From: an uncultured Eubacteriales bacterium
GTDB lineage: Bacteria; Acidobacteriota; Aminicenantia; Aminicenantales; UBA8522
Direction of reading: 5' to 3'
Length of the DNA stretch: 64,000 nt
Assembly: GCA_964445305.1 (NCBI GenBank)
Contig: CAYUKK010000005.1
Location: 6,614-70,613, forward strand
Shown here: piece by piece, positions 1 to 64,000 of the stretch
Numbering within the stretch: the first letter of the stretch is position 1
How the letters are laid out: the number at the start of each line of letters is the position of its first letter
Program-made: the position numbers and the translations under genes
The notes under the pieces: model-generated
Told to the model about the DNA's origin: nothing
Seen by the model: only the letters and a program-made list of their open reading frames with translations
The model's database searches: none

Positions 1-1379
1 TCGATTTCGACGAGGGCCTTTTCCTCCAGCCGGTCGAGGAGGTCATCGGCCTTGACGCCAAGGCCCTTCCTGCCTGAAACCTCGAGGAAATTCTTCTCTC
101 TTTCTTCAGCCGAGGCATCATAATCGAGCTCCTTGAGGCTCTTGGGTGAGAGGCCGACCATCTCGTAGGAAAAATGGATGGATTTTAACGCCTGTTCCAG
201 ATAGCCCAGAGACTTCAGCCCTTGGACGACGATCCGCTGGAGATAAGCCTGGCGTGAATCGATGACATTATAGACCCGGCTGGCCCGGCCGAAGGAGGTG
301 CGATTCTCGTTGGGTTCTGTCGTGGTGACCCAGATGGTTCGGCCATCCTCCTCCAAGAAAGGCTCGTAAAAGAAATCCCTGTCGAGGAGGCCGAATTTCC
401 AGAGTTGGTAGGCGATGTCCTTTCCGACATAAGTCACCGTCCCGTCCGAGCGGACGATGATTTTTTCTTTTTCCGTGTCTTCTTCGAGGCGCATAACCCA
501 GCAGCCAGCGTTCGGCCCGTCCTTGGCCAGCGTGATGGCGTTGCGGTCCTTGAGCAGGGTAAATGCTTTTTCCCAGAACTTGAGCCCGAGGATGCTGCTT
601 TCGCAAGGGAGCAGGTCGTAAGTGACACCGATTCGCCTCATCGTCCGAAGATGGGCCCGGAGAATGCGGCGGGAGACGGCATAGCCCATGGCTGCCTCCG
701 GGTCGAGGCCATGCTCGATTTTGCGGAGGATCTCAGCCTTTCGGGGTTGGGCTTCAGGGTGGCTCTCGAGGTACGCCGCCGTGCGCGCATAGAGGTCCCA
801 GCAGTAATAATCGAACTTGCCGTCCATTTTTTCCAAGTCCGCCAGGCTCTTTCCCTCGAGGTCCATAAGCCCGAAAACAACGTCGACCACCTGGACGCCC
901 GTGTCATCGATATAATTCTGAACTTCGACCTGTTCGCCCTTGTAGCGGAGACACCGGGCTAAGGTATCGCCGAGGCAAGCGTTGCGGAGATGACCAATGT
1001 GGGCGGCTTTGTTCGGGTTGATGTTGGTGTGCTCGATGATGATTTTCTTTTCTTGCGGCTCAAGTGAGGACAGGGAGACATCGGTGAGCTCACGCCGGAA
1101 AAAGGACTCTCGGTCGAGAAAGAGGTTGATATAGCCCGGACCAGCCACCTCCACCTTCTCCACGGCCTCGAGACCAGCGAAAAATGGCAGAAATTCCTGG
1201 GCCACCTGGCGGGGGTTAAGGGATTGCTGCTTGGCCAACTTGAAGGGGAAAGTAAGGCTCAAGTCTCCGAGCCTCTGGGTGGGAGTGTAGGTGATTTCTA
1301 TCTCACTGGGCGGCAGAGCTGAAGAATCTCCCATCCTTTCCAGAATCTGTTGCCTGAGTCGGCTCTTGAGTTTGATCAT
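1..1379 (-). CDS. argS: arginine--tRNA ligase (class I aaRS). N-terminal ~460 aa are present; the 3' end runs off the left window edge.
   Basis: Manual minus-strand translation from ATG at ~1379: MIKLKSRLRQQILERMG ... HTNINPNKAAHIGHLRNACLGDTLARCLRYKGEQVEVQNYIDDTGVQ. This shows the HIGH motif and the ArgRS-specific xGDxLARxL ... YIDDxGxQ block. Absent from the ORF track because the ORF is open at the window edge. Confidence 0.75.
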   Translation of the reverse strand, partial: MIKLKSRLRQQILERMGDSSALPPSEIEITYTPTQRLGDLSLTFPFKLAKQQSLNPRQVAQEFLPFFAGLEAVEKVEVAGPGYINLFLDRESFFRRELTDVSLSSLEPQEKKIIIEHTNINPNKAAHIGHLRNACLGDTLARCLRYKGEQVEVQNYIDDTGVQVVDVVFGLMDLEGKSLADLEKMDGKFDYYCWDLYARTAAYLESHPEAQPRKAEILRKIEHGLDPEAAMGYAVSRRILRAHLRTMRRIGVTYDLLPCESSILGLKFWEKAFTLLKDRNAITLAKDGPNAGCWVMRLEEDTEKEKIIVRSDGTVTYVGKDIAYQLWKFGLLDRDFFYEPFLEEDGRTIWVTTTEPNENRTSFGRASRVYNVIDSRQAYLQRIVVQGLKSLGYLEQALKSIHFSYEMVGLSPKSLKELDYDASAEEREKNFLEVSGRKGLGVKADDLLDRLEEKALVEI

Positions 1380-1391
1380 GGGTGGTTTCCT

Positions 1392-1419
1392 ATTATAGCA
1401 AAAGACTCGATTCGGACAA
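1392..1419 (-). promoter_or_regulatory. candidate sigma70-type promoter for argS (TTGTCC-N16-TATAAT). The -10 box lies ~14 nt upstream of the ATG, implying a very short or near-leaderless 5' UTR.
   Basis: Reverse complement of 1392-1419 reads TTGTCCgaatcgagtcttttgcTATAAT, followed by ggaaaccaccc and then ATG. Confidence 0.35.
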
Positions 1420-1641
1420 TAGCCGCCCAGCACCTCACTTGTATCCTCGAGGAGCATCATAGGATTGGACGCTCTCCTCGATTGCGGGGGAGTAGCGAAT
1501 CTTTAGGGCGGTTCGAATGATGTGTCTGAGTTCACCCGAGCTGACCCCCCTGATGTTTTGTTTCTTCGCAATTGCGGGAGTGGCTTGCATAGGGGGATGT
1601 TTCTGTGGTAGAAAAAGGTTTCTTCCCCAAAGAAGGCGATA

Positions 1642-2736
1642 ATGAAGAGAACGCGATTTTATGAGTGCCATGTCAGGCACAAAGCCCGGATGATCGAGTT
1701 TTTTGGCTGGGAGATGCCGCTCGAATTCAAGGGTATCGTCGATGAACACCTGGCCGTGCGCACCGCCGCCGGCCTGTTCGACGTCAGTCACATGGGCGAA
1801 ATCCTCATCGAGGGCAAAGATGCGCTGCCTTTTGTCCAGTACTTGACCCCCAATGACGCCAGCCGCCTGGCCGTGAACCAGGCCCAGTATACGGCCCTGA
1901 CAACCCCACAGGGAACATTTGTTGACGACCTTCTTGTCTATTGCCTCGCTCCGGACAGGTTTCTCCTGGTCGTCAATGCCGCTAATTCGGACAAGGACTA
2001 CGCCTGGATTCTAAGCCATCGGGGCTCCTTCGATGTCCGGGTGGAGAACGCCAGTGACCGTTTTTCCCAGCTGGCCTTGCAGGGACCGAGAGCGGCCGAG
2101 ATTCTTCAGTCGCTTACGGATATCAACCTTTCCGAGCTGAGGCCCTTCTGGGGTGGGTGGGGCAAAGTGGTCGGCGTCGAATCCTTTGTTTCGAGGACTG
2201 GCTACACGGGAGAGGATGGGTTTGAGATCTACACCCTTGCGCCTGACCCCGGTATCATATGGGAGGAAACCTTGAAGAAAGGCGAGAGCGCAGGGCTTTT
2301 GCCCGTTGGCCTGGGAGCGCGCGATACCCTGCGGCTTGAGGCCAAGCTCATGCTCTACGGCAACGACATCGACGAAACCACGACCGTGCTGGAGGCAGAC
2401 CTCAAGTGGATCATCAAGTTCAATAAGGGAGACTTCCTGGGCCGGGAGGCTCTGGCCAGTCAGCTTGAGCAGGGAATCAGGAGGAAAATCGTCGGTTTCG
2501 AACTCGTCGAGCGAGGCATCCCCAGGCGGCATTATCCTGTCTTTATCGGCGGTGAGAAAGTGGGCGAAGTAACATCAGGGACTTTCTCCCCTTACCTGAA
2601 AAAGAGCATTGGGCTGGTTTATCTTCCCGTCGAACATACAGCGCCAGGGACAGAGCTTGAAGTGGCCGTCAGGGAGAAGAGGGTTAAGGGTGTGGTCGTC
2701 CCGACGCCGTTTTATAAGCGTCCAGCTAAACTCTGA
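1642..2736 (+). CDS. gcvT: glycine cleavage system T protein (aminomethyltransferase)
   Basis: 364 aa. N-terminus RTRFYECHVRHKARMIEFFGWEMP and the GLFDVSHMG hallmark. RBS AAGAAGG upstream. Confidence 0.9.
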   Translation: MKRTRFYECHVRHKARMIEFFGWEMPLEFKGIVDEHLAVRTAAGLFDVSHMGEILIEGKDALPFVQYLTPNDASRLAVNQAQYTALTTPQGTFVDDLLVYCLAPDRFLLVVNAANSDKDYAWILSHRGSFDVRVENASDRFSQLALQGPRAAEILQSLTDINLSELRPFWGGWGKVVGVESFVSRTGYTGEDGFEIYTLAPDPGIIWEETLKKGESAGLLPVGLGARDTLRLEAKLMLYGNDIDETTTVLEADLKWIIKFNKGDFLGREALASQLEQGIRRKIVGFELVERGIPRRHYPVFIGGEKVGEVTSGTFSPYLKKSIGLVYLPVEHTAPGTELEVAVREKRVKGVVVPTPFYKRPAKL

Positions 2737-2845
2737 TGAGGGTTATCTCGGACGGCGAGCGGAGAAGAGGAATGACCAGGACGGAGAAATGGAAGGCAAG
2801 AGCAGAGCTCATGCCTTTGCTTGAATAATCCTTCAGGAGGAGATC

Positions 2846-3232
2846 GTGTATCCAAAAGATTTCTTTTTTACCCAAGACCATGAATGGCTGAAAATCGAAG
2901 GCGATGAAGCCCTCGTCGGGATCACGGACTTCGCTCAGAAGCAGCTTGGCGATGTTGTTTATGTGGAGCTTCCGGCAGTCGGGACACAACTGGAAGCCCA
3001 TCAGACCATCGGCGTCGTCGAATCGGTCAAGGCAGTCTCGGATATCTATTCACCAGTCTCCGGTGAAGTCATCGCCGTCAACGAAGAACTCAACAATTCA
3101 CCGGAGCTTCTCAACCAAGATCCCCATGGACAGGGATGGATCATCCGTCTTAAACTGAAGGATAAAGGCGAAGTGGAAAGGCTGATGACCGCCGTCGATT
3201 ATGAGAAATTCCTGGAAGGTCTCATGACCTGA
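2846..3232 (+). CDS. gcvH: glycine cleavage system H protein (lipoyl carrier)
   Basis: 128 aa. DHEWLKIEGDEALVGITDFAQ and the lipoyl-lysine context ESVKAVSD. GTG start preceded by AGGAGGAG. Confidence 0.9.
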   Translation: MYPKDFFFTQDHEWLKIEGDEALVGITDFAQKQLGDVVYVELPAVGTQLEAHQTIGVVESVKAVSDIYSPVSGEVIAVNEELNNSPELLNQDPHGQGWIIRLKLKDKGEVERLMTAVDYEKFLEGLMT

Positions 3233-3256
3233 AAGGGAGGTGCGAGGAGATATTGG

Positions 3257-4603
3257 ATGCGCTACATAGCCCTAAGCGAGAAAGATAAAAAGGAGATGAT
3301 GGCCGCTCTGGGCATCCATTCGCTGGACGACCTCTTCTGCTGCATTCCCTCCCCGTTGCGTCTCCATCGTGAGCTTGAGATTCCGTCGGCCATGAGCGAG
3401 ATGGAGCTCATCAGGCATTTTGAGGCTCTCGGGCGGAAGAATTCAGCCGACCACTTTCTTTCCTTTCTTGGGGGAGGGGCCTATCCCCATGTGATCCCTT
3501 CTCTCGTCGACTCCCTGAGCTCGAGAGGGGAGTTCGTTACCCCCTACACTCCCTACCAGCCCGAAGTCAGTCAGGGGACACTCCAAGTGATCTTCGAGTT
3601 CCAGACGCTCGTCTGTCAGTTGACGGGCATGGAAATTGCCAACGCCTCCCTCTACGAAGGAGCCTCGGCCACGGCTGAGGCCGTCCTCATGGCTTACCGG
3701 CTTCGGGGAAAGCCGAAAGTTCTGATGGCGAGGACGCTTCATCCCCAGTATAGGGAGGTCGTCCAAACCTACGTCAAGAACCTGTTCGTCGAGACCGATG
3801 AGATTGGCTACACCGAGGAAGGGAGGATAAACGTCAAGGACCTGGCTTCGAAAATCGACAGGGAGACGAGTGCTGTTGTGTGCCAGACGCCCAACTTTTT
3901 TGGTGTTATCGAAGAGCTGGAAGAGATCGCGGCCATCGCTCACGAGCACCAGGCGCTTTTTATTGTCGTCGTTTCGGAAGCAGCTTCGCTCGGCCTTCTC
4001 AAGCCGCCCGGCGCCTGTGGCGCAGATATCGTCGCTGGAGAAGGCCAGTCTTTTGGCCTCCCCCTCAGTTTTGGCGGGCCCTATCTCGGTTTTATGGCTT
4101 GCCGGAAGGATTTCCTGCGTCAATTCCCCGGCCGCATCGCTGGCCAGACTCAAGACGCAGAGGGAAGAAGAGGCTTCGTGTTGACGTTGTCGACGCGCGA
4201 GCAGCACATCCGCCGCGAGAGGGCAACGTCGAACATCTGCACCAATCAGGCCTGGTGCGCCCTGCGGGCGACGATTTTTCTCGAGACGATGGGGCAAGCC
4301 GGGATGCGGGAGCTCGCTTACCAGAACATCCAGAAAGCGAACTACGCCCTGGGAAGACTTGCCGCTTGCCAGGGCGTCAAGCGAAAGTTCAGCGGTCCGA
4401 TATTCAACGAGTTCGTGTGCGAGTTTGAGGCTGGCTGGGAAAAGATAGACGGCCATCTCCGGCGGAAGGGTATCTTGGGTGGGCTCAACCTTGAGACCTC
4501 TTACCCGGAGTTAAAAGGGTGTGGACTCCTTTGCGTGACCGAAGTCCATACCAGGGAGGAAATTGGCCGTCTGGTGGGCGCTGTCGAGGAGGTGCTCCAG
4601 TGA
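3257..4603 (+). CDS. gcvPA: glycine dehydrogenase (decarboxylating) subunit 1
   Basis: 448 aa. MRYIALSEKDKKEMMAALGIHSLDDLF is a typical GcvPA N-terminus; split P-protein architecture. Confidence 0.9.
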   Translation: MRYIALSEKDKKEMMAALGIHSLDDLFCCIPSPLRLHRELEIPSAMSEMELIRHFEALGRKNSADHFLSFLGGGAYPHVIPSLVDSLSSRGEFVTPYTPYQPEVSQGTLQVIFEFQTLVCQLTGMEIANASLYEGASATAEAVLMAYRLRGKPKVLMARTLHPQYREVVQTYVKNLFVETDEIGYTEEGRINVKDLASKIDRETSAVVCQTPNFFGVIEELEEIAAIAHEHQALFIVVVSEAASLGLLKPPGACGADIVAGEGQSFGLPLSFGGPYLGFMACRKDFLRQFPGRIAGQTQDAEGRRGFVLTLSTREQHIRRERATSNICTNQAWCALRATIFLETMGQAGMRELAYQNIQKANYALGRLAACQGVKRKFSGPIFNEFVCEFEAGWEKIDGHLRRKGILGGLNLETSYPELKGCGLLCVTEVHTREEIGRLVGAVEEVLQ

Positions 4604-6054
4604 TTCGAGAACCCTTGATTTTCGAGCTCAGCGCTAAGGGCAAACGCGCTTTCTTTTTCCCGACGCTTGACGTCCCGGAGAGGAAAGATTGCCTGGCTGG
4701 AATTTCTCTTCGTCATGAGATCCAGGGTTTCCCCGAAGTCTCGGAAATCGAGATCGTTCGCCACTTTACGCGGCTTTCACAGACGAATTTCTGCGTCGAC
4801 ACAAGCTTTTATCCGCTCGGCTCATGCACTATGAAATACAACCCCAGGGTCAACGAGAGGGTGGCCGCTCGGGAGGCCTGGCTCTCCTGTCATCCGAGCG
4901 CACCTGCCGAGCTTGTCCAGGGAAACCTGGAAGTCCTCAAGACGCTGGAAGACTTGCTGAGTGAAATTACGGGCATGGATGCCTTTACGCTTCAGCCAAG
5001 CGCCGGCGCTCAAGGAGAGCTCACCGGAATGTTGATGATTCGGGCCTGCCTCCAGGAAAGGGGAGATCCGCGCGAGGTCGTCCTCATCCCGGATTCAGCT
5101 CACGGCACCAATCCTTCGAGCGCTCATATCTGCGGCTACCGGGTCGTCGAAATCAAGTCGAATGAAAAAGGGACCATTGACCTGACCAGCCTCGATCAGG
5201 CTATGAACGACAGGGTAGCGGCTTTGATGATCACCAACCCCAATACCCTGGGAATTTTTGAGTCCGAGATAGATAGGATTGCGGGCATCGTTCACGAGCG
5301 GGGAGGTTTGCTCTACATGGACGGTGCGAATATGAACGCCCTCGTCGGGAAATTCAGGCCCGGCGATATGGGTGTCGATGTCCTCCACCTCAATCTCCAC
5401 AAGACCTTCTCCACGCCTCATGGTGGAGGGGGGCCCGGCTCGGGTCCGGTTGGGGTAAAAAAAGAGTTGGCTTGTTATCTTCCTGTCCCGGTCATCGAGA
5501 AAACTTCTGCTGGTTATACCTTGAATTTTGACCTTCCCAAGTCGATCGGCCGGGTGCGGAGTTTTTACGCAAACTTCTTAGTTCTTATCAAGGCCCTGGC
5601 TTACATCCTGAGCCTGGGTGGAGAAGGCTTGAAGGAAGTAGCTGAGGTTTCGGTGCTCAATTCTAATTATATCCGAAAAAGCCTGGAAGGCCTCTATCAC
5701 CTCAAGTACGATGCGCCAACGCTGCACGAATGTGTTTTTTCCGACAAATTCCAGAAAGAGCGCGGTGTGGCCAATATCGATATTGCTAAACGCCTCATCG
5801 ATTATGGGGTTCACCCGCCGACCATGTCCTTCCCTCTCATCGTTCCAGGAGCGTTGATGATCGAGCCGACAGAGACCGAGAGCAAGAGGGACCTCGACAC
5901 GTTCATCGAGGCGATGAAGGCCATCGCCAAGGAGGCTATCGAGAAGCCAGAACTCGTCAGGACTGCGCCTCATACTTCCTACGTCAAGAGACTGGACGAA
6001 ACGAAAGCCGCCCGCTATCCCGTGCTTCGCTGGGAGGGAGAAAAGGAGGAGTAG
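4600..6054 (+). CDS. gcvPB: glycine dehydrogenase (decarboxylating) subunit 2, PLP-binding
   Basis: The ORF track starts at 4519, but the GcvPB-like N-terminus VIREPLIFELS begins at GTG 4600, overlapping the gcvPA TGA stop (GTGA). The PLP-lysine region HLNLHKTFSTPHGGGGPG is present. Confidence 0.88.
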   Translation: MIREPLIFELSAKGKRAFFFPTLDVPERKDCLAGISLRHEIQGFPEVSEIEIVRHFTRLSQTNFCVDTSFYPLGSCTMKYNPRVNERVAAREAWLSCHPSAPAELVQGNLEVLKTLEDLLSEITGMDAFTLQPSAGAQGELTGMLMIRACLQERGDPREVVLIPDSAHGTNPSSAHICGYRVVEIKSNEKGTIDLTSLDQAMNDRVAALMITNPNTLGIFESEIDRIAGIVHERGGLLYMDGANMNALVGKFRPGDMGVDVLHLNLHKTFSTPHGGGGPGSGPVGVKKELACYLPVPVIEKTSAGYTLNFDLPKSIGRVRSFYANFLVLIKALAYILSLGGEGLKEVAEVSVLNSNYIRKSLEGLYHLKYDAPTLHECVFSDKFQKERGVANIDIAKRLIDYGVHPPTMSFPLIVPGALMIEPTETESKRDLDTFIEAMKAIAKEAIEKPELVRTAPHTSYVKRLDETKAARYPVLRWEGEKEE

Positions 6055-6062
6055 GCGAATAC

Positions 6063-6911
6063 ATGTCGCTCCAGAATCTCATCCTGAACCTCCACAAGTT
6101 TTGGGCTGGCCAGGGTTGCTACCTCGCCCCGTCCTACGACGTCGAGGTTGGCGCCGGGACGATGACACCCGACACTTTCTTCCGTGTTCTCGACAGGCGT
6201 CCGTGGCGGGTGGCCTATGTCCAGCCCTCGCGGCGCCCCACCGACGGTCGGTATGGCGAGAACCCCCACCGCGTTCAGAAGCATTTTCAGTACCAGGTCA
6301 TCATCAAGCCCTCGCCGCCAGACATCCAGGATATCTACATCCGGAGCCTCGTCTCTCTCGGCATTGACCTGGCCGAGCATGACCTCCGATTCGACGAGGA
6401 TGACTGGGAATCACCGACCATCGGCGCCTGGGGGGTGGGCTGGCAGGTCGTCCTGGATGGCCTGGAGATTACCCAGTTTACCTATTTCCAGCAAGCGGGC
6501 GGAATCGAACTTTTCCCTGTTCCGGCTGAAATCACATACGGCCTGGAGCGTTTGGAGATGTTTCTCGAGGGAAAGGACAACCTCTACGAGCTCGACTGGT
6601 CGGGCAAAGTCACCTACCGGGATTTGAGGCTGCGAGAAGAAAGAGAGTTTTCCGAATACAATTTCAACCAGGCGGATATTCGCCGGTTGCAGACGTTTTA
6701 CAGCTTAGCCCGAGAGGAAGCGGCTTCGCTTATCGAAAGGAACCTCCTTTTGCCTGCTTATGATATGTGTCTCAAGTGTTCCCATTTTTTTAACCTTCTT
6801 GACGCCAGGGGGGCCATCGGCGTGACGGAAAGGGTTAAGATGATTGGCGAAGTCCGAGCCCTCGTCAACTCCTTAGCTCAACGGTATATCCGGGCGGAGG
6901 AAAGCCGCTGA
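6063..6911 (+). CDS. glyQ: glycine--tRNA ligase alpha subunit
   Basis: 282 aa. LQNLILNLHKFWAGQGC ... YGENPHRVQKHFQYQVIIKPSP is the classic GlyQ sequence. Confidence 0.92.
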   Translation: MSLQNLILNLHKFWAGQGCYLAPSYDVEVGAGTMTPDTFFRVLDRRPWRVAYVQPSRRPTDGRYGENPHRVQKHFQYQVIIKPSPPDIQDIYIRSLVSLGIDLAEHDLRFDEDDWESPTIGAWGVGWQVVLDGLEITQFTYFQQAGGIELFPVPAEITYGLERLEMFLEGKDNLYELDWSGKVTYRDLRLREEREFSEYNFNQADIRRLQTFYSLAREEAASLIERNLLLPAYDMCLKCSHFFNLLDARGAIGVTERVKMIGEVRALVNSLAQRYIRAEESR

Positions 6912-8980
6912 TGGAGTTCTTGCTCGAAATCATCACCGAAGAGATGCCCGCTTCCCACATCAAAGCTGGATTGGCCCAGCTCGAAGAGAAGCTCAAAGCT
7001 GAGCTTATCGCGGCTCGCTTGCCCGTCCAGGGCCTCCGCACTTTCGGCACCTGCCGGCGGCTCGTGGTCGTTGCCGACATCCCGCCCCGGCAGGAGAGCA
7101 AGGAAGAAGTGGTCGTTGGCCCTCCCAAAGCCGTGGCTTATGGTGCTGATGGCTCGCCCACCGAGGCAGCCCGAGGGTTTGCCCGGGCTCAGGGAGTGGC
7201 CGTGGACAGGCTGGAGGTTATCCCGACGCCCCGGGGCGAGTATGTTGGAGTGAAGAAGGCCATCTCTGGCCGAGGGGCTGAAGAAATTTTGGCCGAGCTT
7301 CTCCCGTCCATCCTCTCTTCCCTCTCCTTCCCCAAAATGATGAGGTGGGGGGAGGGGACATTGCGGTTTTCGAGGCCGATCAGAAACATCCTCTGTCTCT
7401 TGGGAGGAGAGCCTGTCACCTTTTCACTGGCCGGCCTCGTTTCGACAGGTTTCACCACCGGCCATAAGCTCCACTCCCCCCACAAGCTTCCGGTCAAATC
7501 TTTTGCTGAATTCAAGAGCTTGCTCCGCCAAAACAAAGTCATTCTCGACCCCGCCGAAAGAAAGGAGATCATTTGTCGTAATATTGACAAGAGGCTGCGG
7601 CGATGGCGCGCCTCCCTCCATCCTGATGATGAACTCCTGGACAGGCTCGTCTATGATGTGGAAAATCCCTATGTGTTCATGGGCACATTTCCGTCCCCTT
7701 ATCTCAAGCTGCCGCTCGAAGTGCTGAGCGCGGCGATGCGCGAGGGCCAAAAGCTCTTTTCCGTGGTCAGAAGCGGTCGCCAGTTGCCTCATTTTATCGG
7801 CGTGGCCGACGCGCCCGGGGACCCGCGGTCGCTCATTCGCCAGGGAAATGAGAGGGTTCTCCTGGCCAGACTCGAGGACGCAAAGTTTTTTTGGGAACAG
7901 GACAGGAAAGTTCCCCTGGCCAAAAGAGGACCAGGGTTGGCCCGGATAATTTTCCAGGAGAAGCTTGGCACTTACAAGGACAAAGTTGGGCGATTGAAAG
8001 CACTGACCAGCTACATCTGTGAGAAGATTGATGAGCCCAAGTTGAAGAAAGATGCTCTCACGGCGGCTGAACTGTGCAAGGCCGACTTGCTTACGGAAAT
8101 GGTCAAGGAATTCCCGGCTCTCCAGGGCGTCGTGGGCGGCCTTTACGCCAGGGCGGAAGGATATCCGGAGGCCGTGGCTCAGGCCATCTATGAACACTAT
8201 AAACCTATTGGCCTGGAGGACAGCTTGCCCGCTTCCTTGGGAGGCGCGGTGCTTTCCCTGGCGGACAAGCTGGATTCTCTCGTCGGCGTCGTTGGTCTGG
8301 GCATCCTTCCCTCTGGCTCCAGCGACCCCTTCGGCATCCGCCGGAATGCCAACGGCGTTTGCCGAATCATCCTGGAAAAGAAATTTGTCCTTTCTTTAAA
8401 TCAGCTTCTAAGAAAGGCTCTTTCCCATTACGGCGAGCTTCCGCTCAGGCCGCCGGCCGAGGTCCTCGATGACTGTCTTAACCTCTTTAACCAGCGGCTG
8501 CGCTCCATTTTTGAAACGCAAGGTTACCGTTATGACCTTATCAACGCGGCCTTGGGCGCGGGCATCGATAACGTTTACTTTGCTGGTCGGAGGCTTAAGG
8601 CTCTGGAGACCCTCCGCCAGAGCCCTTCTTTTGTTCCCTACGTCCTCATGGCCAAACGGGTCAACAACATCATCCGGGACGCCCCTCGTTCCATGGTGAT
8701 TCCTGAGCTGTTCGAGGCCAGGGAGGAGAAGGAGCTCCATGCGATGTTTTCCATCATCGAAAAGAATGTCGGGCCTCTCCTCGAAGCAGGCGATTTTGGA
8801 AAAGCCCAGAGCATGATCCTCAAGCTCCATGGCCCCCTGACCACCTTCTTCAACCGGGTTCTCGTGATGGCTGAGGATAAGAAAACGCGGCGCAACCGCC
8901 TGGCCCTGCTTCAAGCTATCAGCCAGCTCTTGCTCCGCGTCGCGGACTATTCCCAGATCGTCGTTGAAGGCGAGAAGTAA
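6911..8980 (+). CDS. glyS: glycine--tRNA ligase beta subunit
   Basis: 689 aa. Overlaps the glyQ stop (TGATG). N-terminus MEFLLEIITEEMPASHIKAG is typical of GlyS. Confidence 0.9.
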   Translation: MEFLLEIITEEMPASHIKAGLAQLEEKLKAELIAARLPVQGLRTFGTCRRLVVVADIPPRQESKEEVVVGPPKAVAYGADGSPTEAARGFARAQGVAVDRLEVIPTPRGEYVGVKKAISGRGAEEILAELLPSILSSLSFPKMMRWGEGTLRFSRPIRNILCLLGGEPVTFSLAGLVSTGFTTGHKLHSPHKLPVKSFAEFKSLLRQNKVILDPAERKEIICRNIDKRLRRWRASLHPDDELLDRLVYDVENPYVFMGTFPSPYLKLPLEVLSAAMREGQKLFSVVRSGRQLPHFIGVADAPGDPRSLIRQGNERVLLARLEDAKFFWEQDRKVPLAKRGPGLARIIFQEKLGTYKDKVGRLKALTSYICEKIDEPKLKKDALTAAELCKADLLTEMVKEFPALQGVVGGLYARAEGYPEAVAQAIYEHYKPIGLEDSLPASLGGAVLSLADKLDSLVGVVGLGILPSGSSDPFGIRRNANGVCRIILEKKFVLSLNQLLRKALSHYGELPLRPPAEVLDDCLNLFNQRLRSIFETQGYRYDLINAALGAGIDNVYFAGRRLKALETLRQSPSFVPYVLMAKRVNNIIRDAPRSMVIPELFEAREEKELHAMFSIIEKNVGPLLEAGDFGKAQSMILKLHGPLTTFFNRVLVMAEDKKTRRNRLALLQAISQLLLRVADYSQIVVEGEK

Positions 8981-9007
8981 GGGGGGCGGCAGGAGAGAGG
9001 CTCCGCC

Positions 9008-9448
9008 TCAAATCTGGAATTCGTCCTTGTTCGAATCGGGCGGCTCTCCGCCCTCTTCTTTGTCGATGAATTTTTGCTCGAGGGCAATGATTTTGACCAG
9101 GTTAGCGGGGAGGTTCTGGCCCTTTGCTTCCCCGTAAGGATGGAATTGAACTCCAACTTGATACTTATAGGTTTTTCCTTCTGCCGGGGAAGCCCACTTG
9201 ACAGCTCCTTTCATGGTAAAAGGAATCCGCTCCCCGGGAATGGATATCTTGAGCTGGACTTCGGTATTCGGCTTGAGCGAGTTCTGAGCTAAGAAGCGCA
9301 CTCCACCGCGGCTGATATCGAGGAGAGGGCAGAATTCCTCGATGAAGCCAGGTTTGGTGAAGAACAGGCTCTTTTTCTGGTAGCTCACCGTTGCCCCGGG
9401 TATCTTGAACCGGACGCAGGCTCGTCTTTCGATTTTGCTTTCATCCAT
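9008..9448 (-). CDS. PilZ domain protein (c-di-GMP binding)
   Basis: RxxxR (RRACVRF) and DISRGGVRF (DxSxxG) PilZ motifs. The ORF-track start at 9628 is rejected: an internal ATG (MDESKIERR) has a strong SD (GAGGAGGGGGAGC) immediately upstream. Confidence 0.6.
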   Translation of the reverse strand: MDESKIERRACVRFKIPGATVSYQKKSLFFTKPGFIEEFCPLLDISRGGVRFLAQNSLKPNTEVQLKISIPGERIPFTMKGAVKWASPAEGKTYKYQVGVQFHPYGEAKGQNLPANLVKIIALEQKFIDKEEGGEPPDSNKDEFQI

Positions 9449-9852
9449 GCTCCCCCTCCTCGGGAAAAAGCTTCTCCCCAGCCAAGCATGCTCGAAAGAG
9501 AAGAGAAGGTCTCCGCCGACAACACGTCCTTTCGGCGATTGCCCTTCCCATGCTAAAAATCCAAGCTCAATGCATTGCTTATTTATATACACCAGGTGAG
9601 AGAGGATGTCAAAAATTTTCTTGTTCAAGCATCCGCTCTTGACATTAGGGGTGACGTCACGAAAGCAGCCCCTTATCTCTCCATCTCATCTTATCATCGA
9701 GGATGCGGGAACCCTTTCCTTCTCGGTCAGCTCCTGGACGGTAAAGTCAAGATAATCTCTATTATTCCCATTAAATCTATAGGAATAATATAATTAACCC
9801 AGAACCCATGAATCTCTATCTTGCTAAAGCTTGACGGACGACCGGCAATCGA

Positions 9853-11520
9853 TCAGCGCAGCGTGCCCTCGTAGTGGGCCGTAAGCTGGCGTTTGCGAAC
9901 CTCTTCGGGCGTGTAGGAAGGAAGGAGCACGGGGGCGATCCTGTCTGTCCTTATTCTGGCCTTCTTGAGCTCCTGTTCATAAGCTGCGACATGGTCGAGG
10001 GTCAGTTGGCCCAGAGTTACGGATTTCGCGTACTCGGCCGCAAAACGCCCGGCTCGCCGACCAAAGACGTTGTAATCAAGGACCGAGTTGCCCATCAGCC
10101 TGTTCCGGCCGTGGACACCGCCCGAGGCCTCGCCAGCGACAAAAAGGCCGGGGATATTCGTTTCGCACCGGTCGTTGATTTCGATGCCGCCGTTCTGGTA
10201 GTGAAGCGAAGGATAGACGAGCATCGGCTCCTTGGTAATGTCGATGTTGTAGCGGATAAACTGCCGGACCATAGCCGGGAAATTCTTGGCCAGGTAACCC
10301 GAGCCTCGGATGATTTCGATCAGGGGAGAGTCGAGCCAGACTCCCCATCGGCCGCTCGGTGTCTGGATGCCGTTCTTTCTTTCCAGGCATTCCCGGATAA
10401 AGGCCGCACTCTCAACATCGCGGGGCTCCCGAGGGAAAACAAAGAGCTCGCCAAACTTGTTAACCGGCTGGCCTCCGGCGCCACGGATTTTTTCCGTAAT
10501 GAGGAAGCCGGCAATTTGCTCCGGGAAAACCGCTCCCGTGGGATGGTACTGAACGGAATCCATGTAGAGCAGCTTGGCCCCTGCTCGGTAGGCGATGACC
10601 AGGCCATCGCCGGTGGCTCCGTAATGGTTGGTCGTGTCGAAGCCGCGAATATGGAGACGACCATAGCCGCCGGTGGCAATGATGGTCGCTTTCGCCTTGA
10701 CCGTAAAGTATTCCTCTGTTTCCATGTTGTAAAGTATGCCGCCGGCGCAGCGGCCGCGGGTGTCGAGAAGGAGCTCGACCGTGGGCATGAACTCGAGAAT
10801 GGTGATTTTGTCCGGATGGTTGCGGACCTCGTCCATCAGGGTGCGCATGATCATGGCCCCGGTATAATCGCGGCAGGAGTGCATCCTCTTGCGGGACGTA
10901 TCGCCTCCGTGGAGAACCTGCAAGGAGCCATCGGGGTTTTTATCCCAGACGACGCCGAGATCCTCGAGCCATTTCACGACTTCGGGTCCATCCTCAGTCA
11001 GAGCCCGAACGAGTTCAGGCTTGTTGTCAAAGTGGCCGCCGCCTATGGCGTCGAGGAAATGGCGGGTCGGCGAGTCCTGGGGTTTGACCGCGGCTTGCAT
11101 CCCGCCCTGGGACATCATCGAGTTCGCATCTCCGAGCCGTAGCTTGGTCGAGATGATGCTCCGGGCTCCGTTCTGCATGGCCAGGATGGCCGCTGCGCAA
11201 CCGGCGCCTCCGCCGCCAATGATGAGGATATCGGTCTCGAAATCAGGACGGGAGAGGTCGAAAAGCTCTGGCTTGATACGGCTGTGGGATTCGAGCATGT
11301 CGGCCACTTCGGTCGTGAGGAATTCACCCTTGTTGGGTCCGATCCGGACGACGCGCCTGGCCTCCGGCCTGTAATCGGGGTGAAACCTGTTGAGAACCTC
11401 CTCTCTTTCCTCGGCTGTCATGGGCGGGAAAACTGGCTTTCCCGATTTCTCGAGCTCCAGCCGATGCGGTCTCGTCTTTTCAACGAGGTTCAGGGATTCT
11501 CTCATATATTCGGGATACAT
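9853..11520 (-). CDS. fumarate reductase / succinate dehydrogenase-family flavoprotein (FAD_binding_2), probably non-covalent FAD, with a ~95-aa N-terminal extension
   Basis: 555 aa. Dinucleotide motif DILIIGGGGAGCAAAILA. The FAD region TKLRLGDANSMMSQGGMQAA lacks the covalent-FAD His seen in Sdh/Frd RSHTVAAQGG. Last gene of the hdr-like operon. Confidence 0.7.
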   Translation of the reverse strand: MYPEYMRESLNLVEKTRPHRLELEKSGKPVFPPMTAEEREEVLNRFHPDYRPEARRVVRIGPNKGEFLTTEVADMLESHSRIKPELFDLSRPDFETDILIIGGGGAGCAAAILAMQNGARSIISTKLRLGDANSMMSQGGMQAAVKPQDSPTRHFLDAIGGGHFDNKPELVRALTEDGPEVVKWLEDLGVVWDKNPDGSLQVLHGGDTSRKRMHSCRDYTGAMIMRTLMDEVRNHPDKITILEFMPTVELLLDTRGRCAGGILYNMETEEYFTVKAKATIIATGGYGRLHIRGFDTTNHYGATGDGLVIAYRAGAKLLYMDSVQYHPTGAVFPEQIAGFLITEKIRGAGGQPVNKFGELFVFPREPRDVESAAFIRECLERKNGIQTPSGRWGVWLDSPLIEIIRGSGYLAKNFPAMVRQFIRYNIDITKEPMLVYPSLHYQNGGIEINDRCETNIPGLFVAGEASGGVHGRNRLMGNSVLDYNVFGRRAGRFAAEYAKSVTLGQLTLDHVAAYEQELKKARIRTDRIAPVLLPSYTPEEVRKRQLTAHYEGTLR

Positions 11521-11532
11521 CGCACACTCCTT

Positions 11533-12285
11533 TTATTCGATGTCTCGAGCGTAGTATCTCTTCTTGAGCTCGTCTTTTTTCAAGGCCATCAGCTCCTTGT
11601 ATTCCCTGTCGAATTTCTTCTGGCGGATTTCCTTAATTCTCTGCTCGAGCTCAGGGCTTTTCTTGGCCAGATACCGGCCATAGAGCCTCTTGGCCAGCAG
11701 GCCGACGTTGTAATGGACAATCTCCGCTGGGCAGCGGATAGCACACAGCCCGCAGCAGAGGCAGTCGAAGGAAAGGTCCATGACCTTTTCGATGTCGCCT
11801 CGAATGGCGGCCTGGATGTAATCCATCACCTCCAACCCCTGGGGGCAGGCCTTAGTGCAGGTGTTGCAGGCGACGCAGCGAAAGATCTCCGGGTAGAGCT
11901 TCTGGAAAGCCGTGACGTTCGGCTCCAGCTTCTCGATGTCGTAGACAGGCTTCTGGGCCGGGATGACGGGAAGCTGGGAAAGCCACATGCCTTCCTGGAC
12001 GAGGGTGGTGCAGGCGAGGCCGGTATAGATTTTGTAATCCCCGGGGAGGCGATAGACGGTCGCGCAAGCCCCGCAAAAGCCTTCCCGGCAGCCAGCGCCC
12101 CGCTTGATCTGATAGCCGGCGTATTCGATGGCCCCCATGATGGTGGCCTCAGCCGGAACCTTATGGGCCTTGCCCATGATGTAGACGGTGACCATTTTCT
12201 TGGGGGGTTCAGCTGGCTCGGCCTTCTTTTTCATCGGCCGTACCGGCTTGGCATCTCTTCTCGGTGTCGCTTTCTTTTTAGCCAT
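11533..12285 (-). CDS. SdhB/FrdB-type iron-sulfur subunit (2Fe-2S plus two Cys-cluster motifs) with a Lys-rich N-terminal tail
   Basis: 250 aa. GCREGFCGACAT...LAC (2Fe-2S), then CVACNTCTKACP and CLCCGLCAIRCP. Strong SD (GGGAAGGAGA) before ATG 12285. Basic tail MAKKKATPRRDAKPVRPMKKKAEPAEPPKK. Confidence 0.7.
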   Translation of the reverse strand: MAKKKATPRRDAKPVRPMKKKAEPAEPPKKMVTVYIMGKAHKVPAEATIMGAIEYAGYQIKRGAGCREGFCGACATVYRLPGDYKIYTGLACTTLVQEGMWLSQLPVIPAQKPVYDIEKLEPNVTAFQKLYPEIFRCVACNTCTKACPQGLEVMDYIQAAIRGDIEKVMDLSFDCLCCGLCAIRCPAEIVHYNVGLLAKRLYGRYLAKKSPELEQRIKEIRQKKFDREYKELMALKKDELKKRYYARDIE

Positions 12286-12321
12286 CGTTTGATCTCCTTC
12301 CCGTTACTAAAGTCTTCGGTG

Positions 12322-13146
12322 TCAGTATTCTTGCGGCAACTTCTTGAGCTCCGCCCAGGAATAGACGGGACCGTCCTTGCAGACATAGTGCTGGCCGATG
12401 TTGCAACGGCCGCACTTGCCGATACCGCATTTCATTTTGTTTTCCACGGTCGTGTAAATTTGGTTATCGGCGAACTTGAGGTCCTGAAGCGCTTTGATGA
12501 CGAACTTGATCATAATGGGAGGGCCGCAGGTGATGGCGATGGTGTTGGAAGGATCGGGCTTCTTGTCCAAGACGTTCTGGGGAACGAACCCGACGAACTC
12601 TGTCCATTCTGGCTCGGCCACGTCGATAGACAAATGGACAGTCATCTGCTTCTTCAAGTCCGCCAGCTCCTCCTTAAAAACAATATCCTTCGACGTCCTG
12701 GCGCCGTAGATAAGGGTGAGCTCGCCGTATTCTTCCTTCTTGGCCAGGGCAGTCTGGAGCACAGACCAAATGGGAGCCAGGCCGATACCGCCGCCAATAA
12801 AGACCAGGTTTTTCCCCGTCCATGCTTCAACGGGAAAGCCGTTGCCATAGGGGCCGCGAATGCCGACCAAGTCGCCGACTTCCATCTCGTGGAGGGCCGT
12901 AGTTACCCTCCCCATCTTCAAGATGCTGAACTGGAGGTAGTCCTTAACAAGGGGGGAAGAGGAGATGGAGATCATGCTCTCACCCTTGCCAAAGACGGAA
13001 AGCATGGCGCACTGGCCACAGCGGTGGCTGAAGCCGTCGCCGTTGACGAAGACAGTCCGGAATGTCTTGATCGCCCTCGCCCCTCCCACTTCTTCCTTGA
13101 TATGGATGATCTTGGCCAGCTTGGGGATGTAGACGTTAGGCTCCAT
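12322..13146 (-). CDS. FAD/NAD(P)H-binding oxidoreductase with C-terminal 2Fe-2S (sulfhydrogenase gamma HydG / AsrB / PyrK-like; FlxA-like)
   Basis: 274 aa. GIRGPYGNGFP and LVFIGGGIGLAPIWS (NAD(P)-binding). C-terminal CGIGKCGRCNIG. Confidence 0.7.
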   Translation of the reverse strand: MEPNVYIPKLAKIIHIKEEVGGARAIKTFRTVFVNGDGFSHRCGQCAMLSVFGKGESMISISSSPLVKDYLQFSILKMGRVTTALHEMEVGDLVGIRGPYGNGFPVEAWTGKNLVFIGGGIGLAPIWSVLQTALAKKEEYGELTLIYGARTSKDIVFKEELADLKKQMTVHLSIDVAEPEWTEFVGFVPQNVLDKKPDPSNTIAITCGPPIMIKFVIKALQDLKFADNQIYTTVENKMKCGIGKCGRCNIGQHYVCKDGPVYSWAELKKLPQEY

Positions 13147-14191
13147 GGTTGCTTACCTTGTCCAGGACTTTGATGATGTCGATCCCAACCGGGCAGAGGC
13201 TGATGCAACGGCCGCAGCCCGTGCACATAACCTGGTCAAAATTCTCGACAAAATAGCGAAATTTATGGAGAACCCTCTGGCGAAGACGCGACGCCTTGTC
13301 CGGTCGGGGGTTGTGGCCGGAAGAATGCATGGTGAAATCGGGGAATTGGCAGTTGTCCCATGTCCGAACCCTCTTGCCGCGCAAGGGGGATATGGAGTCG
13401 ACTTCGTCGTTGATGTCAAAGCAATGGCAGGAAGGACAGAGATAGGTGCAGATGCCGCACTGGATGCAGCTCATCGATTCCTCATCCCAGAGAGACGAAT
13501 CGAACAGGCCCTGGAGAGCTGCGGCCCTCTCCTTTTTCGTCCCCTTGACCCCGCGGACGAGCTTTTTCCTCGCTTCGGCGTGCCTGGCCTGGACTTTCTT
13601 CTTGTCGTCCGGTTGGGGCTCTTTGAAGAGTTCTCTCGCCGCCTGGACGAGCTTTTCTCCGTTGGTCGAAAGGGTTTTTACATAATAGCTATCCCCTAAG
13701 TCGGTGAGCAAGATGTCAAGCCCTTCTTCGCCGTGGGGTGAACCCTCGACGGAAAGGCAAAAGCAATTCTCCCAGGGCGGCGTGTGGCAGGCCAAACCGA
13801 TGAGCGAAGCTTGGCTCCGACGCTTCCAGTAGTAAGGGTCGGTAAAGTCGCCGCCAAAAACTCTATCCAGGAGCCAGATAGCCCGGGCATCGCAGGGCCG
13901 GACGCCGAAAATAACGAATGGCTTGCCGTTGGGCAAGACTTCTCTGACCTCAAGGGTCTCGCGATTCCCCTCGATTGTTTTCGAGAATTCGAGGAAGACT
14001 TCGCGCTGAGGAAAGATAAGCGCTTTGGCCGGAAGTGTGGTTACGGCAAGCTCGAGGCTGGCGGGGGCATGGTCGATGATTTCGTAATTCCAGCGTTCGT
14101 TTTCATCTTTTCTCGGCGCATAAACCGTCCAAGCATTGAGCTTTTCCATCCACAGAGGCAAGGACTTTTTTTCAAGTATCTTGTCCATCAT
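13136..14191 (-). CDS. iron-sulfur oxidoreductase, sulfhydrogenase beta (HydB) / AsrA-like (FlxB-like)
   Basis: Start placed at MMDKILEKK (RBS GGAG...AGGT). CIQCGICTYLCPSC and CTGCGRCISLCP motifs. Overlaps the neighbouring hydG-like gene. Confidence 0.62.
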   Translation of the reverse strand: MMDKILEKKSLPLWMEKLNAWTVYAPRKDENERWNYEIIDHAPASLELAVTTLPAKALIFPQREVFLEFSKTIEGNRETLEVREVLPNGKPFVIFGVRPCDARAIWLLDRVFGGDFTDPYYWKRRSQASLIGLACHTPPWENCFCLSVEGSPHGEEGLDILLTDLGDSYYVKTLSTNGEKLVQAARELFKEPQPDDKKKVQARHAEARKKLVRGVKGTKKERAAALQGLFDSSLWDEESMSCIQCGICTYLCPSCHCFDINDEVDSISPLRGKRVRTWDNCQFPDFTMHSSGHNPRPDKASRLRQRVLHKFRYFVENFDQVMCTGCGRCISLCPVGIDIIKVLDKVSNHGA

Positions 14192-14192
14192 C

Positions 14193-15221
14193 TTACCTGA
14201 TGAAATCTCCAGGGTCATCGTCTTTGAAGGAGGATATGAGCGGCGGCTGGGCGGGGTCGAAGCCAACCTCGTAGCCGAAGAGCTCCTTGGCCTCCTTTTC
14301 CAGCTTCTTGTTGAGAAAGCGAAGGGGAATATCCAGCGGACAGGCCCTTTCGCATTCACCGCAGTCGATGCATCGGCCAGCCAGATGAATGGCCCGAACG
14401 AGGTGGTAGACGAAATTCTCGGATGACTCGGCTGACCTCTGGATCCACTTCACCTTGTGGGCTTTTTCCTCAGCCGTCGTGTCGGCTGTGACAGCCAGGT
14501 TGATGCTGTCGACGACGCATTCATCGCAGTAACACATCGGACAAACCGACCGACAGGCATAGCAACGGATGCACTTGTCGAGTTGCTCTTTCCAGAAACG
14601 CCACCTTTCTTCCTGGCCGAGCGCTTCTATTTTCTCGACGGACCCGAAGGGCTTGTCCACCGCCTTCCTGGTTTTTTCGCCCGCCAGGATGTCGTAGAGG
14701 ACTGGAAAGTTGGCCTGGCATTCCAGGCAACGCTCGGCCAGGAGCTCCTCGACCGGGAATTCGACCTTTCCGTCCGCCGTCGTGATGAGGAACCGGTCGG
14801 CGGCCAGCTCGATTTTCTTGGGTTTTTTCCCTCCCAGCTTTCGGGCAAGCTTGTGGTCATCGATGACGCCGGCTTTCTCGCAAGAAACGCCGAGGACGTA
14901 GATATCCTGACGGTCGATGAATTTTTCTTGGAGGAGAACGACGATGGCCCGGCTGTCGCAGCCCTTGACTACTACCCCCACCGGCCTTTTGTCGGGTTGC
15001 TTCTGCCTGGCTTTTCTTCTCTTCTCGTCAACGAGGAAGCGCGCCAGGTTGTGAACGCACGTCGGGTCCCAGACGAGCTTCTCGACATCCTCTGGAGTCT
15101 TGATGAACACGGGAATGGCCTGCCAGCCGTTGCCGCCCGTCCCATAGCCGATGAGGTATTTGATTTTCCCTTCACGCAGGAGCTTCCTCGCCTCCTCCTT
15201 GAGGTCCTCGAAATTAGCCAT
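14193..15221 (-). CDS. FrhB/FdhB-family-like iron-sulfur protein (FlxC-like) with two C-terminal 4Fe-4S ferredoxin motifs
   Basis: Start at MANFEDLKEEARK; its ATG shares one base with the mvhD stop (TGATG). CIRCYACRSVCP and CIDCGECERACP. Confidence 0.5.
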   Translation of the reverse strand: MANFEDLKEEARKLLREGKIKYLIGYGTGGNGWQAIPVFIKTPEDVEKLVWDPTCVHNLARFLVDEKRRKARQKQPDKRPVGVVVKGCDSRAIVVLLQEKFIDRQDIYVLGVSCEKAGVIDDHKLARKLGGKKPKKIELAADRFLITTADGKVEFPVEELLAERCLECQANFPVLYDILAGEKTRKAVDKPFGSVEKIEALGQEERWRFWKEQLDKCIRCYACRSVCPMCYCDECVVDSINLAVTADTTAEEKAHKVKWIQRSAESSENFVYHLVRAIHLAGRCIDCGECERACPLDIPLRFLNKKLEKEAKELFGYEVGFDPAQPPLISSFKDDDPGDFIR

Positions 15222-15643
15222 CAGGGGTTTCTCCTCAATTTTGCCTGGGGACCCAGCGGTTTGAGCTCTTTGACGAAATCCTTGATCACCTGGGTATATT
15301 TGGTGCCCTCGGCAGCCGAGACCCAGGACATCTGGAACCTCTCTGGCTCCAGCCCGATGAACTCCAGGAGTTTCTTGACAAAATAGATGCGCCGCCGGGC
15401 GTAGTAGTTTCCTTTGATGTAATGGCAATCGCCAGGATGGCAGCCCGAGACGAGCACACCGTCAGCGCCCTTATTGAAGGCGGTAAAGATGTAGAGAGGG
15501 GAGACGCTCCCGGAGCACATGACCTGGATGGGGATGACGTTGGGCGGATATTCCATCCGTGATACACCGGCCATGTCGCTCCCGGCCGAGGAACACCACT
15601 TGCACAGAAAAGCAACAATTTTCGGTTCGAATTCCTCCGCCAT
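15221..15643 (-). CDS. mvhD: MvhD / FlxD-like protein (methyl-viologen-reducing hydrogenase delta-subunit family; 2Fe-2S electron-transfer partner of HdrA)
   Basis: Start at MAEEFEPKIVAFLCKWC (ATGA overlap with the hdrA stop). Conserved CKWCSSAG ... VMCSG ... SGCHPGDCHY cysteines. Confidence 0.75.
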   Translation of the reverse strand: MAEEFEPKIVAFLCKWCSSAGSDMAGVSRMEYPPNVIPIQVMCSGSVSPLYIFTAFNKGADGVLVSGCHPGDCHYIKGNYYARRRIYFVKKLLEFIGLEPERFQMSWVSAAEGTKYTQVIKDFVKELKPLGPQAKLRRNP

Positions 15644-15645
15644 CC

Positions 15646-17592
15646 TCAGCCTCCCAGACACGCGCTGATCATATCGTGAACCTGGCTCAAAGTCAGGTTC
15701 TTCACCTGGATGGCCGCCCGCAAGCAGGTGGCCGAGCAGGTTCCGCATCCCTCGCAGAGGACTTCGTTGACCTCTGCTTTATCATCCTTCAAGGCGATCG
15801 CATCATAGGGACAGACTTGGACGCACATCCCGCAGCCTGTGCAGAGGGTGGGGATGACTTTGGCCACGGTTGGGGAGTGGTAGAGTCTCTCCTGGGAGAG
15901 AACAGCCACCGCCTTGGCGGCAGCACCGCTGGCCTGGGCCACGGCCTCAGGGATGTCCTTGGGAGCTTGCGCGGCTCCCGCCAGGAAAACGCCCGAGGTG
16001 ACGCTTTCGACTGGCCGCAGCTTGGGATGCGCTTCCGCCAAGAAGCCGTCCTTGTCCAGGGCCAGTTTGAGCTTCTTGGCCAGTTCTTGGGCTCCTTTGG
16101 CCGGACGCATCGCCTGGGCGAGAACAACCATGTCGGCGGCAATTTCGATGTGTTTGCCCGTCAGCGTATCGACTCCCCAGACTTTGAGCTTGCCCTTATC
16201 TTCGAAAACCTTCGACACTTTGCCCCGCAGGTAGACGACGCCATCCTCTTCGATGGCTCTCTGGACAAATTCCTCGTAGCCTTTGCCGCCAGAGCGGATG
16301 TCAATGTAAAAGACGTACGCTTGTCCGTCATGGACATGATGCTTGTAGAGCATGGCGTGCTTGGCTGTATACATGCAGCAGATTTTGGAGCAGTAAGCGC
16401 AGTGGTTTTCAGGGTCACGCGAGCCCGAGCACTGGATGAAGACGACTTCTTTGGGTTCCTTGTGGTCAGAGGGACGGAGAATCTGGCCTCTCGTGGGGCC
16501 TGACGCAGAGCAAAGTCGCTCGAACTGAAGCCCGTCGAGAACATCAGGGTACTTCCCGTATCCATATTCGGCCATGTTCTCTTTATCATAAAGGTCATAG
16601 CCAGTGGCCACGATAATCGCCCCCACTTCTTCTTCGATGATTTGTGGCTTCATATCATAGTCAATGGCCTTGGCCTCACAGACGTCGGCGCACTTGCCGC
16701 AGGCGATGGGCAAAAGGCCGGGGCACGCGTTGATGTCGAGGGTGTAGGAAGCCGGAATGGCTTGAGGAAAGGGGATATAAATGGCTCTTCTTCCCGTCAG
16801 CCCGAGTTCAAACTCGCTGGGGACAACGATGGGGCAGACCTTCGTGCACTCATCGCAGAGGTTGCACTTATCGGGGTCGACGTAAGTCGGCTTCTTCAGG
16901 ATCTTGACTTTGAAATTGCCCACATACCCGGAGACATCCTGGACTTCGCAGTAGGTCATCAGCCTGATTTTTGGATGCTTGGAAGCCTCGACCATTTTGG
17001 GAGTAAGGATGCACTGGGAGCAATCCAGGGTGGGGAAAGTCTCGGAAAGCTGGATCATATGGCCGCCGATGGAGGGGCTTTTCTCCACGAGAATGACGTC
17101 AAACCCGCTATTGGCCAAATCAAGAGAAGCCTGGATGCCGGCAATCCCCCCGCCGATGACAAGGGCCTTGCGCGTCACGGGGACGCTGACGGCCTCGAGG
17201 GATTCATTCCGATGGACTTTTTCTACAGCGCTCTTGGTGATTTTGATGGCTTTCTGGGTGGCTTTGTCTTTTTCCTTGTGGACCCAGCTACATTGCTCCC
17301 GGATGTTGGCAATTTCGCAACGATAGGCATTCAGTCCAGCCAACCCCGAAGCCTTGCGAAAGGTTGTCTCGTGGAGAGTCGGCGAGCAGCAGGCGACGAC
17401 GACGTTGCTTAATTTTTTCTCTTTGATAGCCTGGACAATGAGGTTTTGCCCCGGGTCCGAGCACATGTAGACATAATCCTCGGCATGAACAACACCGGGA
17501 TGTTTGATGAGCTCCTGAGCGACTTTCTTGACATCCACTGTACCGGCGATATTGATGCCGCAGTGGCAGACAAAAACTCCTGTGCGTTTCAT
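15646..17592 (-). CDS. hdrA: heterodisulfide reductase subunit A (FAD, multiple Fe-S clusters)
   Basis: 648 aa. Near-colinear with methanogen HdrA: GVFVCHCGINIAGTVD, VIGGGIAGIQASLDLANSGF, CNLCDECTKVCP, FIQCSGSRD, and C-terminal CTGCGMCVQVCP / CEGCGTCSATC. Confidence 0.88.
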   Translation of the reverse strand: MKRTGVFVCHCGINIAGTVDVKKVAQELIKHPGVVHAEDYVYMCSDPGQNLIVQAIKEKKLSNVVVACCSPTLHETTFRKASGLAGLNAYRCEIANIREQCSWVHKEKDKATQKAIKITKSAVEKVHRNESLEAVSVPVTRKALVIGGGIAGIQASLDLANSGFDVILVEKSPSIGGHMIQLSETFPTLDCSQCILTPKMVEASKHPKIRLMTYCEVQDVSGYVGNFKVKILKKPTYVDPDKCNLCDECTKVCPIVVPSEFELGLTGRRAIYIPFPQAIPASYTLDINACPGLLPIACGKCADVCEAKAIDYDMKPQIIEEEVGAIIVATGYDLYDKENMAEYGYGKYPDVLDGLQFERLCSASGPTRGQILRPSDHKEPKEVVFIQCSGSRDPENHCAYCSKICCMYTAKHAMLYKHHVHDGQAYVFYIDIRSGGKGYEEFVQRAIEEDGVVYLRGKVSKVFEDKGKLKVWGVDTLTGKHIEIAADMVVLAQAMRPAKGAQELAKKLKLALDKDGFLAEAHPKLRPVESVTSGVFLAGAAQAPKDIPEAVAQASGAAAKAVAVLSQERLYHSPTVAKVIPTLCTGCGMCVQVCPYDAIALKDDKAEVNEVLCEGCGTCSATCLRAAIQVKNLTLSQVHDMISACLGG

Positions 17593-18212
17593 GGCTTACC
17601 CTTCTTGGCTTTAGCTGGAGCGAGCTTGGCCGTCGGGGTTTCTGCCTTTTCTTCAACCTGCGGTTGACCCGTCTGGCGCAGCTGTTCCAGGCCATAATCG
17701 TAACCTCTCTCGAAGGCTCGGATATTTAATTCTAAGAATCTCTTGGGGACAAGGCCAGGTAACGCCTTTTTCATCGCCTCGGGTGTGACGGCCTTCGTTA
17801 TCGCCGTGAAGAACCCGAGCATCACCAAATTGGCAAAAATCCGGTTGCCCATTTCTTCGGCGAAGCGGGTCGCGGGAATGCTGAAGACTTTGATCTTGGC
17901 CCGAGGAGGACGGATTTTGACGAGGTCCGTGTCGATGATGAGGATGCCGTCTTCCCTCAATTCGGGCTCGTATTTTTCATAGGCATCCTGGGACATAGCC
18001 ACCAAGATTTCTGGCCGAGTGATGTAGGGATAAAGAACGCGGTCATCAGAAATGACGAGCTGGGAGCTGCAGGCGCTTCCCCTTGCCTCGGGTCCGAAGC
18101 TCTGAGTCATCGTGCCGTATTTATTATCAAACAGGGAAACCGCTTTGCCGGTGATGAGGCCGCAGCGGATGATTCCCTGCCCGCCGTATCCAGAGAAACG
18201 AATTTCTTTCAT
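17589..18212 (-). CDS. 2-oxoacid:ferredoxin oxidoreductase gamma subunit
   Basis: 207 aa. MKEIRFSGYGGQGIIRCGLITGKA is the POR/KOR gamma hallmark. 4-nt overlap with the hdrA start. Confidence 0.8.
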   Translation of the reverse strand: MKEIRFSGYGGQGIIRCGLITGKAVSLFDNKYGTMTQSFGPEARGSACSSQLVISDDRVLYPYITRPEILVAMSQDAYEKYEPELREDGILIIDTDLVKIRPPRAKIKVFSIPATRFAEEMGNRIFANLVMLGFFTAITKAVTPEAMKKALPGLVPKRFLELNIRAFERGYDYGLEQLRQTGQPQVEEKAETPTAKLAPAKAKKGKP

Positions 18213-18215
18213 GGC

Positions 18216-19079
18216 TCACTCTCCATAGGGCTGATATTTATCGCCCAGGACTTTCTTCAAATGGGTATTCATGCATTCCAGGAAAGTCGGTTTTTCTCGG
18301 TCGATGAACTTACCGACAATAATCTTGCCCTGGTAGCTGATGTCCAGAGTGCGCGTATCCGCGCCGTGCTGGATGTCCGAATTCTCGTAGTAATACTTGA
18401 GGAGGTTGAGGCCGTCGCCGAGACGGTTACGGCGGGCGTAGAGGGTGACGCAGGGGGTGATGACCTCGATGAAGGAGAAACCCTTCTTGGCCAGGGCTTC
18501 CTGAATGGATTTAGTTACCCGCCGCAAGTGGAGTGCCGTCCAGCGAGCGACATAAGTAGCGCCACAAGCATCGGCTAAGTAAGGAAGATTGAAGGGATAT
18601 TCATAGTTCCCGTAGGGAGCGGTGGAAAGGTTAGCCTGGATGGGGGTGGTCGCGGCCACCTGGCCGCCGGTCATCGCGTAATTGAAATTATTGACGCAAA
18701 TGACCAGTATGTCCATGTTCCGCCGGGCGGCATGGATGAAGTGATTGCCGCCAATGCCAACAATGTCTCCATCACCGCTGAAGACAACGACCTTGAGCTC
18801 AGGGTTGCCCAGCTTCAAACCTGTGGCGAAGGGAATAGGCCGGCCATGGGTGGTGTGGAAAGAATCGAGTCGGACATAGCCGGCCACTCTCCCCGTGCAG
18901 CCGATGCCCGAAACGATAGCCACCTTATCCAGGTTAATGTTGCTCTTGCGCAGGGCGCTAGCAAAGGAGCTAACGACCGTTCCGATGCCGCATCCCGGAC
19001 ACCAGATGTGAGGAATCCGGTCCATGCGCAAGAATTCTTCCATCGGGTTTCTTTCTTCGAGCCGATCCTCTTCCCTCAT
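18216..19079 (-). CDS. 2-oxoacid:ferredoxin oxidoreductase beta subunit (TPP-binding)
   Basis: 287 aa. WCPGCGIG...GIGCTGRV...FSGDGD TPP motif. ATGA overlap with the alpha-subunit stop. Confidence 0.85.
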   Translation of the reverse strand: MREEDRLEERNPMEEFLRMDRIPHIWCPGCGIGTVVSSFASALRKSNINLDKVAIVSGIGCTGRVAGYVRLDSFHTTHGRPIPFATGLKLGNPELKVVVFSGDGDIVGIGGNHFIHAARRNMDILVICVNNFNYAMTGGQVAATTPIQANLSTAPYGNYEYPFNLPYLADACGATYVARWTALHLRRVTKSIQEALAKKGFSFIEVITPCVTLYARRNRLGDGLNLLKYYYENSDIQHGADTRTLDISYQGKIIVGKFIDREKPTFLECMNTHLKKVLGDKYQPYGE

Positions 19080-20242
19080 CGAGCTGCCTCCTTGATTGCT
19101 TTTAAAATATCATTAGGGTCATGGACCCAGCCGCCGCAGTGGGGAACACCGATGGCCGGCGCTTGGCCGAAAGCGCAGCGTTCAACCTCACGACGAATTT
19201 GGCCGAGGTTGATTTCCGGAACGACAAAAGCCTTGATTTTTTTTGCCAGTTCCCTTATCCGTTCCTCGGGGAAGGGCCAGACGGTGATCAACCGGAGTGT
19301 GCCAACTTTGATGCCCGCCTTTCTCGCTTCCTGGATCGCCTTAACAGCCACTCGCGAGGTGATCCCGTAGGAGACGACCACTACTTCAGCGCCATCTGTC
19401 TCTTCTTCCCTGTATTCAATGATTTTGTGGGCGTTTTTTCGGATTTTATCGTTGATGTGTCGGACGCACCAATCCTGGCATTCGGCGTTGATGATGGGGT
19501 AGCCTCTTTCATCGTGGGTTAAGCCGGTCGTGTGGAAACGGTAGCCATCGCCGGCTTTAACCATAAACGGCACGAGGTCTTTGTCCGGCTTGTAGGGTCG
19601 GTACTTATCCTTGGGGCCCTCATACCATTTTCTCTCTACGACCTCAATTTCGTCAGCGGGGGGAATGACAACTTTCTCGTGCATATGGCCGACGCACTCG
19701 TCGGTCATGAGGAATGTCGGCACTCGATACATTTCCGAGAGGTTGAAAGCCTTGATGGTCAGGTCGAAACACTCCTGCGGCGAATCAGGGGAGAGGGCGA
19801 TGATTTCGTAGTCGCCGTGAGAGCCCCATCTGACCTGCATCATGTCCGCTTGGCCTGTCAGAGTCGGCAGCCCCGTCGATGGGCCTCCTCGCTGGACGTT
19901 GGCGATGACGATGGGGACTTCCATCATGGCGGCGAGGCCGATGTTTTCCATCATTAAGGAAAAACCGGGTCCAGAAGTGACGGTCATGGATTTTACGCCA
20001 GCCCATGAGGCTCCGATGAGGGCGGCGACAGAGGCAATTTCGTCCTCCATCTGGATGAAAACTCCACCCACGTAGGGGATTCTTTCGGCGAATCTTTCCG
20101 CCGTTTCGGTCGAGGGGGTAATGGGATAGCCGGCGAAAAAGCGGCAACCGGCAGCTAAGGCTCCCTCGGCGATGGCAAAATCGCCGTCGAGGTAATGGGC
20201 GCCGGTGAGAACACCCTTAGGATCGGCTTTCACTTTTTTCAC
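19076..20242 (-). CDS. 2-oxoacid:ferredoxin oxidoreductase alpha subunit
   Basis: 388 aa. VLTG...AIAEGALAAGCRFFAGYPITPSTE and FLMTDECVGHMHEKV. Confidence 0.85.
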   Translation of the reverse strand: MKKVKADPKGVLTGAHYLDGDFAIAEGALAAGCRFFAGYPITPSTETAERFAERIPYVGGVFIQMEDEIASVAALIGASWAGVKSMTVTSGPGFSLMMENIGLAAMMEVPIVIANVQRGGPSTGLPTLTGQADMMQVRWGSHGDYEIIALSPDSPQECFDLTIKAFNLSEMYRVPTFLMTDECVGHMHEKVVIPPADEIEVVERKWYEGPKDKYRPYKPDKDLVPFMVKAGDGYRFHTTGLTHDERGYPIINAECQDWCVRHINDKIRKNAHKIIEYREEETDGAEVVVVSYGITSRVAVKAIQEARKAGIKVGTLRLITVWPFPEERIRELAKKIKAFVVPEINLGQIRREVERCAFGQAPAIGVPHCGGWVHDPNDILKAIKEAAR

Positions 20243-20492
20243 CTTCTTCCTCCTCTTTCATGAGAGTCACGTAGAGGGCAAATTCTGGGCAGATGGCCTC
20301 GCAAAGCTGGCAATAGCAGCAGTTTTCTTCGTGGACAATGCGGGGCGGGTGATAGCCTTTTCGGTTGAATTCCTCAGAAAGCTCAAGGACATCGCGGGGA
20401 CAATACTCAACGCAAAATCCGCATCCCTTGCAGCGTTCTCTATCGATGTGGATCTTGCCCTTTTTCGGTTTGAGGTCACCAAAATAAACCAT
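20217..20492 (-). CDS. 4Fe-4S dicluster ferredoxin, delta subunit of the four-subunit oxidoreductase
   Basis: Start at MVYFGDLKPKK (SD GAGAGGAAAC). CKGCGFCVEYCP and CCYCQLCEAICP. Confidence 0.7.
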   Translation of the reverse strand: MVYFGDLKPKKGKIHIDRERCKGCGFCVEYCPRDVLELSEEFNRKGYHPPRIVHEENCCYCQLCEAICPEFALYVTLMKEEEEGEKSESRS

Positions 20493-20500
20493 GTTTCCTC

Positions 20501-21382
20501 TCACATCAAGCTTTTTTCGACGAGCAAAGGCTTGGGGTCAATATAATGGAGGTCGAGACGCAAATCTTTCTCCGCGCAGCCGAGCGCCATAGCCAGGAGT
20601 TGAGTGAAATAGAGAACGGGCATCGTCTTGAATTCGGGATACAAGCGAGCTGTCTCTTTCTGCCGGTGGTCAAGGTTAAAAGCGCAAAGAGGGCAACTGA
20701 CAGCCACGACTTCGGCACCCTGCTCGCGAGCCGAGTTGAGGATCCTGTAAGTCCGCTCGGCCACCACCTCCGGCTTGTCGACTGTCTGGTAAGAAGCGCA
20801 GCATTCGGTCTTGTAAGGGAAGTCGACGGGCTGAGCGCCCAGAGCGGCCATCAGGTGTTCTAAAATCATCGGGTTCTCGGGATCATCGAGGCCAATTTCT
20901 TTGGGGCGGACGAGGAGGCAACCGTAGTAGCTGGCGACCTTCAGGCCCCTTAGGGGCCGCCGGACCTTCTGGGCGATCGTGTCCAGCTTGATGTCGTCGC
21001 GGAGAAGCTCGAGAAGATGGCGGATGCGGATATCCCCAGCATAGGCGATTTTCTCCTCATCCATGAACTTGTGGATTTTCGTCAAACTCTCCGGGTCGGC
21101 CTTGATTCTTTCATTGACTCTTTTGAGGGTGTTGTAGCACATCGCACAGAGGGTGAGGACGGAATCCGAGCCGCTTTCTTTAACCCGGATGAGGTTACGG
21201 ATAGAAGCAAGATGATGGATCAGGTCATCAGCAGCTAAGGAGTAAACCGTGCCGCAGCAGTTCCAGCGCTTGAGCTCTTCGACCTCAAGGCCGAGCTCTT
21301 TTAGGGAGCATAATGTCGAATCTTCAAAATTCTTAGCATTGCTCTTCAGAGTGCAGCCCGGATAATAACTTATTTTCATCAT
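20501..21382 (-). CDS. hdrB: HdrB-like CCG-domain protein (two cysteine-rich CCG domains; the second reads CCAS)
   Basis: 293 aa. YYPGCTLKS...RWNCCGTVYS...LCAMC and YYGCLLVRP...ECCASYQ...CPLCAF. Confidence 0.78.
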   Translation of the reverse strand: MMKISYYPGCTLKSNAKNFEDSTLCSLKELGLEVEELKRWNCCGTVYSLAADDLIHHLASIRNLIRVKESGSDSVLTLCAMCYNTLKRVNERIKADPESLTKIHKFMDEEKIAYAGDIRIRHLLELLRDDIKLDTIAQKVRRPLRGLKVASYYGCLLVRPKEIGLDDPENPMILEHLMAALGAQPVDFPYKTECCASYQTVDKPEVVAERTYRILNSAREQGAEVVAVSCPLCAFNLDHRQKETARLYPEFKTMPVLYFTQLLAMALGCAEKDLRLDLHYIDPKPLLVEKSLM

Positions 21383-21423
21383 AATTTCCTAAAAATATGA
21401 ATTGAACTGTTATGATGGCCATT

Positions 21424-21831
21424 TTACGAAGTGAACTTACGGAAATTGCTGATGAGGGCAATCGGTGGAACGCTCGCTTTTTCCTCATCGGAGAGCTCAC
21501 GCACCTCAACATGATCGCATCGCTTGCGGAGCAGAATCTGACGAACGGCTTCCATGACCTCAGCGATCTTGATGCCCTTTGGGCAACGCACATTGCATGT
21601 ATAGCAGGAAGCGCAGACCCAAACGGATCGAGATTGAAGGAGCTCATCTTTTAGGCCAAGCTGAGCGAACCGGATAATTTGGTTGGGCAAAATGTCCATC
21701 TGGGAAACAGCCGGACAGCCGGCCGAACACTTGCCGCACTGGTAGCAGGCCAGAAGTTTTTGGCCGCTCAATTCCTCCACTTTTTCAACAAAACTATCCC
21801 TAATCTTTTTCTTGGATAGGGTAACTCTCAT
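21424..21831 (-). CDS. hdrC: HdrC-like 2x[4Fe-4S] subunit
   Basis: CYQCGKCSAGCP and CASCYTCNVRCP. ATG at 21831 (MRVTLSKKK) is preferred over the GTG at 21849. Confidence 0.75.
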   Translation of the reverse strand: MRVTLSKKKIRDSFVEKVEELSGQKLLACYQCGKCSAGCPAVSQMDILPNQIIRFAQLGLKDELLQSRSVWVCASCYTCNVRCPKGIKIAEVMEAVRQILLRKRCDHVEVRELSDEEKASVPPIALISNFRKFTS

Positions 21832-21956
21832 TGTTATTTCTCTTTCCACCCCAAAAATTCAAGTTGGCTTGGTTTTGATGCATTTTCCTGGCCAAAAATG
21901 ACCCTTCAGTAAACCACAATTTGAATTTGCTGTCAAGAAAATCAGGAGGTGAAGTG

Positions 21957-24128
21957 CTAATGCCCCCCAAAAAACAGAAGAAGAAAGAGACACATGAGGT
22001 TGAGCAAGAAGATGCTTATCAAAACGAAAGGCAAGCCCGTCAGAGGGATGAGCAAGGTGCTCGTGAGCAAAGCCCCTCCAAAAGAACCGAGAAGGTCCAG
22101 CCCGTAGCCGAGACCGTAATCGGCTTTGGATTTAAGATAGAGCTGGTTCGAGACAATGAAGAGGTCGCCTCCCAGATAACCCAGGGCGAAGAGGATGAGA
22201 AAAGCCAGAACCTCGGGCGGTCTTGCCCGCATCATTATTAGGAAAACGAGAAGAAGGAAAAGAAATCCAGCCTGGATAAGAGCCAACTGGCGGAAGGAGA
22301 AACTCCGTTTTTTCGACCTGACCCAGCTTCCTATATAAAGCCCGAGCATAAAAATGGAGAGGAGGAGGGCAATAGCGCCATAAAGGTATCCATAAAGAGC
22401 TTGAAACCAGACGAGGAGGATGATTTCTGTGATGATCGTCGTAAAACCCATGACGGCCAAGGGGACAAGCGGCAATGGACTTTTCTTCTTCCGGATGAGC
22501 AGCCAAACGGAAACAAGGCAAAAAAAGGCCAGGGGGAGAGTAAGAAGCCAGAGGGGAGAGAGTTGGGAGAAATACTTGAGGCCCTTGACTTCGAGACCGC
22601 GGAAATGCGCGCTCCAGAGCATGATCTGGAAATAGAAACTGATGGGGGCCAAGTCCGTGTTGACCCGGCTCTGTCTCGATTTCATCGCTGTCTCCAGTCG
22701 GTCGCGGCGCAGAGGATGGAGCCGGGATAAAAGAGAAGAGCGAGTGAAATACAGGGTCTCGAGGCCAAGGGCTTCCACCCTTTGGGCGAGCACTTCAGGC
22801 TCCACCTGAATCGACTCCGAGGAGCCAAGGAAAACATTCCTGGCGCCAGGAATGACTTCGACATGGGGAAAGACTTCTTTCAGGGTGTGGTAAAGAGAAG
22901 CTAAGAATAGCTCCAGCTCGCCTCCGATGTAGTCTTCCGCCGAGGCGACAATGAAGGAGAGAACCCCAGCTGAAGTGAGCTTTCTCTTGGCCAGGCGGAA
23001 GAATTCAAGGGTATAAAATCGATTGAGTTGGGCCGTGCTGGGATCGGGCAAGGAAATGAGAATGCCATCGTAGGAATTGTCGGCCTTTTGGAGGAAAGCG
23101 CGTCCATCCTCAAAGAAAAGATGAACCCGGGCGTCGCTCAAGGCCCTTTTTTCTTCTTCAGGGAGGAAGAGCCTGGAGAGTTGGATTACTTCCGGGTCGA
23201 GTTCGACATAATCGACCCGGGCTATGGGGTATTTGAGGATCTCCATCAACGTTCCTCCAGCCCCGCCGCCAATGAGGAGGATTCTTTCAGCTTCCGGTTT
23301 CTGAAGGAGGGCGAAATGGACAGATTCTTCAGCCGAAGCCCGATCAGGATGGGAATAAACAGGCGCGCTATTGCTATAAAGAGAGGTCTGTTCCTCGGTC
23401 TTGATGACCTGAAGCTTTCCGTACCGGGTGTCCCGGCTGGCCAGAAGATGGTAGGGCCGCCAGTAAAGCCTTTGTGTGGGCATATCGAGAAAGATGAACA
23501 CGGTGAGAACAAGTGTCAGAAGAGCCGGGATAACCAGCCTTTTCTTTTTGTCGACGAGCGAAAAGAGAAGCCACGTCCCCGCTCCTCCAATTAAGGCGGC
23601 TGCCTGCCAGGCACTGAAATGGGGCAGGAAGAGAAAATAGACCGTTAGCCCGGCGATGGTGGCTCCCAGTGATTCGAGCCTGTAAACGTCGTTGATTCGT
23701 CCGGAAGCTTTCCCAACGTTGAGGACAAAGAGCATTCCGAGAGGGAAACTGACGAGAAGACAGAGGCCGAAAGAAAGCCCGAGGACGGGCAGGAGGCCTA
23801 TGAGTTCACCTGGGAGGACCCGCATGATGAAACGGAAAACCCGCACCCCGGCCAGAGAAAGGACGATAAAAAAGATGACCCCATAATAGATTTGGGAGAG
23901 GTTTTTTTGAAGGAAAGACCAGCGGGAAGCAAGAATGCTTCCCAAGCCCCCCCAGAGGAGCCAGGATGCCAAGACGACCCCGAAGGTCAGCTCATTGCCG
24001 TAGAAATGGGCACTGAACTCCCGAAGGAGGAGAATCTGGGAGGAGGTTGCCAAAAATCCCAGGAGAAAAGGGGGGAAGGAATCCTTTAAGCCCAGATTCC
24101 AGGGATGGGGTTTTGGCAGAAGCGGCAT
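21957..24128 (-). CDS. polytopic membrane protein with a central spermidine-synthase-like (SpeE / class I MTase-fold aminopropyltransferase) domain
   Basis: 723 aa with many predicted TM helices at both ends. Central ILLIGGGAGGTLMEILKYP...VDYVELDPEVI...LISLPDP matches the SpeE-fold dinucleotide motif. Confidence 0.6.
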   Translation of the reverse strand: MPLLPKPHPWNLGLKDSFPPFLLGFLATSSQILLLREFSAHFYGNELTFGVVLASWLLWGGLGSILASRWSFLQKNLSQIYYGVIFFIVLSLAGVRVFRFIMRVLPGELIGLLPVLGLSFGLCLLVSFPLGMLFVLNVGKASGRINDVYRLESLGATIAGLTVYFLFLPHFSAWQAAALIGGAGTWLLFSLVDKKKRLVIPALLTLVLTVFIFLDMPTQRLYWRPYHLLASRDTRYGKLQVIKTEEQTSLYSNSAPVYSHPDRASAEESVHFALLQKPEAERILLIGGGAGGTLMEILKYPIARVDYVELDPEVIQLSRLFLPEEEKRALSDARVHLFFEDGRAFLQKADNSYDGILISLPDPSTAQLNRFYTLEFFRLAKRKLTSAGVLSFIVASAEDYIGGELELFLASLYHTLKEVFPHVEVIPGARNVFLGSSESIQVEPEVLAQRVEALGLETLYFTRSSLLSRLHPLRRDRLETAMKSRQSRVNTDLAPISFYFQIMLWSAHFRGLEVKGLKYFSQLSPLWLLTLPLAFFCLVSVWLLIRKKKSPLPLVPLAVMGFTTIITEIILLVWFQALYGYLYGAIALLLSIFMLGLYIGSWVRSKKRSFSFRQLALIQAGFLFLLLVFLIMMRARPPEVLAFLILFALGYLGGDLFIVSNQLYLKSKADYGLGYGLDLLGSFGGALLTSTLLIPLTGLPFVLISIFLLNLMCLFLLLFFGGH

Positions 24129-25207
24129 TTACCGTTTTCCAGCTCGATTTTTTCGACGTCGAAACCAAGACGCCGGATGATGAGGTTCTGGCAGCGCGGG
24201 CAGTACGTGTGCTCACCCATGTGGCCGGGGACATTCCCAATGTAAACATAATTGAGGCCTTCTTCCCTGGCCACATTCCGGGCTTTCTCCAGAGTCGACA
24301 CCGGAGTGGGAGGGAGGTTCTTGATGAGATACATGGGGTGAAAACGGGAGAAGTGGAGGGGAATATCGGGTCCAACCTCCTTCCTGATCCACCGACACAT
24401 GGCCCGAATTTGTTCCATGTCGTCGTTGAGCTGGGGAATGACCAGGTAGACAAGCTCCAGCCAGACTTGGCTCTGGCGGACGATCTTGATCGCCTCGAGG
24501 ACGGGCTTGAGCTCTCCCCGGACATAGGTCTTATAGAATTCCTCCGAGTAAGCCTTGAGGTCAATCTTAATAGCTTCCACGACTTTGGTCAGGTCGAGGA
24601 GGGGCTCAGGGCTGATGTGCCCACCGGTGACGACACAGTTTTTAATTTTATGACGACGGGCCTCGATGGATGTGTCGTACATGTACTCAAAGAAAACGAT
24701 GGGTTCTGTGTAGGTATAAGAAATGGATGGACAATCGAACTTGAGGGCGGCGTTGACGACAGCGGTGGGGGGTAAATCGAAATGGCGGACTTGCTCAGGC
24801 CGGACCTGGGAGATTTGCCAGTTCTGGCAGAACTTGCAGTTGACATTGCAGCCAGCCGTAGCGATGGATAGGGATTTCGTTCGCGGCAAAAAATGGAAGA
24901 AAGGCTTTTTCTCGATGGGGTCGACGTTCATCGTGCAGGCTTTCCCATAAACGAGCGTGTAATAAATGCCCCCATCGTTTTCCCGGACACCGCAATAGCC
25001 CCGCTCCTTGTCACCGAGGCGGCAGAGTCGGGGGCAGAGTAAGCATTCGATTTCCCTGTCCGGGAGTTTCTTATAGTATCGGGCCTCGACTCGAGAGAGG
25101 TTGGGCTCGGCTTGGAAAGCGAAAAGGTTCCACAACGATTCTCCTGTTCCTGAACCCAAAAGCAAGCTCGAACCGGCCAGAGTCTTGACGAAATTCCTCC
25201 TCTTCAT
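24086..25207 (-). CDS. AmmeMemoRadiSam-system-type radical SAM enzyme (AmrS-like) with an N-terminal twin-arginine (Tat)-like signal
   Basis: 373 aa. ECLLCPRLCRLGDKERGYCGVRENDGGIYYTLVYGK...VDPIEKKPFFHF...AGCNVNCKFCQNWQISQ (CX3CX2C). N-terminus MKRRNFVKTLAGSSLLLGSGTG...AFQA. Confidence 0.72.
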   Translation of the reverse strand: MKRRNFVKTLAGSSLLLGSGTGESLWNLFAFQAEPNLSRVEARYYKKLPDREIECLLCPRLCRLGDKERGYCGVRENDGGIYYTLVYGKACTMNVDPIEKKPFFHFLPRTKSLSIATAGCNVNCKFCQNWQISQVRPEQVRHFDLPPTAVVNAALKFDCPSISYTYTEPIVFFEYMYDTSIEARRHKIKNCVVTGGHISPEPLLDLTKVVEAIKIDLKAYSEEFYKTYVRGELKPVLEAIKIVRQSQVWLELVYLVIPQLNDDMEQIRAMCRWIRKEVGPDIPLHFSRFHPMYLIKNLPPTPVSTLEKARNVAREEGLNYVYIGNVPGHMGEHTYCPRCQNLIIRRLGFDVEKIELENGKCRFCQNPIPGIWA

Positions 25208-25230
25208 GAGTAGCCTACCGTTTAATATTA

Positions 25231-26127
25231 TTATACCTCATCCTCAAGAATTTGTATTTCCTTGAGGCTGGCCACTCCGAGCCCCATTTTTTCAGCTGTC
25301 GATAGGTATTCGGGCTTTCGCCTTTCTTCCTCGAGGGAGGGAAGCCCTTTGCGGGCGCGAAGATCTTCGATCACCCGCCAGCCGACCGAATCGGCCGCTA
25401 CCGGGTCGACAGCAAAAATGAGCATCCCGCACGGTTCGGCCCACTGAGCATGGAAGCTCGGACCCCGGTGATACTGGACACGGAGAGCATCGAGGATGGA
25501 AAGTCGGTGCTTGTTCTTTATGGGCGGGGTGTCGAACAGTTCCGCCACATAAGGATTGCAGTGGGCATCGTGGTATTTGTTTGGATTATGGATGGCGCCG
25601 AAGTAATTCTTCAGGCTGGCCGTGATACCCGCCAAACCATGGTCTTTGAGGATAGCCAGGCTGATCGAAGCCGTGACAAAGTTAGTCTGGATGGTCGAGA
25701 AAAGGCTGCCGATATTGGCGTGGGAAATGAGCTCTGTTTCGTAGCCAGCTCCTTCTGTGTCGGTGGCGAAAACCTTAAGCCGTTGACTGTCCAGGCTTAG
25801 CCGGAAGCCAGCTTCACGAAGTTCCCGATTGCTCCTGTCCCAGATGATGATATTTTTTTCCTGCAGACCCGACCTCGTCAGCAGGGTTACGAGGGCGAGG
25901 CAGACTTCGGGCCGAGTCGAAAGAAGCCGGCCAGCAATCGTGTTGATCTTGATGCCGACTCTATCCGAAGGCTTAAAGACCAGGCGCAGCGCTTCCTTGG
26001 CCTCATGGGAGCCAAAGAGTCGCGACAGGCCGCGCTCGACCATCAAAGCCACCTGGGAAGGGTTGAGCTCACCAGCGGCGCTGAGCACCCCGGGGCTGCG
26101 GATAACGGCGACTCGAGTTGGCTTCAT
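25231..26127 (-). CDS. DUF362-family protein
   Basis: 298 aa. RVAVIR...FKPSDRVGIKINT...TRPEV...IIIWDRS is the DUF362 pattern. Confidence 0.55.
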   Translation of the reverse strand: MKPTRVAVIRSPGVLSAAGELNPSQVALMVERGLSRLFGSHEAKEALRLVFKPSDRVGIKINTIAGRLLSTRPEVCLALVTLLTRSGLQEKNIIIWDRSNRELREAGFRLSLDSQRLKVFATDTEGAGYETELISHANIGSLFSTIQTNFVTASISLAILKDHGLAGITASLKNYFGAIHNPNKYHDAHCNPYVAELFDTPPIKNKHRLSILDALRVQYHRGPSFHAQWAEPCGMLIFAVDPVAADSVGWRVIEDLRARKGLPSLEEERRKPEYLSTAEKMGLGVASLKEIQILEDEV

Positions 26128-26238
26128 TTTCCAATTCCATAATTACTCCACATCAGAGACTCTGTCAATCGCCGTGCCCGGTGCTGAATTGAAAATAGAT
26201 TCTTTCTATTGTAAATTGTATAAGCTCAAATAAGGAGA

Positions 26239-27189
26239 ATGAAGATAATGAACAGAAGAGGCGCGTTCAACCTCGGCTGGTTTCTTGCGTTCTTCCTCTT
26301 TCTTGTTTCTCCGCTTGACTCACGGCCTTCCTCTTCTCTTCTCGCCCTCCTCCCCGAAGTTCCCGGTTGGGAGCTGGCGGAAGAGCCCCGGCTCTATCAG
26401 CCTGATAACTTGTTCGAATACATCGATGGCGCGGCTGAATCCTATTTGAGCTACGGATTCAAAGAGCTTGTTGTTGCCCAGTATAAAAGGCCTGATGGGC
26501 CAGGCACTTTGACCCTGGAAATTTATCGCCTGGATTCGACCAAGGCTGCCTTCGGCATTTATAGTGCGGAAAGATACCCGGAAAGTCGATTCCTCGATGT
26601 CGGGGTTCAGGGATACATAGAAGACGGAAGCTTGAACTTCGTCCTAACCGATAAATATGTCAAGCTCCTCAGCTTCGAGATGGGGGAGGCCGCAGAGAGA
26701 GTGCTCATGCTTTTTTCCCAAAAGGTAGAGAAATTGGCCGGCGAAAAAGGAGCGTGGCCAGAGGCACTTCAGTTGTTCCCACGCGCGGGGCTTATTGCCA
26801 ACAGCGAGAAATTTATCCTTCGTAACTTCCTGGGATACGGTTTTCTTCACGACGGCTACTTGGCCAGCTACCGGGTGAACGGACAGGAATTCGAGCTTTT
26901 CCTCGTTGAAGGGAATAGCGACGAGGAAGCTAACGTCATGCTTGAGGAGTTCTTGACTCAGTCCGCCCGACGGGGGAGCTTGACCGAAAGGGTGGAAGCC
27001 GGCTATCATATCCAGGATCGATATATCCAGCACATATACTTGGCAAAAATGAGGAATTTCTTAGCCGGAGTTATACGCGTCCGCGACGAAGCAAGAGAGA
27101 CAGGATATCGCTATCTTAATTTACTCCTTGAATCCTTGAAGAAAAAGGCGGCAGCTTCCCACGAGTTGCCGCGTCCCGGCCTTTTTTGA
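26239..27189 (+). CDS. secreted hypothetical protein (N-terminal signal peptide)
   Basis: 316 aa. MKIMNRRGAFNLGWFLAFFLFLVSPL hydrophobic leader. No recognisable catalytic motif. Confidence 0.5.
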   Translation: MKIMNRRGAFNLGWFLAFFLFLVSPLDSRPSSSLLALLPEVPGWELAEEPRLYQPDNLFEYIDGAAESYLSYGFKELVVAQYKRPDGPGTLTLEIYRLDSTKAAFGIYSAERYPESRFLDVGVQGYIEDGSLNFVLTDKYVKLLSFEMGEAAERVLMLFSQKVEKLAGEKGAWPEALQLFPRAGLIANSEKFILRNFLGYGFLHDGYLASYRVNGQEFELFLVEGNSDEEANVMLEEFLTQSARRGSLTERVEAGYHIQDRYIQHIYLAKMRNFLAGVIRVRDEARETGYRYLNLLLESLKKKAAASHELPRPGLF

Positions 27190-27202
27190 TTGGCCAGACG
27201 AA

Positions 27203-27580
27203 TCAGTCCTCCTCAGGTCGGGGAGGGTTCTGCTGAAGGTAGTCCTTGAGCTTGGCGAATTCTGTTTCCAGGCAAGCGAGCGCTTTCTGGGCTTGGACCA
27301 GGTTCTCGTCCCGGCCGGCCAGTTCGAGAGCCAAAGAAGCCTTCTGAAGAGAGGCCAAGCTCAAATTAGCCGAAGAACCTTTCAAGCTGTGGCCCAACTT
27401 CTGGACGGCAACGAAATCCTGGCGATGGATGGCGTCCTTGATAAGTCGGGATTTTTCATTGTAGTCGTCGATATACATCTTGAGGAGCTCTTCGAGAAAG
27501 CTGGCGTCGCCCCCGACTCTTTCGAGCACCTCCTGGTAGTTGATAGTAAGATTCCAATCTGGATGAGCATGGTTAGGCAT
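27203..27580 (-). CDS. Hpt (histidine phosphotransfer) domain protein
   Basis: QKLGHSLKGSSANLSL is the Hpt active-site His motif. Downstream of and overlapping the REC-GGDEF gene. Confidence 0.55.
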   Translation of the reverse strand: MPNHAHPDWNLTINYQEVLERVGGDASFLEELLKMYIDDYNEKSRLIKDAIHRQDFVAVQKLGHSLKGSSANLSLASLQKASLALELAGRDENLVQAQKALACLETEFAKLKDYLQQNPPRPEED

Positions 27581-28514
27581 TCTTGACCTCCCCAAAGGTT
27601 TCTACGGCCAAATCGTGGACGACAGTGCAGTTCCGTCCCTGATTTTTTGCCTGGAGAAGAGCGGCGTCAGCCGAACGAATGAGCTTTTCGGCGGATGGCG
27701 GCGAAAGGCTGTCGCTCGACGCGCAGCCTGCTGAAATAGTTACGGGCAGGAGCTCTGTTCCAGCTTTGATTCCACGCCGAGCTACGGAAGTGCGCAAGCG
27801 TTCAGCAATTTTACGGACCTCGAGGACATTGCAATTTGGAAGAACGATGAGAATTTCATCGCCCCCGTATCGACCTATTTTGTCCGATTTGCGGACTTTT
27901 TTGGCGATTCGGGAAATGATTTGCAGGAGGGCCTCGTCGCCGAGGTCATGGCCGTAAAAATCGTTAATCTTTTTGAAATAGTCGATGTCCAGCATGATGA
28001 CCCCCACCGGCTTCTTCTCCCGGTGACTGCGCTCTAGCTCTTCCCGCAGAAACCTGGCAATCTCGACGCGATTCCAGAGTCTGGTTAGGCTATCGCGACT
28101 GGCCAGGTCTTTAAGTTGCCGCTGGACAAAGAGAAGCTTGTCTTCGAGGTCAATGATGCGCCGGCCTGTCTGGAGGCGGGCACGGAGCTCAAGGAAATTG
28201 ACGGGCTTGGTCATATAGTCGTCGGCACCAGAGGAGAGACCGGCGATGATATCCTGTTTCCGGTCTTTGGCCGAAAGGAGGATGATGTAGGTGTACCTGT
28301 AATTTTTCCGCCGGCGGATTTTTTTGCAGATTTCCGTCCCATCCATACCTGGCATCATCCAATCGAGAATGGCCAGCCGGAGAGTCTCATCCTGGAGGCA
28401 TTCCCAAGCTGCCTCACCGCTTCGGGCGATGACAACCTCATAGCCCCAGTTCTTCAAATTTTTTTCGAGAATTCTCGAGTTAATCAGGTCGTCTTCAGCG
28501 ACAAGGATTTTCAT
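27573..28514 (-). CDS. response regulator with receiver and GGDEF (diguanylate cyclase) domains
   Basis: 313 aa. MKILVAEDD...[13 protein letters not shown] receiver with phospho-Asp. GGDEF-domain motif RYGGDEIL. Confidence 0.8.
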
Positions 28515-31500
28515 GTCATGTTTCCTTTTGCGGCATCCGTGTGCTTGCTCTTGGCGCTCATGGATTGTCTCTCGCTCATGACCTGAGCAATCGTTTCAGC
28601 CAGTTGCTGGGAATTGAGCGGCTTGGAGATATAACCGTCCATGCCCATGGCCAAGCATTTTTCCTTATCGCCCTTCATGGCGTGGGCGGTCATGGCGATG
28701 ATCGGCGTGTAATTTCCCGTCTGCCTATCTTTCTCGCGAATGGCTTTGGTCGCTTGGAATCCATCCATGACGGGCATCTGGACGTCCATCAAGACGAGCT
28801 CGAAATTTCCCTTTTCCAGGGCCGCCAATGCCTCCTGGCCATTCATCACGCCTGTTACTTGATGACCCTGCTTCTCGAGCATGTAGATGGCCACCTTCTG
28901 GTTAACCAGGTTGTCCTCGGCGATGAGAATCCGAAACGTCTGGCGGGGAAGCGACGTCTGGGGAGGGCGCTCAGCCGGCGGAGATGGTTGCTCGGGCTGG
29001 ACAGTGGGCACGCTTGGCCAAGGGAGGCCGAGTACTTCGAGGAGGCTTCTCTTCAGTTCAGATGGCTTGATGGGCTTAGTTAAGCACGCTCGAATCCCGA
29101 GCTTGAGCCAGGGAGTGGTTTCGATGCGACTGTTGTTCGAATTCATCATCACCAGCGTCGATTTGGCGATAGAGGGGTTGTTCTTGATGTAGTCGAGAAT
29201 GAGGAAGCTATCATGGCCGGGCAAGTTGGCGTCGAGGAGAATGAGAGGAGTAGCCTTTTCCTTGTCCCGGATTTCGTCGAGGAGGACAGTAACTTCGTCA
29301 GCGCTCTCGGCGCAGGTGACATCGAATCCCCAGAAGGAGGCCATTCTGTTTAAGAAATGGAGAGAAGCTCTGTTGTCTTCAACCAGGAGAAGGCGGTTTT
29401 TCTCTCCTTGCCAATGGAGAGGCGAGGAGAGTTTCTCGGCTGATTCCTTGACCCGCCGAAAGCGAGTCGTGAAATAGAATTTGCTTCCTTTTCCGACCTG
29501 GCTCTCTACCCAGATCTTCCCTCCTAAGAGCTCAACCAGTTGGGAGGAGATGGATAGGCCTAGACCGGTGCCGCCAAACTTGCGTGTCATCGAGCTATCG
29601 GCCTGGGCGAAAACATCAAAGATGATTTTTTGCTTATCTTCGGGAATCCCTATGCCTGTGTCGGCAATGGTGAAAAGAAGCATCGTTTCTTCGGAGGAAC
29701 TGCTGACTTCCTCGACCCGGACGACAATCTCGCCTTTTTGTGTGAACTTGATGGCGTTTCCAACGAGGTTGATGAGAATCTGGCGGAGCCGGCCAGGGTC
29801 GCCAATGAGTTGGGCATCCAGCTCGGGGTGGATATCGACAATGAGGTCGAGCTTATTTCGATGTGCCTGGATAGCTAACGGGGTGAGCGTTTCAAAGATG
29901 AAATCCTCCAGGCGGAAGTTTGTCCATTCGAGCTCGACCTTTCTTGCTTCAATCTTGGTAAAATCGAGGAGGTCGTTGATCAAGTTCAGCAGGCTCTCGG
30001 CAGAGGACTTGATGCCCCGGATGTATTCTTTTTGCTCGGGCGTGAGTGAGGTGTCCAGAGCCAGTTCCGTCATCCCGAGGATCCCGTTCATCGGCGTTCG
30101 GATCTCGTGACTGATGTTGGCCAGGAACTCGCTTTTGGCCTTGTTCGCTTCCTGGGCTTGCCGCCTCGTCCGGACGAGCTCGGTCACGTCGATCAAGTTA
30201 AGCAGAAGTCCGTTGTAATGGCCGTTCGAATAGATAGGCTTGACTCGAAAAATTAGTTCTTTTTGGCCGATGGCTTTCTGTATCTCAAAGGGGGCTGAGG
30301 ATACGTTTTTCTTGAAAGTGTCGATACACGCTCTCAGGTTGTCAGCTGTCTGCTTACCGTGGAATTCCCAGATCGGGCGGCCAATGACTTCCTCGCGTTT
30401 CTTGTTGAAGAGGTTCAAGAAATAATCATTGACCTCAAGGATAATGTCCTGGCTGTTGGCAAAAGCAATGCCCTCCTCAATTCCCGAGATAATGGCCATG
30501 AGCTTTTCCGATTCGTTCTGGATGGCCTTTTCTGTTCGCCTCCGGCTGAGGGCTTCGATAAAGATGGCGGCCAGCGATTCGACGGCCGCTTGGTCATCTT
30601 CGTCATAACCACCTTCTTTATTGGCTAAGACGAGAACGCCAGCCACCCTGTCGACCTGTTTCATTGGAACGCAGAGGAGAGAGGTAAGAACAGGATGGCC
30701 AGGAGGCGTTCCCACGCGTAAGGGATGGGTGGAGGGAGTATTGATGATATGGGAATGCCCATCCTTGAGGGGAAGGCTCCATAAGCCACGGATTCTCATA
30801 TTCTTGAGAAGAGAAGAGGCCTCATCCTGGGGGATGCGGCAACCCTCGTAACCCGCCGTGTTCATAGTAATGACGTCCAGGTGTCCGCGGCTGTTAATTT
30901 CTCCAATGAACCCAAGGGGACTCTCTGTTAGCTCTTCGGCGATGTCGAGGCAGGCAAGAGCGATGTCGGCGTCTGATTCGGCAAAAAGCACTTTCTGAAG
31001 GAGTTTATTGATTCCCTCGAGAAGCTTTTTCTGCTTCAGGATTTGGCTTTCGGCTCTTTTTCTTTCCGTGATGTCCTTGTCCATGCCCCGGTAGCCGAGG
31101 AGTTCGCCCTTCGCATCGAGGATGGGCAGGGCATTGGTCAACAAACATACGAGTCGTCCATCTTTGGTGAGGTTCCAGTTTTCGAAATCAAGGATGGGCT
31201 TTTTTTCTGCTCGAGCTTGAGCGAAAAAGGCCGACGCTCGCTCCGCCTCACTTTCCGGCATCAGGTCAAAAGGCCTTTTCCCCAGGATCTCTTCAGGTTC
31301 GTATCCAAGAATTTGTTTAACCCTGCCGGAAGCAAACGTGTAGACCGCGTCGGCGTCGACTTCCCAGACCCAATCGGCCGAGCTGAGGACGATGTCTTCA
31401 AAGCGCTTCTGGGATAAACGAAGGTCTTCGTGGATTCTCTTTTGCCCAGAGATGTCGCGATAGATGCCGAAAATCGCCTTGAGCTGGCCATCGACGATGA

Positions 31501-31804
31501 TGGGCGAGACGATGACGGAAACCTGGACAGCCGGCCCATCATTGGCCTGGCGGGTTGTTTCAAAAGAAACCCGCTCGCCGTTGGCCACTCTCTGAGTGAT
31601 AGATACGGCTGAGTCGAACTCCTCGGGTGGAACAATGAGGGTATCGATCTTTTGGCCGAGAATTTCCCCGGGCTCAAACCCGAACATCCTTCTGAACTCT
31701 TGGTTAAACCTGAGGATATGGCCCTCCCGGTCGGCGATGACCATTCCTTCCCGAGCGTCTTCAAAAACCTTTTCAAAACAGAATTCTTCTTCCGGCCGGC
31801 TCAT
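28511..31804 (-). CDS. hybrid sensor histidine kinase (multiple PAS and GAF domains, HisKA, HATPase_c, two C-terminal receiver domains)
   Basis: 1097 aa. His[16 protein letters not shown]. ATPase G-boxes DTGIGI and [10 protein letters not shown]. Receivers LLVEDN...DANLPGHDS and ILIAEDN...[11 protein letters not shown]. Confidence 0.85.
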
Positions 31805-32133
31805 ATTTTACTCACAACGAGTATACAAAACGGGGTTTTTCCTTTGAAAAAACATCTCACTCCAGCGCTCTTCAGGAGCTAGCTCCGATTTTATTCGGGC
31901 CCTGTGACCGGTCAATCGCCTTTGCGGGTGAAAGGAAGGGTGATTTTCCCTTCCTTCCCGTCATCGCTGGAGGTGAAAAGCGCCACGGCCATTAACGAGC
32001 CTATAGAGAAGTTCCCCCGATGGGGATTTGTGAAGCCTCGGGTTGTGCCGCCTCGAGGCTCCCTTATCCCATACGCTTAAAAATTCATCCTCTCGATTTC
32101 CCCATCGGGAAGCCAATTCTTGCAAGGGCGTCG

Positions 32134-32162
32134 CCTGCAGCATTATCAATTGGGATGAAAAA
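32134..32162 (+). promoter_or_regulatory. candidate promoter (TTATCA-N17-TATAAT) for the AI-2E transporter gene
   Basis: ttatcaattgggatgaaaaaatgTATAAT, about 20 nt upstream of ATG 32182. Confidence 0.3.
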
Positions 32163-32181
32163 ATGTATAATAAGGGCCTCC

Positions 32182-33201
32182 ATGGAGGGTAATAAACTTT
32201 TCGCCGTCTCATCTACGCTCATCCTCCTCTTCTTGACCGGTCTCATTCTCAAGCTGGCCAAGCCAGTCATTTTCCCCTTCTTCCTGGCTATCTTTTTCTA
32301 TTTTATCCTTTCCCCTGTCTTTGAATTGATGACGCGAGCAAGGATTCCCCGCTCCCTGGCCGTGTTTTTGATTATCATCATTACCTTTTTTGTTATCTAT
32401 CTTTTGGGCGTCGTCATCTATTCAAGCGGAAAGATGTTGGCCGCTTCTTTTCCTCAGTATGGGCAGAAGTTAAATGCTTTTCTCTCTGCCCTCAGGGCTA
32501 AGCTTATGGAAGCGAACGTAAGCTGGGACCCCCTCACTTGGACCAAGAGTCTTGACCTAAACCGACTGGCCTCGCTTCTTCTATCCTCCCTGGACAGGTT
32601 TATTTCTTTTCTTTCCAACCTTGCCCTTGTCCTGGTTTTTCTGATTTTCATGCTGGCCGGTCGGGGCAAACTCAAGGGTAAGATCAACAAGTCTTTCAGC
32701 CCGGAGAAATCATCCCAGATCAACCGGGTTTTGGACAACATCGACCGCCAGGTCCAGCGCTATCTGGCCATCAAGACACTGACGAGCCTGCTTGCGGGCC
32801 TCGTCACCATGGCCGTTTTGTTCCTTTTCCGGGTTGATTTTGCCTTCGTCTTTGGGTTTCTGATCTTTCTTCTCAATTTTATTCCCAGCCTGGGGTCCAT
32901 TCTCGGCTTTCTCATTATTTTTCTCGCTGCCGCTTTTCAATTTGGTAGCTTCTGGCCGGCTCTTTGGATGTTACTCATCCTCATCGGCCTAGACCTTTTG
33001 ATCGCCAATTTTCTTGAGCCGAAACTCATGGGTTATGGGCTCGGGTTGAGCCCGCTGGCCGTCCTGTTTTCCCTTTTTTTCTGGGGCTGGCTGTGGGGAG
33101 TGCCAGGAATGTTCTTGGCTGTTCCTCTGCTCGCCGTCATCAAAATCTCCTGCGCTAATATCCCTTCCCTCCAGTTCGTTTCAGAAATCCTGAGCAAATG
33201 A
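32182..33201 (+). CDS. AI-2E family transporter (UPF0118/PerM-like membrane protein)
   Basis: ~8 predicted TM helices. C-terminal FFWGWLWGVPGMFLAVPLLAVIK. Start set at MEGNKLFAV, downstream of the candidate -10 box, rather than the ORF-track start at 32020. Confidence 0.62.
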   Translation: MEGNKLFAVSSTLILLFLTGLILKLAKPVIFPFFLAIFFYFILSPVFELMTRARIPRSLAVFLIIIITFFVIYLLGVVIYSSGKMLAASFPQYGQKLNAFLSALRAKLMEANVSWDPLTWTKSLDLNRLASLLLSSLDRFISFLSNLALVLVFLIFMLAGRGKLKGKINKSFSPEKSSQINRVLDNIDRQVQRYLAIKTLTSLLAGLVTMAVLFLFRVDFAFVFGFLIFLLNFIPSLGSILGFLIIFLAAAFQFGSFWPALWMLLILIGLDLLIANFLEPKLMGYGLGLSPLAVLFSLFFWGWLWGVPGMFLAVPLLAVIKISCANIPSLQFVSEILSK

Positions 33202-33223
33202 GGAGGGAAAACAGAGCGAAGAC

Positions 33224-33853
33224 CTAAGAAGAGCGGATGATTTTTCTGTTCTGGCTCAGGGCCTTGAGCTTAGAGAAACGGCGGCTCAATTCCCGGATAT
33301 AATTTCGGCCTTCCCAATCTTTAGCTGCCAGGTGCTTCAAGTCGAGGATAACTTTGTCCAAGCATTTGAGCTTTTCTTCTTTCTTATAGTCAGCCACGTG
33401 GCTGGGAAGGACTATTTTCCTTTGGTATCGGCATGCCTCGATGCTCTCGAAAATCGCCTCTCCCGTTTCATTGCCGAGGGAAGCCTTTTCGCGGGGGAGG
33501 AGGAGCCGGCTTTTTTCTTTTTCGATTTTTCCCCGGGCATATTCGAGGGCGAGGAGGGCTTCCTTGTCAGTAAAAGATGGGTCTTTCTCGGCCCGGTCAG
33601 CGATTGGCGCTTCGATGTGGAGGAGCAGCCAGGTTAGCCTTTCGTCGGCCAGCATATCCTCCGCCGAAGTCTGTTTCCTGTCGATGATTCTCTTTTCCTG
33701 GTATGGCTTATGCTGGACGAGGTGAGGGCACGTTGCCGGACAGTGGATTTTTTTCTCGCGCACCAAGCCGCAACAGAGAGGGCAGAGCTCAATCCCCAGG
33801 GCGGGGCAGGCCCTTTTGGCTTTCCTGACGTGGCATCGGGCACATTTGTCCAT
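33224..33853 (-). CDS. hypothetical protein with an N-terminal Cys-rich (zinc-ribbon-like) region
   Basis: 209 aa. MDKCARCHVRKAKRACPALGIELCPLCCGLVREKKIHCPATCPH carries 10 Cys in 45 aa. The rest is charged/helical. Confidence 0.45.
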   Translation of the reverse strand: MDKCARCHVRKAKRACPALGIELCPLCCGLVREKKIHCPATCPHLVQHKPYQEKRIIDRKQTSAEDMLADERLTWLLLHIEAPIADRAEKDPSFTDKEALLALEYARGKIEKEKSRLLLPREKASLGNETGEAIFESIEACRYQRKIVLPSHVADYKKEEKLKCLDKVILDLKHLAAKDWEGRNYIRELSRRFSKLKALSQNRKIIRSS

Positions 33854-33869
33854 GGGATGGCTTCCCGCT

Positions 33870-34208
33870 CTAACAGGTTAAATGAAAAGCGCCCGCCGTC
33901 CTCTTCTGGAGAGCAAGTTTGTTAAAAGTCTCGACGGCCTGGCTTGTTTTTTCGGCGAGGAGAACAGTTCCTTTGGCCTGAAAGGCTGCCCTGACCTCTG
34001 GATGGACTTTCATCAACCCCATAAAACCTGTTCCGATAACAAGGACTTCGATCTTCTCGTTGAGGAGGTCGGCGAGGTCCTCCGCACACACGCTGTGTCC
34101 TTCCTTTCGCCACCAGGATGGTATGACCCTTTCGGGGAGGATGATGAGGTCGGCTGTGTATTTCTTCCCGTCAACGACCATCATCCCGAACTTGTAGTTC
34201 TCGATCAT
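33870..34208 (-). CDS. Mth938-like domain protein (DUF498 family)
   Basis: 112 aa. MIENYKFGMMVVDGKKYTADLIILPERVIPSWW pattern. Confidence 0.5.
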   Translation of the reverse strand: MIENYKFGMMVVDGKKYTADLIILPERVIPSWWRKEGHSVCAEDLADLLNEKIEVLVIGTGFMGLMKVHPEVRAAFQAKGTVLLAEKTSQAVETFNKLALQKRTAGAFHLTC

Positions 34209-34948
34209 TTCTTCATCAGGAAAGTTTCCCGGGTCAGGCCTTTCATTTTTCGCCCGACAAGGCTGAGAAGTGCTTTCTTGGCCGCGTTCTGTTCGGCCGC
34301 CTTTTTTGAATTCCCTCGCGCCTTGGCCAAAGGAACCGAGCCGGCGTAGACTTCGACGGTAAAAACTTTCTCATGGTCAGGCCCGGCTGAGGTTACGACC
34401 TTGTACGTGGGCGGAGCCAAGTTTTCTCGCTGGAAGTACTCCTGGAGGGCCGATTTATAGTTATCGATCAAGAATTTCCGGCTGTCGACTTTCTTGAAAA
34501 ATTCTCCAAGGAGGGGAGACAGAAATTTCTTGGCGGCATCATATCCTTGGTCGAGATAGATAGCTCCGAGCAAGGCTTCGAAAGCTCCGGCCAGGATAGT
34601 TCTCTTTTTCCGTCCACCGCTTTTTTCTTCGCCCTTGCCGAGAAGAATTTTTTTGTCCAACCTGATTTTCCTGGCCAGGCGGGAAAGTGAGTCAGCGCTG
34701 GCGGCGGCCGATTTTAGCTTCGATAATTCCCCCTCGCTCAGGTCGGGCCAGCAAGAATAGAGAAAGTCGGCCATCGCCAGCCCAACGACAGAATCCCCGA
34801 TGAATTCGAGGACTTCATTATCCCGCGGGTTATCGGGGTGTTTCTCGAAGGCATAAGAACTGTGTGTCAAGGCCTGCCGGAGTAATTCCTTATTCTGGAA
34901 ATGAAAGCCGAGCTTTTTCTCCAGGTTATCGGGTTTGAATTCGGCCAT
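34205..34948 (-). CDS. rnc: ribonuclease III
   Basis: 247 aa. LGFHFQNKELLRQALTHSSYA and ERLEFLGDS-type signature NEVLEFIGDSVVGL. C-terminal dsRBD. Confidence 0.88.
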   Translation of the reverse strand: MAEFKPDNLEKKLGFHFQNKELLRQALTHSSYAFEKHPDNPRDNEVLEFIGDSVVGLAMADFLYSCWPDLSEGELSKLKSAAASADSLSRLARKIRLDKKILLGKGEEKSGGRKKRTILAGAFEALLGAIYLDQGYDAAKKFLSPLLGEFFKKVDSRKFLIDNYKSALQEYFQRENLAPPTYKVVTSAGPDHEKVFTVEVYAGSVPLAKARGNSKKAAEQNAAKKALLSLVGRKMKGLTRETFLMKK

Positions 34949-34955
34949 GTCTGTT

Positions 34956-36239
34956 TCAGGAGAAAGGGTAGACGACTTTCCCGGCGACGATGGTCATCAC
35001 GGGGGCACCTTTGAGTTTCCAGCCATGGAAGGGATTGTTGCGGCTCTTCGATGCGAATTTGAAAATGTCGACAACGATTTCTTTATGGAGATTGAGGATC
35101 GTTATGTCGGCGTCCTTACCCACGGCCAGACTTCCTTTGTCCTTCAGACCGAGAATCCGCGCCGGGTTGGTCGACATGAGCTCGATGAAACGGGCAAGGG
35201 AAATAGCGTTCTTGTTGACTAACCTATCCAGCATCAGAGAAACGGCTGTCTCCAAGCCGTTGATGCCAAAAAGAGCGCGATCGAACTCAACGTCCTTCTC
35301 CTCGGTCGTATGGGGAGCGTGGTCCGTAGCCAGAGCATCGATCACTCCTGATTTGAGAGCGGACAGAAGAGCCTGCACATCCTCCTGACTTCTCAGGGGC
35401 GGGTTGACCTTGAGTCGAGTATCATAATTGGTCAGGGCTGAGTCGGTGAGCGTCAGATGGTGGGGAGTCACTTCAGCCGTTACCCTGACTCCTCGTTTCT
35501 TGGCCTCCTCAACGAGCCGGACAGCCCCCCGCGTGCTCAGGTGGGCGATGTGAACCCGAGCTCGGGATTCCTCGGCTAAGATGAGGTCTCTGGCCACCAT
35601 CACCTCCTCGGCTGAGGCGGGGATTCCCTTGAGTCCGAAAAGGTAGGAATAAAACCCTTCGTGCATGAGTCCGTCTTGGCTGAGGCTAAAATCCTCGCAA
35701 TGGTCGATGAGGACGACCCCGAGGAAGTTGGTATATTCCAGAGCTCGACGCATGAGCTGGTTGTTCTGGATGCAGCGGCCATCGTCAGAGAAAGCCACAA
35801 CCCCAGCGCTGCGCAGGTCCGCCATATCGGTGAGCTCTTCGCCGCGCAAACCCATGGAAATGGCGGCGATGGGGAAAAGGTTGACGATGGCCCTTTTTTT
35901 TGCCTCAGCGAAAAGATATTCGGTGACGCCTCGATTGTCGTTGACCGGGTTGGTGTTGGGCATAGCGCAGATAGAAGTAAAGCCCCCCTTGGCTGCGGCC
36001 CGGGAGGCAGTTTCGATATCCTCCTTTTCTTCCTGACCGGGTTCGCGAACATGGGTGTGCATATCGATGAAGCCAGGTGCGACGACGAGTCGGGATGCAT
36101 CAATAACCTTCCAGTCCTTGCTCGCTTCGACCCTGGGCTTGATATCGATGATTTTGCCGCGGTCAACCAGGATATCCATGGTCTCATCCATGGCAGAAGC
36201 AGGGTCCACCACCCGTCCGTTTTTAATCAGCAGTTTCAC
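34956..36239 (-). CDS. pyrC: dihydroorotase
   Basis: 427 aa. [14 protein letters not shown] ... metal-binding His/Asp pattern. Confidence 0.85.
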
Positions 36240-37161
36240 GCTCTTTTCCTCCCAAGAGAAGGTAGAGGACAGCCATGCGGATGGCGATGCCGTTTTCGAC
36301 TTGCTTGAGGATGACCGACTTAACGGAATCAGCCATCTCCGAGGAAATTTCGACTCCTCTGTTTATCGGGCCTGGATGCATGATGATAGCGTCTTTCTTG
36401 GCCAAGCGGAACCGCTCTCGGGTTAGACAATAGAGGTTTCGGTATTCCCGGAGGGAGGGGAAATAGTTCGCCTTCTGTCTTTCTCTCTGGATGCGGAGCA
36501 TCATGATCACGTCCGCACCCTCCAGGGCTTTGTCCAGGTTATGTTCGATTTGCACGCCGAGTTGGCCGAACTCTGGGGGAAGGAGCGATGGAGGCCCAAC
36601 GAGAGTGACACTCGCCCCAACCTTTTGGAGGAGAAAAATATTTGAGCGGGCAACGCGACTGTGGAGGATGTCCCCGACGATAACGACCTTGAGGTTGGGA
36701 AAATTCTTCTTATGTTGACGGATTGTCAAGGCATCCAACAACGCTTGGGTCGGGTGTTCGTGGCTTCCGTCGCCGGCGTTGATGACATGGGAGCGACAGA
36801 AGGTAGAAACGAAATGCGGCGCACCGGAGCACGAATGGCGGATGACGAGAGCATCTGGATTCATGGCCTCCAAGTTCAAGACGGTGTCCTTCAAACTTTC
36901 TCCTTTGACGACGCTGCTTGTCTGTTGACTGAAGTTGACGATGTCCGCGCTCAGCCTCTTGGCCGCCAGCTCGAAGGAACTCCGGGTCCGCGTGCTGGGT
37001 TCAAAAAAAAGGTTGATGATCGTCTTGCCGCGAAGGGTCGGGACTTTCTTGACCTCTCGGGTGGAAATCTCGGACAGGGATTCAGCCGTGTCCAGGATAG
37101 TCATGATCTCGGAAACCTCGAGCTCTTGGATGCCGAGCAGGTGCCGTCGTTTGAATTCCAA
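36223..37161 (-). CDS. pyrB: aspartate carbamoyltransferase catalytic subunit
   Basis: 312 aa. [13 protein letters not shown] and HPTQALLD motifs. Confidence 0.9.
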
Positions 37162-37170
37162 GGGGCTCTC

Positions 37171-37725
37171 CTATTTTAGCTCGGCCGGTTCGGTGATGAG
37201 GACTTCATCCACGTCGTCGACTTCGGTGAGACGGACCTGGACTACTTCTCGCTTCGAAGTTGGAAGAACTTTGCCCACATAGTCGGGCCGGATGGGGAGT
37301 TCGCGGTGGCCGCGGTCGATGAGGACGAGAAGCTGGACAGTCTGAGGCCGGCCGAGGTCGAACAAGCTGTCCATAGCCGCGCGGATGGTCCGACCGGTGA
37401 AGAGGACATCGTCTACGAGAAGGACATCCTTTTTGGAGATGGGAAAGTCGATTTCCGTTTTCTGGACCATATGCTGGGTTTCGAGCTCTGCGAAGTCGTC
37501 CCGGTAGAGGGTGATGTCCAGAACGCCAACGGGGATTTCCACATTCTCCAGGTCCTTGATCAGTTTGGCAATCCGCTTGCCCAGATAAATGCCGCGAGTT
37601 CTTATGCCGATGATGACCAGGTTCTTCAGGTTACGATTGCGCTCCAGAATCTCCGTCGTCATCCTGTCCAGAGACCTCTTGATCTTGGCGGCATCCATCA
37701 CTCGAGCTTTGATTTTTTCAGCCAT
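37171..37725 (-). CDS. pyrR: bifunctional pyrimidine operon regulator / uracil phosphoribosyltransferase PyrR
   Basis: 184 aa. LLVDDVLFTGRTIRAAMD PRPP-binding motif. Typical PyrR length. Confidence 0.85.
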   Translation of the reverse strand: MAEKIKARVMDAAKIKRSLDRMTTEILERNRNLKNLVIIGIRTRGIYLGKRIAKLIKDLENVEIPVGVLDITLYRDDFAELETQHMVQKTEIDFPISKKDVLLVDDVLFTGRTIRAAMDSLFDLGRPQTVQLLVLIDRGHRELPIRPDYVGKVLPTSKREVVQVRLTEVDDVDEVLITEPAELK

Positions 37726-37749
37726 GTTCAGTCTCCTCCGCTGCCGGGT

Positions 37750-37810
37750 TCTCCGTAAGAATGAGTGGGAAACAGGTTTTCCTATTGAACATGCCCTAAC
37801 TTACGGAAAA
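37750..37810 (-). promoter_or_regulatory. inverted repeat / stem-loop in the pyrR 5' leader (candidate PyrR-responsive attenuator element)
   Basis: TTCTCCGTAAG (37750-37760) pairs with CTTACGGAAAA (37799-37810), 10 of 11 bp, with a ~38-nt loop. Located 25-85 nt upstream of the pyrR start. Confidence 0.3.
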
Positions 37811-37812
37811 AG

Positions 37813-38751
37813 TCAACTTCTCATTCTTTGGCCTTGGTTTTCGAAATACTCGCGCGCCACCTCCACATCCTGGCGAATTTGGTTGACCAGGAGCTCGGGA
37901 GTGGCAAATTTCTTTTCGTCCCTGATTTTGCGGAGAAAGCGGAGGCGAATCCTCTGACCGTAAATGGACCGCTGGAAATCAAAGAGGAATGCCTCCACCT
38001 GGAGGAAATCCTGGTTGAAGGTGGGGCGGAAGCCGATGTTGGTAACCGAGGGGAAAATTTCCTTGCCCAGCACGGCTTCGGTTACAAAAACCCCCGGGGG
38101 AGTGATTTCGTTCTTGGTCAGGATGTTGGCCGTGGGAAAGCCAAGCGATTTGCCTCGCGCCGAGCCGGGTCCCACCTTGCCCTCGATTTCATAAGGCCGG
38201 CCGAGCAGGCGGCGAGCTTCCTCGACATCGCCGCCTTCGAGCAGGGAACGAATAAGGCTGCTGCTCACGGTCTTGCCGCCAACTTGGACTGGCGGCACTG
38301 GATGGACACCAACATCTCTGTCGGCGCCCAACCGGCGCAGCTCTTCCACATTGCCTTGGCGGTTGCGCCCGAACCGGAAATCCTGGCCGATGATAATTTC
38401 TTTGGCCCGGAGTCGGGAAAGGAGAATATCCTCGAAGAACTCTCGGCTGGTCATCCGAGAGAGTGCCCGGTCAAAAGACGCGACGAGGACAGCTTCAATG
38501 CCCAATCTCCGCAGCCCGGCCAGCCTCTGAGCCAACGTCTGGATCATGAGGACCTTTTCTCCGCCGAGGATTTTTTCTGGATGGGGGGAGAAGGTCAGCA
38601 CAAGGGAGAGGAGGTGAGAGGCGGCGGCCCGCTCAACCAGGAGGCGGAGTATGGCCTGATGTCCCAAATGGAGCCCGTCGAAATTCCCGATGGCCACCGC
38701 TGTCGGCCCTGGAAAGCCATGGAGCTGGTTAAGGCCCTTCAAGATGATCAT
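37813..38751 (-). CDS. ribF: bifunctional riboflavin kinase / FMN adenylyltransferase
   Basis: 312 aa. AVAIGNFDGLHLGHQAIL (FAD synthetase) and C-terminal flavokinase PTANI-type region GFPTANIL. Confidence 0.85.
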   Translation of the reverse strand: MIILKGLNQLHGFPGPTAVAIGNFDGLHLGHQAILRLLVERAAASHLLSLVLTFSPHPEKILGGEKVLMIQTLAQRLAGLRRLGIEAVLVASFDRALSRMTSREFFEDILLSRLRAKEIIIGQDFRFGRNRQGNVEELRRLGADRDVGVHPVPPVQVGGKTVSSSLIRSLLEGGDVEEARRLLGRPYEIEGKVGPGSARGKSLGFPTANILTKNEITPPGVFVTEAVLGKEIFPSVTNIGFRPTFNQDFLQVEAFLFDFQRSIYGQRIRLRFLRKIRDEKKFATPELLVNQIRQDVEVAREYFENQGQRMRS

Positions 38752-38755
38752 CGTT

Positions 38756-39052
38756 TCAGAGCTTGATCACTTTGGCTTTTTCAAGGTAGTGGACCTTCAG
38801 TTGCTGGAGGCAACCCTCAAGGAATTTCTCCTCGTCGGGTTGAAGGTTCCCTTTGGTTCGGTCTTTGAGAAGGTCGAGGATATCGATCAGACGTCGAGCC
38901 AGCTCCAAATTTTCTTCTTGGGGCTGAGAGGGGTCTTGGAGGACGCCGAGTTTCATCAAAGCTTGCGTGTAGAAAGGGAAGACGATGGAGCTAAAATCGA
39001 GAGGGGGGAGGAATTCTTTCAAATTCTCATCCTTGGTATCGTCATTTTTCAT
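38756..39052 (-). CDS. small acidic hypothetical protein (DUF1844-like)
   Basis: 98 aa. LDFSSIVFPFYTQALMKLG pattern resembles DUF1844. Confidence 0.4.
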   Translation of the reverse strand: MKNDDTKDENLKEFLPPLDFSSIVFPFYTQALMKLGVLQDPSQPQEENLELARRLIDILDLLKDRTKGNLQPDEEKFLEGCLQQLKVHYLEKAKVIKL

Positions 39053-39178
39053 TTTTTAACCTCATGCGGGAATATCGTCTCTTCTGGTGAAGTAAAGATT
39101 GCTATTTCACTTTGTCTGAGCTATTTTTTTAGGAAAAAAGTTTAGCCTTTTCGTGGCCAGATTGCAAGGGAGCGAACG

Positions 39179-39583
39179 ATGGAATATGCGGGGTCTATCG
39201 GGAAAAAGTTTGAGCAGCTCATCGAGATCATTGCTCTTCTTCGAAGTGACAGGGGCTGCCCTTGGGATAGGGAGCAGGATGAAGAATCGATCCTCCACTA
39301 TTTCCTGGAGGAAGTCTATGAGGTGGTCGAGGCTGTTGACAAGGGAGATGTTCAGGCGCTGGCCGAAGAGCTGGGCGACGTCTTTTTTGCCCTGGCTAAC
39401 TTGAGCCGTCACCTCGGCTTAAACCCGGAGCTGGTTTTAAGGCAGGCCAATAAGAAATTCCGGGTTCGTTTTTCTGCTTTGGTGACAGAGCTCAAGAGGA
39501 AGAAGAAAAAGCTCGGTCAAGCCAGCCCCGGGGAAATGGAGGTCATCTGGCAGAAACTGAAAAAAGAGCACCGGTCTGCCTGA
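39179..39583 (+). CDS. mazG: MazG-family nucleoside triphosphate pyrophosphohydrolase
   Basis: 134 aa. LRSDRGCPWDREQDEESILHYFLEEVYEVVEA MazG core. Confidence 0.65.
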   Translation: MEYAGSIGKKFEQLIEIIALLRSDRGCPWDREQDEESILHYFLEEVYEVVEAVDKGDVQALAEELGDVFFALANLSRHLGLNPELVLRQANKKFRVRFSALVTELKRKKKKLGQASPGEMEVIWQKLKKEHRSA

Positions 39584-39591
39584 GGTGGAGG

Positions 39592-40744
39592 CTAAGGGGT
39601 TGGCGCTGAGGAACTGACCAGCGACCTTGCCCGCTGGACAAGACTGGCCCGGATAAACTCATCCAGTTCACCGTCCAGGACTTTGTCCACTTCGCCCGTT
39701 TCGATTTTGGTCCGGAGGTCTTTAACCAGTCGGTAGGGATGGAGGACATAGGAGCGAATCTGGTTTCCCCACGCAATCTCCGTTTTTCCCTCTTCCATCC
39801 TCTCGTATTTTTCACGCTGTTTCCGCTTCTCGAGCTCATAGAGGCGCGCTCTCAGCACCTTCATCGCCGAAGCTTTGTTCTTGTGCTGGGATCTCTCGCT
39901 CTGGCATTGGACGACAATGCCAGTGGGAAGATGGGTGATCCGAACGGCCGAATCCGTAACATTCACATGCTGGCCGCCCCGACCAGAAGAACGATAGGTG
40001 TCGATGCGAAGGTCTTCCGGGTTGATTTCGACTTCGATGTCCTCCTCTATTTCAGGAAAGACAAAGACAGCAGCGAAGGAGGTGTGCCGCCTTTTGTTGG
40101 CGTCGAAAGGGGAAATGCGGACAAGGCGGTGGACGCCAGATTCTTGGCTGAGGATGCCGTAAGCATAATCTCCTTCGACGCGGATAGTGACGCTTTTCAG
40201 GCCCGCTTCCTCGCCGGGCAAGTAATCGAGGATTTCAGTCCGAAACCCCTTCCGCTCCGCGTATCGGAGGTACATGCGGAGGAGCATCTGCGCCCAATCC
40301 TGGGATTCCGTTCCTCCGGCTCCTGGATGGATGGTCAGAAGAGCGTTTCGACTATCGTCTTCCCCGATGAAGAGCGCCTGGAGCTCGGCTTCTTCGAGCT
40401 TGACCCGGAAGGACTCTACGGCTCTTGCTAACTCGTCAGTAACTTCTTCCCCTTCATTGGCCAGCTCGCAGAGGACCTCGACTTCTTCTTTCTTTTCTTT
40501 CAGGGTGCTAAAAAATTCAAGGTCACGGTCAAGCTTTTTCTTCTTTCGCTGGAGGGTCTGGAACTTCTTCTTGTTTTCCCACGTTTCGGGGAGGGAAAGC
40601 TGTCGGTTGAGGGATTCGACTTCCGCCGTTTTGTGGTCGAGGTCAAAGAAAGCCTCTGAGCTCTTCAAATTTGGCCAGCTCTTCTTTGGCTCTTGTCTGG
40701 AGCTCAGACAATCGTTCGACGGAAGCGGGTTTTTTTTCTCTCAT
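39592..40744 (-). CDS. prfB: peptide chain release factor 2, expressed via a programmed +1 ribosomal frameshift (frame 0 from ATG 40744 to CTT-TGA at ~40645; the +1 frame then continues to 39592)
   Basis: Frame 0 reads MREKKPASVERLSELQTRAKEELAKFEELRGFL, then CTT TGA C preceded by an SD-like AGAGG. The +1 frame continues DLDHKTAEV... The SPF tripeptide and GGQHVNVTDSAVRITHLPTG (GGQ motif) are present. Confidence 0.85.
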
Positions 40745-42263
40745 GGGCTCTTTTCACTCTTGCCAGCATAAGGGAGATGCCGGTCAATGTCAAGCTCCCG
40801 TAGGGAAGAAAATCGCCGTAGCGAGCATAAACCGAGAGGTCACGGCGTGGGCTTACCTTGGCCGTGAGGACAGTTTTAGTCATCAACGAAGAACGAGCCA
40901 CGACGCGGCCGTAAGGGTCGACGATACCGCTGATTCCGGTCGTGGCCGCCCGAAGAAGATATCGGCGATTTTCGACAGCCCGGAAGATGGCGATCTGGAA
41001 ATGCTGATACGGGGCTGAACTCCGGCCATACCAGCCATCGTTGGTGATCGTCACAAGAAAGCGGGCCCCTCGGGCGGTGAATTTTCGGACGAGAGACGGA
41101 AAAATAATCTCGTAGCAAACGGGAGAACCAAAGGGTTTCCCCTCGAATCGGTGCAAGGTGTACTCGCGGCCTGGAGTGACATCCCCGATGGCGTGGGTAA
41201 CCTTTTCGATGAAGGAGAAAATCTTCTTGTAGGGTGTGTATTCCCCGAAGGGCACAAGGTGCATTTTGTAGTATTGAGTAATGGTCAGGTCGGGTGAGAG
41301 GCAGAGGGCGGTGTTGTAATAGAGGTTTTCTCCGTCCCGGCGACTCGTCTCGTTGGTTCCCAGAAGAAGCGTGCATTGCGTTTCCTGGACGAACTGATAG
41401 AGCTTTGTCTTGAATTCCTGATAGAGGGGTTGGGGGCAGCTGAAGCACAGGGGCACAGAGAATTCAGGCCAGATAACCAAGCGCGCGCCCCCGCTCTGAG
41501 CCTGGCGGCTGAGTTCGAGATGTTCCTGGAAAAGGGCTTCGACCTCCTCCCGGGAAATCCGGTCCCAGTAAATGTCCGAGGACACGTTACCTTGAATCAC
41601 CCCGGCCGTAAACGCTTCGACGGAGGCGGGTTCGTTTTTCAAGATCAACCCTCCCCACAGATGGAGGAAAAGGACGATGGCCAAAGCCAGGAAAAAAGGA
41701 CTCTTTTTCCGGCTGACGAGGGAAAGGAGGAAGCATCCCTGAAGGAAGACAAGAAAGAAGGACAATCCATAGACGCCCGTTGTAGCGGCGAGTTGAAGGA
41801 AGGGAAGATTCTTTGCCTGACTGTGACCCATGAGTCCCCAGGGAAAACCAGTCAGGACATGGGTAGCTGCATATTCCATGGCCACCCAGATGAAGGGAGC
41901 CAGGAGAAAGCAAAGCCGAGGGAAAAAGGGGCTGATCTCGGCATGAAGGAGGGCAAAAAAGGCCCAGAAAAGAGACATCAAGGCGACGAGAAGAAGAAAA
42001 ACGAAGAAACTTAAGGCAGGGGATAGATTTCCATAATGGGCCGGAACAGCAGGGATCCAGTAGAGGAGGATGGCATAAAAAACGAACCCGGCCACGAATC
42101 CGAGGCCAAACGCCTGACCCGGTCTTTGACCGAGGAGGGCAAAGAGTAAAGGGATGAGGAAGACCCAGCCAAGAAAAAAAAGGCCAAACTTGGGAAACGT
42201 GAGAGCCGCCAGGAGTCCGCTCAAAACGGACAACCCAAGAGCCTCTTTTCGCCTAGAATTCAT
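40704..42263 (-). CDS. lnt: apolipoprotein N-acyltransferase
   Basis: 519 aa. N-terminal polytopic region plus CN-hydrolase domain (LVIWPEFSVP ... catalytic Cys context LCLSPD). Confidence 0.78.
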   Translation of the reverse strand: MNSRRKEALGLSVLSGLLAALTFPKFGLFFLGWVFLIPLLFALLGQRPGQAFGLGFVAGFVFYAILLYWIPAVPAHYGNLSPALSFFVFLLLVALMSLFWAFFALLHAEISPFFPRLCFLLAPFIWVAMEYAATHVLTGFPWGLMGHSQAKNLPFLQLAATTGVYGLSFFLVFLQGCFLLSLVSRKKSPFFLALAIVLFLHLWGGLILKNEPASVEAFTAGVIQGNVSSDIYWDRISREEVEALFQEHLELSRQAQSGGARLVIWPEFSVPLCFSCPQPLYQEFKTKLYQFVQETQCTLLLGTNETSRRDGENLYYNTALCLSPDLTITQYYKMHLVPFGEYTPYKKIFSFIEKVTHAIGDVTPGREYTLHRFEGKPFGSPVCYEIIFPSLVRKFTARGARFLVTITNDGWYGRSSAPYQHFQIAIFRAVENRRYLLRAATTGISGIVDPYGRVVARSSLMTKTVLTAKVSPRRDLSVYARYGDFLPYGSLTLTGISLMLARVKRAHERKKTRFRRTIV

Positions 42264-42317
42264 CCTTTTTTATCTTTTTCCTATCCGGGGTCAACCCAAT
42301 GCCAGGAGGTCGAAGCT

Positions 42318-42923
42318 TCAGTCTCGAACGATGAAATAATCCTTTCGCCCCGAACCGGCTCCCAGCTTGTTCTTGGTCGCTTCTGCTTCTGCTTTCGTCG
42401 CGAACCCGCCGATGCGGACCCGATAGTAAGGAGTCCTGTCTGTCGGCAACGGGTCAAGCACAACGACGGGATAACCCTGATTCTTGAATTGCTCGGCTAA
42501 AGCCAGCGCGGCAGGCTTTTCAATGAGAGCACCAACCTGGACATAGTACAAGTCTTTTTGAGGAGGGGGAGAAGCGATTGGAGCGGAGGTCTTCTCTTGA
42601 GCTTTGAGCTTCTGAGTATCCAAGAGCGGTTGTTTAGCTTCGGGGACGGCTTCTTTCTTCGCTTGGAGCTTCTCTTGCGGAGCGATTTTGGGGGTTGGTT
42701 GCCCGGTCGGAGGAATAACTTCTGGCGTCACGACCTTGTCCTTCAGCGCCTCAGGCTCTTTCGTTACGGCCAGCGTCGCTTTCTCTGCCTCCTGAGCGTG
42801 CCTCTTTCCCACCGATACACCGAGCAAGAAAATGACGACTCCCAGGACGAGGATGCCGAGGAAAATGATGGCTAATTGGGCACTCGAGACCTGAAGCTCT
42901 CTAAACTCTCTCTCTTTCATCAT
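42318..42923 (-). CDS. SPOR-domain membrane protein (peptidoglycan-binding)
   Basis: 201 aa. One TM helix, Pro/Lys/Glu-rich linker, C-terminal [28 protein letters not shown]...[21 protein letters not shown] fold. Confidence 0.6.
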
Positions 42924-43684
42924 GCTTTTTCGGCTTTAGGTCTTTCGTAGGTGAAGGCCTTGAGGAGCTCGAGCGGCAGGGGGAAGATGATGGTCGAGTT
43001 CTTTTCGCTCGCGATCTCGGTCAGAGTGCCAAGGAAGCGAAGCTGTAAAGCTTGAGGGTTGGTGGAAATGATCTCGGCTGCCTGGGTCAACTTGGCAGCG
43101 GCCTGGAATTCGCCGTCAGCATGGATAACCTTGGCCCGTCTTTCCCTCTCCGCCTCTGCCTGTCTGGCAATGGCCCGGATCATCGTTTCCGGCAGGTCGA
43201 CGTGTTTGACTTCGACGAGCTGAACTTTGATTCCCCAGGGGTCGGTGTGTTTGTCCAGAATTTCCTGAAGCTGAACGTTGAGTTTTTCCCTCTGGGAGAG
43301 AAGCTCGTCGAGTTCCACTTCGCCCAGAACGCTCCGTAGGGTTGTTTGGGAGAGGAGGGAGGTGGCATAGAGATAGTCCTGGACTTCGATGACCGCCTTG
43401 AGTGGGTCCATGACGCGGAAGTAGACGACAGCGTTGACCTTCACGGATACGTTATCCCGGGTGATGATATCCTGAGGGGGGACATCCAGGGTGACAAGCC
43501 TCAGGCTTATGCGCACCATGCGGTCGATGGGGGCGAAGACAAAAATGAGGCCTGGACCCTTGGGCCGGGAGAGGACGCGGCCAAGACGAAAAATAACGCC
43601 GCGCTCGTATTCCCTCAAGATCTTGATCGAGTTCAAGAGATAGAGAACGATCAGCCCGATAATGATCACCGGGAAAGTAAGCAT
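42920..43684 (-). CDS. SPFH / band-7 (stomatin-like) protein
   Basis: 254 aa. [12 protein letters not shown]...[17 protein letters not shown] stomatin signature. Confidence 0.75.
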
Positions 43685-43764
43685 TTTTTCCTCCTTATTT
43701 TTTTATCCTTTATTTTTTATCTTAATCCCTTATCGGCCAAGAGATATGGGATTCGGAAGGAAAT

Positions 43765-45129
43765 TCAAAGTTTCTCGACGCGAACTTTCAGTCCCTCCAG
43801 AACGGCGACGACCTTCACTCGACTGCCCCGAGGGATCATGGTCGTCGCTTCGGCGTTCCAGATCTCCCCATGGACAAAGACTTTCCCCTCCGGGTTCAAA
43901 TCTGTTCGGGCCACCCCAACTTCGCCGATGAGTCCCTCCCGGCCGGTGTGAACTTTGCGTGTATGGGCCCGGATGACGAGGAAAACCAGGAAGAGGAAAA
44001 TGAGCGAGAGAGCTACGGCCATGGGGACGATGAACCTTAGGCTTGGCCGAAGCTCTGGGACCGGGGCGTTGATGAGCATGATCGAGCCGAGGACCATGGC
44101 GATAATCCCTCCTACGGATAGGATTCCATAACTTTGAACTTTCACTTCGAGGATAAAAAGGCCGATGGCCAGAAGAATTAAAATAAGGCCGACATAGTTG
44201 ATGGGCAGGATCTGGAAGGAAAAGAAAGCGAGCAAGAGGGAGATCCCGCCCAGGACGCCGGGAAGGATAGCGCCCGGGTTAGCAAACTCAAAATAAAGGC
44301 CGAGGAGCCCGAGCATGAGAAGGATATAAGCCAAGTTAGGGTTGGAGATGGTGAGAAGGAATTTTTGGCGGGTGGACATCGGGATGTTGAGGACAGGCTC
44401 TTCCTTGAGGCGAAGGGTAAGCTCTTGTCCGTCAAAGCGCCGGATGGTCTTCTGGTCAAAGTGGGTGAAGATTTCCTGTTCGCTGCTGGCGATAAAGTCG
44501 ATGAGGCCCTTATCCAGCGCTTCTTTTTCCGTGTAGGACAAGCTCTGGCGGACAGCATCTTCGGCCATGCGGACGTTCCGCCCTCTTTTCTCGGCCAAAG
44601 TCTTGATGTAGGCTGCGGCGTCGTGGGTGATTTTCTCCTCCATCGTCTTATCCATGGTCTGTCCGGTGATGGAGATCCCGACAGGATGAGCTGCCCCCGT
44701 GCTTGTTCCTGGAGCCATGATGAACAGGTCGCTGGCGATAGCAATGAAAAAGCCAGCCGAGGCAGCCCGGGCACCGCTCGGGCTGACGTAAACGGCCACC
44801 GGCGTTCGCGCAGCCAGGATGCGGGTGATGATCTCGCGCATCGAACTATCGAGGCCGCCGGGGGTGTTCAAGACGATGAGCACCAGGCGGGCGTTCTCTT
44901 TTTCTGCTCTGTCGATGGTCATGGTGATGTATTCTGAAGTAATCGGGTGGATCGGCGCGTCGACCGTGATTTTCAGGATCGAGGCGAGGCTGGGAAAAGA
45001 ACAGAAAAACAGAAGAAAAAGGAAACACAGCAGCCAGGAATTCTTTCTCACTCTATTTCCATTATAGGAGGTGCAACAGGTCAAGTCAACAACAATCGCT
45101 GATAAGAGTATTCGGATGATTTCATACAT
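43765..45129 (-). CDS. NfeD-family membrane protein (ClpP-class serine protease domain plus C-terminal OB-fold), stomatin partner
   Basis: 454 aa. LNTPGGLDSSMREI (ClpP-like) and C-terminal GSRVKVVAVEGLKVRVE OB domain. Adjacent to the SPFH gene as in nfeD-stomatin operons. Confidence 0.7.
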   Translation of the reverse strand: MYEIIRILLSAIVVDLTCCTSYNGNRVRKNSWLLCFLFLLFFCSFPSLASILKITVDAPIHPITSEYITMTIDRAEKENARLVLIVLNTPGGLDSSMREIITRILAARTPVAVYVSPSGARAASAGFFIAIASDLFIMAPGTSTGAAHPVGISITGQTMDKTMEEKITHDAAAYIKTLAEKRGRNVRMAEDAVRQSLSYTEKEALDKGLIDFIASSEQEIFTHFDQKTIRRFDGQELTLRLKEEPVLNIPMSTRQKFLLTISNPNLAYILLMLGLLGLYFEFANPGAILPGVLGGISLLLAFFSFQILPINYVGLILILLAIGLFILEVKVQSYGILSVGGIIAMVLGSIMLINAPVPELRPSLRFIVPMAVALSLIFLFLVFLVIRAHTRKVHTGREGLIGEVGVARTDLNPEGKVFVHGEIWNAEATTMIPRGSRVKVVAVLEGLKVRVEKL

Positions 45130-45462
45130 ACAGTCCTAGAAGTGCCCCACAAAAAAGGGCGATCTTTCGCTGACTCATTGGATATCTGCCAGAGACATCG
45201 ATTTTCATCTGGATAGGCTAAATTTGGGCTGATTTTTTGGTTACAATGGGGTCTACTCACTAAATGAGAGGAGAATCTCACTCGGAGAGTTTCCAGAGGA
45301 AAGCCCATGGATTGTGCCAGAATCGCCGCAAAATTGCGAGAGCAAATCGTCCAATTCTCGGGGGAACTTTCTTCTGGACTTCCGAAGGGCGGGCCTGGAA
45401 CCCGCGGACAAGCAAAAAGCGCCGGAAATCACCCTGACTTCTCCATTCGGTTAAAGAGAGAA

Positions 45463-45783
45463 TCACAAAAAATATTCAGCGGGGGCCTCGGTGGCCATCA
45501 GAAGCTCCTGATAGACGATGCGGTGGGGGATATAGAGAAGAAGTGTCTCCTGCATCCACTCACTTGACACTCCTCCAGCCTCTCGGCGTGGCAAGAAAGA
45601 CAGAACCCCCGGGTGCGGTAGGAGAAAATCATGAGGCGCTCCACATGGCATTAGGGACAGCGAATGCGGGAAACCCACGACTCGGGTGGCCGCAGTCAGG
45701 CGTCGTTGCGAGGGGCGAAGCGACGCGGGAATCTTGTTTCCCGGGCGAGGCACGACGGGATTACGATGGCTCTGTGGCCTCAT
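45463..45783 (-). pseudogene. remnant of an IS200/IS605-TnpA- or RAYT-like Y1 transposase gene (copy A; C-terminal end only)
   Basis: Ends ...LLLYIPHRIVYQELLMATEAPAEYFL*. This shares the (I/V)VYQE(L/F)L...AEY C-terminus with the copy at 53485-53889 and with fragments at ~51095 and ~60050. No intact HUH motif. Confidence 0.3.
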
Positions 45784-46178
45784 GATGACCTGCGGTCAGT
45801 TCTATAATGGCCGGCCGAAGGAACTCATAATCCTTCTCGAAGCGCGACTTATACCCAGCAAGAAATTTATCCAAGTAATGAAACAACACTCGGTAGAGGA
45901 TCGTCTGTTTGGGGTGCCGAAGGCGATAGTTTCCAACTATGACAGGAGAATGGCCTCAAGAAAGGGGCCATTGTTATGGGGCCAGCCGCTCTTCCTGAAA
46001 AGAGGGAAGGAGTCCCCCTCAGGAAAACAGATTCCAAGCCATAAACTATCCACCTAAATTGACGCCCAGCCTAGAGAATAGACACGCTAGCAGACTAGCG
46101 GAATCGTCATCGGCGTCGAGGCCATAGACGCTAAGGCTGAACGAGGATGAATGCATCGTCATTGAAATCAGGTACAGC

Positions 46179-46739
46179 TTACATGTTTAGCAATAACCTC
46201 CGGAGTTCGTTGCCCAAATCTTGAACCCTAGTCACTTTAAGGGCTTTGCAAAGGGCCTTGATAAAAGGATCGCTCATAACATCTTCTAAAGCCTCAGGTG
46301 AAAAAAGGCTGGGCTCCATAACCACTCCTCGGCTTTGTTCCCCGCACGAATTAATGGGACATGACTTCAGCCCCCTGCAATCCTGTTGGCCGCAACCGTT
46401 TTTATCACAAGATTTTAGAGGGATGGAAAGAGTCGTGCCACTACGCAGCTCGATGAAGAGACCACATTTCTCACCACCACCAGGATCGGGAATAAAGCCG
46501 GTCGGGAGGCCACCGAATTCGCTCAAGAAAATCTCATCCCTCGGGAAAAGTAGCGCTTTGATCATTTTTGCTTTAGTCGATAGAGCGCCGATGCGGACCG
46601 TAGCTTCCAATTCGGCTTTTGAGACTCGGGTTTGAGCTGAGATCAGACCAGCTTTTGTGGCACCCACGCCTGCTAGCCCAGCCGAAAGCTGCGCCAACTT
46701 GCTGAGAACTTCTCTTCTCGTCAATCGATTGTTTTTCAT
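46179..46739 (-). CDS. Tat-signal Cys-pentad-repeat protein, paralog 1 (putative substrate of the adjacent radical SAM/SPASM enzyme)
   Basis: 186 aa. N-terminal RREVLSKLAQLSAGLAGVGA (twin-Arg plus hydrophobic region). Repeats CDKNG/CGQQD/CRGLKS/CPINS/CGEQS. Conserved C-terminal SDPFIKALCKALKVTRVQDLGNELRRLL. Confidence 0.6.
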   Translation of the reverse strand: MKNNRLTRREVLSKLAQLSAGLAGVGATKAGLISAQTRVSKAELEATVRIGALSTKAKMIKALLFPRDEIFLSEFGGLPTGFIPDPGGGEKCGLFIELRSGTTLSIPLKSCDKNGCGQQDCRGLKSCPINSCGEQSRGVVMEPSLFSPEALEDVMSDPFIKALCKALKVTRVQDLGNELRRLLLNM

Positions 46740-46778
46740 TGTTTTCGCCTTTAAAGATTTTTGTCTTATTAGATTCGA

Positions 46779-47336
46779 TTAACGGACCAAAAGCCTTCGG
46801 AGCTCGTAGCTCAGACCTTGCGCTGTTGTCACCTTAAGTTGCCTGCAAAGGGCAAGAATGAACGGGTCGTTCATGATCTGTGATAATTCTCTTTCGGAAA
46901 AAATGTTTGATTCACCCGTGAGCATCCCTTGCTTCGGGCAGTAATTTTCCTCACACCCTGACAACTTCGAGCATTTCTGATCTTCGCACCAGTTATAATC
47001 ACAGTCGGCCAGATTGCCACATTTCTGTTTAGAACACGTCTGGCCCTCGAAAAAAAAGTCACATTTTTCTCCTCCCGGGAATGCAGAGAACATGCCCAGA
47101 GGAACACGGCCGAATTCCGCCTGGAAGACATCACGTTGGGGAAAGAGCAGCACTTTGATCGCCTTAGCCATCGCCGCTTCGGCTTTGACGCCAGTGAGGC
47201 TTTCCAAGTCCTTTATTCCGATTCGCGTCTGAGCCCATGAGCTTGCAGGCTTGAGACTGCTGACGCCGCCAAGCAGAGCCAGAAGCTCCATCAATCGCTT
47301 AAAAGCTTGACGCCTGGTAACCTTTTGATTTCTCAT
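46779..47336 (-). CDS. Tat-signal Cys-pentad-repeat protein, paralog 2
   Basis: 185 aa. TRRQAFKRLMELLALLGGVS. Repeats CSKQK/CGNLAD/CDYNW/CEDQK/CSKLSG/CEENY/CPKQG. C-terminal NDPFILALCRQLKVTTAQGLSYELRRLL. Confidence 0.6.
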   Translation of the reverse strand: MRNQKVTRRQAFKRLMELLALLGGVSSLKPASSWAQTRIGIKDLESLTGVKAEAAMAKAIKVLLFPQRDVFQAEFGRVPLGMFSAFPGGEKCDFFFEGQTCSKQKCGNLADCDYNWCEDQKCSKLSGCEENYCPKQGMLTGESNIFSERELSQIMNDPFILALCRQLKVTTAQGLSYELRRLLVR

Positions 47337-47339
47337 TAT

Positions 47340-48734
47340 TTACCCTCCTTTGAAATTTAGTTTTTTTAGGTTGCGGTCCTTATCGGCTGCCTGATATAGC
47401 TCGACAAGGGCCCAAAACTTTTGCGATATCTCCAATTCTCTGCTCATTCTTTTCAAGCAGTAATAAAAGAAAATATTTTCATCAAGATAATATTTCCAGG
47501 TGTGGCAGCTCACTTTCCCCGTCTTTCCGTAGACATAAGGACATCCTCCCATGCAGATTGGCAGGAGCTTGCAGGAGGCGCATTCGAGGTCAAATGGGTT
47601 TCGCTGCCGCCACCTTTCGAGATTCTTCTGCCAGTCTGCCGAGGCCGACTCGAGGAGGTGTCCGACCTCTGCGTGCGATTCAGCTACCTCGTTCCAGCAT
47701 TTAACAATGCCGCCGCGCGGGGTGATGGCGTAGGCGCATTCATGATCCGCCATACAGAAAATATTTCGGCTTTTCGGCACACCAAAAGAGCGGAAGCCCC
47801 GCCTCGCCATTTCGATAGAGGTTTCGAGCTCGAGCAGGGAAAAGTCGTCCTCGCTTAGGCACCATCCGGAGATATCCTGGCAGACCGATGTATAAGCGTA
47901 CGTACGACCTATGTAGAAGCCAACACGCTCTTTTAATGCCTCGCTCTCCAGGATCTCCATTAGATCTAGAATATGATCCTTGTTTGTTTCATCGACGTTC
48001 ATCCGGATGTGGATTTTGAGCTTCGAAGTCGCCTCATGAATATTTTTTAAAATTCTATGGAATGTTCCTCTGCCGTCGGCGAGCGGCCGCCTCCGGTTAT
48101 GAACCGCGGGGGGCCCATCGAGCGTGACTTGGATATGGCTGATCTTGAGTTGGGCCAGCTTTTCAGCGGTCTTGAGGTCAAGCAGGTATCCATTAGTCAC
48201 CATGTCAGCGCTGTAATCAGCTCCGCAGTTCTGGCAGATTTCGATAAACTTTTCCGAAAGGCGTTCGATTAACGACCGGAAGAGCAACGGCTCGCCCCCA
48301 AACCAGGTGACATTGAGCGATTTATGGCTGAACATCCTTTCTTGGACAAATCGGATAACCGCGTCTTCAACGTTTCCGGCCATCGAGGCCGGGTTCCTCT
48401 CTTGGTAACAATAGACGCACCTGAAATTACAGGCCAGGGTGGGGATGATGGTCATGCTCAGGACGCTCTGATCGGTGCACCCCATCTTGTAGTTCTCCTT
48501 CAAAGAGGCGATTTCATCGGCGTCGTCAGGGATCAGGAATCCGTGGTTGATCAGAGCATTCAGAATTTGCGTTGAATTCTTTGCTTTCCAATCTCGGTTG
48601 GGGTTATATAGAATCCGTTTAGCCAGACCAGCTTCGTAGCCTCTTAAAGCAAGGAGCGAAAGAGTATAGAAATTTAGGAAGAGCGTTGTTCCATTGGGAA
48701 GTCTAAGACAATAGTTATACAAAGAAGCTTTCAA
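47340..48734 (-). CDS. radical SAM / SPASM-domain peptide- or protein-modifying enzyme with a ~95-aa N-terminal RRE-like extension
   Basis: 464 aa. CNFRCVYCYQ (CX3CX2C). C-terminal SPASM cysteines CASCKLLPICMGGCPYV. 3-nt and 7-nt gaps to the flanking paralog genes. Confidence 0.8.
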   Translation of the reverse strand: MKASLYNYCLRLPNGTTLFLNFYTLSLLALRGYEAGLAKRILYNPNRDWKAKNSTQILNALINHGFLIPDDADEIASLKENYKMGCTDQSVLSMTIIPTLACNFRCVYCYQERNPASMAGNVEDAVIRFVQERMFSHKSLNVTWFGGEPLLFRSLIERLSEKFIEICQNCGADYSADMVTNGYLLDLKTAEKLAQLKISHIQVTLDGPPAVHNRRRPLADGRGTFHRILKNIHEATSKLKIHIRMNVDETNKDHILDLMEILESEALKERVGFYIGRTYAYTSVCQDISGWCLSEDDFSLLELETSIEMARRGFRSFGVPKSRNIFCMADHECAYAITPRGGIVKCWNEVAESHAEVGHLLESASADWQKNLERWRQRNPFDLECASCKLLPICMGGCPYVYGKTGKVSCHTWKYYLDENIFFYYCLKRMSRELEISQKFWALVELYQAADKDRNLKKLNFKGG

Positions 48735-48741
48735 AGTCCGG

Positions 48742-49299
48742 CTACCTCCGAGCGCTCATCATGTTGAGGAGCTCCTGCGAAAGCTGTTCAGCCGTAGTGA
48801 CATTGAATTCCTTGAAGAGGGCTTTGACAAACGGGTCGGATTTGTGCATGTTCAAAAAATCCTTTGAGCTTGAATCGATATACATCGTGCAGGTCAGGCC
48901 AGTGCAGTTCTGTTTTGAACAATCATTCTCATCGCAGGACTTCAGACCGCAGGTCTGGTTCACACATCCATTTTTCCCACAGGAAGAAGACTGCATGGAG
49001 GATGGTGTCGGCGAGAAAAAGTCGTCACATTTTTGAATCACCCCAAGATCTCCCGATCCCGCCATCAAGGGTGCTCGTCCGAACTCATTGATATAGATTT
49101 CCCGCGTCCCTATAACCAAGATCTTGAGAGATTTTGTCTCTCTGGATAGGGCCTGTGCTTTGGCCAGAGCATCGAAATTGATGCGTCTCGTCTGAGCGAG
49201 AAAGGCCCGAACCTGGGTAGCACTCAGGCCAGCGGCCAGACCGATGATCTTGATCAGACGAGAGATGGCTTCTCTTCTTGAAAGGTGGTTAACTCTCAT
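48742..49299 (-). CDS. Tat-signal Cys-pentad-repeat protein, paralog 3
   Basis: Start set at MRVNHLSRREAISRLIKIIGLAAGLSA (SD AAGGAG 9 nt upstream), giving 185 aa. Repeats CGKNG/CVNQT/CGLKS/CDEND/CSKQN/CTGLT/C. C-terminal SDPFVKALFKEFNVTTAEQLSQELLNMM. Confidence 0.6.
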   Translation of the reverse strand: MRVNHLSRREAISRLIKIIGLAAGLSATQVRAFLAQTRRINFDALAKAQALSRETKSLKILVIGTREIYINEFGRAPLMAGSGDLGVIQKCDDFFSPTPSSMQSSSCGKNGCVNQTCGLKSCDENDCSKQNCTGLTCTMYIDSSSKDFLNMHKSDPFVKALFKEFNVTTAEQLSQELLNMMSARR

Positions 49300-49789
49300 C
49301 AGAATGCTCCTTGGTGAATCATAATGAATCCTATTAATAAGAGACAGAAAACCGCTTTCCCATCTCACTCGAAGGAGAAAATTTTGTTGATTAGGACTTC
49401 ACAACTATCCACCGTTTGGCTCTGAATTTGCTGCTCGGCCCAGAAGATTAGATATTGGGAAAATGATGATTTGATGCCTCTCCTCGGCAAATATAGGAGA
49501 TTTCTTTTCGGCTGTGGTAACTGGGAGGCATCTTAATTATCATTTTCCTGTTTAGCCATCGCCAAGAGATATGAATCACGAAAAAAATGGATGTCAAAGA
49601 CAATTAAAAGCAGTACCTAGTGGGCGAAAATGCATCATAAGCCGCCTCGGCGCCGGGAAAATGCTGAAAATCAGGGGGACATTTCCTTCTGGTCAAAGGA
49701 AAGATTATGAAAAATAATAGGCCGAAGCCTTGGAGTCCAAGAAGAATCCCGGGAGACCCTATGAGGCGGTGGGGGCTTCGAGGCGATAA

Positions 49790-50150
49790 AGGTCAGGTTG
49801 AGGTGGTTGATGTTCCTGTTCACGACCGCAGTGTCTGTCAAGAAGGCGATGATCTTCATCATGGCGCCCCACTTGGGGCAGGTCGAGGGGTCGATTTCAA
49901 AAACCTTGAGGATCATCTCGGCCCAGCCTCGGCGGGGACGGGCTGGAGCTCCTCTTCGACAATACAAAGAGGAAAGAGTGCGAGGCTTGACTTGCGGACC
50001 TTGCCCTGATGGGCGTTGGCATACAACCCGTAATAACGCACCGCGACCTGACCCTTGTCGGGAATGTGGGAGGCGACCCGGGCGATGAACTCTGGGTAGT
50101 CTATCTGCTTCGCCTCTTGGTTGCTTTCCCCACATCCGTGGCAGGAGCAT
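49790..50150 (-). pseudogene. IS91-family (Y2 HUH) transposase C-terminal fragment, frameshifted and N-terminally truncated
   Basis: Two overlapping frames give ...DYPEFIARVASHIPDKGQVAVRYYGLYANAHQGKVRKS and then ...WAEMILKVFEIDPSTCPKWGAMMKIIAFLTDTAVVNRNINHLNL. This matches the IS91-type C-terminus (RYYGxYxN ... CPxCGxxMxIIAxI ... HLGL). No HUH/Y2 catalytic part remains. Confidence 0.5.
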
Positions 50151-50436
50151 CTGTTGGCGGCTCTTCTTGATGAACCCGGCATCGCTCGCGACGTCCCCGT
50201 CTGGAAGTTCATGTTTCCTGCGACTGGAGGGGAAATCAGATTTTTCGACCCCCTCGGTGTCATTCCCAGGCGTGAGTGAGGGTCCGCCCACCAGGATTTT
50301 TTTCGAGATCTTCTCCCGTTTTTCCAAAGATTTGGAGATTGTTAAGGCGTGACCCTAAAATTTGACAAATTAAATAATTTTAATATGAAATAATTGTATA
50401 ATAAAATTAATATTTCCTTAGTTGCGAGGTTATCAG

Positions 50437-50931
50437 ATGGAAATAGAAAAAATCCGATTTCTCAGAGAGAAGCTCCGTTATATGGAACGGCAGATGAGCG
50501 ACGCCTTCGGCCGCGATTCAGGTTGCTGCGGCCTGACCCTGGCCCAATGCCACAGCCTTCTCGAAGTCGGCTACAAAGGCAAGGTTTCGCTCGTCGAACT
50601 GGCCTCGAGCTTAAGTCTTGACACAAGCACGCTCAGCCGGATGATCCAGGGTCTCGTCCTCCTCGGCTTGGTCAATCGGGAGACAAGCGAGAAGGACCGC
50701 CGTTATGTCGTCATCTCCCTCACGAACCAGGGTCGCACAGCATTCGACGAAATCGAAGCGAGATTCAATTCCTACTTCACCCAGGTCATGGAGTTTATCC
50801 CTGCGGAAAAGCGGGAGGCCGTGATCGAGTCGATTGGGCTCTTCTCCGATGCGGTCAGAAAGCAGAGCGAGTTTTCCAGCTGTTGTCAGGCCGACGACGA
50901 TTTGAGCGAAAACGGAAACGCCACAGGATAA
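50437..50931 (+). CDS. MarR-family transcriptional regulator
   Basis: Start at MEIEKIRFL (SD GAGGT). Winged HTH LVELASSLSLDTSTLSRMIQGLVLLGLVNRETSEKDRRYVVISLTNQGR. Preceded by an ~80-nt AT-rich promoter region (50340-50420). Confidence 0.7.
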   Translation: MEIEKIRFLREKLRYMERQMSDAFGRDSGCCGLTLAQCHSLLEVGYKGKVSLVELASSLSLDTSTLSRMIQGLVLLGLVNRETSEKDRRYVVISLTNQGRTAFDEIEARFNSYFTQVMEFIPAEKREAVIESIGLFSDAVRKQSEFSSCCQADDDLSENGNATG

Positions 50932-51530
50932 AGGCGACCATCATGGAGGATTCAGAGATGGACCAAGAAAAAAGTCCCACCCTGGGTGAAAAAGGGGATA
51001 AGAAATTCGTTTTTCTGCTGTGCTGGCTAACTGAGTATCCGGGCATCAATTTCGCCTCATCCCATCGGAGGTGATGATAAATAGGGGCATCTTCGGATTC
51101 TACCAAGAACTGGTCGAAGTAATAGAACAACACCCGGTAGAGGAGGGGGCGCTCTTGACGCCGAGGTCTGGAGACTCCTGCCACAATAGAAGCCATAAAT
51201 CAAAAAACGGGCCAAGCCCAGGGACAGGACCTTCTCTGCCTGAGAGAGCGGCAAGAGCCCCAACCCGGAAGGACAAACCAGGTCTATGAAATGTCAAAAA
51301 AGCTCTTATATTGCAATCAAACGACTGGATCCCGCTTTCCCAATCAAATGTGAGAATCGTTCTTTGAGCGGCCGGTCTCTCTTTGCGGAGATGGTCGGAC
51401 GGTGATTGTCGACGGCAGGCCGAAGAGAGTCGTCTTCACGGTGACTGAACAATTTGCTCTCAAGTGATTTCCCTCCCAACGGATAGCATGAGCCCGAAAG
51501 GAGGGACGGCCAATTAGAGTGTATCCCGCG

Positions 51531-52787
51531 CTAAAAGATGCGGAAGATGTTGAAACCGACCCGGAAATCGCCGTCTCTCAGACTCAAATCGCCCCCGGGG
51601 AGGTATTGAGCAGCGGTCAGGCCGATCGAATTGGTGACAAAAAACTGGAATACATGCCCGCCAATATTCTTTTCAACGCCCAGTCCCCAGCCAGGATAAC
51701 GATCGTTGTAGCCGGCCAGATGTGGAACCCATTCTGCGATGACGGAGACTTCGTCGAAGACCACGAAGCGCCCTCCGATCCCCAGGGCGAAGGTGCCTTC
51801 CGAATCCGGTTCCCAGAAATTGGTATTGGAGGAAAACGCCGGAACGAGCAGGAGTGAGACCCGGTCGTTGAGCTGGCAGGACAGGCTCACCAGCGCACTG
51901 AGCCGGAACCGGCCTGACCATTCTGCCCCGGGGGGCTCATCCTGGCTAACCAGGCTTCCCCCGGTGTGGAGAGAGGCTGAAAAGGGGAGGGAGCCGTTTC
52001 CTCCCTGTTCAAGGAAGGCCCAATCGACGTTGAATTCCCATTCCTGATAGAGCCTGCTTCGTCCGATCGTCATCATCAGGTCATCTGTTATGCCGTAGCC
52101 GAAGCTGAAGAGGATGTAGGCCGTTCCGTCGAGACCGAAGAAAGAATTCCAACCGCTGGAGACAGCCGGTTGAAAACGGTGCGATATGCGAAACAGGAAA
52201 TCCCCTTTGCCTGGGGTTACGGTTGTCGGTAGGTTGACCAGCCTGGTTCCCCAGAAGACGGGTCTGGAATATCGTCTGGGATTGGAGCTTTGGGCTGGGC
52301 TCTTGCTTTTTAGATTCGGCTGTCTGAACTCGGGGCCGCGGCTAATGAAACCGGGATTGAGAATACCGTTTGCGTCGGTGGAGCTTGCGGCCAGGCTCTT
52401 TATCCACTCCTCGATTTGGCGGATTTGCTCCTCAGTCAAGGGATCATGGTTTAGGGGCATGCGCTTGCCGACAATCCCGGCCGCTCCTTTGACCTTTGCG
52501 ATTAGGTCGCTTTTTTCGGGCGCACCTGGTTCGACAATCTTGAGTTCAGCCTTCTTCAGGCTTGATATCCCGAGAACCGAAGCGAGGAGCGTTTCTTGTT
52601 CCAGGCTTAGGTTGGCCGAAGGGTTTTTGCCCGAATGACAACCTGCGACACTGCAACTTTGCTTCATTATGCTCTTGACTGTGGCCAGAAGATTTGTCGG
52701 AGAATCTCCAGGCCCCTGGCTGTAAAGAGGCGAGCTCAGTGCGAAAAGCACCGTGACCTTGATAATCAACAGGACCTTGGTTTTCAT
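51531..52787 (-). CDS. exported protein with an N-terminal PSCyt1-like cytochrome-c-type domain (CX4CH) fused to a C-terminal beta-barrel (terminal Phe)
   Basis: 418 aa. Signal peptide MKTKVLLIIKVTVLFALSS. MKQSCSVAGCHSG ... GKRMPL ... EEQIRQIEEWIKSLA. Glycine/aromatic-rich C-terminal half ending GFNIFRIF. Confidence 0.5.
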   Translation of the reverse strand: MKTKVLLIIKVTVLFALSSPLYSQGPGDSPTNLLATVKSIMKQSCSVAGCHSGKNPSANLSLEQETLLASVLGISSLKKAELKIVEPGAPEKSDLIAKVKGAAGIVGKRMPLNHDPLTEEQIRQIEEWIKSLAASSTDANGILNPGFISRGPEFRQPNLKSKSPAQSSNPRRYSRPVFWGTRLVNLPTTVTPGKGDFLFRISHRFQPAVSSGWNSFFGLDGTAYILFSFGYGITDDLMMTIGRSRLYQEWEFNVDWAFLEQGGNGSLPFSASLHTGGSLVSQDEPPGAEWSGRFRLSALVSLSCQLNDRVSLLLVPAFSSNTNFWEPDSEGTFALGIGGRFVVFDEVSVIAEWVPHLAGYNDRYPGWGLGVEKNIGGHVFQFFVTNSIGLTAAQYLPGGDLSLRDGDFRVGFNIFRIF

Positions 52788-52859
52788 CCGGCTACTCCTG
52801 TCATGGGGACTTTATTTTGCCAAGTAATCATTCCGGAAATTCGAGCCTTCCCCAAGGGT

Positions 52860-53294
52860 TCAATTATTCTTGGCCCCTTTGTTGATCCAGTTCTTAATGT
52901 TCTGGACGGAATTGGCGTTGAGAGCTGATCCGCCAAGGGGCATCCGGCCGCCGTTTGTCTGCCGGCCTTCGAGTTTGATGACGAGATAACTATTCGTAGC
53001 GTCGTTGGGGATAACCCGCCTTTTCCCCGGTTCTTGGGTTGAGGGCACGTCGACGAGGTTGGCATAAGACTGCCCCTGGAGAAGAATCAATCCCGCCGCA
53101 GCGCTGTTACCGTGGCAGCTTGATGAAATGCAGCTCTGGCTGAAGATCGGCTGAATATCTGAGGCGAATGAGGGATCCTCTTTGACTATGGAGGGGGGCT
53201 GGGGACTGGTGGGGGAATAGCTGCCACAGTGATAGAGAATGACCGCTGCAAGGATAGCTAGGATTGCTATAACGGGCCACGATTTTATGTTCAT
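52860..53294 (-). CDS. exported PSCyt1-like cytochrome-c-type domain protein (CX4CH), paralogous to the N-terminal domain of the upstream gene
   Basis: Start at MNIKSWPVIAILAILAAV (SD AAGGAG), 144 aa. FSQSCISSSCHGN ... GGRMPL ... VQNIKNWINKGA. Confidence 0.5.
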   Translation of the reverse strand: MNIKSWPVIAILAILAAVILYHCGSYSPTSPQPPSIVKEDPSFASDIQPIFSQSCISSSCHGNSAAAGLILLQGQSYANLVDVPSTQEPGKRRVIPNDATNSYLVIKLEGRQTNGGRMPLGGSALNANSVQNIKNWINKGAKNN

Positions 53295-53484
53295 CAGGAG
53301 ACTCCTTATAAAATCTACAAATATTATAGGAATACTAGGAAAAAAAATCAAGTAGCCCTGGCAGAATAGTGGAGGACGGGTCAGGAAGCCGCAGATAGGT
53401 CTAAGAGCCCGGTAATCAGCCAGACCTTTCCTTTCGGGCGAACTGAAGATCATGAACAGTATTCAGCTAAGGTCTCAGCAGCCG

Positions 53485-53889
53485 TCAGAAATTCCTGATA
53501 GACGATATGCGGCACATGGGGCCTCTTGGCGATGAAGGCCAGCTTGAGGCAATGATTGATTTTGACCACCATGGATAATCAGTGGGGAAGGAGATGACCC
53601 ACATGATGCCTCTGCACTGGGCACAAATCAAGAGATTATCGTCGTCCACTTTTCGGACCATTTCGGCCCGGCTTTTGGTGGGGAGACCCAGGAGTATGAC
53701 CTCGAAGACCAGGAAAAGGATTCTTCGTTTCGGCAAAAAAGCCATGTAGTGAAGACCAACTCTCTTGAAAAGGATGGAAGCGATTCGATAAAGTTTGATG
53801 TATTCATCAGAAAAGTCTGCCGCATGGAAGACGGAAGCCCCATCACTACTGGATCCTGTTGGAATCCTATAGGACGGCAGGTGGGCCAC
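53485..53889 (-). pseudogene. degenerate IS200/IS605-TnpA- or RAYT-like Y1 transposase gene (copy B): HUH degraded to HYM, 1-nt indel before the catalytic-Tyr region
   Basis: 134-aa ORF. GLHYMAFLPKRR (cf. HVHLLVSIPPK). YPWWSKSIIASS (cf. LWSRSYFAGS). After a 1-nt frame correction the C-terminus reads ...PHIVYQEFLTAAETLAEYCS*, matching copy A. Confidence 0.35.
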
Positions 53890-54149
53890 TTCAGCGCTTT
53901 GTTGACAATAAAGGATATAGACCTAAAGAATCTTCAAATTTGTCGAACTTTGGTTAAGCCAAGGGCCCCGAATTTTCGATTACCAAGGGCTGCCCGTTTC
54001 GACTGCTGTGATTCGGTTACTGTTTGGGAAAGTGGCCGCCGCTTTGAGTCTTCGACAGAAGAATTAAGGTAAAAACACAAAAAACAAAAGGATAAAGGCG
54101 GCAAGAAATTTATACAGCCGAAGTCTGTGTCTCGCAAGTCTTCAGGAAA

Positions 54150-54332
54150 TCAGCGTGATAAATAGGCTAAGACTGCATGAATAATGGCCGTAACGAGCAG
54201 GAGAAGTCCCAGGCGGCGGTGCAAGATGAAATTCACTTTCAGATACCTTTTCCCGCTGCCGATTTGAAAAAAAATCAGCAGCAGGTTGATAATACCCAGA
54301 ATCAGGACAAAAGAAACTCCCCCGATGGTCAT
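54150..54332 (-). CDS. small two-TM membrane protein (hypothetical)
   Basis: 60 aa, two hydrophobic helices. Immediately downstream of the SOR-like gene. Confidence 0.3.
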   Translation of the reverse strand: MTIGGVSFVLILGIINLLLIFFQIGSGKRYLKVNFILHRRLGLLLLVTAIIHAVLAYLSR

Positions 54333-54350
54333 TTTATTTTCCTCGTTTTT

Positions 54351-54722
54351 TTATTCCTCAATTTTTATTTTTACTCTGGCCGGGCCGGCGCTGCCGTGCA
54401 GGTTGCAGTTAGCTTCAGCCTCTATTTCCGTTTCTTCTTTAACAATCAGTTTGACTTCTCGGGTAAAGTTCTCCGCCTCCGGCCGGCTGTTTGAAGAAAA
54501 ATTCCAGCGGGCGATTTCCTTCTTGTTGGACATGACTACAAGCCGGTTGGTGTGATGGAGGCTACTGTTTCCCCGGTGGGTGACGTGGATGATGATGGTC
54601 ACTTCCTCACCGGCTTTAACTGAGGCCGGCGCCTTGATGGAGACCGCTGACTTATTGGCCAGGACCGGCGTTATCAGCAGACTTAAAATAAGCAAGGAAC
54701 CGAATAAGAATCTCTCTTTCAT
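54351..54722 (-). CDS. signal-peptide protein with a superoxide-reductase (desulfoferrodoxin Fe-domain)-like fold
   Basis: 123 aa. Leader MKERFLFGSLLILSLLITPVLA. GEEVTIIIHVTHRGNSSLHH aligns with SOR GELVKVKVQVGKEIPHPNTTEHH. C-terminal CNLHG matches the SOR CN(I/L)HG Cys/His ligand motif. Confidence 0.45.
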   Translation of the reverse strand: MKERFLFGSLLILSLLITPVLANKSAVSIKAPASVKAGEEVTIIIHVTHRGNSSLHHTNRLVVMSNKKEIARWNFSSNSRPEAENFTREVKLIVKEETEIEAEANCNLHGSAGPARVKIKIEE

Positions 54723-54986
54723 GCCATCTCCTTTGTAATTGCTAAAAATTGTCGTTGAAGTGATATTATACCCGACTTTCGCTTATGACGAATAGATCGC
54801 ATTCAATCAGGTAAAATGTTACCGAAAGACGCGCCGCCCCGCCACTGCTCTTAGCTTCATCCACTCTGCCTTCAGTCACCGAGAAAATCTCCATCTTCTC
54901 TAATAAACTTGGGATTTCGGTTCAGCCGTTTGCCGAAGAAATCCGCTGGCCAGGGCCAAAGATTGGACTGATATTTTTTAGAGTTG

Positions 54987-56069
54987 CTATCTCTTAGGGA
55001 CCGGCGGGTAGTAGATCAAAAGATAAGAGACGCGCTCGGATTCGCCGATGTAGATTTCGCCGTTCGGTCCGACGGCCAGAGCGCTGATGTCATAGCAGAC
55101 CCAGTTTTTGGGGAAATGGACCATCGGGATACCCAGGTCCTTGACTTCTCCGGTCCGGGGATTCCAGCGAAAAAGATGAGAGTTCTTTCCCGGGCTTCCG
55201 GCGGCACCGTAGAGGACTCCCTCTTTCCCAAAAGCCAGGGCTCTGATCCGGTGGTCGGAAATTGGCCGGCCGTAGCCGATGATTTTAAGAGTCTTGGTGT
55301 TCAGGCTGAAGATTGTTCCCAGGAGCGTACCGCCGTAAATCGTTTTCTGGCCATCGAACACGGTAGAGTCAAGAGCATTGAGGAACTCCATTCCCTTCGG
55401 CGACGGAAGCTGGAGGTCAAGCGTCTCCACCCTTTCGTTGGCGATCGAATAGCGGAAGATATGACCGTTTTTCGCCGAGCCGAAGATATGGCCGCGGCTG
55501 TCGAGGGCCATAGCATTGGATTTTTCAGCGCCCTCGATGGCCTGAATCTTCCGGCTCGTCCTTTTTTCTATATCGATTTCGACGAGAGCGGATGTCTTCC
55601 GGGTCAGAGCGAAAATCTTTCCAACCCCTGGCTCCAAGACAGCACAGGCCGCATCTTCATCCAGCGCAAAATCAAGGAATTCGATAGGATTGACTTGGTA
55701 TTTCCAAAGGACGGAGAACTCACCTTCAGGAGAATAACGAAAGAGTCGTCCGGAAGGGTTGACGATTCCCCAGATGACTCCGCTCCCGTCTTTCATCAGC
55801 AGCCGGCATTCCGCATCTTCTCCCAGAACGCCGATGTCGACAACGTGTTCGGCTGCCGGGCTCGGATCATAATAAAACAAATGGGATTTTTTTCCTGAAG
55901 TTGCGCCGTAGATTTTTTTCTGCTTCTCCCCGGGGACAAGCGCCGTGATCGCCGATTCGCCGTTCGGGATGGGTGGCGTAACTCCATAATGGCCGAGTTC
56001 TCGGAGGGCCAGCGTTCCTTCGGTGATGAAAGCGAAGGCCCCATCGCGAAAATCGGCTGTGCCGGTCAT
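54987..56069 (-). CDS. beta-propeller-fold hypothetical protein (paralog 1)
   Basis: Start at MTGTADFRDGAF (SD AAGGAG). Repeated ~45-aa blades with G-x-hydrophobic patterns (IYGGTLLGTIF, VLYGAAGSPGK). Confidence 0.4.
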   Translation of the reverse strand: MTGTADFRDGAFAFITEGTLALRELGHYGVTPPIPNGESAITALVPGEKQKKIYGATSGKKSHLFYYDPSPAAEHVVDIGVLGEDAECRLLMKDGSGVIWGIVNPSGRLFRYSPEGEFSVLWKYQVNPIEFLDFALDEDAACAVLEPGVGKIFALTRKTSALVEIDIEKRTSRKIQAIEGAEKSNAMALDSRGHIFGSAKNGHIFRYSIANERVETLDLQLPSPKGMEFLNALDSTVFDGQKTIYGGTLLGTIFSLNTKTLKIIGYGRPISDHRIRALAFGKEGVLYGAAGSPGKNSHLFRWNPRTGEVKDLGIPMVHFPKNWVCYDISALAVGPNGEIYIGESERVSYLLIYYPPVPKR

Positions 56070-56153
56070 GATTTCCGACTCCTTAAGGTGGTAGCTCGGC
56101 TCGGCCCCACGTTCGTTTTCGCGCTGGGGATGATTTTTTTCTTTATTCGTCAT

Positions 56154-57329
56154 TCATCTCCTCCAGTCGAGAGAGTCAAGATCGACCATGAGAAGTCGGG
56201 GAACGGCCTTCATGTTGACCTCGGCAAAATAAAGGGTCCGGCCGTCTGGTCCCAGGGCTCCCTCAGAAAGCCAGGCAGTCGCATTATCTCCGAAATCGAG
56301 ACGCGCAACGACCCTGCGCTGACCACTCTCGATATCCAAGACCACAAGGTTCGTCGGTTCCCAGATGGTGTTGCACCCGTAAAAAAGCCAGCGGTTTTCA
56401 TAAAGGACCGGAGCCTGGACATAAGGGGGCGTCCAGTCGCGGCCGTTCCATCCCCCCGGCCAGCCGAAGCCGTAGTCCTCAATAGCCGGCACGGGTCCCG
56501 CATCCGGGTTAATCCGGAAAATATGGCCGTCGTAATATCCCGTAGCACAGATGAAATCGTCCCGAAATCTTTTGGCGTTGAAAAAGAAATTGTAGAGGCG
56601 CTCGCGGCCCGGAATGCCAGGGACGCGAAGCGGGAGGTCCTCGAACTCATCTTTTTCGGGCGAATAGCGGAAGAAGCGGCCTTCGTCGTAGGATCCGTAG
56701 ATGAGGCCTCGCGCATCGGCGAAAATTTCGAACCCGCCCCAGGTTCCAATTCGGCCCACAAGCCGTGACTGACAGGAGGCAAGGTCGTATTCATAGAGAC
56801 AGTGCCGCGGGTAGCTAACGAGATAGGCCCTGTTCAGGCGTTCGTTGATCTCCATTGATCGGCAGCCCTCATGAGGGATGGCGAGGCCAACGTATTCGGC
56901 TTCACCCGTGGCCAGTTTGACCCGGAACATCTGCGCTCCGCGAAACCCGTAAATCGGGTCGCCAAAAGTCCCGTTCACCTCGAAAAGCTTTTCCCCTAAG
57001 CAAGGGGCCGTACAGTGGCTGACTCCGTAGAGAAAGCCGTCTTCTGTTTCCCGAAGGCAGGTGTGGATCTTGCTCTGAGGGACCCGGCCAGAGTCATAAG
57101 GATCGTCGGCCAGCTCGCCGATATCGAAAAGGTCCCAGAGGCGTTTCTCCTCCGGGTCGAAGCGGAGAAGATGAGCGCTCGAAGCCCGGCCCTCGCTACA
57201 GCTTGAAAAGTAGATCCGACCGTCGCTGGCCGAATGGACGGCCCAAAGGCTGTCGTGGTTCGGGTCGACACTCCAGGTCGAAATTTTGAAAGCGCCGAAT
57301 TCAGAAAGATGAAATTCAACCCTTTTCAT
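56154..57329 (-). CDS. beta-propeller-fold hypothetical protein (paralog 2)
   Basis: 391 aa. Colinear with paralog 1 (FHLSEFGAFKIST vs DFRDGAFAFITEG). Confidence 0.4.
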   Translation of the reverse strand: MKRVEFHLSEFGAFKISTWSVDPNHDSLWAVHSASDGRIYFSSCSEGRASSAHLLRFDPEEKRLWDLFDIGELADDPYDSGRVPQSKIHTCLRETEDGFLYGVSHCTAPCLGEKLFEVNGTFGDPIYGFRGAQMFRVKLATGEAEYVGLAIPHEGCRSMEINERLNRAYLVSYPRHCLYEYDLASCQSRLVGRIGTWGGFEIFADARGLIYGSYDEGRFFRYSPEKDEFEDLPLRVPGIPGRERLYNFFFNAKRFRDDFICATGYYDGHIFRINPDAGPVPAIEDYGFGWPGGWNGRDWTPPYVQAPVLYENRWLFYGCNTIWEPTNLVVLDIESGQRRVVARLDFGDNATAWLSEGALGPDGRTLYFAEVNMKAVPRLLMVDLDSLDWRR

Positions 57330-57342
57330 GGCTCGGCGAGTC

Positions 57343-58200
57343 TTATTTTAGCATCAGGAGGACGATGCCTGCCAGGCCGATGACAATTCCGAGATAGCCT
57401 GTCGGTCTGATTTTCTCTCTAAAAAAAAGAAGAGAGAGGAGCACAGCGGCGACGACCGGAGCCGAAAGGACGACGGGAAAGACAATAGTCTCCGGAAGCT
57501 TCGTCAGGGCTTTGAGGGTAAAAAAGTTACCGGCCACGCTTCCGGCTGCCGCCAGCGCTCCGAAAGAGAAGACGTTTCCGTCCAGCCGGATCTTCTTCGC
57601 GGCGAAAAAAATCATGAATGCGAGCGCTCCGAAAAGAAAGGTCAGGAAAAGGTAGAACCATAAATTGAGGGCGCTCAGCCGCACAGCCGCGGCCTGAGAT
57701 AATTGAGGAATTCCGGCCAGCAAGAACGCCGCCGCCAGGAAGAGCAGCCACCTTAGCCAAAGCCCTGTCCTTTTATTTTCAGCCGTCGAGCCGGAGGTTG
57801 AAATAAGGGCGATGCCGATGACGATAAAGATGATCCCGAGAGCCAGGATTGTCCCGAATGATCTCTTCCAGAAAATGACAGAAAAGACGACGGGGATGAG
57901 GAACGTCATCGTGTAAATCGAAATGGTCAGAGCATAATTTCCGATTTTGAGAGCACTGAGGAAAAAGAAATAGGCTACCGCGCCGCCGACGCCTCCTCCG
58001 GCGGCGAGGAGGACGACCGGAAGCGAGATGTGGAGCGGTTGGCGCAGGAAAAGGAGAAAAAGACAGCAGAAAAAAGAGGCCATCGCGAACAATGAGCCTG
58101 TCAGCGTGGCTGAGGAGTGTCCTTTGAGGCTTCCCATTTTCATGACGAAATTCGTAACGACAAACCCGGCGACAACCAGCGCGAGAAAGACCCAGCCCAT
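57343..58200 (-). CDS. DMT-superfamily (EamA-like) transporter
   Basis: 285 aa, ~10 TM helices, two EamA-like halves. Confidence 0.65.
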   Translation of the reverse strand: MGWVFLALVVAGFVVTNFVMKMGSLKGHSSATLTGSLFAMASFFCCLFLLFLRQPLHISLPVVLLAAGGGVGGAVAYFFFLSALKIGNYALTISIYTMTFLIPVVFSVIFWKRSFGTILALGIIFIVIGIALISTSGSTAENKRTGLWLRWLLFLAAAFLLAGIPQLSQAAAVRLSALNLWFYLFLTFLFGALAFMIFFAAKKIRLDGNVFSFGALAAAGSVAGNFFTLKALTKLPETIVFPVVLSAPVVAAVLLSLLFFREKIRPTGYLGIVIGLAGIVLLMLK

Positions 58201-58313
58201 GTTCTCTCTCTCCTTTTCAAGCCGAGATCGACCAGGATTTCGTTTTCAATTCGTGCCTCCCGCCAAATTTTCCCGGAGGCAAGAAAATGGGCCACCGCTC
58301 TTCGCCCCGGATC

Positions 58314-59057
58314 TCAGTCATCGAAGTTCACCAAAGTCATGATGTTTTCCGAAAAGACCATCCGACGTTCTTTTTCCGTTAGCGGCAGGAGACGGATCTT
58401 TTCGATTTCGAGCAAAACCTCCTCCTTCTGGGAAAAGCCGAGGTCAGTGCCAAATAAAAGTTTTCCGATAGGAATAGTAGATATCATCTCTTTGACCGCG
58501 GAAAAGGGAGAAGCAGCCGGGCAGAGATAGATATTCTGATACTTCTTGGCCACGGCCAGGGCATCGAGCCAGAGGTCCTTAAGCCCCGCCTCGCCGAGAA
58601 TGAGTTTGGCTTCGGGAAATTTTCGGGCCAGGTTGCCGATCTGAGTCGGGCAAGCATAGGGAGGGCTACCGCTGTGGAAAATAATTGGAATGTTGAGGCG
58701 AATCGCCTCCTCGACGACCTTGAGGAAATAGGCATTGGTCAATGAAAACGCCTGCAGCCAGGGATGGACCTTGAGTCCCCTCATCCCTAACTTGAGGACC
58801 GCTCGCCGCAGGTCTCTTACCGCCTGATCCCCCATGTGAGGATCCACCGTAGCGAAAGGATAAAGACGGCCTTCGAATCCCCTGGTTAGAGAAAGAAGAC
58901 GATCGTTTGCGCCCCGGGCGTCAAAGAACCCCTCCAGAGTGAAGACGCAGGCCTTCTCGATTCCGGTCTCGTCCATGATGCGCACGAAATCGCGCGGTCG
59001 GATCCCCCGGAGATTCAGCCAGCGGCCGAAAAGATGGGTGTGGCAGTCGATGATCAT
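58314..59057 (-). CDS. amidohydrolase-2 family metal-dependent hydrolase (TIM barrel)
   Basis: 247 aa. MIIDCHTHLF... metal-binding His-x-His start, with downstream His/Asp. Confidence 0.65.
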   Translation of the reverse strand: MIIDCHTHLFGRWLNLRGIRPRDFVRIMDETGIEKACVFTLEGFFDARGANDRLLSLTRGFEGRLYPFATVDPHMGDQAVRDLRRAVLKLGMRGLKVHPWLQAFSLTNAYFLKVVEEAIRLNIPIIFHSGSPPYACPTQIGNLARKFPEAKLILGEAGLKDLWLDALAVAKKYQNIYLCPAASPFSAVKEMISTIPIGKLLFGTDLGFSQKEEVLLEIEKIRLLPLTEKERRMVFSENIMTLVNFDD

Positions 59058-59770
59058 CGGCTTTTCCCCAGAGCGCGGAGGATGTTGCGCCGAAAAATCC
59101 GTTGCTTGTCGACCGCCTCCCCGAGGAGGTTGATCTTTTTGATCTCCAGGTCGAGCGAGGAAAAGGGAAAGTCGCTACCGAAGACGAATTTCATGATTCC
59201 CGCCTCCTTGATCCAGGCGGAGATCTGCGAGGGCAAAACATAAGAAGTTTCGATGAAAAGGTTCGGGCAGCGGCTGAGCGCATCGGGGATGTCGTTCCAG
59301 AAATCGCAAAATCCGCCGTGGCCCATGATAAAATTGACCCCTGGATACCGTTCCGCCAGTTCCGCAAGCTGAAGAGGCATGGCACAGATCGGGGTTCCGG
59401 TAACGCAATAGACGGGCCAGCCGACTTTCTCGGCAAATTCGATAAGCGGGAAAATCTGGGGGTCGGCTAAAATGAAACCCTGAACAGCCGGGAAAATCTT
59501 CAGGCCGGAGAGGCCAAGCTCAAAGGCTCTTTCGAGCTCCGCCACAGCTTTGCGGCCATACCATGGAGAGGCGACGGCGAAACCGATCAGCCGGTCCGGG
59601 TGGTGGCTGACGGCGGCGGCAACATAGGAATTTCCGGACTTGTTCTCAACGGCGATAAAATTCCTCTCGGGTGCGATGATTGCCCGTTCAATCCCGTGAC
59701 GATCCATCTCGACAAGCAGCTCCCGAACGCGGCCTTTCAATAGAGTGCAAGCGCAATCTATAATGTCCAT
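59054..59770 (-). CDS. amidohydrolase-2 family protein (paralog; N-terminal HxH replaced by CAC)
   Basis: 238 aa. MDIIDCACTLL... Colinear with the downstream paralog. ATGA overlap. Confidence 0.6.
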   Translation of the reverse strand: MDIIDCACTLLKGRVRELLVEMDRHGIERAIIAPERNFIAVENKSGNSYVAAAVSHHPDRLIGFAVASPWYGRKAVAELERAFELGLSGLKIFPAVQGFILADPQIFPLIEFAEKVGWPVYCVTGTPICAMPLQLAELAERYPGVNFIMGHGGFCDFWNDIPDALSRCPNLFIETSYVLPSQISAWIKEAGIMKFVFGSDFPFSSLDLEIKKINLLGEAVDKQRIFRRNILRALGKSR

Positions 59771-60220
59771 GTCCTATCTCTTCCTTCAGCCTGATGTTCG
59801 GGTTCCGAAAGTCCGAATCACAGGCCGCTCATACTGATTTTTCCTCCAGCAAACAGAGAGGCCGGATATCCTTCGCCGCATAGCCCAGATGACTGGGCTG
59901 ACGCCATCCCTCAGCGTACTCAAACCGTTCCGACATGTCACCGACTTTGCGACTCATTTCTTTCATCGTCATGGGATAGGAACCCAGGCCATGGCTTCGA
60001 TCCAGCCAATCCTTTTGAAATGACAGCGGCCACCCGGCTGATTAGCTCCTGATGATAAAAGACGGCCAGGTCATCGACGAGGCTTTCGTGATAAACAGCT
60101 CCGATGGCGAAAATAACCATCTTTCCTCTTCACTCAAACCATCCTGCTTCTTCGTCGCCGGCATGGCTTCTTTCCTGATCCCACCTCATTCTCCTTTCCT
60201 GTCTGTCGAGAAAAGAGGAA

Positions 60221-61483
60221 TCATTTGGCGTAGGCCGCGGCCACTTTTTCAAAAGCAGCAACCATGAGCTCCACGTGCTTCTCCGTATAAACCGGGTGAG
60301 TGAAAAAGGAAAAGGTCCGGTCAGTCAGCCAGCGGGCGGTTGGACAACTCACGGTCGAATAATCAATCCGGCGGGCCAAAGGGTCATCGAACGGGTAATT
60401 AGCTTTTCCAAACCCTCGTCTCGCCACATAGGCTTCTTCTTTGTACATTTCAGGCCACAGCACCGTGTAGGCGGGGACGCCCTCAGCGTTGATGGCGGCA
60501 ACAAGTTCCTTGGCCGAACAGGAGAGCTTTTCGATGTCGATAACAAAAGGGCACCACCAGAAGGCATTCTTTCTCTCCGCCGTGTCGGGGGGAACATGGA
60601 GGATGAGTGGATGGTCTTTGAGTGCCTCGATCAGCATCCTTCCGTTCCGGCGACGGGCAGGCAGATTCCAGGTTTCAAACCTTTCCAGCTCGGCCAGCCC
60701 GATAGCGGACTGGACTTCAGTCATCCGGTAATTGAACCCCACACGCGTATGGATGTACATCAGCCTGGACTCGAGCTCCAGGAGGTTGAGTCTCTTCTGA
60801 ACATCGTAACCGTGGTCCCTGAACGACCTACACCGCCAAGCGAGTTCCTCATCATCGGTGACGACGGCGCCACCTTCACCGGCCGTCGTGAAATGCTTGC
60901 TCTGGCAAAAGCTGAAGCAACCGACATGACCGATCGTTCCAGCCTTTTTCTCTTTGTATTCGCCACCGTGGGACTGGGCGCAATCTTCGATCACGAAAAG
61001 CCCATGTTTGCGGGCAATCTCCATGATCGGGTCCATGTCGGCGATGATTCCGTAGAGGTGGACGACGCTGATGGCTTTCGTTCGCTCGGTAATTTTCTTT
61101 TCCACATCTTCCGGCGAGATGACATGATCATAGCCGGTGTCGGCAAAAACAGGCAGGGCGCCGGCCTGAAGAATACAGAAGCTCGAAGCGATGAAGGAGT
61201 AGGATGGACAGATGACTTCGTCGCCCGGGCCGATGCCCAGTGAGGCGATGGCCGTGTGGAGAGCCGACGTTCCGTTCGACGTCGAGATGGCGAAACGAAC
61301 GCCATTATACTCGGCCCATTTTTTCTCGAATTGCATCCCCAACGGCCCAGTCCAGTAATTGACTCGGCCCGAACGCAAGACCTCAGATGCCATCTGAATC
61401 CCCTTTTCAGACAGGCTTGGCCACATGGGAAACGGCTCTTGGACCAATTTCTGGCCACCGTGAATCGCTAATTTCTCCGGCAT
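60221..61483 (-). CDS. DegT/DnrJ/EryC1/StrS-family PLP-dependent aminotransferase (sugar aminotransferase)
   Basis: 420 aa. GDEVICPSYSFIASS...FSFCQSKHFTTAGEGGAVVT (PLP-Lys region). Confidence 0.8.
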   Translation of the reverse strand: MPEKLAIHGGQKLVQEPFPMWPSLSEKGIQMASEVLRSGRVNYWTGPLGMQFEKKWAEYNGVRFAISTSNGTSALHTAIASLGIGPGDEVICPSYSFIASSFCILQAGALPVFADTGYDHVISPEDVEKKITERTKAISVVHLYGIIADMDPIMEIARKHGLFVIEDCAQSHGGEYKEKKAGTIGHVGCFSFCQSKHFTTAGEGGAVVTDDEELAWRCRSFRDHGYDVQKRLNLLELESRLMYIHTRVGFNYRMTEVQSAIGLAELERFETWNLPARRRNGRMLIEALKDHPLILHVPPDTAERKNAFWWCPFVIDIEKLSCSAKELVAAINAEGVPAYTVLWPEMYKEEAYVARRGFGKANYPFDDPLARRIDYSTVSCPTARWLTDRTFSFFTHPVYTEKHVELMVAAFEKVAAAYAK

Positions 61484-62562
61484 AAGCTCCTCCCTCCGGT
61501 GATTCTGATTTCCTGACCACCCGCGGCAGCGGATTGATAGGCCGCTAAGACGAGTCGCAAATTGTGAACCCCTTCCTCTCCGGTCTGCCTTTTTCTCTTG
61601 CGGATAGAAGCGGCGTGGTCAAGGATTACTCTCTGGTAGATGTTTTCAACCCGTTCTGGATAGATCATCTCTACATTTCCGGATCCCTCGAGTTCGACCC
61701 TGATTTTTACCGGCTCATCGGCATGCCCGGACAGCTGGAACATCGTGCCATAGCTACGGAGGACCTTATTTGTTCCGTAAATCTCATAACCCAAGTTGAG
61801 AAGAGTGCTTTCCAGCGAACCGCGGGCGTCGTTGAAAGAGACGCGGGCGCTTCCTGTCAGACCGCTCTGGAGGCGAAAACGGATAAAGGCCCCGTTCTCC
61901 GCCCTGATGGGAAGCGTCCGCGGAGTGAAAGTGGCGGCGATGGCGACAATCCGGGAGCCGGTCAGAAATTCCGCCATGTAGAGGCAGTGGCTTCCTACAT
62001 CACCAATCGGACCGCCCAGCTCAGCTGGATCGGCACAGCGCCAGGACGACGCTTCTTCAGGCGTTGAGCCATAAGAGAATTCCATGTGCAGGCAGATGTC
62101 CTTCACCTCACCCAGAACCCCCTTTGCTACCAGCTTTCTGGCCATCTGGTTGAGGCCATTGTGAGTCATCATGTGATCGACGGCCAAGGACAGTCCTCTC
62201 TGGGCTGCAAGGGCTACCAAATGTCTGGCCTGGACGAGGCTCGTCGCCATCGGCTTCTCGACGATGACATGTTTGCCGGCGACGAGAGCGTTCTTGCTCA
62301 AGATAAAGTGGGTGGCATTATCGGAGGCGATAAAAACGGCGTCGATGGTCGAGTCGGCAAAAACAGCCTCTGCCGATTCGTACCATTTTAGCCCCAGGCT
62401 CTCCGCGGCGCTCCGCCTTAACTCCCGGATATCTGTCGCCCCTACCAGTTCTACGCCTGGAATGGGCGCAAACCTTTTCTGATCACGAGCAAAACCCTCT
62501 CTGGCCAGACGATTTTCCGCAATTCCTCCGAATCCGATGATCGCGTAACGGATCGCCTTCAT
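61468..62562 (-). CDS. Gfo/Idh/MocA-family NAD(P)-dependent oxidoreductase
   Basis: 364 aa. IRYAIIGFGGIAEN Rossmann start. EKPMATSL family motif. Confidence 0.8.
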   Translation of the reverse strand: MKAIRYAIIGFGGIAENRLAREGFARDQKRFAPIPGVELVGATDIRELRRSAAESLGLKWYESAEAVFADSTIDAVFIASDNATHFILSKNALVAGKHVIVEKPMATSLVQARHLVALAAQRGLSLAVDHMMTHNGLNQMARKLVAKGVLGEVKDICLHMEFSYGSTPEEASSWRCADPAELGGPIGDVGSHCLYMAEFLTGSRIVAIAATFTPRTLPIRAENGAFIRFRLQSGLTGSARVSFNDARGSLESTLLNLGYEIYGTNKVLRSYGTMFQLSGHADEPVKIRVELEGSGNVEMIYPERVENIYQRVILDHAASIRKRKRQTGEEGVHNLRLVLAAYQSAAAGGQEIRITGGRSLCRRN

Positions 62563-62699
62563 GCCGCGGTCTCCTTTTGTCGGACGCGCCAGGACGCATC
62601 CGGATTCTTAAGTCTATTCAAGGGTAAGGGAGGATGTCAAACTCTTCGACACCACAGCTGCGCTTGCAAACCAAGCCGATTCTGATATTTTGGCGGAGA

Positions 62700-63142
62700 C
62701 AGGGTGAAGGATACACAAAGATTCAGCCGCTCGCATCCTGGACACAGAGAGATGGGGGGATTATTGCCTCCACTGTCTCGAGTTGTCCAAAATCGCCAGT
62801 GAGGCCTGGCCGGGGCAATTCTTGATGGTCCCGGTGAGCAACCAGCCCTTTCCTCTTCTCCGCCGCCCCTTCAGCATTCATACCATCGATGAAGAAAAGG
62901 GCGTGGTAGAAATCTTTTTTGCCCGGACTTGAATCGGCACGACAATTCGAGCCGAAAGAAAAACGGGTGAGATGATTGACCTCATCGGACCGCTGGGAAA
63001 GGGCTTCCTCGAAAGGGGAAGAGGCGAGGATTCAGACTCTGATAAAGAGGGCGGGAAAGCGAGGAGCTTCGCAAACTCAAGGCGATTCCGATTATTTTTT
63101 ATGGGGGAAAGAAAGATCGTGACCTTCCGCTTCCGGCTTTAG
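62700..63142 (+). pseudogene. degraded dihydroorotate-dehydrogenase electron-transfer-subunit (PyrK)-like gene with an in-frame TGA and a truncated C-terminus
   Basis: Frame reads ...EAWPGQFLMVPVSNQPFPLLRRPFSIHTIDEEKGVVEIFFART*IGTTIRAERKTGEMIDLIGPLGKGF... This is colinear with PyrK PGQFLHLKV...PLLRRPISI...GELVDVLGPLGNGF. The TGA (~62930) sits where a Gly codon is expected. No FAD/NAD or 2Fe-2S C-terminal part. Confidence 0.45.
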
Positions 63143-63396
63143 CCAGCAGCGCGGTTCTTAATCCTCTGCCCGGGCTTCCTATTATCTATCGACTTGGTCA
63201 GTTGATGACGCACATGACTCTCTCTGTTCATGGATCCTACCCATCCATCTATTCATGCAGGAGATAGAAATTATCCCGCTTCCCTGGCGGAAGAGGATAG
63301 ATAGGAGCGGGCCCAAACTTTATGGCGTTTGCTTCCGGGAAGCGTAAGGTGCTATATACAGGTGAGAGTTGTTTCATCCATGAAGGAGAAAATCCC

Positions 63397-64000
63397 ATGA
63401 AGAAACTCTCACCCGGTCAGATCGAACAGATCCAAATGGCAACGGAGCAAATTCTCGAAAGGGTCGGCGTCCAGGTTTGGCATGAGCCGATACTGAATAA
63501 AGCCCGGCGGGCGGGGGCCGCGGTCGATGAGACGAGCGGAACCGTCCGTTTTCCCGCGCCCTTGCTCCGCGAGCTCCTCTCCTCGGTCCCCAGGCAGTAT
63601 TCTGTCTGTGGTGTGAACGGAAAGAAGTTGTTGATCGGTGGCGGTGAGCAGTCCTGTCTGGCTATCGTCACCGATCCCTGGATTGTCGATTATGCAACGC
63701 AGCTTCCGCGGCGCCCAGTTCTCGAGGATGTCCGGCGCCATTCTATCATCGCCCAGGAGCTCGAGCCGGTCGTCATGGTCAGTCGGATGGATTATCCCGT
63801 GGCCGATGTTCCCGGGCCGGCGTCGAGCCTCCGTGCCCTGGAAATCCACCTCCTCCATCATGCCAAACATAACTATGTCCTGCCGGCGACGCTGGAGAGC
63901 TATAGGGAGTGGCTGGAAATCCTCGGAAATCTCGAACAGAGCACTGGATTGGCTCAGAACCTGCTGATGACGGTGGGAATTCCGGTCCTTTCACCTCTGC
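63397..64000 (+). CDS. MttB-superfamily (trimethylamine methyltransferase-like, COG5598) corrinoid-dependent methyltransferase; N-terminal 201 aa, 3' end off window
   Basis: Manual translation from ATG 63397 (SD GAAGGAGA): MKKLSPGQIEQIQMATEQILERVGVQVWHEPILNKARRAGAAVDETSGTVRFP...VCGVNGKKLLIGGG... Open to the window end, so not in the ORF track. Confidence 0.55.
   Translation, partial: MKKLSPGQIEQIQMATEQILERVGVQVWHEPILNKARRAGAAVDETSGTVRFPAPLLRELLSSVPRQYSVCGVNGKKLLIGGGEQSCLAIVTDPWIVDYATQLPRRPVLEDVRRHSIIAQELEPVVMVSRMDYPVADVPGPASSLRALEIHLLHHAKHNYVLPATLESYREWLEILGNLEQSTGLAQNLLMTVGIPVLSPL

Follow-up and report, generated by a model that had tools for sequence, protein, structure and literature searches.

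Comparable known systems and the source locus

In the PapA/PapB system (freyrasin), one radical-SAM (rSAM)/SPASM enzyme builds a series of short in-line Cys rings over six tandem CX3D motifs, linking Cys to Asp C-beta or Glu C-gamma, carbons that lie beside a carbonyl (PMC9413430). The streptococcal NxxcA/NxxcB pair, compared here by its description, forms a Cys-Asn beta-thioether in a single N-x-x-C motif of a short peptide, and NxxcB also accepts Gln, Asp or Ala in place of Asn, which makes Asn and Gln plausible acceptors in general (PMC9389541). The rSAM/SPASM enzyme QhpD introduces several C-beta and C-gamma Cys thioethers into a protein subunit, QhpC (PMC10114670). Bufferins are Cys-modified metallophore RiPPs in which a general-secretion (Sec) signal peptide replaces the dedicated leader, protease and exporter (PMC11626156). 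The maturases most similar to the enzyme described below are those of the CefA/CefB, TIGR04463 and Clo7bot systems, which adjoin genes for Cys-rich precursors. A CefA-annotated protein encoded beside a TIGR04463 maturase on a Methylomagnum plasmid carries C-G-A-D-A repeats, with Cys at every fifth residue and a conserved Asp at +3 from one Cys and -2 from the next. The Clo7bot peptides of a Paraclostridium reference locus are 41-53 aa long, with an MKFIKKP leader and Cys at every fourth residue. The literature searched did not mention the Cys-every-fifth, Clo7bot or TIGR04463 families.

The locus studied here lies in a 64,000-nt stretch of DNA (the window). The part shown, positions 46,179-49,299, contains three paralogous precursor genes and a radical-SAM gene, tightly packed with gaps of 7, 3 and 39 nt. 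The features are as follows.

49536..49565, minus strand: weak sigma-70-like promoter match upstream of paralog 3 (consensus match only, 9/12 positions)
48742..49299, minus strand: paralog 3 precursor gene, 185 aa; family profile match E = 1e-53
49192..49299, minus strand: RR-containing, Tat-like N-terminus of paralog 3, residues 1-36, MRVNHLSRREAISRLIKIIGLAAGLSATQVRAFLAQ
48877..48981, minus strand: paralog 3 Cys-repeat core, residues 107-141
47340..48734, minus strand: radical-SAM/SPASM maturase gene, 464 aa, TTG start
46779..47336, minus strand: paralog 2 precursor gene, 185 aa; matches the family profile
47229-47336, minus strand: RR-containing N-terminal segment of paralog 2, equivalent to paralog 3 residues 1-36
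46926..47036, minus strand: paralog 2 Cys-repeat core, residues 101-137
46179..46739, minus strand: paralog 1 precursor gene, 186 aa; matches the family profile
46632-46739, minus strand: RR-containing N-terminal segment of paralog 1, equivalent to paralog 3 residues 1-36
46332..46409, minus strand: paralog 1 Cys-repeat core, residues 111-136
46085..46100, minus strand: terminator-like hairpin about 80 nt downstream of paralog 1 (consensus match only)

The start of paralog 3 was placed at the ATG at 49299, which has AAGGAG upstream; the mechanical ORF list runs on to a GTG at 49368. The paralog 1 protein was found in identical form on 5 metagenome contigs.

The locus resembles the PapA/PapB system in its single rSAM/SPASM enzyme and tandem motifs. 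However, PapA is a short peptide with one acceptor type at +4, whereas the precursors here are 185-aa proteins with a predicted folded helical domain, in which N, Q and L/F follow a strict cycle and the putative acceptor is at +3/-2. The NxxcA/NxxcB pair likewise lacks a three-unit cycle. The CefA-type repeat has the +3/-2 register in common with our precursors but is a uniform pentapeptide without an N/Q/L super-period. Against the CefA model (NF038108; cut-off 30 bits), paralogs 1 and 3 scored 16.5 and 21.3 bits and paralog 2 gave no match; 17/40 family members matched it weakly at E <= 10, the best with E = 1.5e-5. The precursors also differ from the Clo7bot peptides in their length of 185 aa and their 5-5-6 Cys spacing. 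Bufferins are modified by an MNIO rather than an rSAM enzyme, their Cys residues become thiooxazoles without a crosslink, and their signal is of the Sec rather than the RR type. Unlike the QhpC/QhpD system, none of the loci examined had dehydrogenase subunits, a QhpE protease or an exporter. QhpC is not known to have a periodic motif.

The N/Q/L repeat in the three paralogs

The first-pass annotation had quoted the Cys strings of the three paralogs exactly; all three ORFs are on the minus strand, with their cores within the region it had assigned to the repeat. The units are CDKNG CGQQD CRGLKS CPINS CGEQS in paralog 1, CSKQK CGNLAD CDYNW CEDQK CSKLSG CEENY CPKQG in paralog 2 and CGKNG CVNQT CGLKS CDEND CSKQN CTGLT CTMYI in paralog 3. 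The residues at +3 from successive cysteines thus read NQLNQ, QLNQLNQ and NQKNQLY. The reported cycling of N, Q and L at +3 was present in all three paralogs, with one exception: in paralog 3, the third unit lacks one residue, which puts its L at +2 and leaves it at -3 from the next Cys. The super-repeat, given earlier as about 15-16 residues, is 16 residues long in paralogs 1 and 2 (Cys spacing 5-5-6) and 15 in paralog 3 (5-5-5), where seven Cys are exactly 5 apart.

The phasing was seldom reproduced by chance. When the Cys were held fixed and the other residues of the region were shuffled 200,000 times, with i/i+3 identity and distinct triples as the statistic, shuffles equalled the observed phasing at frequencies of 1e-5 for paralog 2, 0.004-0.005 for paralog 1 and 0.015-0.02 for paralog 3. 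Permutation of the +3 residues alone gave 0.009, 0.065 and 0.048, respectively. This was the shuffling test that the first-pass annotation had named, and the annotation had rightly held that simple low complexity does not account for such a pattern. Tandem Repeats Finder detected no DNA-level tandem repeat, so the periodicity is kept at the protein level and does not reflect recent duplication. An Rfam search gave no match. The 16-residue CxxNx-CxxQx-CxxLxx repeat carried by the three paralogs is real and strongly conserved.

Conservation across the family

Word-indexed protein searches returned only 2 and 7 proteins. The family was revealed by an exhaustive search of 1.84 billion cluster representatives, 72 of which share the RR-containing N-terminus, the helical flanks and the Cys core. 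Family members are 185-270 residues long. Their core follows the consensus C-[GD]-[DG]-N-x-C-x-[DG]-Q-x-C-[PG]-x-[LF]-x-[SDG]-C, which as a rule occurs twice, and most of the 72 representatives have the canonical N5-Q5-L6-N5-Q5-L6 arrangement of two super-repeats (about 32 residues). In some members the number of super-repeats is 1.5 or 3; the extra units, L or Q-L placed before N, are always in phase with the cycle. Where an N unit has six residues, the N stays at -2 of the next Cys, and terminal units keep C-x-x-N or C-x-x-Q without a following Cys.

Among 52 aligned members, the first N and the first Q were present in 52/52 and were as conserved as the Cys, against a mean column identity of about 18%; N and Q were never swapped at these two sites. 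The second N occurred in 48/52 members, the second Q was found in 47/52, and the two L positions were L, F or M in 41/52 and 43/52. Over the 361 successive-unit transitions in 73 family proteins, 234 followed the forward cycle N>Q>L>N, compared with 104 +/- 9 after shuffling of the unit order (0/20,000 shuffles reached 234), a count that measures conservation and not independent events because the sequences are related. The L>Q transition was never seen. The periodicity is thus real and under selection.

Neither Pfam nor NCBIfam has a model for the family, no paper in the literature searched describes it, and a plasmid collection contained no homologue of the precursor. Since no model exists, the family has probably been missed by genome mining tuned to short precursors.

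Structure prediction

The strict period of 15-16 residues, the enrichment of Gly, Asp and Pro at turn-like positions and the single hydrophobic L/F in each repeat could all suit a structural solenoid, with a triangular coil of 16 residues, an Asn ladder, a Gln ladder, a Leu core and Cys for stabilization. Insect antifreeze beta-helices, which are braced by disulfides, provide a model for such a fold. One of the two readings proposed earlier was likewise a solenoid or beta-helix-like stack with ladders of Asn and Gln, with structure prediction as its check. We ran AlphaFold2 twice, with 40- and 52-sequence alignments, and one query was a member with three perfect 15-residue repeats. In both runs, the Cys core had pLDDT values from below 50 to about 54, with scattered beta bridges only and no confident stack of coils. 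One of these bridges, in the low-confidence model of paralog 2, joined residues 114-115 and 131-132 of the two N units, a weak sign of stacking from one model. The usual core moreover has two super-repeats only. We consider a solenoid quite improbable on these grounds, and the predictions did not bear out the earlier proposal, although a stack that formed after modification is possible.

In contrast to the core, the flanks (residues 41-80 and 145-185) were predicted with pLDDT above 90 and folded together into one helical domain. In the models, the core is therefore a loop held between its ends. Its unstructured state fits a loop that gains shape only after modification. The flank motifs 'AAGLSxxEL' and 'FNVTTxxxL' had also been considered as Nif11- or NHLP-like leader domains; Pfam gave no support for this in 40 members at E <= 10, and the idea was set aside.

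The linked radical-SAM/SPASM enzyme

Five independent loci each contained 1-3 family genes with one rSAM/SPASM gene adjoining (the window, L005; L001; L002-4; L008; and L009-10). The enzyme of the window matched Pfam Radical_SAM at 1e-16 and was 43-48% identical to its orthologues in the four other loci. It has the cluster motif CNFRCVYC and nine invariant Cys within residues 285-410 of the C-terminal half. It thus has the CxxxCxxC motif and the Cys-rich SPASM-type half expected of a thioether RiPP enzyme, and the Cys-containing precursor expected beside such an enzyme was seen in all five loci.

Profile comparisons placed the enzyme nearest to the Clo7bot maturase (TIGR04334; 315.5 bits, cut-off 600) and TIGR04463 (311.5 bits, cut-off 525), followed by CefB (NF038107; 212.9 bits, cut-off 600), PapB (135 bits, cut-off 340) and QhpD (68.7 bits, cut-off 453). 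The nearest solved structure was that of the ranthipeptide synthase CteB (5WGG; profile E = 3e-21), aligned through the SPASM region. This kinship to Clo7bot, TIGR04463, CefB, PapB and CteB points to thioether chemistry, but the scores of the enzyme lie far under all curated cut-offs, and it may catalyse a different reaction. The N-terminal extension of about 90 aa aligned to the Clo7bot profile from residue 2 and had no Pfam match to a PqqD/RRE domain at E <= 1. No dedicated protease or exporter was conserved across the loci.

A scan of 185,579 GTDB species genomes by enzyme alignment did not find the family. The closest enzyme relatives there were 32% identical, and none of the 80 loci checked by profile search of six-frame ORFs encoded a family member. 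The top relatives were themselves sub-threshold matches to TIGR04463, Clo7bot or CefB.

Proposed crosslinking and the candidate acceptor residues

In this rare, undescribed family, the repeat most likely provides evenly spaced sites at which the enzyme makes sulfur-to-carbon crosslinks. Crosslink acceptor sites were the other reading offered in the first-pass annotation, and gene context and enzyme kinship led us to prefer it to the solenoid, the chemistry itself being drawn from homology and context. In its joint form, in which the enzyme makes Cys thioethers to in-register N/Q/L acceptors and Tat export possibly follows, we adopt this reading tentatively, judging its chance to be a little short of even.

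The rSAM/SPASM enzyme would bind the precursor in the cytoplasm, and its auxiliary Fe-S clusters would hold a Cys thiolate. The 5'-deoxyadenosyl radical would then abstract a hydrogen from the conserved residue at +3 of that Cys (-2 or -3 of the next), and a C-S bond would form. Repetition along the array would produce a chain of small thioether rings with the programmed acceptor order Asn, Gln, Leu/Phe. By analogy with PapB, the link would probably form at C-beta of Asn and C-gamma of Gln, both beside the amide carbonyl, and at C-gamma of Leu or C-beta of Phe; a radical on any of these carbons would be stabilised. The partner of each Cys could be the residue at +3 or the one at -2, and the sequence fits either. 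The C-G-A-D-A register of the CefA-annotated protein may serve as a precedent for acceptors placed at +3/-2. For the chemistry, NxxcB, PapB and QhpD provide precedents (PMC9389541, PMC9413430, PMC10114670). Leu would be an unusual acceptor for a non-alpha link, and we know of no natural example of a Cys-Gln or a Cys-Leu link.

The strictness with which N and Q are kept apart at the first two sites counts against the acceptor reading, since it exceeds the acceptor tolerance of NxxcB and PapB (PMC9389541, PMC9413430) and could reflect a structural or recognition role. Under that alternative, N, Q and L would only fix the conformation or the register of the enzyme or serve its recognition, and the thioethers would go to other carbons, as C-alpha (sactionine) links to neighbouring residues or as long-range links between the two super-repeats. 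The canonical core of exactly two super-repeats could pair mutually, and the beta bridge between the paralog 2 N units would agree with such pairing. However, the number of super-repeats is not always two (1.5 or 3 in some members), and in the C-G-A-D-A repeats the corresponding +3/-2 position is held by Asp, an established acceptor of the PapB type. In addition, the known hairpin sactipeptides are built from two mirrored halves, one of donors and one of acceptors, and not from direct repeats. We regard this alternative as unlikely, though it deserves some weight.

Radical-SAM/SPASM maturases are a main source of new peptide crosslinking chemistry and of tools for enzymatic stapling. With three different, invariant candidate acceptors in a fixed order beside each Cys, and with a protein-sized scaffold in place of a short leader-core peptide, the family is a clean, testable case for them. 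Should the acceptors prove to be N, Q and L/F, a single enzyme would be shown to build thioethers of three kinds in programmed order, Cys-Gln and Cys-Leu links among them.

The Tat-like N-terminus

The twin arginines R8 and R9 were at least 90% conserved in both the 40- and the 52-sequence sets. The Tat pathway carries folded cargo, and the crosslinked protein may leave the cytoplasm by this route. The uncharged stretch after RR was 14, 11 and 13 residues long in paralogs 1, 2 and 3 (the 13 counted by eye), compared with 15-19 residues in seven E. coli Tat signals. Family-wide, it measured 11 residues in 26/55 members and 13 or more in 23/55, and the short stretches were often followed by an acidic residue. 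At E <= 1, neither TIGR01409 nor PF10518 matched a paralog of the window; TIGR01409 was matched weakly by 3/40 family members (best E = 0.021). No paper in the literature searched linked SPASM enzymes to precursors with Tat signals. The Tat reading is weak; export of the family proteins by this pathway is possible. Should the N-terminus prove to function as a Tat signal, it would illustrate a way of exporting crosslinked products that needs no dedicated transporter. The fullest version is a new class in which a single SPASM enzyme writes a programmed, repeating triad of chemically different thioethers (Cys-Asn, Cys-Gln and Cys-Leu/Phe) into a loop on a split helical scaffold, and the stapled, folded product is then exported by Tat with a signal that is part of the precursor. 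This version seems unlikely to hold in all its parts. If true, it would provide the first case of an rSAM RiPP-like product routed through Tat, and also the first with a fixed multi-acceptor code.

The dense Cys and the RR N-terminus could also belong to a protein exported by Tat whose Cys array binds metal or Fe-S clusters, with free thiolates as the functional groups; the rSAM enzyme would then modify the repeat in another way or not at all. Tat commonly exports cofactor-loaded proteins. Bufferins, as metallophore RiPPs with a signal peptide, would offer a parallel (PMC11626156). However, metal ligation needs no invariant in-register N and Q, and no metal-handling genes were conserved in the loci. 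We therefore consider this explanation very unlikely. The total Cys number also varied among the three paralogs (7, 9 and 8), and the nearest relatives of the enzyme were Cys-crosslinking maturases.

Cys-repeat genes and their periodicity

The three Cys-repeat precursor genes and the radical-SAM (rSAM) gene, whose product has the Cys-rich C-terminal domain type called SPASM, lie head to tail on the minus strand, with intergenic gaps of 7, 3 and 39 nt:

48742-49299, minus strand, paralog 3 (185 aa)
47340-48734, minus strand, radical-SAM/SPASM gene (464 aa, TTG start)
46779-47336, minus strand, paralog 2 (185 aa)
46179-46739, minus strand, paralog 1 (186 aa)

The mechanical ORF list opened paralog 3 at a GTG at 49368. 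We took the ATG at 49299 as its start, because AAGGAG precedes it and the protein is then collinear with paralogs 1 and 2. The pairwise identity among the three proteins was 34-41%.

The first-pass annotation had proposed that the residue at +3 after successive Cys residues cycles through N, Q and L, forming a super-repeat of about 15-16 residues. The Cys strings it quoted were all recovered without a mismatch. The third unit of paralog 3 is one residue short and carries its L at +2; this L is still three residues ahead of the next Cys. Read in order, the +3 residues are NQLNQ (paralog 1), QLNQLNQ (paralog 2) and NQKNQLY (paralog 3). The proposed repeat length also held, with the Cys residues spaced 5-5-6 (paralogs 1 and 2) or 5-5-5 (paralog 3). 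One example of a minimal core is CDKNGCGQQDCRGLKSC. We then kept the Cys residues fixed and shuffled the rest of the repeat region, the criterion being i/i+3 identity with distinct consecutive triples. The observed phasing arose at a frequency of 1e-5 for paralog 2, 0.004 for paralog 1 and 0.015 for paralog 3, and when the +3 residues alone were permuted, at 0.009, 0.065 and 0.048, respectively. Because the paralogs descend from a common ancestor, the three results are not independent of one another; paralog 2 by itself is enough to reject chance. No DNA-level tandem repeat was found, indicating that the periodicity is held at the protein level.

Conservation across the protein family

Searching 1.84 billion cluster representatives exhaustively with a profile, we obtained 72 proteins at E <= 0.001, of which 54 reached E <= 1e-10; most have 180-300 residues. 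The shared architecture starts with a nearly invariant RR followed by 'A-x-A-A-G-L-S', and continues with a 'KALKVLL...VFxNEFGR' segment, a variable linker in which one Cys is conserved, then the Cys repeats and a C-terminal 'DP[FY][IV]QxLxxxFNVTTxxxL' segment. In one member, P0055 (179 aa), the N-terminus is replaced by a segment that by eye resembles the beginning of a glycoside hydrolase family 1 enzyme (MAKKLVFPKDFLWGTATAGHQVEGN...); this protein is probably an assembly or gene-call chimera.

We classified the inter-Cys units by which residue lies two or three positions ahead of the next Cys, and the canonical core was N5-Q5-L6-N5-Q5-L6. The transition counts were 99/114 for N to Q, 71/104 for Q to L, 64/95 for L to N and 0 for L to Q, and forward-cycle steps made up 234 of 361, versus 104 +/- 9 in unit-order shuffles. 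In the 52 aligned members, whose mean column identity is about 18%, the first N and first Q were as invariant as the Cys residues, and no replacement of N by Q or Q by N occurred at these two sites. The second N was kept in 48/52 and the second Q in 47/52, while the L positions were L, F or M in 41/52 and 43/52. Additional units were always in phase with the cycle, appearing as L or Q-L before the first N. In six-residue N units the N stayed two residues ahead of the next Cys, and terminal units retained C-x-x-N or C-x-x-Q with no Cys after them. The N/Q/L observation is correct and significant. The invariant Cys residues could instead form a metal-binding array, a reading that we consider quite improbable; the N and Q residues are conserved alongside them.

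A minority subfamily (P0016, P0018, P0020, P0021, P0025-P0027, P0029, P0032, P0035 and P0038) lacks N/Q/L and has C-x-x-L-x-C-G-x-x-V-C-N-x-L-x-C followed by other Cys clusters, with the N- and C-terminal flanks of the family kept. These proteins may use a different acceptor code. A solitary Cys (C92/C91), 9-19 residues ahead of the repeat, occurred in every one of 40 sequences and in at least 90% of 52. In paralogs 1-3 it is encoded at 46464-46466, 47061-47063 and 49027-49029, and aromatic residues follow it in C-D-F-F-F, C-G-L-F-I and C-D-D-F-F. This Cys may serve as an additional site of modification or as a ligand to a cluster.

Linkage to the rSAM/SPASM enzyme

The exact window proteins occurred on five metagenome contigs. 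At four further independent loci (L001, L002-4, L008 and L009-10), one to three family genes lie beside one rSAM/SPASM gene, whose product is 43-48% identical to the window enzyme. Linkage was read at the window and these four loci; roughly 60 of the family members are representative sequences only. The best enzyme relative found in 185,579 GTDB species genomes was 32% identical, none of the 80 loci kept from that scan (0/80) contained a family member, and the plasmid collection held no precursor homologue. The N/Q/L cycle marks the core motif of these putative radical-SAM substrates, a rare and unannotated family.

The enzyme has a CNFRCVYC motif and nine invariant Cys residues in its C-terminal half, and its N-terminus is extended by about 90 residues; no PqqD/RRE match was found in Pfam. 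Its NCBIfam scores lay below the cut-offs (in parentheses) for the Clo7bot maturase, 315 bits (600), TIGR04463, 311 (525), CefB, 213 (600), and PapB, 135 (340); the geopeptide maturase model scored 182, and the QhpD and SCIFF maturase models far lower. We therefore regard it as a new branch of Cys-rich-peptide maturases outside the named families. The nearest solved structure was that of the ranthipeptide synthase CteB.

Two comparators were examined. A true Clo7bot locus of Paraclostridium encodes seven annotated Clo7bot peptides of 41-53 residues and two unannotated small ORFs, with Cys at every fourth residue. On the Methylomagnum ishizawai plasmid NZ_AP019784.1 (1870-3909 of the extracted locus L092), a 680-aa protein annotated by NCBI as CefA has long N-terminal globular domains and a C-terminus of about 35 C-G-A-[DA]-A pentapeptides. 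Its gene adjoins that of a TIGR04463 rSAM maturase, followed by a RiPP maturation radical SAM C-methyltransferase and a 2OG-Fe(II) oxygenase. The protein resembles an rSAM substrate of protein size, here from a cultured methanotroph; the example shows that Cys-repeat cores can sit on large proteins, and it would offer an experimentally accessible comparator. The Asp of its Cys-every-fifth repeat occupies the exact register of N, Q and L in the window family. The three-unit super-period of the window family is absent from both comparators. The literature searched had no mention of Cys-every-fifth repeats, Clo7bot or TIGR04463.

Predicted structure of the Cys core

We ran AlphaFold2 on paralog 2 with 40 sequences and on P0047, a family member with three perfect 15-residue repeats, with 52, and the results agreed. 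The segments flanking the Cys core (residues 41-80 and 145-185 in paralog 2) were helical with pLDDT above 90, so that a split helical scaffold is predicted around the core. The core itself had pLDDT from below 50 to about 54, with scattered strands of two to five residues. The first-pass suggestion that the repeats stack as a structural solenoid therefore gains nothing from either run, and we consider it unlikely; a core fold might arise only after modification.

Proposed modification

Maturation of Cys-rich precursors by rSAM/SPASM enzymes is an already known type of system, to which this one belongs. The enzyme would crosslink each Cys to its conserved neighbor (N, Q or L/F), probably at Asn C-beta, Gln C-gamma, and Leu C-gamma or Phe C-beta, and the product would be a chain of small thioether rings. 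We favor this reading tentatively, at somewhat less than an even chance. PapB forms six in-line Cys-Asp C-beta links in CX3D motifs, shifts to C-gamma with Glu in place of Asp, and accepts spacings of 0-6 (PMC9413430). NxxcB forms a beta-thioether between Cys and Asn and also accepts Gln, Asp and Ala (PMC9389541), and QhpD crosslinks the protein subunit QhpC (PMC10114670). Alternatively, N, Q and L may be register or recognition residues with the acceptor carbons elsewhere, a reading that we rate as less probable. New here are the putative three-residue acceptor code, the protein-sized scaffolded precursor and the RR-type N-terminus.

Possible export

In the window paralogs, the conserved RR is followed by 11-14 uncharged residues (13 in paralog 3, counted by eye), a basic residue and an 'A-Q' junction, and these N-termini look Tat-like. 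However, the window proteins did not match Tat signal models, and only 3/40 family members matched one weakly. The uncharged stretch was 11 residues in 26/55 members, often with an acidic residue next; in seven E. coli Tat signals it spans 15-19 residues. Judged on these features, Tat export of the family proteins has roughly even odds. It would be mechanistically sensible, since a crosslinked folded product cannot thread through Sec and the loci have no dedicated exporter. No protease or ABC exporter was conserved across the loci. Two related loci have an MFS transporter gene immediately after the rSAM gene (L001, 12292-13572; L009, 4235-5473). This gene is absent from the window locus, L002 and L008, and may have an optional role in export or immunity. 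Bufferins are a precedent for general-secretion signals on Cys-modified RiPP precursors (PMC11626156), and no paper in the literature searched linked SPASM enzymes with Tat-signal precursors.

Genomic surroundings

The following features lie upstream of paralog 3:

49671-50327, especially 49913-50263, minus strand, IS91-type transposase remnant (Pfam Y2_Tnp, E = 3e-7) in overlapping frameshifted ORFs
50422-50931, plus strand, MarR-family regulator gene, about 1.1 kb upstream of paralog 3 and past the remnant

The decayed remnant corresponds to the C-terminal part of the transposase and directly abuts the rSAM locus, and G+C is 0.49 across 46-50 kb versus 0.53-0.58 around it, a drop that suggests horizontal acquisition of the locus. 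Housekeeping genes (NfeD, SPFH protein, SPOR protein, Lnt and PrfB) lie downstream. The stretch of about 1 kb that separates the NfeD gene from paralog 1 (45130-46178) contains short overlapping ORFs in several frames, with no ORF matching a family and no Rfam match; a decayed element and a regulatory region are both conceivable. Across the whole 64-kb window, the Rfam scan found no family at gathering score, tRNAs included. The 418-aa product of the minus-strand gene at 51531-52787 contains a DUF5777 membrane beta-barrel domain (E = 2e-54), and 'CSVAGCH' in its N-terminal part is a possible atypical heme-binding C-x4-CH motif.

Follow-up and report, generated by a model that had tools for sequence, protein, structure and literature searches.

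Why should a small putative haem domain be joined, within a single polypeptide, to an outer-membrane beta-barrel, and why should the gene for such a fusion adjoin a second gene encoding the same kind of domain? These questions are raised by a two-gene operon at positions 51531-53294, on the minus strand, of the window (the whole 64,000-nucleotide stretch of DNA that was analysed). Here a small gene (52860..53294, minus strand), encoding a 144-aa predicted lipoprotein with one cytochrome-c-type, putatively monohaem domain, is followed by a large gene (51531..52787, minus strand, including the stop codon at 51531-51533) that encodes a 418-aa cytochrome-barrel fusion. Both genes were confirmed at these coordinates and on this strand. 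The large open reading frame is preceded by an AGGAG ribosome-binding site, and the small gene begins with the ATG at 53294, which has an AAGGAG ribosome-binding site before it and, 29 nt on its 5' side, a sigma-70-like promoter candidate, TTGATT-17-TATAAT (53323..53351, minus strand), that gave 10/12 matches in a consensus scan and is a pattern match only. A longer, 197-aa ORF starting at 53453 was rejected as the small gene, since the promoter-like site and the ribosome-binding site at ATG 53294 make it unlikely and the length of the homologues also favours the shorter frame.

Both products carry signal peptides, in keeping with an earlier reading of the sequence alone that had taken the two proteins to be exported. 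In the small protein the signal peptide ends in a lipobox-like LYHC, with Cys23 as the predicted lipidation site (53226..53294, minus strand); this sequence does not conform to the canonical L-[AS]-[GA]-C. Nearly all homologues have a Cys at this point, directly behind their hydrophobic stretch. Further along are the putative haem-attachment motif CISSSCH (aa 55-61; 53112..53132, minus strand), whose C55, C60 and H61 are invariant in the alignment of small-protein homologues (A2), and an RMP sequence (aa 117-119; 52938..52946, minus strand), in which M118, the predicted distal axial ligand, and P119 are likewise invariant. The large protein, all of whose features also lie on the minus strand, repeats this organisation in an N-terminal cytochrome-c-type domain (aa 30-136; 52380..52700), with CSVAGCH (aa 45-51; 52635-52655) and RMP (aa 109-111; 52455-52463) and with C45, C50, H51, M110 and P111 invariant in the corresponding alignment (A1). 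This domain leads into a linker of ~40 aa (aa 137-177; 52257..52379), poorly conserved in A1 and predicted to be disordered (pLDDT <50 for aa 137-170), and then into a DUF5777 12-stranded outer-membrane beta-barrel (aa 178-418; 51534..52256), which starts with the conserved FWGTRLVNLPTT segment and ends in ...GFNIFRIF.

How is the spacing of four residues between the two cysteines to be understood? The two domains, each of ~105 aa, are homologous to one another (27% identity, E 5e-10), and CX4CH is kept in 120/120 homologues of the small protein and in 114/120 of the large one, with CXXCH at the same position in 4/120 of the latter; as judged from the alignments, this conservation is far above chance. 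The sequence-only reading, which had predicted a cytochrome-c-type domain with CX4CH in each protein, thus holds up across the homologues. The combination of a Cys-Xn-Cys-His motif, a distal Met and a corresponding fold indicates that the domain is probably a c-type cytochrome with a class I-type fold, which would be expected to bind haem. In the family alignment a clean indel of two residues separates CX4CH from the CXXCH of relatives, while the two Cys, the His, the Met and the Pro never vary. The domain family is large (~20,000 clusters at 50% identity), and the best 147 new representative proteins contain 330 domain copies, 184 with CX4CH and 126 with CXXCH, the two forms being mixed within one chain in 33 of the 147. 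The suggestion that CX4CH is an oddity of this locus therefore fell: it is the majority motif among these representatives, and haem-counting surveys that search for CXXCH only will as a consequence miss many monohaem cytochromes. Attachment of haem c through CX4CH is well established for cytochrome c3, and the motif is usually treated as a rarity of these multihaem proteins. The resemblance to tetrahaem cytochrome c3 lies in the four residues between the haem-binding cysteines, but cytochrome c3 is multihaem, with bis-His ligation and a class III fold, whereas the present domains are of a monohaem, class I type with a conserved Met. In published haem-motif screens CX4CH is counted as a haem motif (PMC10734462).

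The domains had also been described as PSCyt1-like, a description that stands transitively but not directly. Neither window protein matches PF07635 at E<=1 in hmmscan, and a direct PF07635 assignment was accordingly rejected; both also fall below threshold for every Pfam cytochrome family, and the one NCBIfam match, at 0.14, was to the SO2930 dihaem family. Matches to PF07635 occur in 15/60 small-protein homologues (best E 3.7e-6) and in 5/60 large-protein homologues, mostly sub-threshold in both sets. The multi-copy relatives retrieved with the small-protein profile do exceed the PF07635 gathering score of 22 bits, CX4CH copies included, and in two of them, P0242 and P0245, the stretches that score highest against the PSCyt1 model are CX4CH copies. 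The PSCyt1 model therefore already scores CX4CH copies, which lowers the novelty of the motif, as the sequence-only reading had allowed that it might. Thus the window proteins belong to the same domain type as PSCyt1 by transitive homology, and the Pfam cytochrome models under-detect this branch of the family. Descriptions of PSCyt1 usually give it a CXXCH motif and place it in proteins of the DUF1549/DUF1553 type, not beside outer-membrane barrels such as that carried by the large protein. In the accessible parts of the few papers found to name PSCyt1 or PF07635 there was no functional study of the domain.

What is the nearest relative of known structure? This is FoxE, the dihaem Fe(II) oxidoreductase of Rhodobacter ferrooxidans SW2 (PDB 5mab), to which the domains are similar in both sequence and fold. 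The family profile matches FoxE with E 1.1e-11 across both of its repeats, with CXXCH and RMP aligned. Further matches are to the haem domain of hydrazine synthase alpha (6e-6), whose CXXCH likewise aligns with the CX4CH motif, and to cytochromes c6 (from 3e-5). The Met residues of RMP are axial haem ligands in FoxE, where the ligand spacing is 37/94/147/208 (PMC10654088), corresponding to 91/148/201/262 in the 5mab chain, and the invariant Met-Pro of the family falls on the FoxE axial-Met site. FoxE, which is soluble in the periplasm, has two CXXCH repeats per chain, and its gene is accompanied by foxY (a PQQ propeller) and foxZ (a membrane transporter), whereas the present locus encodes two single-repeat CX4CH proteins, one predicted to be lipidated and the other fused to a barrel. 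Upstream of the pair there are genes for two ~390-aa propeller-like proteins (54987-57329) and an EamA transporter (57343-58200). These were rejected as a foxEYZ-like set, as the proteins are without signal peptides, their Pfam matches are weak and they are not conserved with the pair; the comparison of loci found no foxYZ-like neighbours conserved with it.

The barrel itself is securely recognised. PF19089 (DUF5777, 'membrane bound beta barrel') matches aa 178-418 over profile positions 1-247 of 247, with 185.2 bits and E 1.6e-54 as against a gathering cut-off of 23.1, and is matched by 60/60 aligned homologues of the large protein. In the AlphaFold2 model of the fusion protein, which has an overall pLDDT of 81, the barrel is built of 12 strands with pLDDT >90, preceded by a conserved segment at aa 178-196. 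Model confidence is low around the haem motif. A signal peptide, an even number of strands closing the barrel and a C-terminal aromatic residue together mark it as an outer-membrane beta-barrel, as the earlier reading had supposed from the C-terminal half. A fold comparison places FapF at the top of its nearest neighbours, which also include KdgM, the COG4313 channel, NanC and autotransporter barrels. With the first four, all 12-stranded channels, it shares no sequence family, DUF5777 being its sole Pfam family, and none of the four carries a cytochrome. Weak Phenol_MetA_deg matches are seen in 4/60 large-protein homologues. A literature search for 'DUF5777' found no paper. The fusion is not the singular arrangement that it had seemed: it has >5,000 homologues, a second DUF5777 subfamily, in Acidobacteriota, joins the barrel to a different, canonical cytochrome c that is recognised by Pfam, and cytochrome-porin fusions are known in the form of Cyc2 (PMC8406198).

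The two genes also belong together beyond this genome, the pair being found in Aminicenantes, Rhodothermales, Calditrichia and other lineages. The small gene adjoins the fused gene on the same strand in 31 of the 44 loci that have room on both sides, lying upstream in Aminicenantes and downstream in Rhodothermales, Salinibacter, Calditrichia and Zhuqueibacter; in the remaining 13/44 the fused gene has no adjacent lipoprotein gene. All neighbours other than the partner vary between lineages, and ORF clustering of 66 related loci linked no respiratory or iron gene consistently to the pair. The same clustering revealed neighbours specific to Aminicenantes, namely a 272-aa membrane protein and ECF sigma factor, anti-sigma-like, TonB_C and LiaF-like proteins, with the ECF sigma / anti-sigma / TonB_C cluster adjoining the pair in 17-19 Aminicenantes loci. 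This set occurs neither in the window nor in distant phyla, and is regarded as synteny, which could do no more than faintly suggest signalling connected with the envelope or with iron. The small partner is present beside 29 CX4CH fused genes and absent from 9, the counts for CXXCH being 2 and 4; the idea that the partner's presence goes with the type of motif was dropped, as these numbers are too few.

Taken as a whole, the pair could quite possibly represent a self-contained two-gene redox module of the outer membrane, a 'split FoxE' placed on a narrow channel with Fe(II) as the most plausible substrate, and this tentative reading is the one we favour. CX4CH would attach a single c-type haem to each protein, and the haem would be ligated axially by the His of that motif and by the Met of RMP. 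The small protein would be lipid-anchored by a Pro-rich tether, and in the large protein the flexible linker would tether the haem domain to the 12-stranded DUF5777 barrel of the same chain, on the periplasmic face; in the model the barrel connectors alternate between long and short, which would place both barrel ends in the periplasm. In FapF, too, a linker joins an N-domain in the periplasm to a barrel of 12 strands, an arrangement that the large protein would share. The two paralogous haem domains would then cooperate as a heterodimer, in the manner of a 'split FoxE', because FoxE itself carries two copies of this domain on a single polypeptide. Some small redox-active solute, with Fe(II) the most plausible, would cross the narrow barrel and may trade electrons with the haem domains, and the electrons would subsequently be handed to periplasmic carriers. 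The 'extracellular' electron transfer raised by the sequence-only reading is unsupported, because nothing places the haem domain outside the cell. The observations proper, namely the homology of the domains, the conservation of the motif, the barrel fold and the pairing of the genes, speak for this module, as does the joining of DUF5777 to cytochrome c in the Acidobacteriota subfamily and in the Calditrichia cluster described below. Against the module reading stand (i) that two haems alone cannot bridge the membrane, (ii) that 12-stranded barrels of this type are often plugged, (iii) that among the host lineages are presumed fermenters and aerobic halophiles not known as iron oxidisers, and (iv) the sub-threshold Pfam cytochrome scores, the low model confidence around the haem motif and the lack of a consistently linked respiratory or iron gene.

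What else might such a pair do? If the barrel acted like an autotransporter, translocating its own N-terminal haem domain with the linker in the pore, the cytochrome would be displayed on the cell surface in contact with extracellular substrates. This is unlikely, given that no match to the Autotransporter Pfam (PF03797) was returned at E<=1, that no helix is predicted in residues 137-196, linker included, where a type Va autotransporter would have its pore-spanning alpha-helix, and that FapF, KdgM and the COG4313 channel outscore autotransporters in the fold comparison. Type Va autotransporters are similar in barrel fold alone, their passenger being a beta-helix rather than a small haem domain, and a domain folded in the periplasm around covalent haem would be a poor substrate for a 12-strand pore. 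A related possibility, to which we attach a low probability, is that the DUF5777 barrel is a dedicated exporter carrying the lipoprotein cytochrome to the surface, with the N-domain as a homotypic docking site. Slam exports surface lipoproteins and FapF exports amyloid subunits, FapF is the best fold match, cargo and N-domain are paralogous, and the barrel and lipoprotein genes are strictly paired in variable surroundings. Yet 13/44 fused genes are without an adjacent lipoprotein gene, the Acidobacteriota subfamily has its canonical cytochrome c on the same barrel and, in L065, the sole such locus examined, the small partner gene is not adjacent; moreover, the supposed docking domain retains every haem ligand, which would be needless for a mere adaptor.

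The remaining alternatives concern the haem itself. A catalytic or protective role, either as a CTI-like enzyme acting on outer-membrane lipids or on hydrophobic substrates delivered by the barrel, or in envelope peroxide/oxidant detoxification, is very unlikely: the CTI matches are confined to a shared C-terminal helix motif, the His/Met six-coordinate haem that the ligands suggest is typical of electron carriers, and conservation of the pair does not extend to the upstream gene. Still more improbable is that no haem is bound, so that CX4CH would coordinate a metal or form a disulfide and the domain, merely descended from cytochrome c, would have a binding or structural role. The sub-threshold scores of the window proteins against cytochrome Pfam families would fit such a case, as would a relative, P0254, that keeps 7 domain copies with both Cys lost and from which it follows that haem-less derivatives exist. 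Against it, Cys, Cys, His and Met-Pro are invariant in CXXCH and CX4CH copies alike, orthologues have CXXCH at the very same position and CXXCH copies also stand in tandem with CX4CH ones, and the motif is the known haem c motif of cytochrome c3 that haem-motif screens count.

If the redox-module reading is followed, the closest functional parallel is with Cyc2, the fused cytochrome-porin Fe(II) oxidase of Mariprofundus, Acidithiobacillus and Gallionellaceae (PMC8406198). The two share a signal peptide, a single N-terminal c-type haem motif and a C-terminal barrel within one ~400-aa polypeptide, and in both the substrate is expected to need entry into the pore (PMC8406198). However, the cytochrome region of Cyc2 is short and has CXXCH, and its porin is OprO/OprP-like with 16 strands. 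In the present system CX4CH lies in a complete FoxE/PSCyt1-type domain of ~105 aa, which a disordered linker of ~40 aa connects to a DUF5777 barrel of 12 strands, and a lipoprotein cytochrome is paired with the fusion; on these features the pair is analogous to Cyc2 and not a member of that family. None of the papers found to name both Aminicenantes and Cyc2 concerns the fusion protein. MtrAB, PioAB and MtoAB likewise couple an outer-membrane barrel genetically to c-type cytochromes, but they use 26-stranded barrels around a decahaem wire (PMC8406198) rather than 12 strands and two single haems that do not span the membrane. It is conceivable, if doubtful, that the DUF5777 barrel with two FoxE-like CX4CH monohaem domains forms a third, hitherto unrecognised class of minimal outer-membrane oxidoreductase for iron or another metal, alongside Cyc2 and MtoAB/PioAB, with the lipoprotein and the tethered domain making up a FoxE-like dihaem unit at the channel mouth. 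Were that so, Aminicenantes, Rhodothermota, Calditrichota and related uncultured lineages would have an unsuspected capacity for iron oxidation or reduction; carriers of the pair include Aminicenantes, Calditrichia, KSB1 and Rhodothermales. Should the proteins bind haem and be active at the outer membrane, a compact and very widespread cytochrome-barrel design would join Cyc2 and Mtr/Pio/Mto among the few known electron routes between cells and dissolved metals. A Calditrichia locus presents the parts in another form, having a barrel-only gene and a CX4CH lipoprotein gene in a same-strand cluster with one YceI-like ORF between them.

On the minus strand of the window two neighbouring genes, one for a predicted 144-aa lipoprotein (52860-53294) and one for a 418-aa protein (51531-52787), lie 72 bp apart and each encode a CX4CH domain, which confirms what the sequence-only reading had seen. 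Shine-Dalgarno-like sequences precede both, with AAGGAG ahead of the small-gene ATG at 53294 and AGGAG ahead of the large-gene ATG at 52787. By pattern match, a promoter-like TTGATT-17-TATAAT site (53351-53323, minus strand) sits within an alternative longer ORF of 197 aa, and homologues of the small protein are 140-147 aa long, so that the 144-aa start, as taken earlier, is the right one. No further C-X2-4-CH motif is present in the other likely, exported-looking genes of the window. The closest public proteins come from Aminicenantes metagenome bins.

What kind of domain do these proteins share? In the small protein the signal peptide ends in LYHC, the cysteine of which is nearly invariant across homologues, and leads into a Pro-rich tether and a domain of ~105 aa with CISSSCH at aa 55-61 and RMP at aa 117-119. 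The large protein likewise begins with a signal peptide and has CSVAGCH at aa 45-51 and RMP at aa 109-111, and comparison of the two haem-type domains shows homology (27% identity, E 5e-10). Neither protein reaches a Pfam cytochrome family (best Cytochrom_C E 0.09, Cytochrome_CBB3 E 0.06), and neither matches PF07635, the PSCyt1 family, at E<=1. Among 60 small-protein homologues, 33 touch Cytochrome_CBB3, 27 Cytochrom_C, 15 PSCyt1 (best E 3.7e-6) and 10 the haem domain of CTI. When a small-protein profile was run against 1.84 billion representatives it recovered 19,917 clusters at E<=1e-3 (6,433 of them at E<=1e-10), many with 2-10 tandem domain copies beside CHRD, Ig-like or fn3 domains, and several of these relatives pass the PSCyt1 gathering threshold. 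The earlier label of PSCyt1-like therefore holds by transitive homology only, whereas a direct match does not; by motif, ligands and fold the window proteins are cytochrome-c-type. The same search returned a eukaryote-like, Thr/Ser-rich giant of 3575 aa (P0254), whose 7 copies of the domain have lost both haem-binding cysteines (…VSWGHG…) and look like a haem-less derivative.

The CX4CH spacing is kept in 120/120 of the best small-protein homologues and in 114/120 of the best fusion homologues, with CXXCH at the same position in 4 of the latter. Across 330 domain copies from 147 new representative proteins there are 184 CX4CH, 126 CXXCH and 6 CX3CH motifs, proportions that are biased towards CX4CH by the CX4CH-type query profile, and 33 of the 147 hold CXXCH and CX4CH copies within one chain. 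A mixed alignment of 45 copies places a clean two-residue indel immediately after the first Cys, with invariant Cys, Cys, His, a Ser, Met-Pro and a Trp. We conclude from these alignments that CX4CH should be a genuine haem-attachment variant in the window proteins, and it is common in the domain family. The sequence-only reading had allowed that the motif would be less novel if the PSCyt1 model already covered it; the best PSCyt1-model stretches in two relatives, P0242 and P0245, are CX4CH copies, and its novelty is lowered accordingly.

Profile comparison with solved structures places the mixed 45-copy profile nearest to the Fe(II) oxidoreductase FoxE (PDB 5mab; E 1.1e-11), covering both repeats with CXXCH and RMP aligned, followed by hydrazine synthase alpha, matched in its C-terminal haem domain (6e-6), and by cytochromes c6 (from 3e-5). 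The axial residues of FoxE are Met94 and Met208, with CXXCH at 37 and 147 (PMC10654088); in the 5mab chain the RMP Met lies at 148 and 262 and CXXCH at 91 and 201, exactly the same spacing, and the conserved Met of RMP is thus the expected sixth haem ligand. Since the Met of each FoxE repeat ligates the haem of the opposite repeat (PMC10654088), a crossed heterodimer of the small- and large-protein haem domains is, by analogy, a possibility. The haem domains are alike, whereas FoxE has two repeats and the window proteins are single repeats without foxYZ partners, for which reason they were rejected as FoxE orthologues.

The remainder of the large protein (aa 178-418) matches PF19089 (DUF5777) end to end with 185 bits, and the protein belongs to this family, a name that no paper in the literature mentions. 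Its AlphaFold2 model (pLDDT 81) comprises a helical cytochrome domain at aa 30-139, a low-confidence linker at aa 137-170 and twelve strands (pLDDT above 90), which together with the family match bears out the proposed fusion to an outer-membrane beta-barrel. The strand connectors alternate between 17, 13, 12, 6 and 23 residues, a long set with one short outlier of 4, and 4, 10, 4, 2 and 2 residues. Such a pattern agrees with long loops outside and short turns in the periplasm, which would place the start of strand 1 and the end of strand 12 in the periplasm. A conserved, confidently modelled segment, FWGTRLVNLPTT, immediately precedes strand 1.

More than 5,000 fusion homologues were among the candidates scored, and 64 fusion loci (one genome per species) are mostly from Aminicenantes, with others in Rhodothermales, Salinibacter, Salinivenus, Calditrichia, KSB1, Zhuqueibacter, UBP1 and further groups. 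Of the 44 loci having room on both sides, 31 have the small gene adjoining the fusion in the same orientation, upstream in Aminicenantes and downstream in distant phyla, and the remaining neighbours differ between loci. In the Calditrichia locus L051 a second set (3683-5644, minus strand) adjoins the fused pair on the opposite strand and consists of a DUF5777 gene with the barrel alone, a YceI-like ORF and a lipoprotein gene with CX4CH (CASGNCH); barrel-only DUF5777 proteins of about 284-299 aa also occur. In an Acidobacteriota subfamily of ~355 aa (locus L065, 5434-6702, and proteins P0392-P0423) a very short linker connects DUF5777 to a canonical CXXCH cytochrome c that passes the thresholds of PF13442 and PF00034. 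That two different types of cytochrome c domain have become fused to this barrel argues that the barrel is functionally coupled to a haem domain on its N-terminal side.

What, then, might be the role of a conserved gene pair that supplies a 12-stranded barrel and two exported, paralogous cytochrome-c-type domains whose haem ligands are intact? Drawing on homology and models, as do all functional statements on the pair, we propose that each domain would bear haem, that both would be anchored on the inner side of the outer membrane, one via its lipid and the other via the barrel, and that they would cooperate like the two repeats of FoxE, trading electrons with a small solute traversing the narrow barrel. 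Fe(II) would be the most plausible solute given the nearest relatives, FoxE and PccH, and the precedent of Cyc2; PccH is described as serving electron uptake from electrodes. FoxE has been described in Fe(II) oxidation (PMC10654088), and in Cyc2 one haem sits on a porin, the pore of which iron has to enter (PMC8406198). The scheme as a whole is tentative, its chances being somewhat below even. The operating logic of Cyc2 is alike, but Cyc2 has 16 strands whereas the window protein has 12 and other fold neighbours, and membership was rejected. A wire-like electron conduit is excluded, as two haems are too few to span the membrane.

Other arrangements of the same parts are unlikely. The barrel might display its haem domain at the surface in an autotransporter-like manner, which is improbable; the window protein was rejected as an autotransporter at the family level. 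Slightly less probable still is that the DUF5777 barrel is a dedicated exporter of the lipoprotein, a reading that would sit with the paired genes. A catalytic or protective haem enzyme is very unlikely, and a haem-less binding domain, set beside the conserved attachment motif, is the least likely of all. The sequence-only interpretation is supported in part, its fusion standing and its motif novelty not. The copy in the window is nothing out of the ordinary within its large, uncharacterised family, which is itself a new variation on the cytochrome-porin theme.

Aminicenantes loci often have a 272-aa membrane protein (no Pfam match) upstream, immediately so in 20 loci, and downstream a cluster of ECF sigma factor, anti-sigma-like and 450-530-aa TonB_C genes, convergent to the pair in L001 (11322-13943) and in 17-19 further loci; these may reflect inherited gene order or a regulatory link. 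Neither is found in the window, where the neighbours are a MarR regulator, a possible degraded transposase ORF and an exported desulfoferrodoxin-like gene. The absence of the usual flanking genes around 46-50 kb suggests a rearranged region. GC there drops to 0.49, against 0.54-0.58 elsewhere. A 218-aa ORF (49671-50327, minus strand), with several overlapping ORFs and no Pfam match, might be the decayed remnant of a mobile-element (transposase) gene. On the other side, ~700 bp (53454-54149) with just short, unconvincing ORFs separate the operon from an exported 123-aa desulfoferrodoxin-like protein (PF01880, E 4e-7, CNLHG motif) and a following 60-aa two-helix membrane protein with a weak Ferric_reduct match (within 54150-54722, minus strand); together they have the look of a small redox pair in the envelope, and neither is conserved alongside the cytochrome operon. 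Beyond these, two adjoining ~390-aa proteins with weak beta-propeller-type matches (DUF6923, DUF5074, Tachylectin) and an EamA transporter occupy 54987-58200 (minus strand); their likeness to foxY and foxZ is superficial, as signal peptides are absent and the genes are not conserved together with the pair. Finally, a radical SAM gene (PF04055, 47340-48734) has three ORFs around it (46179-46739, 46779-47336 and 48742-49368) whose N-termini are twin-arginine-like, and the one of 208 aa ends in a Cys-rich run, CGKNGCVNQTCGLKSCDENDCSKQNCTGLTC; the stretch 46179-49368 (minus strand) may be a peptide-maturation cluster.
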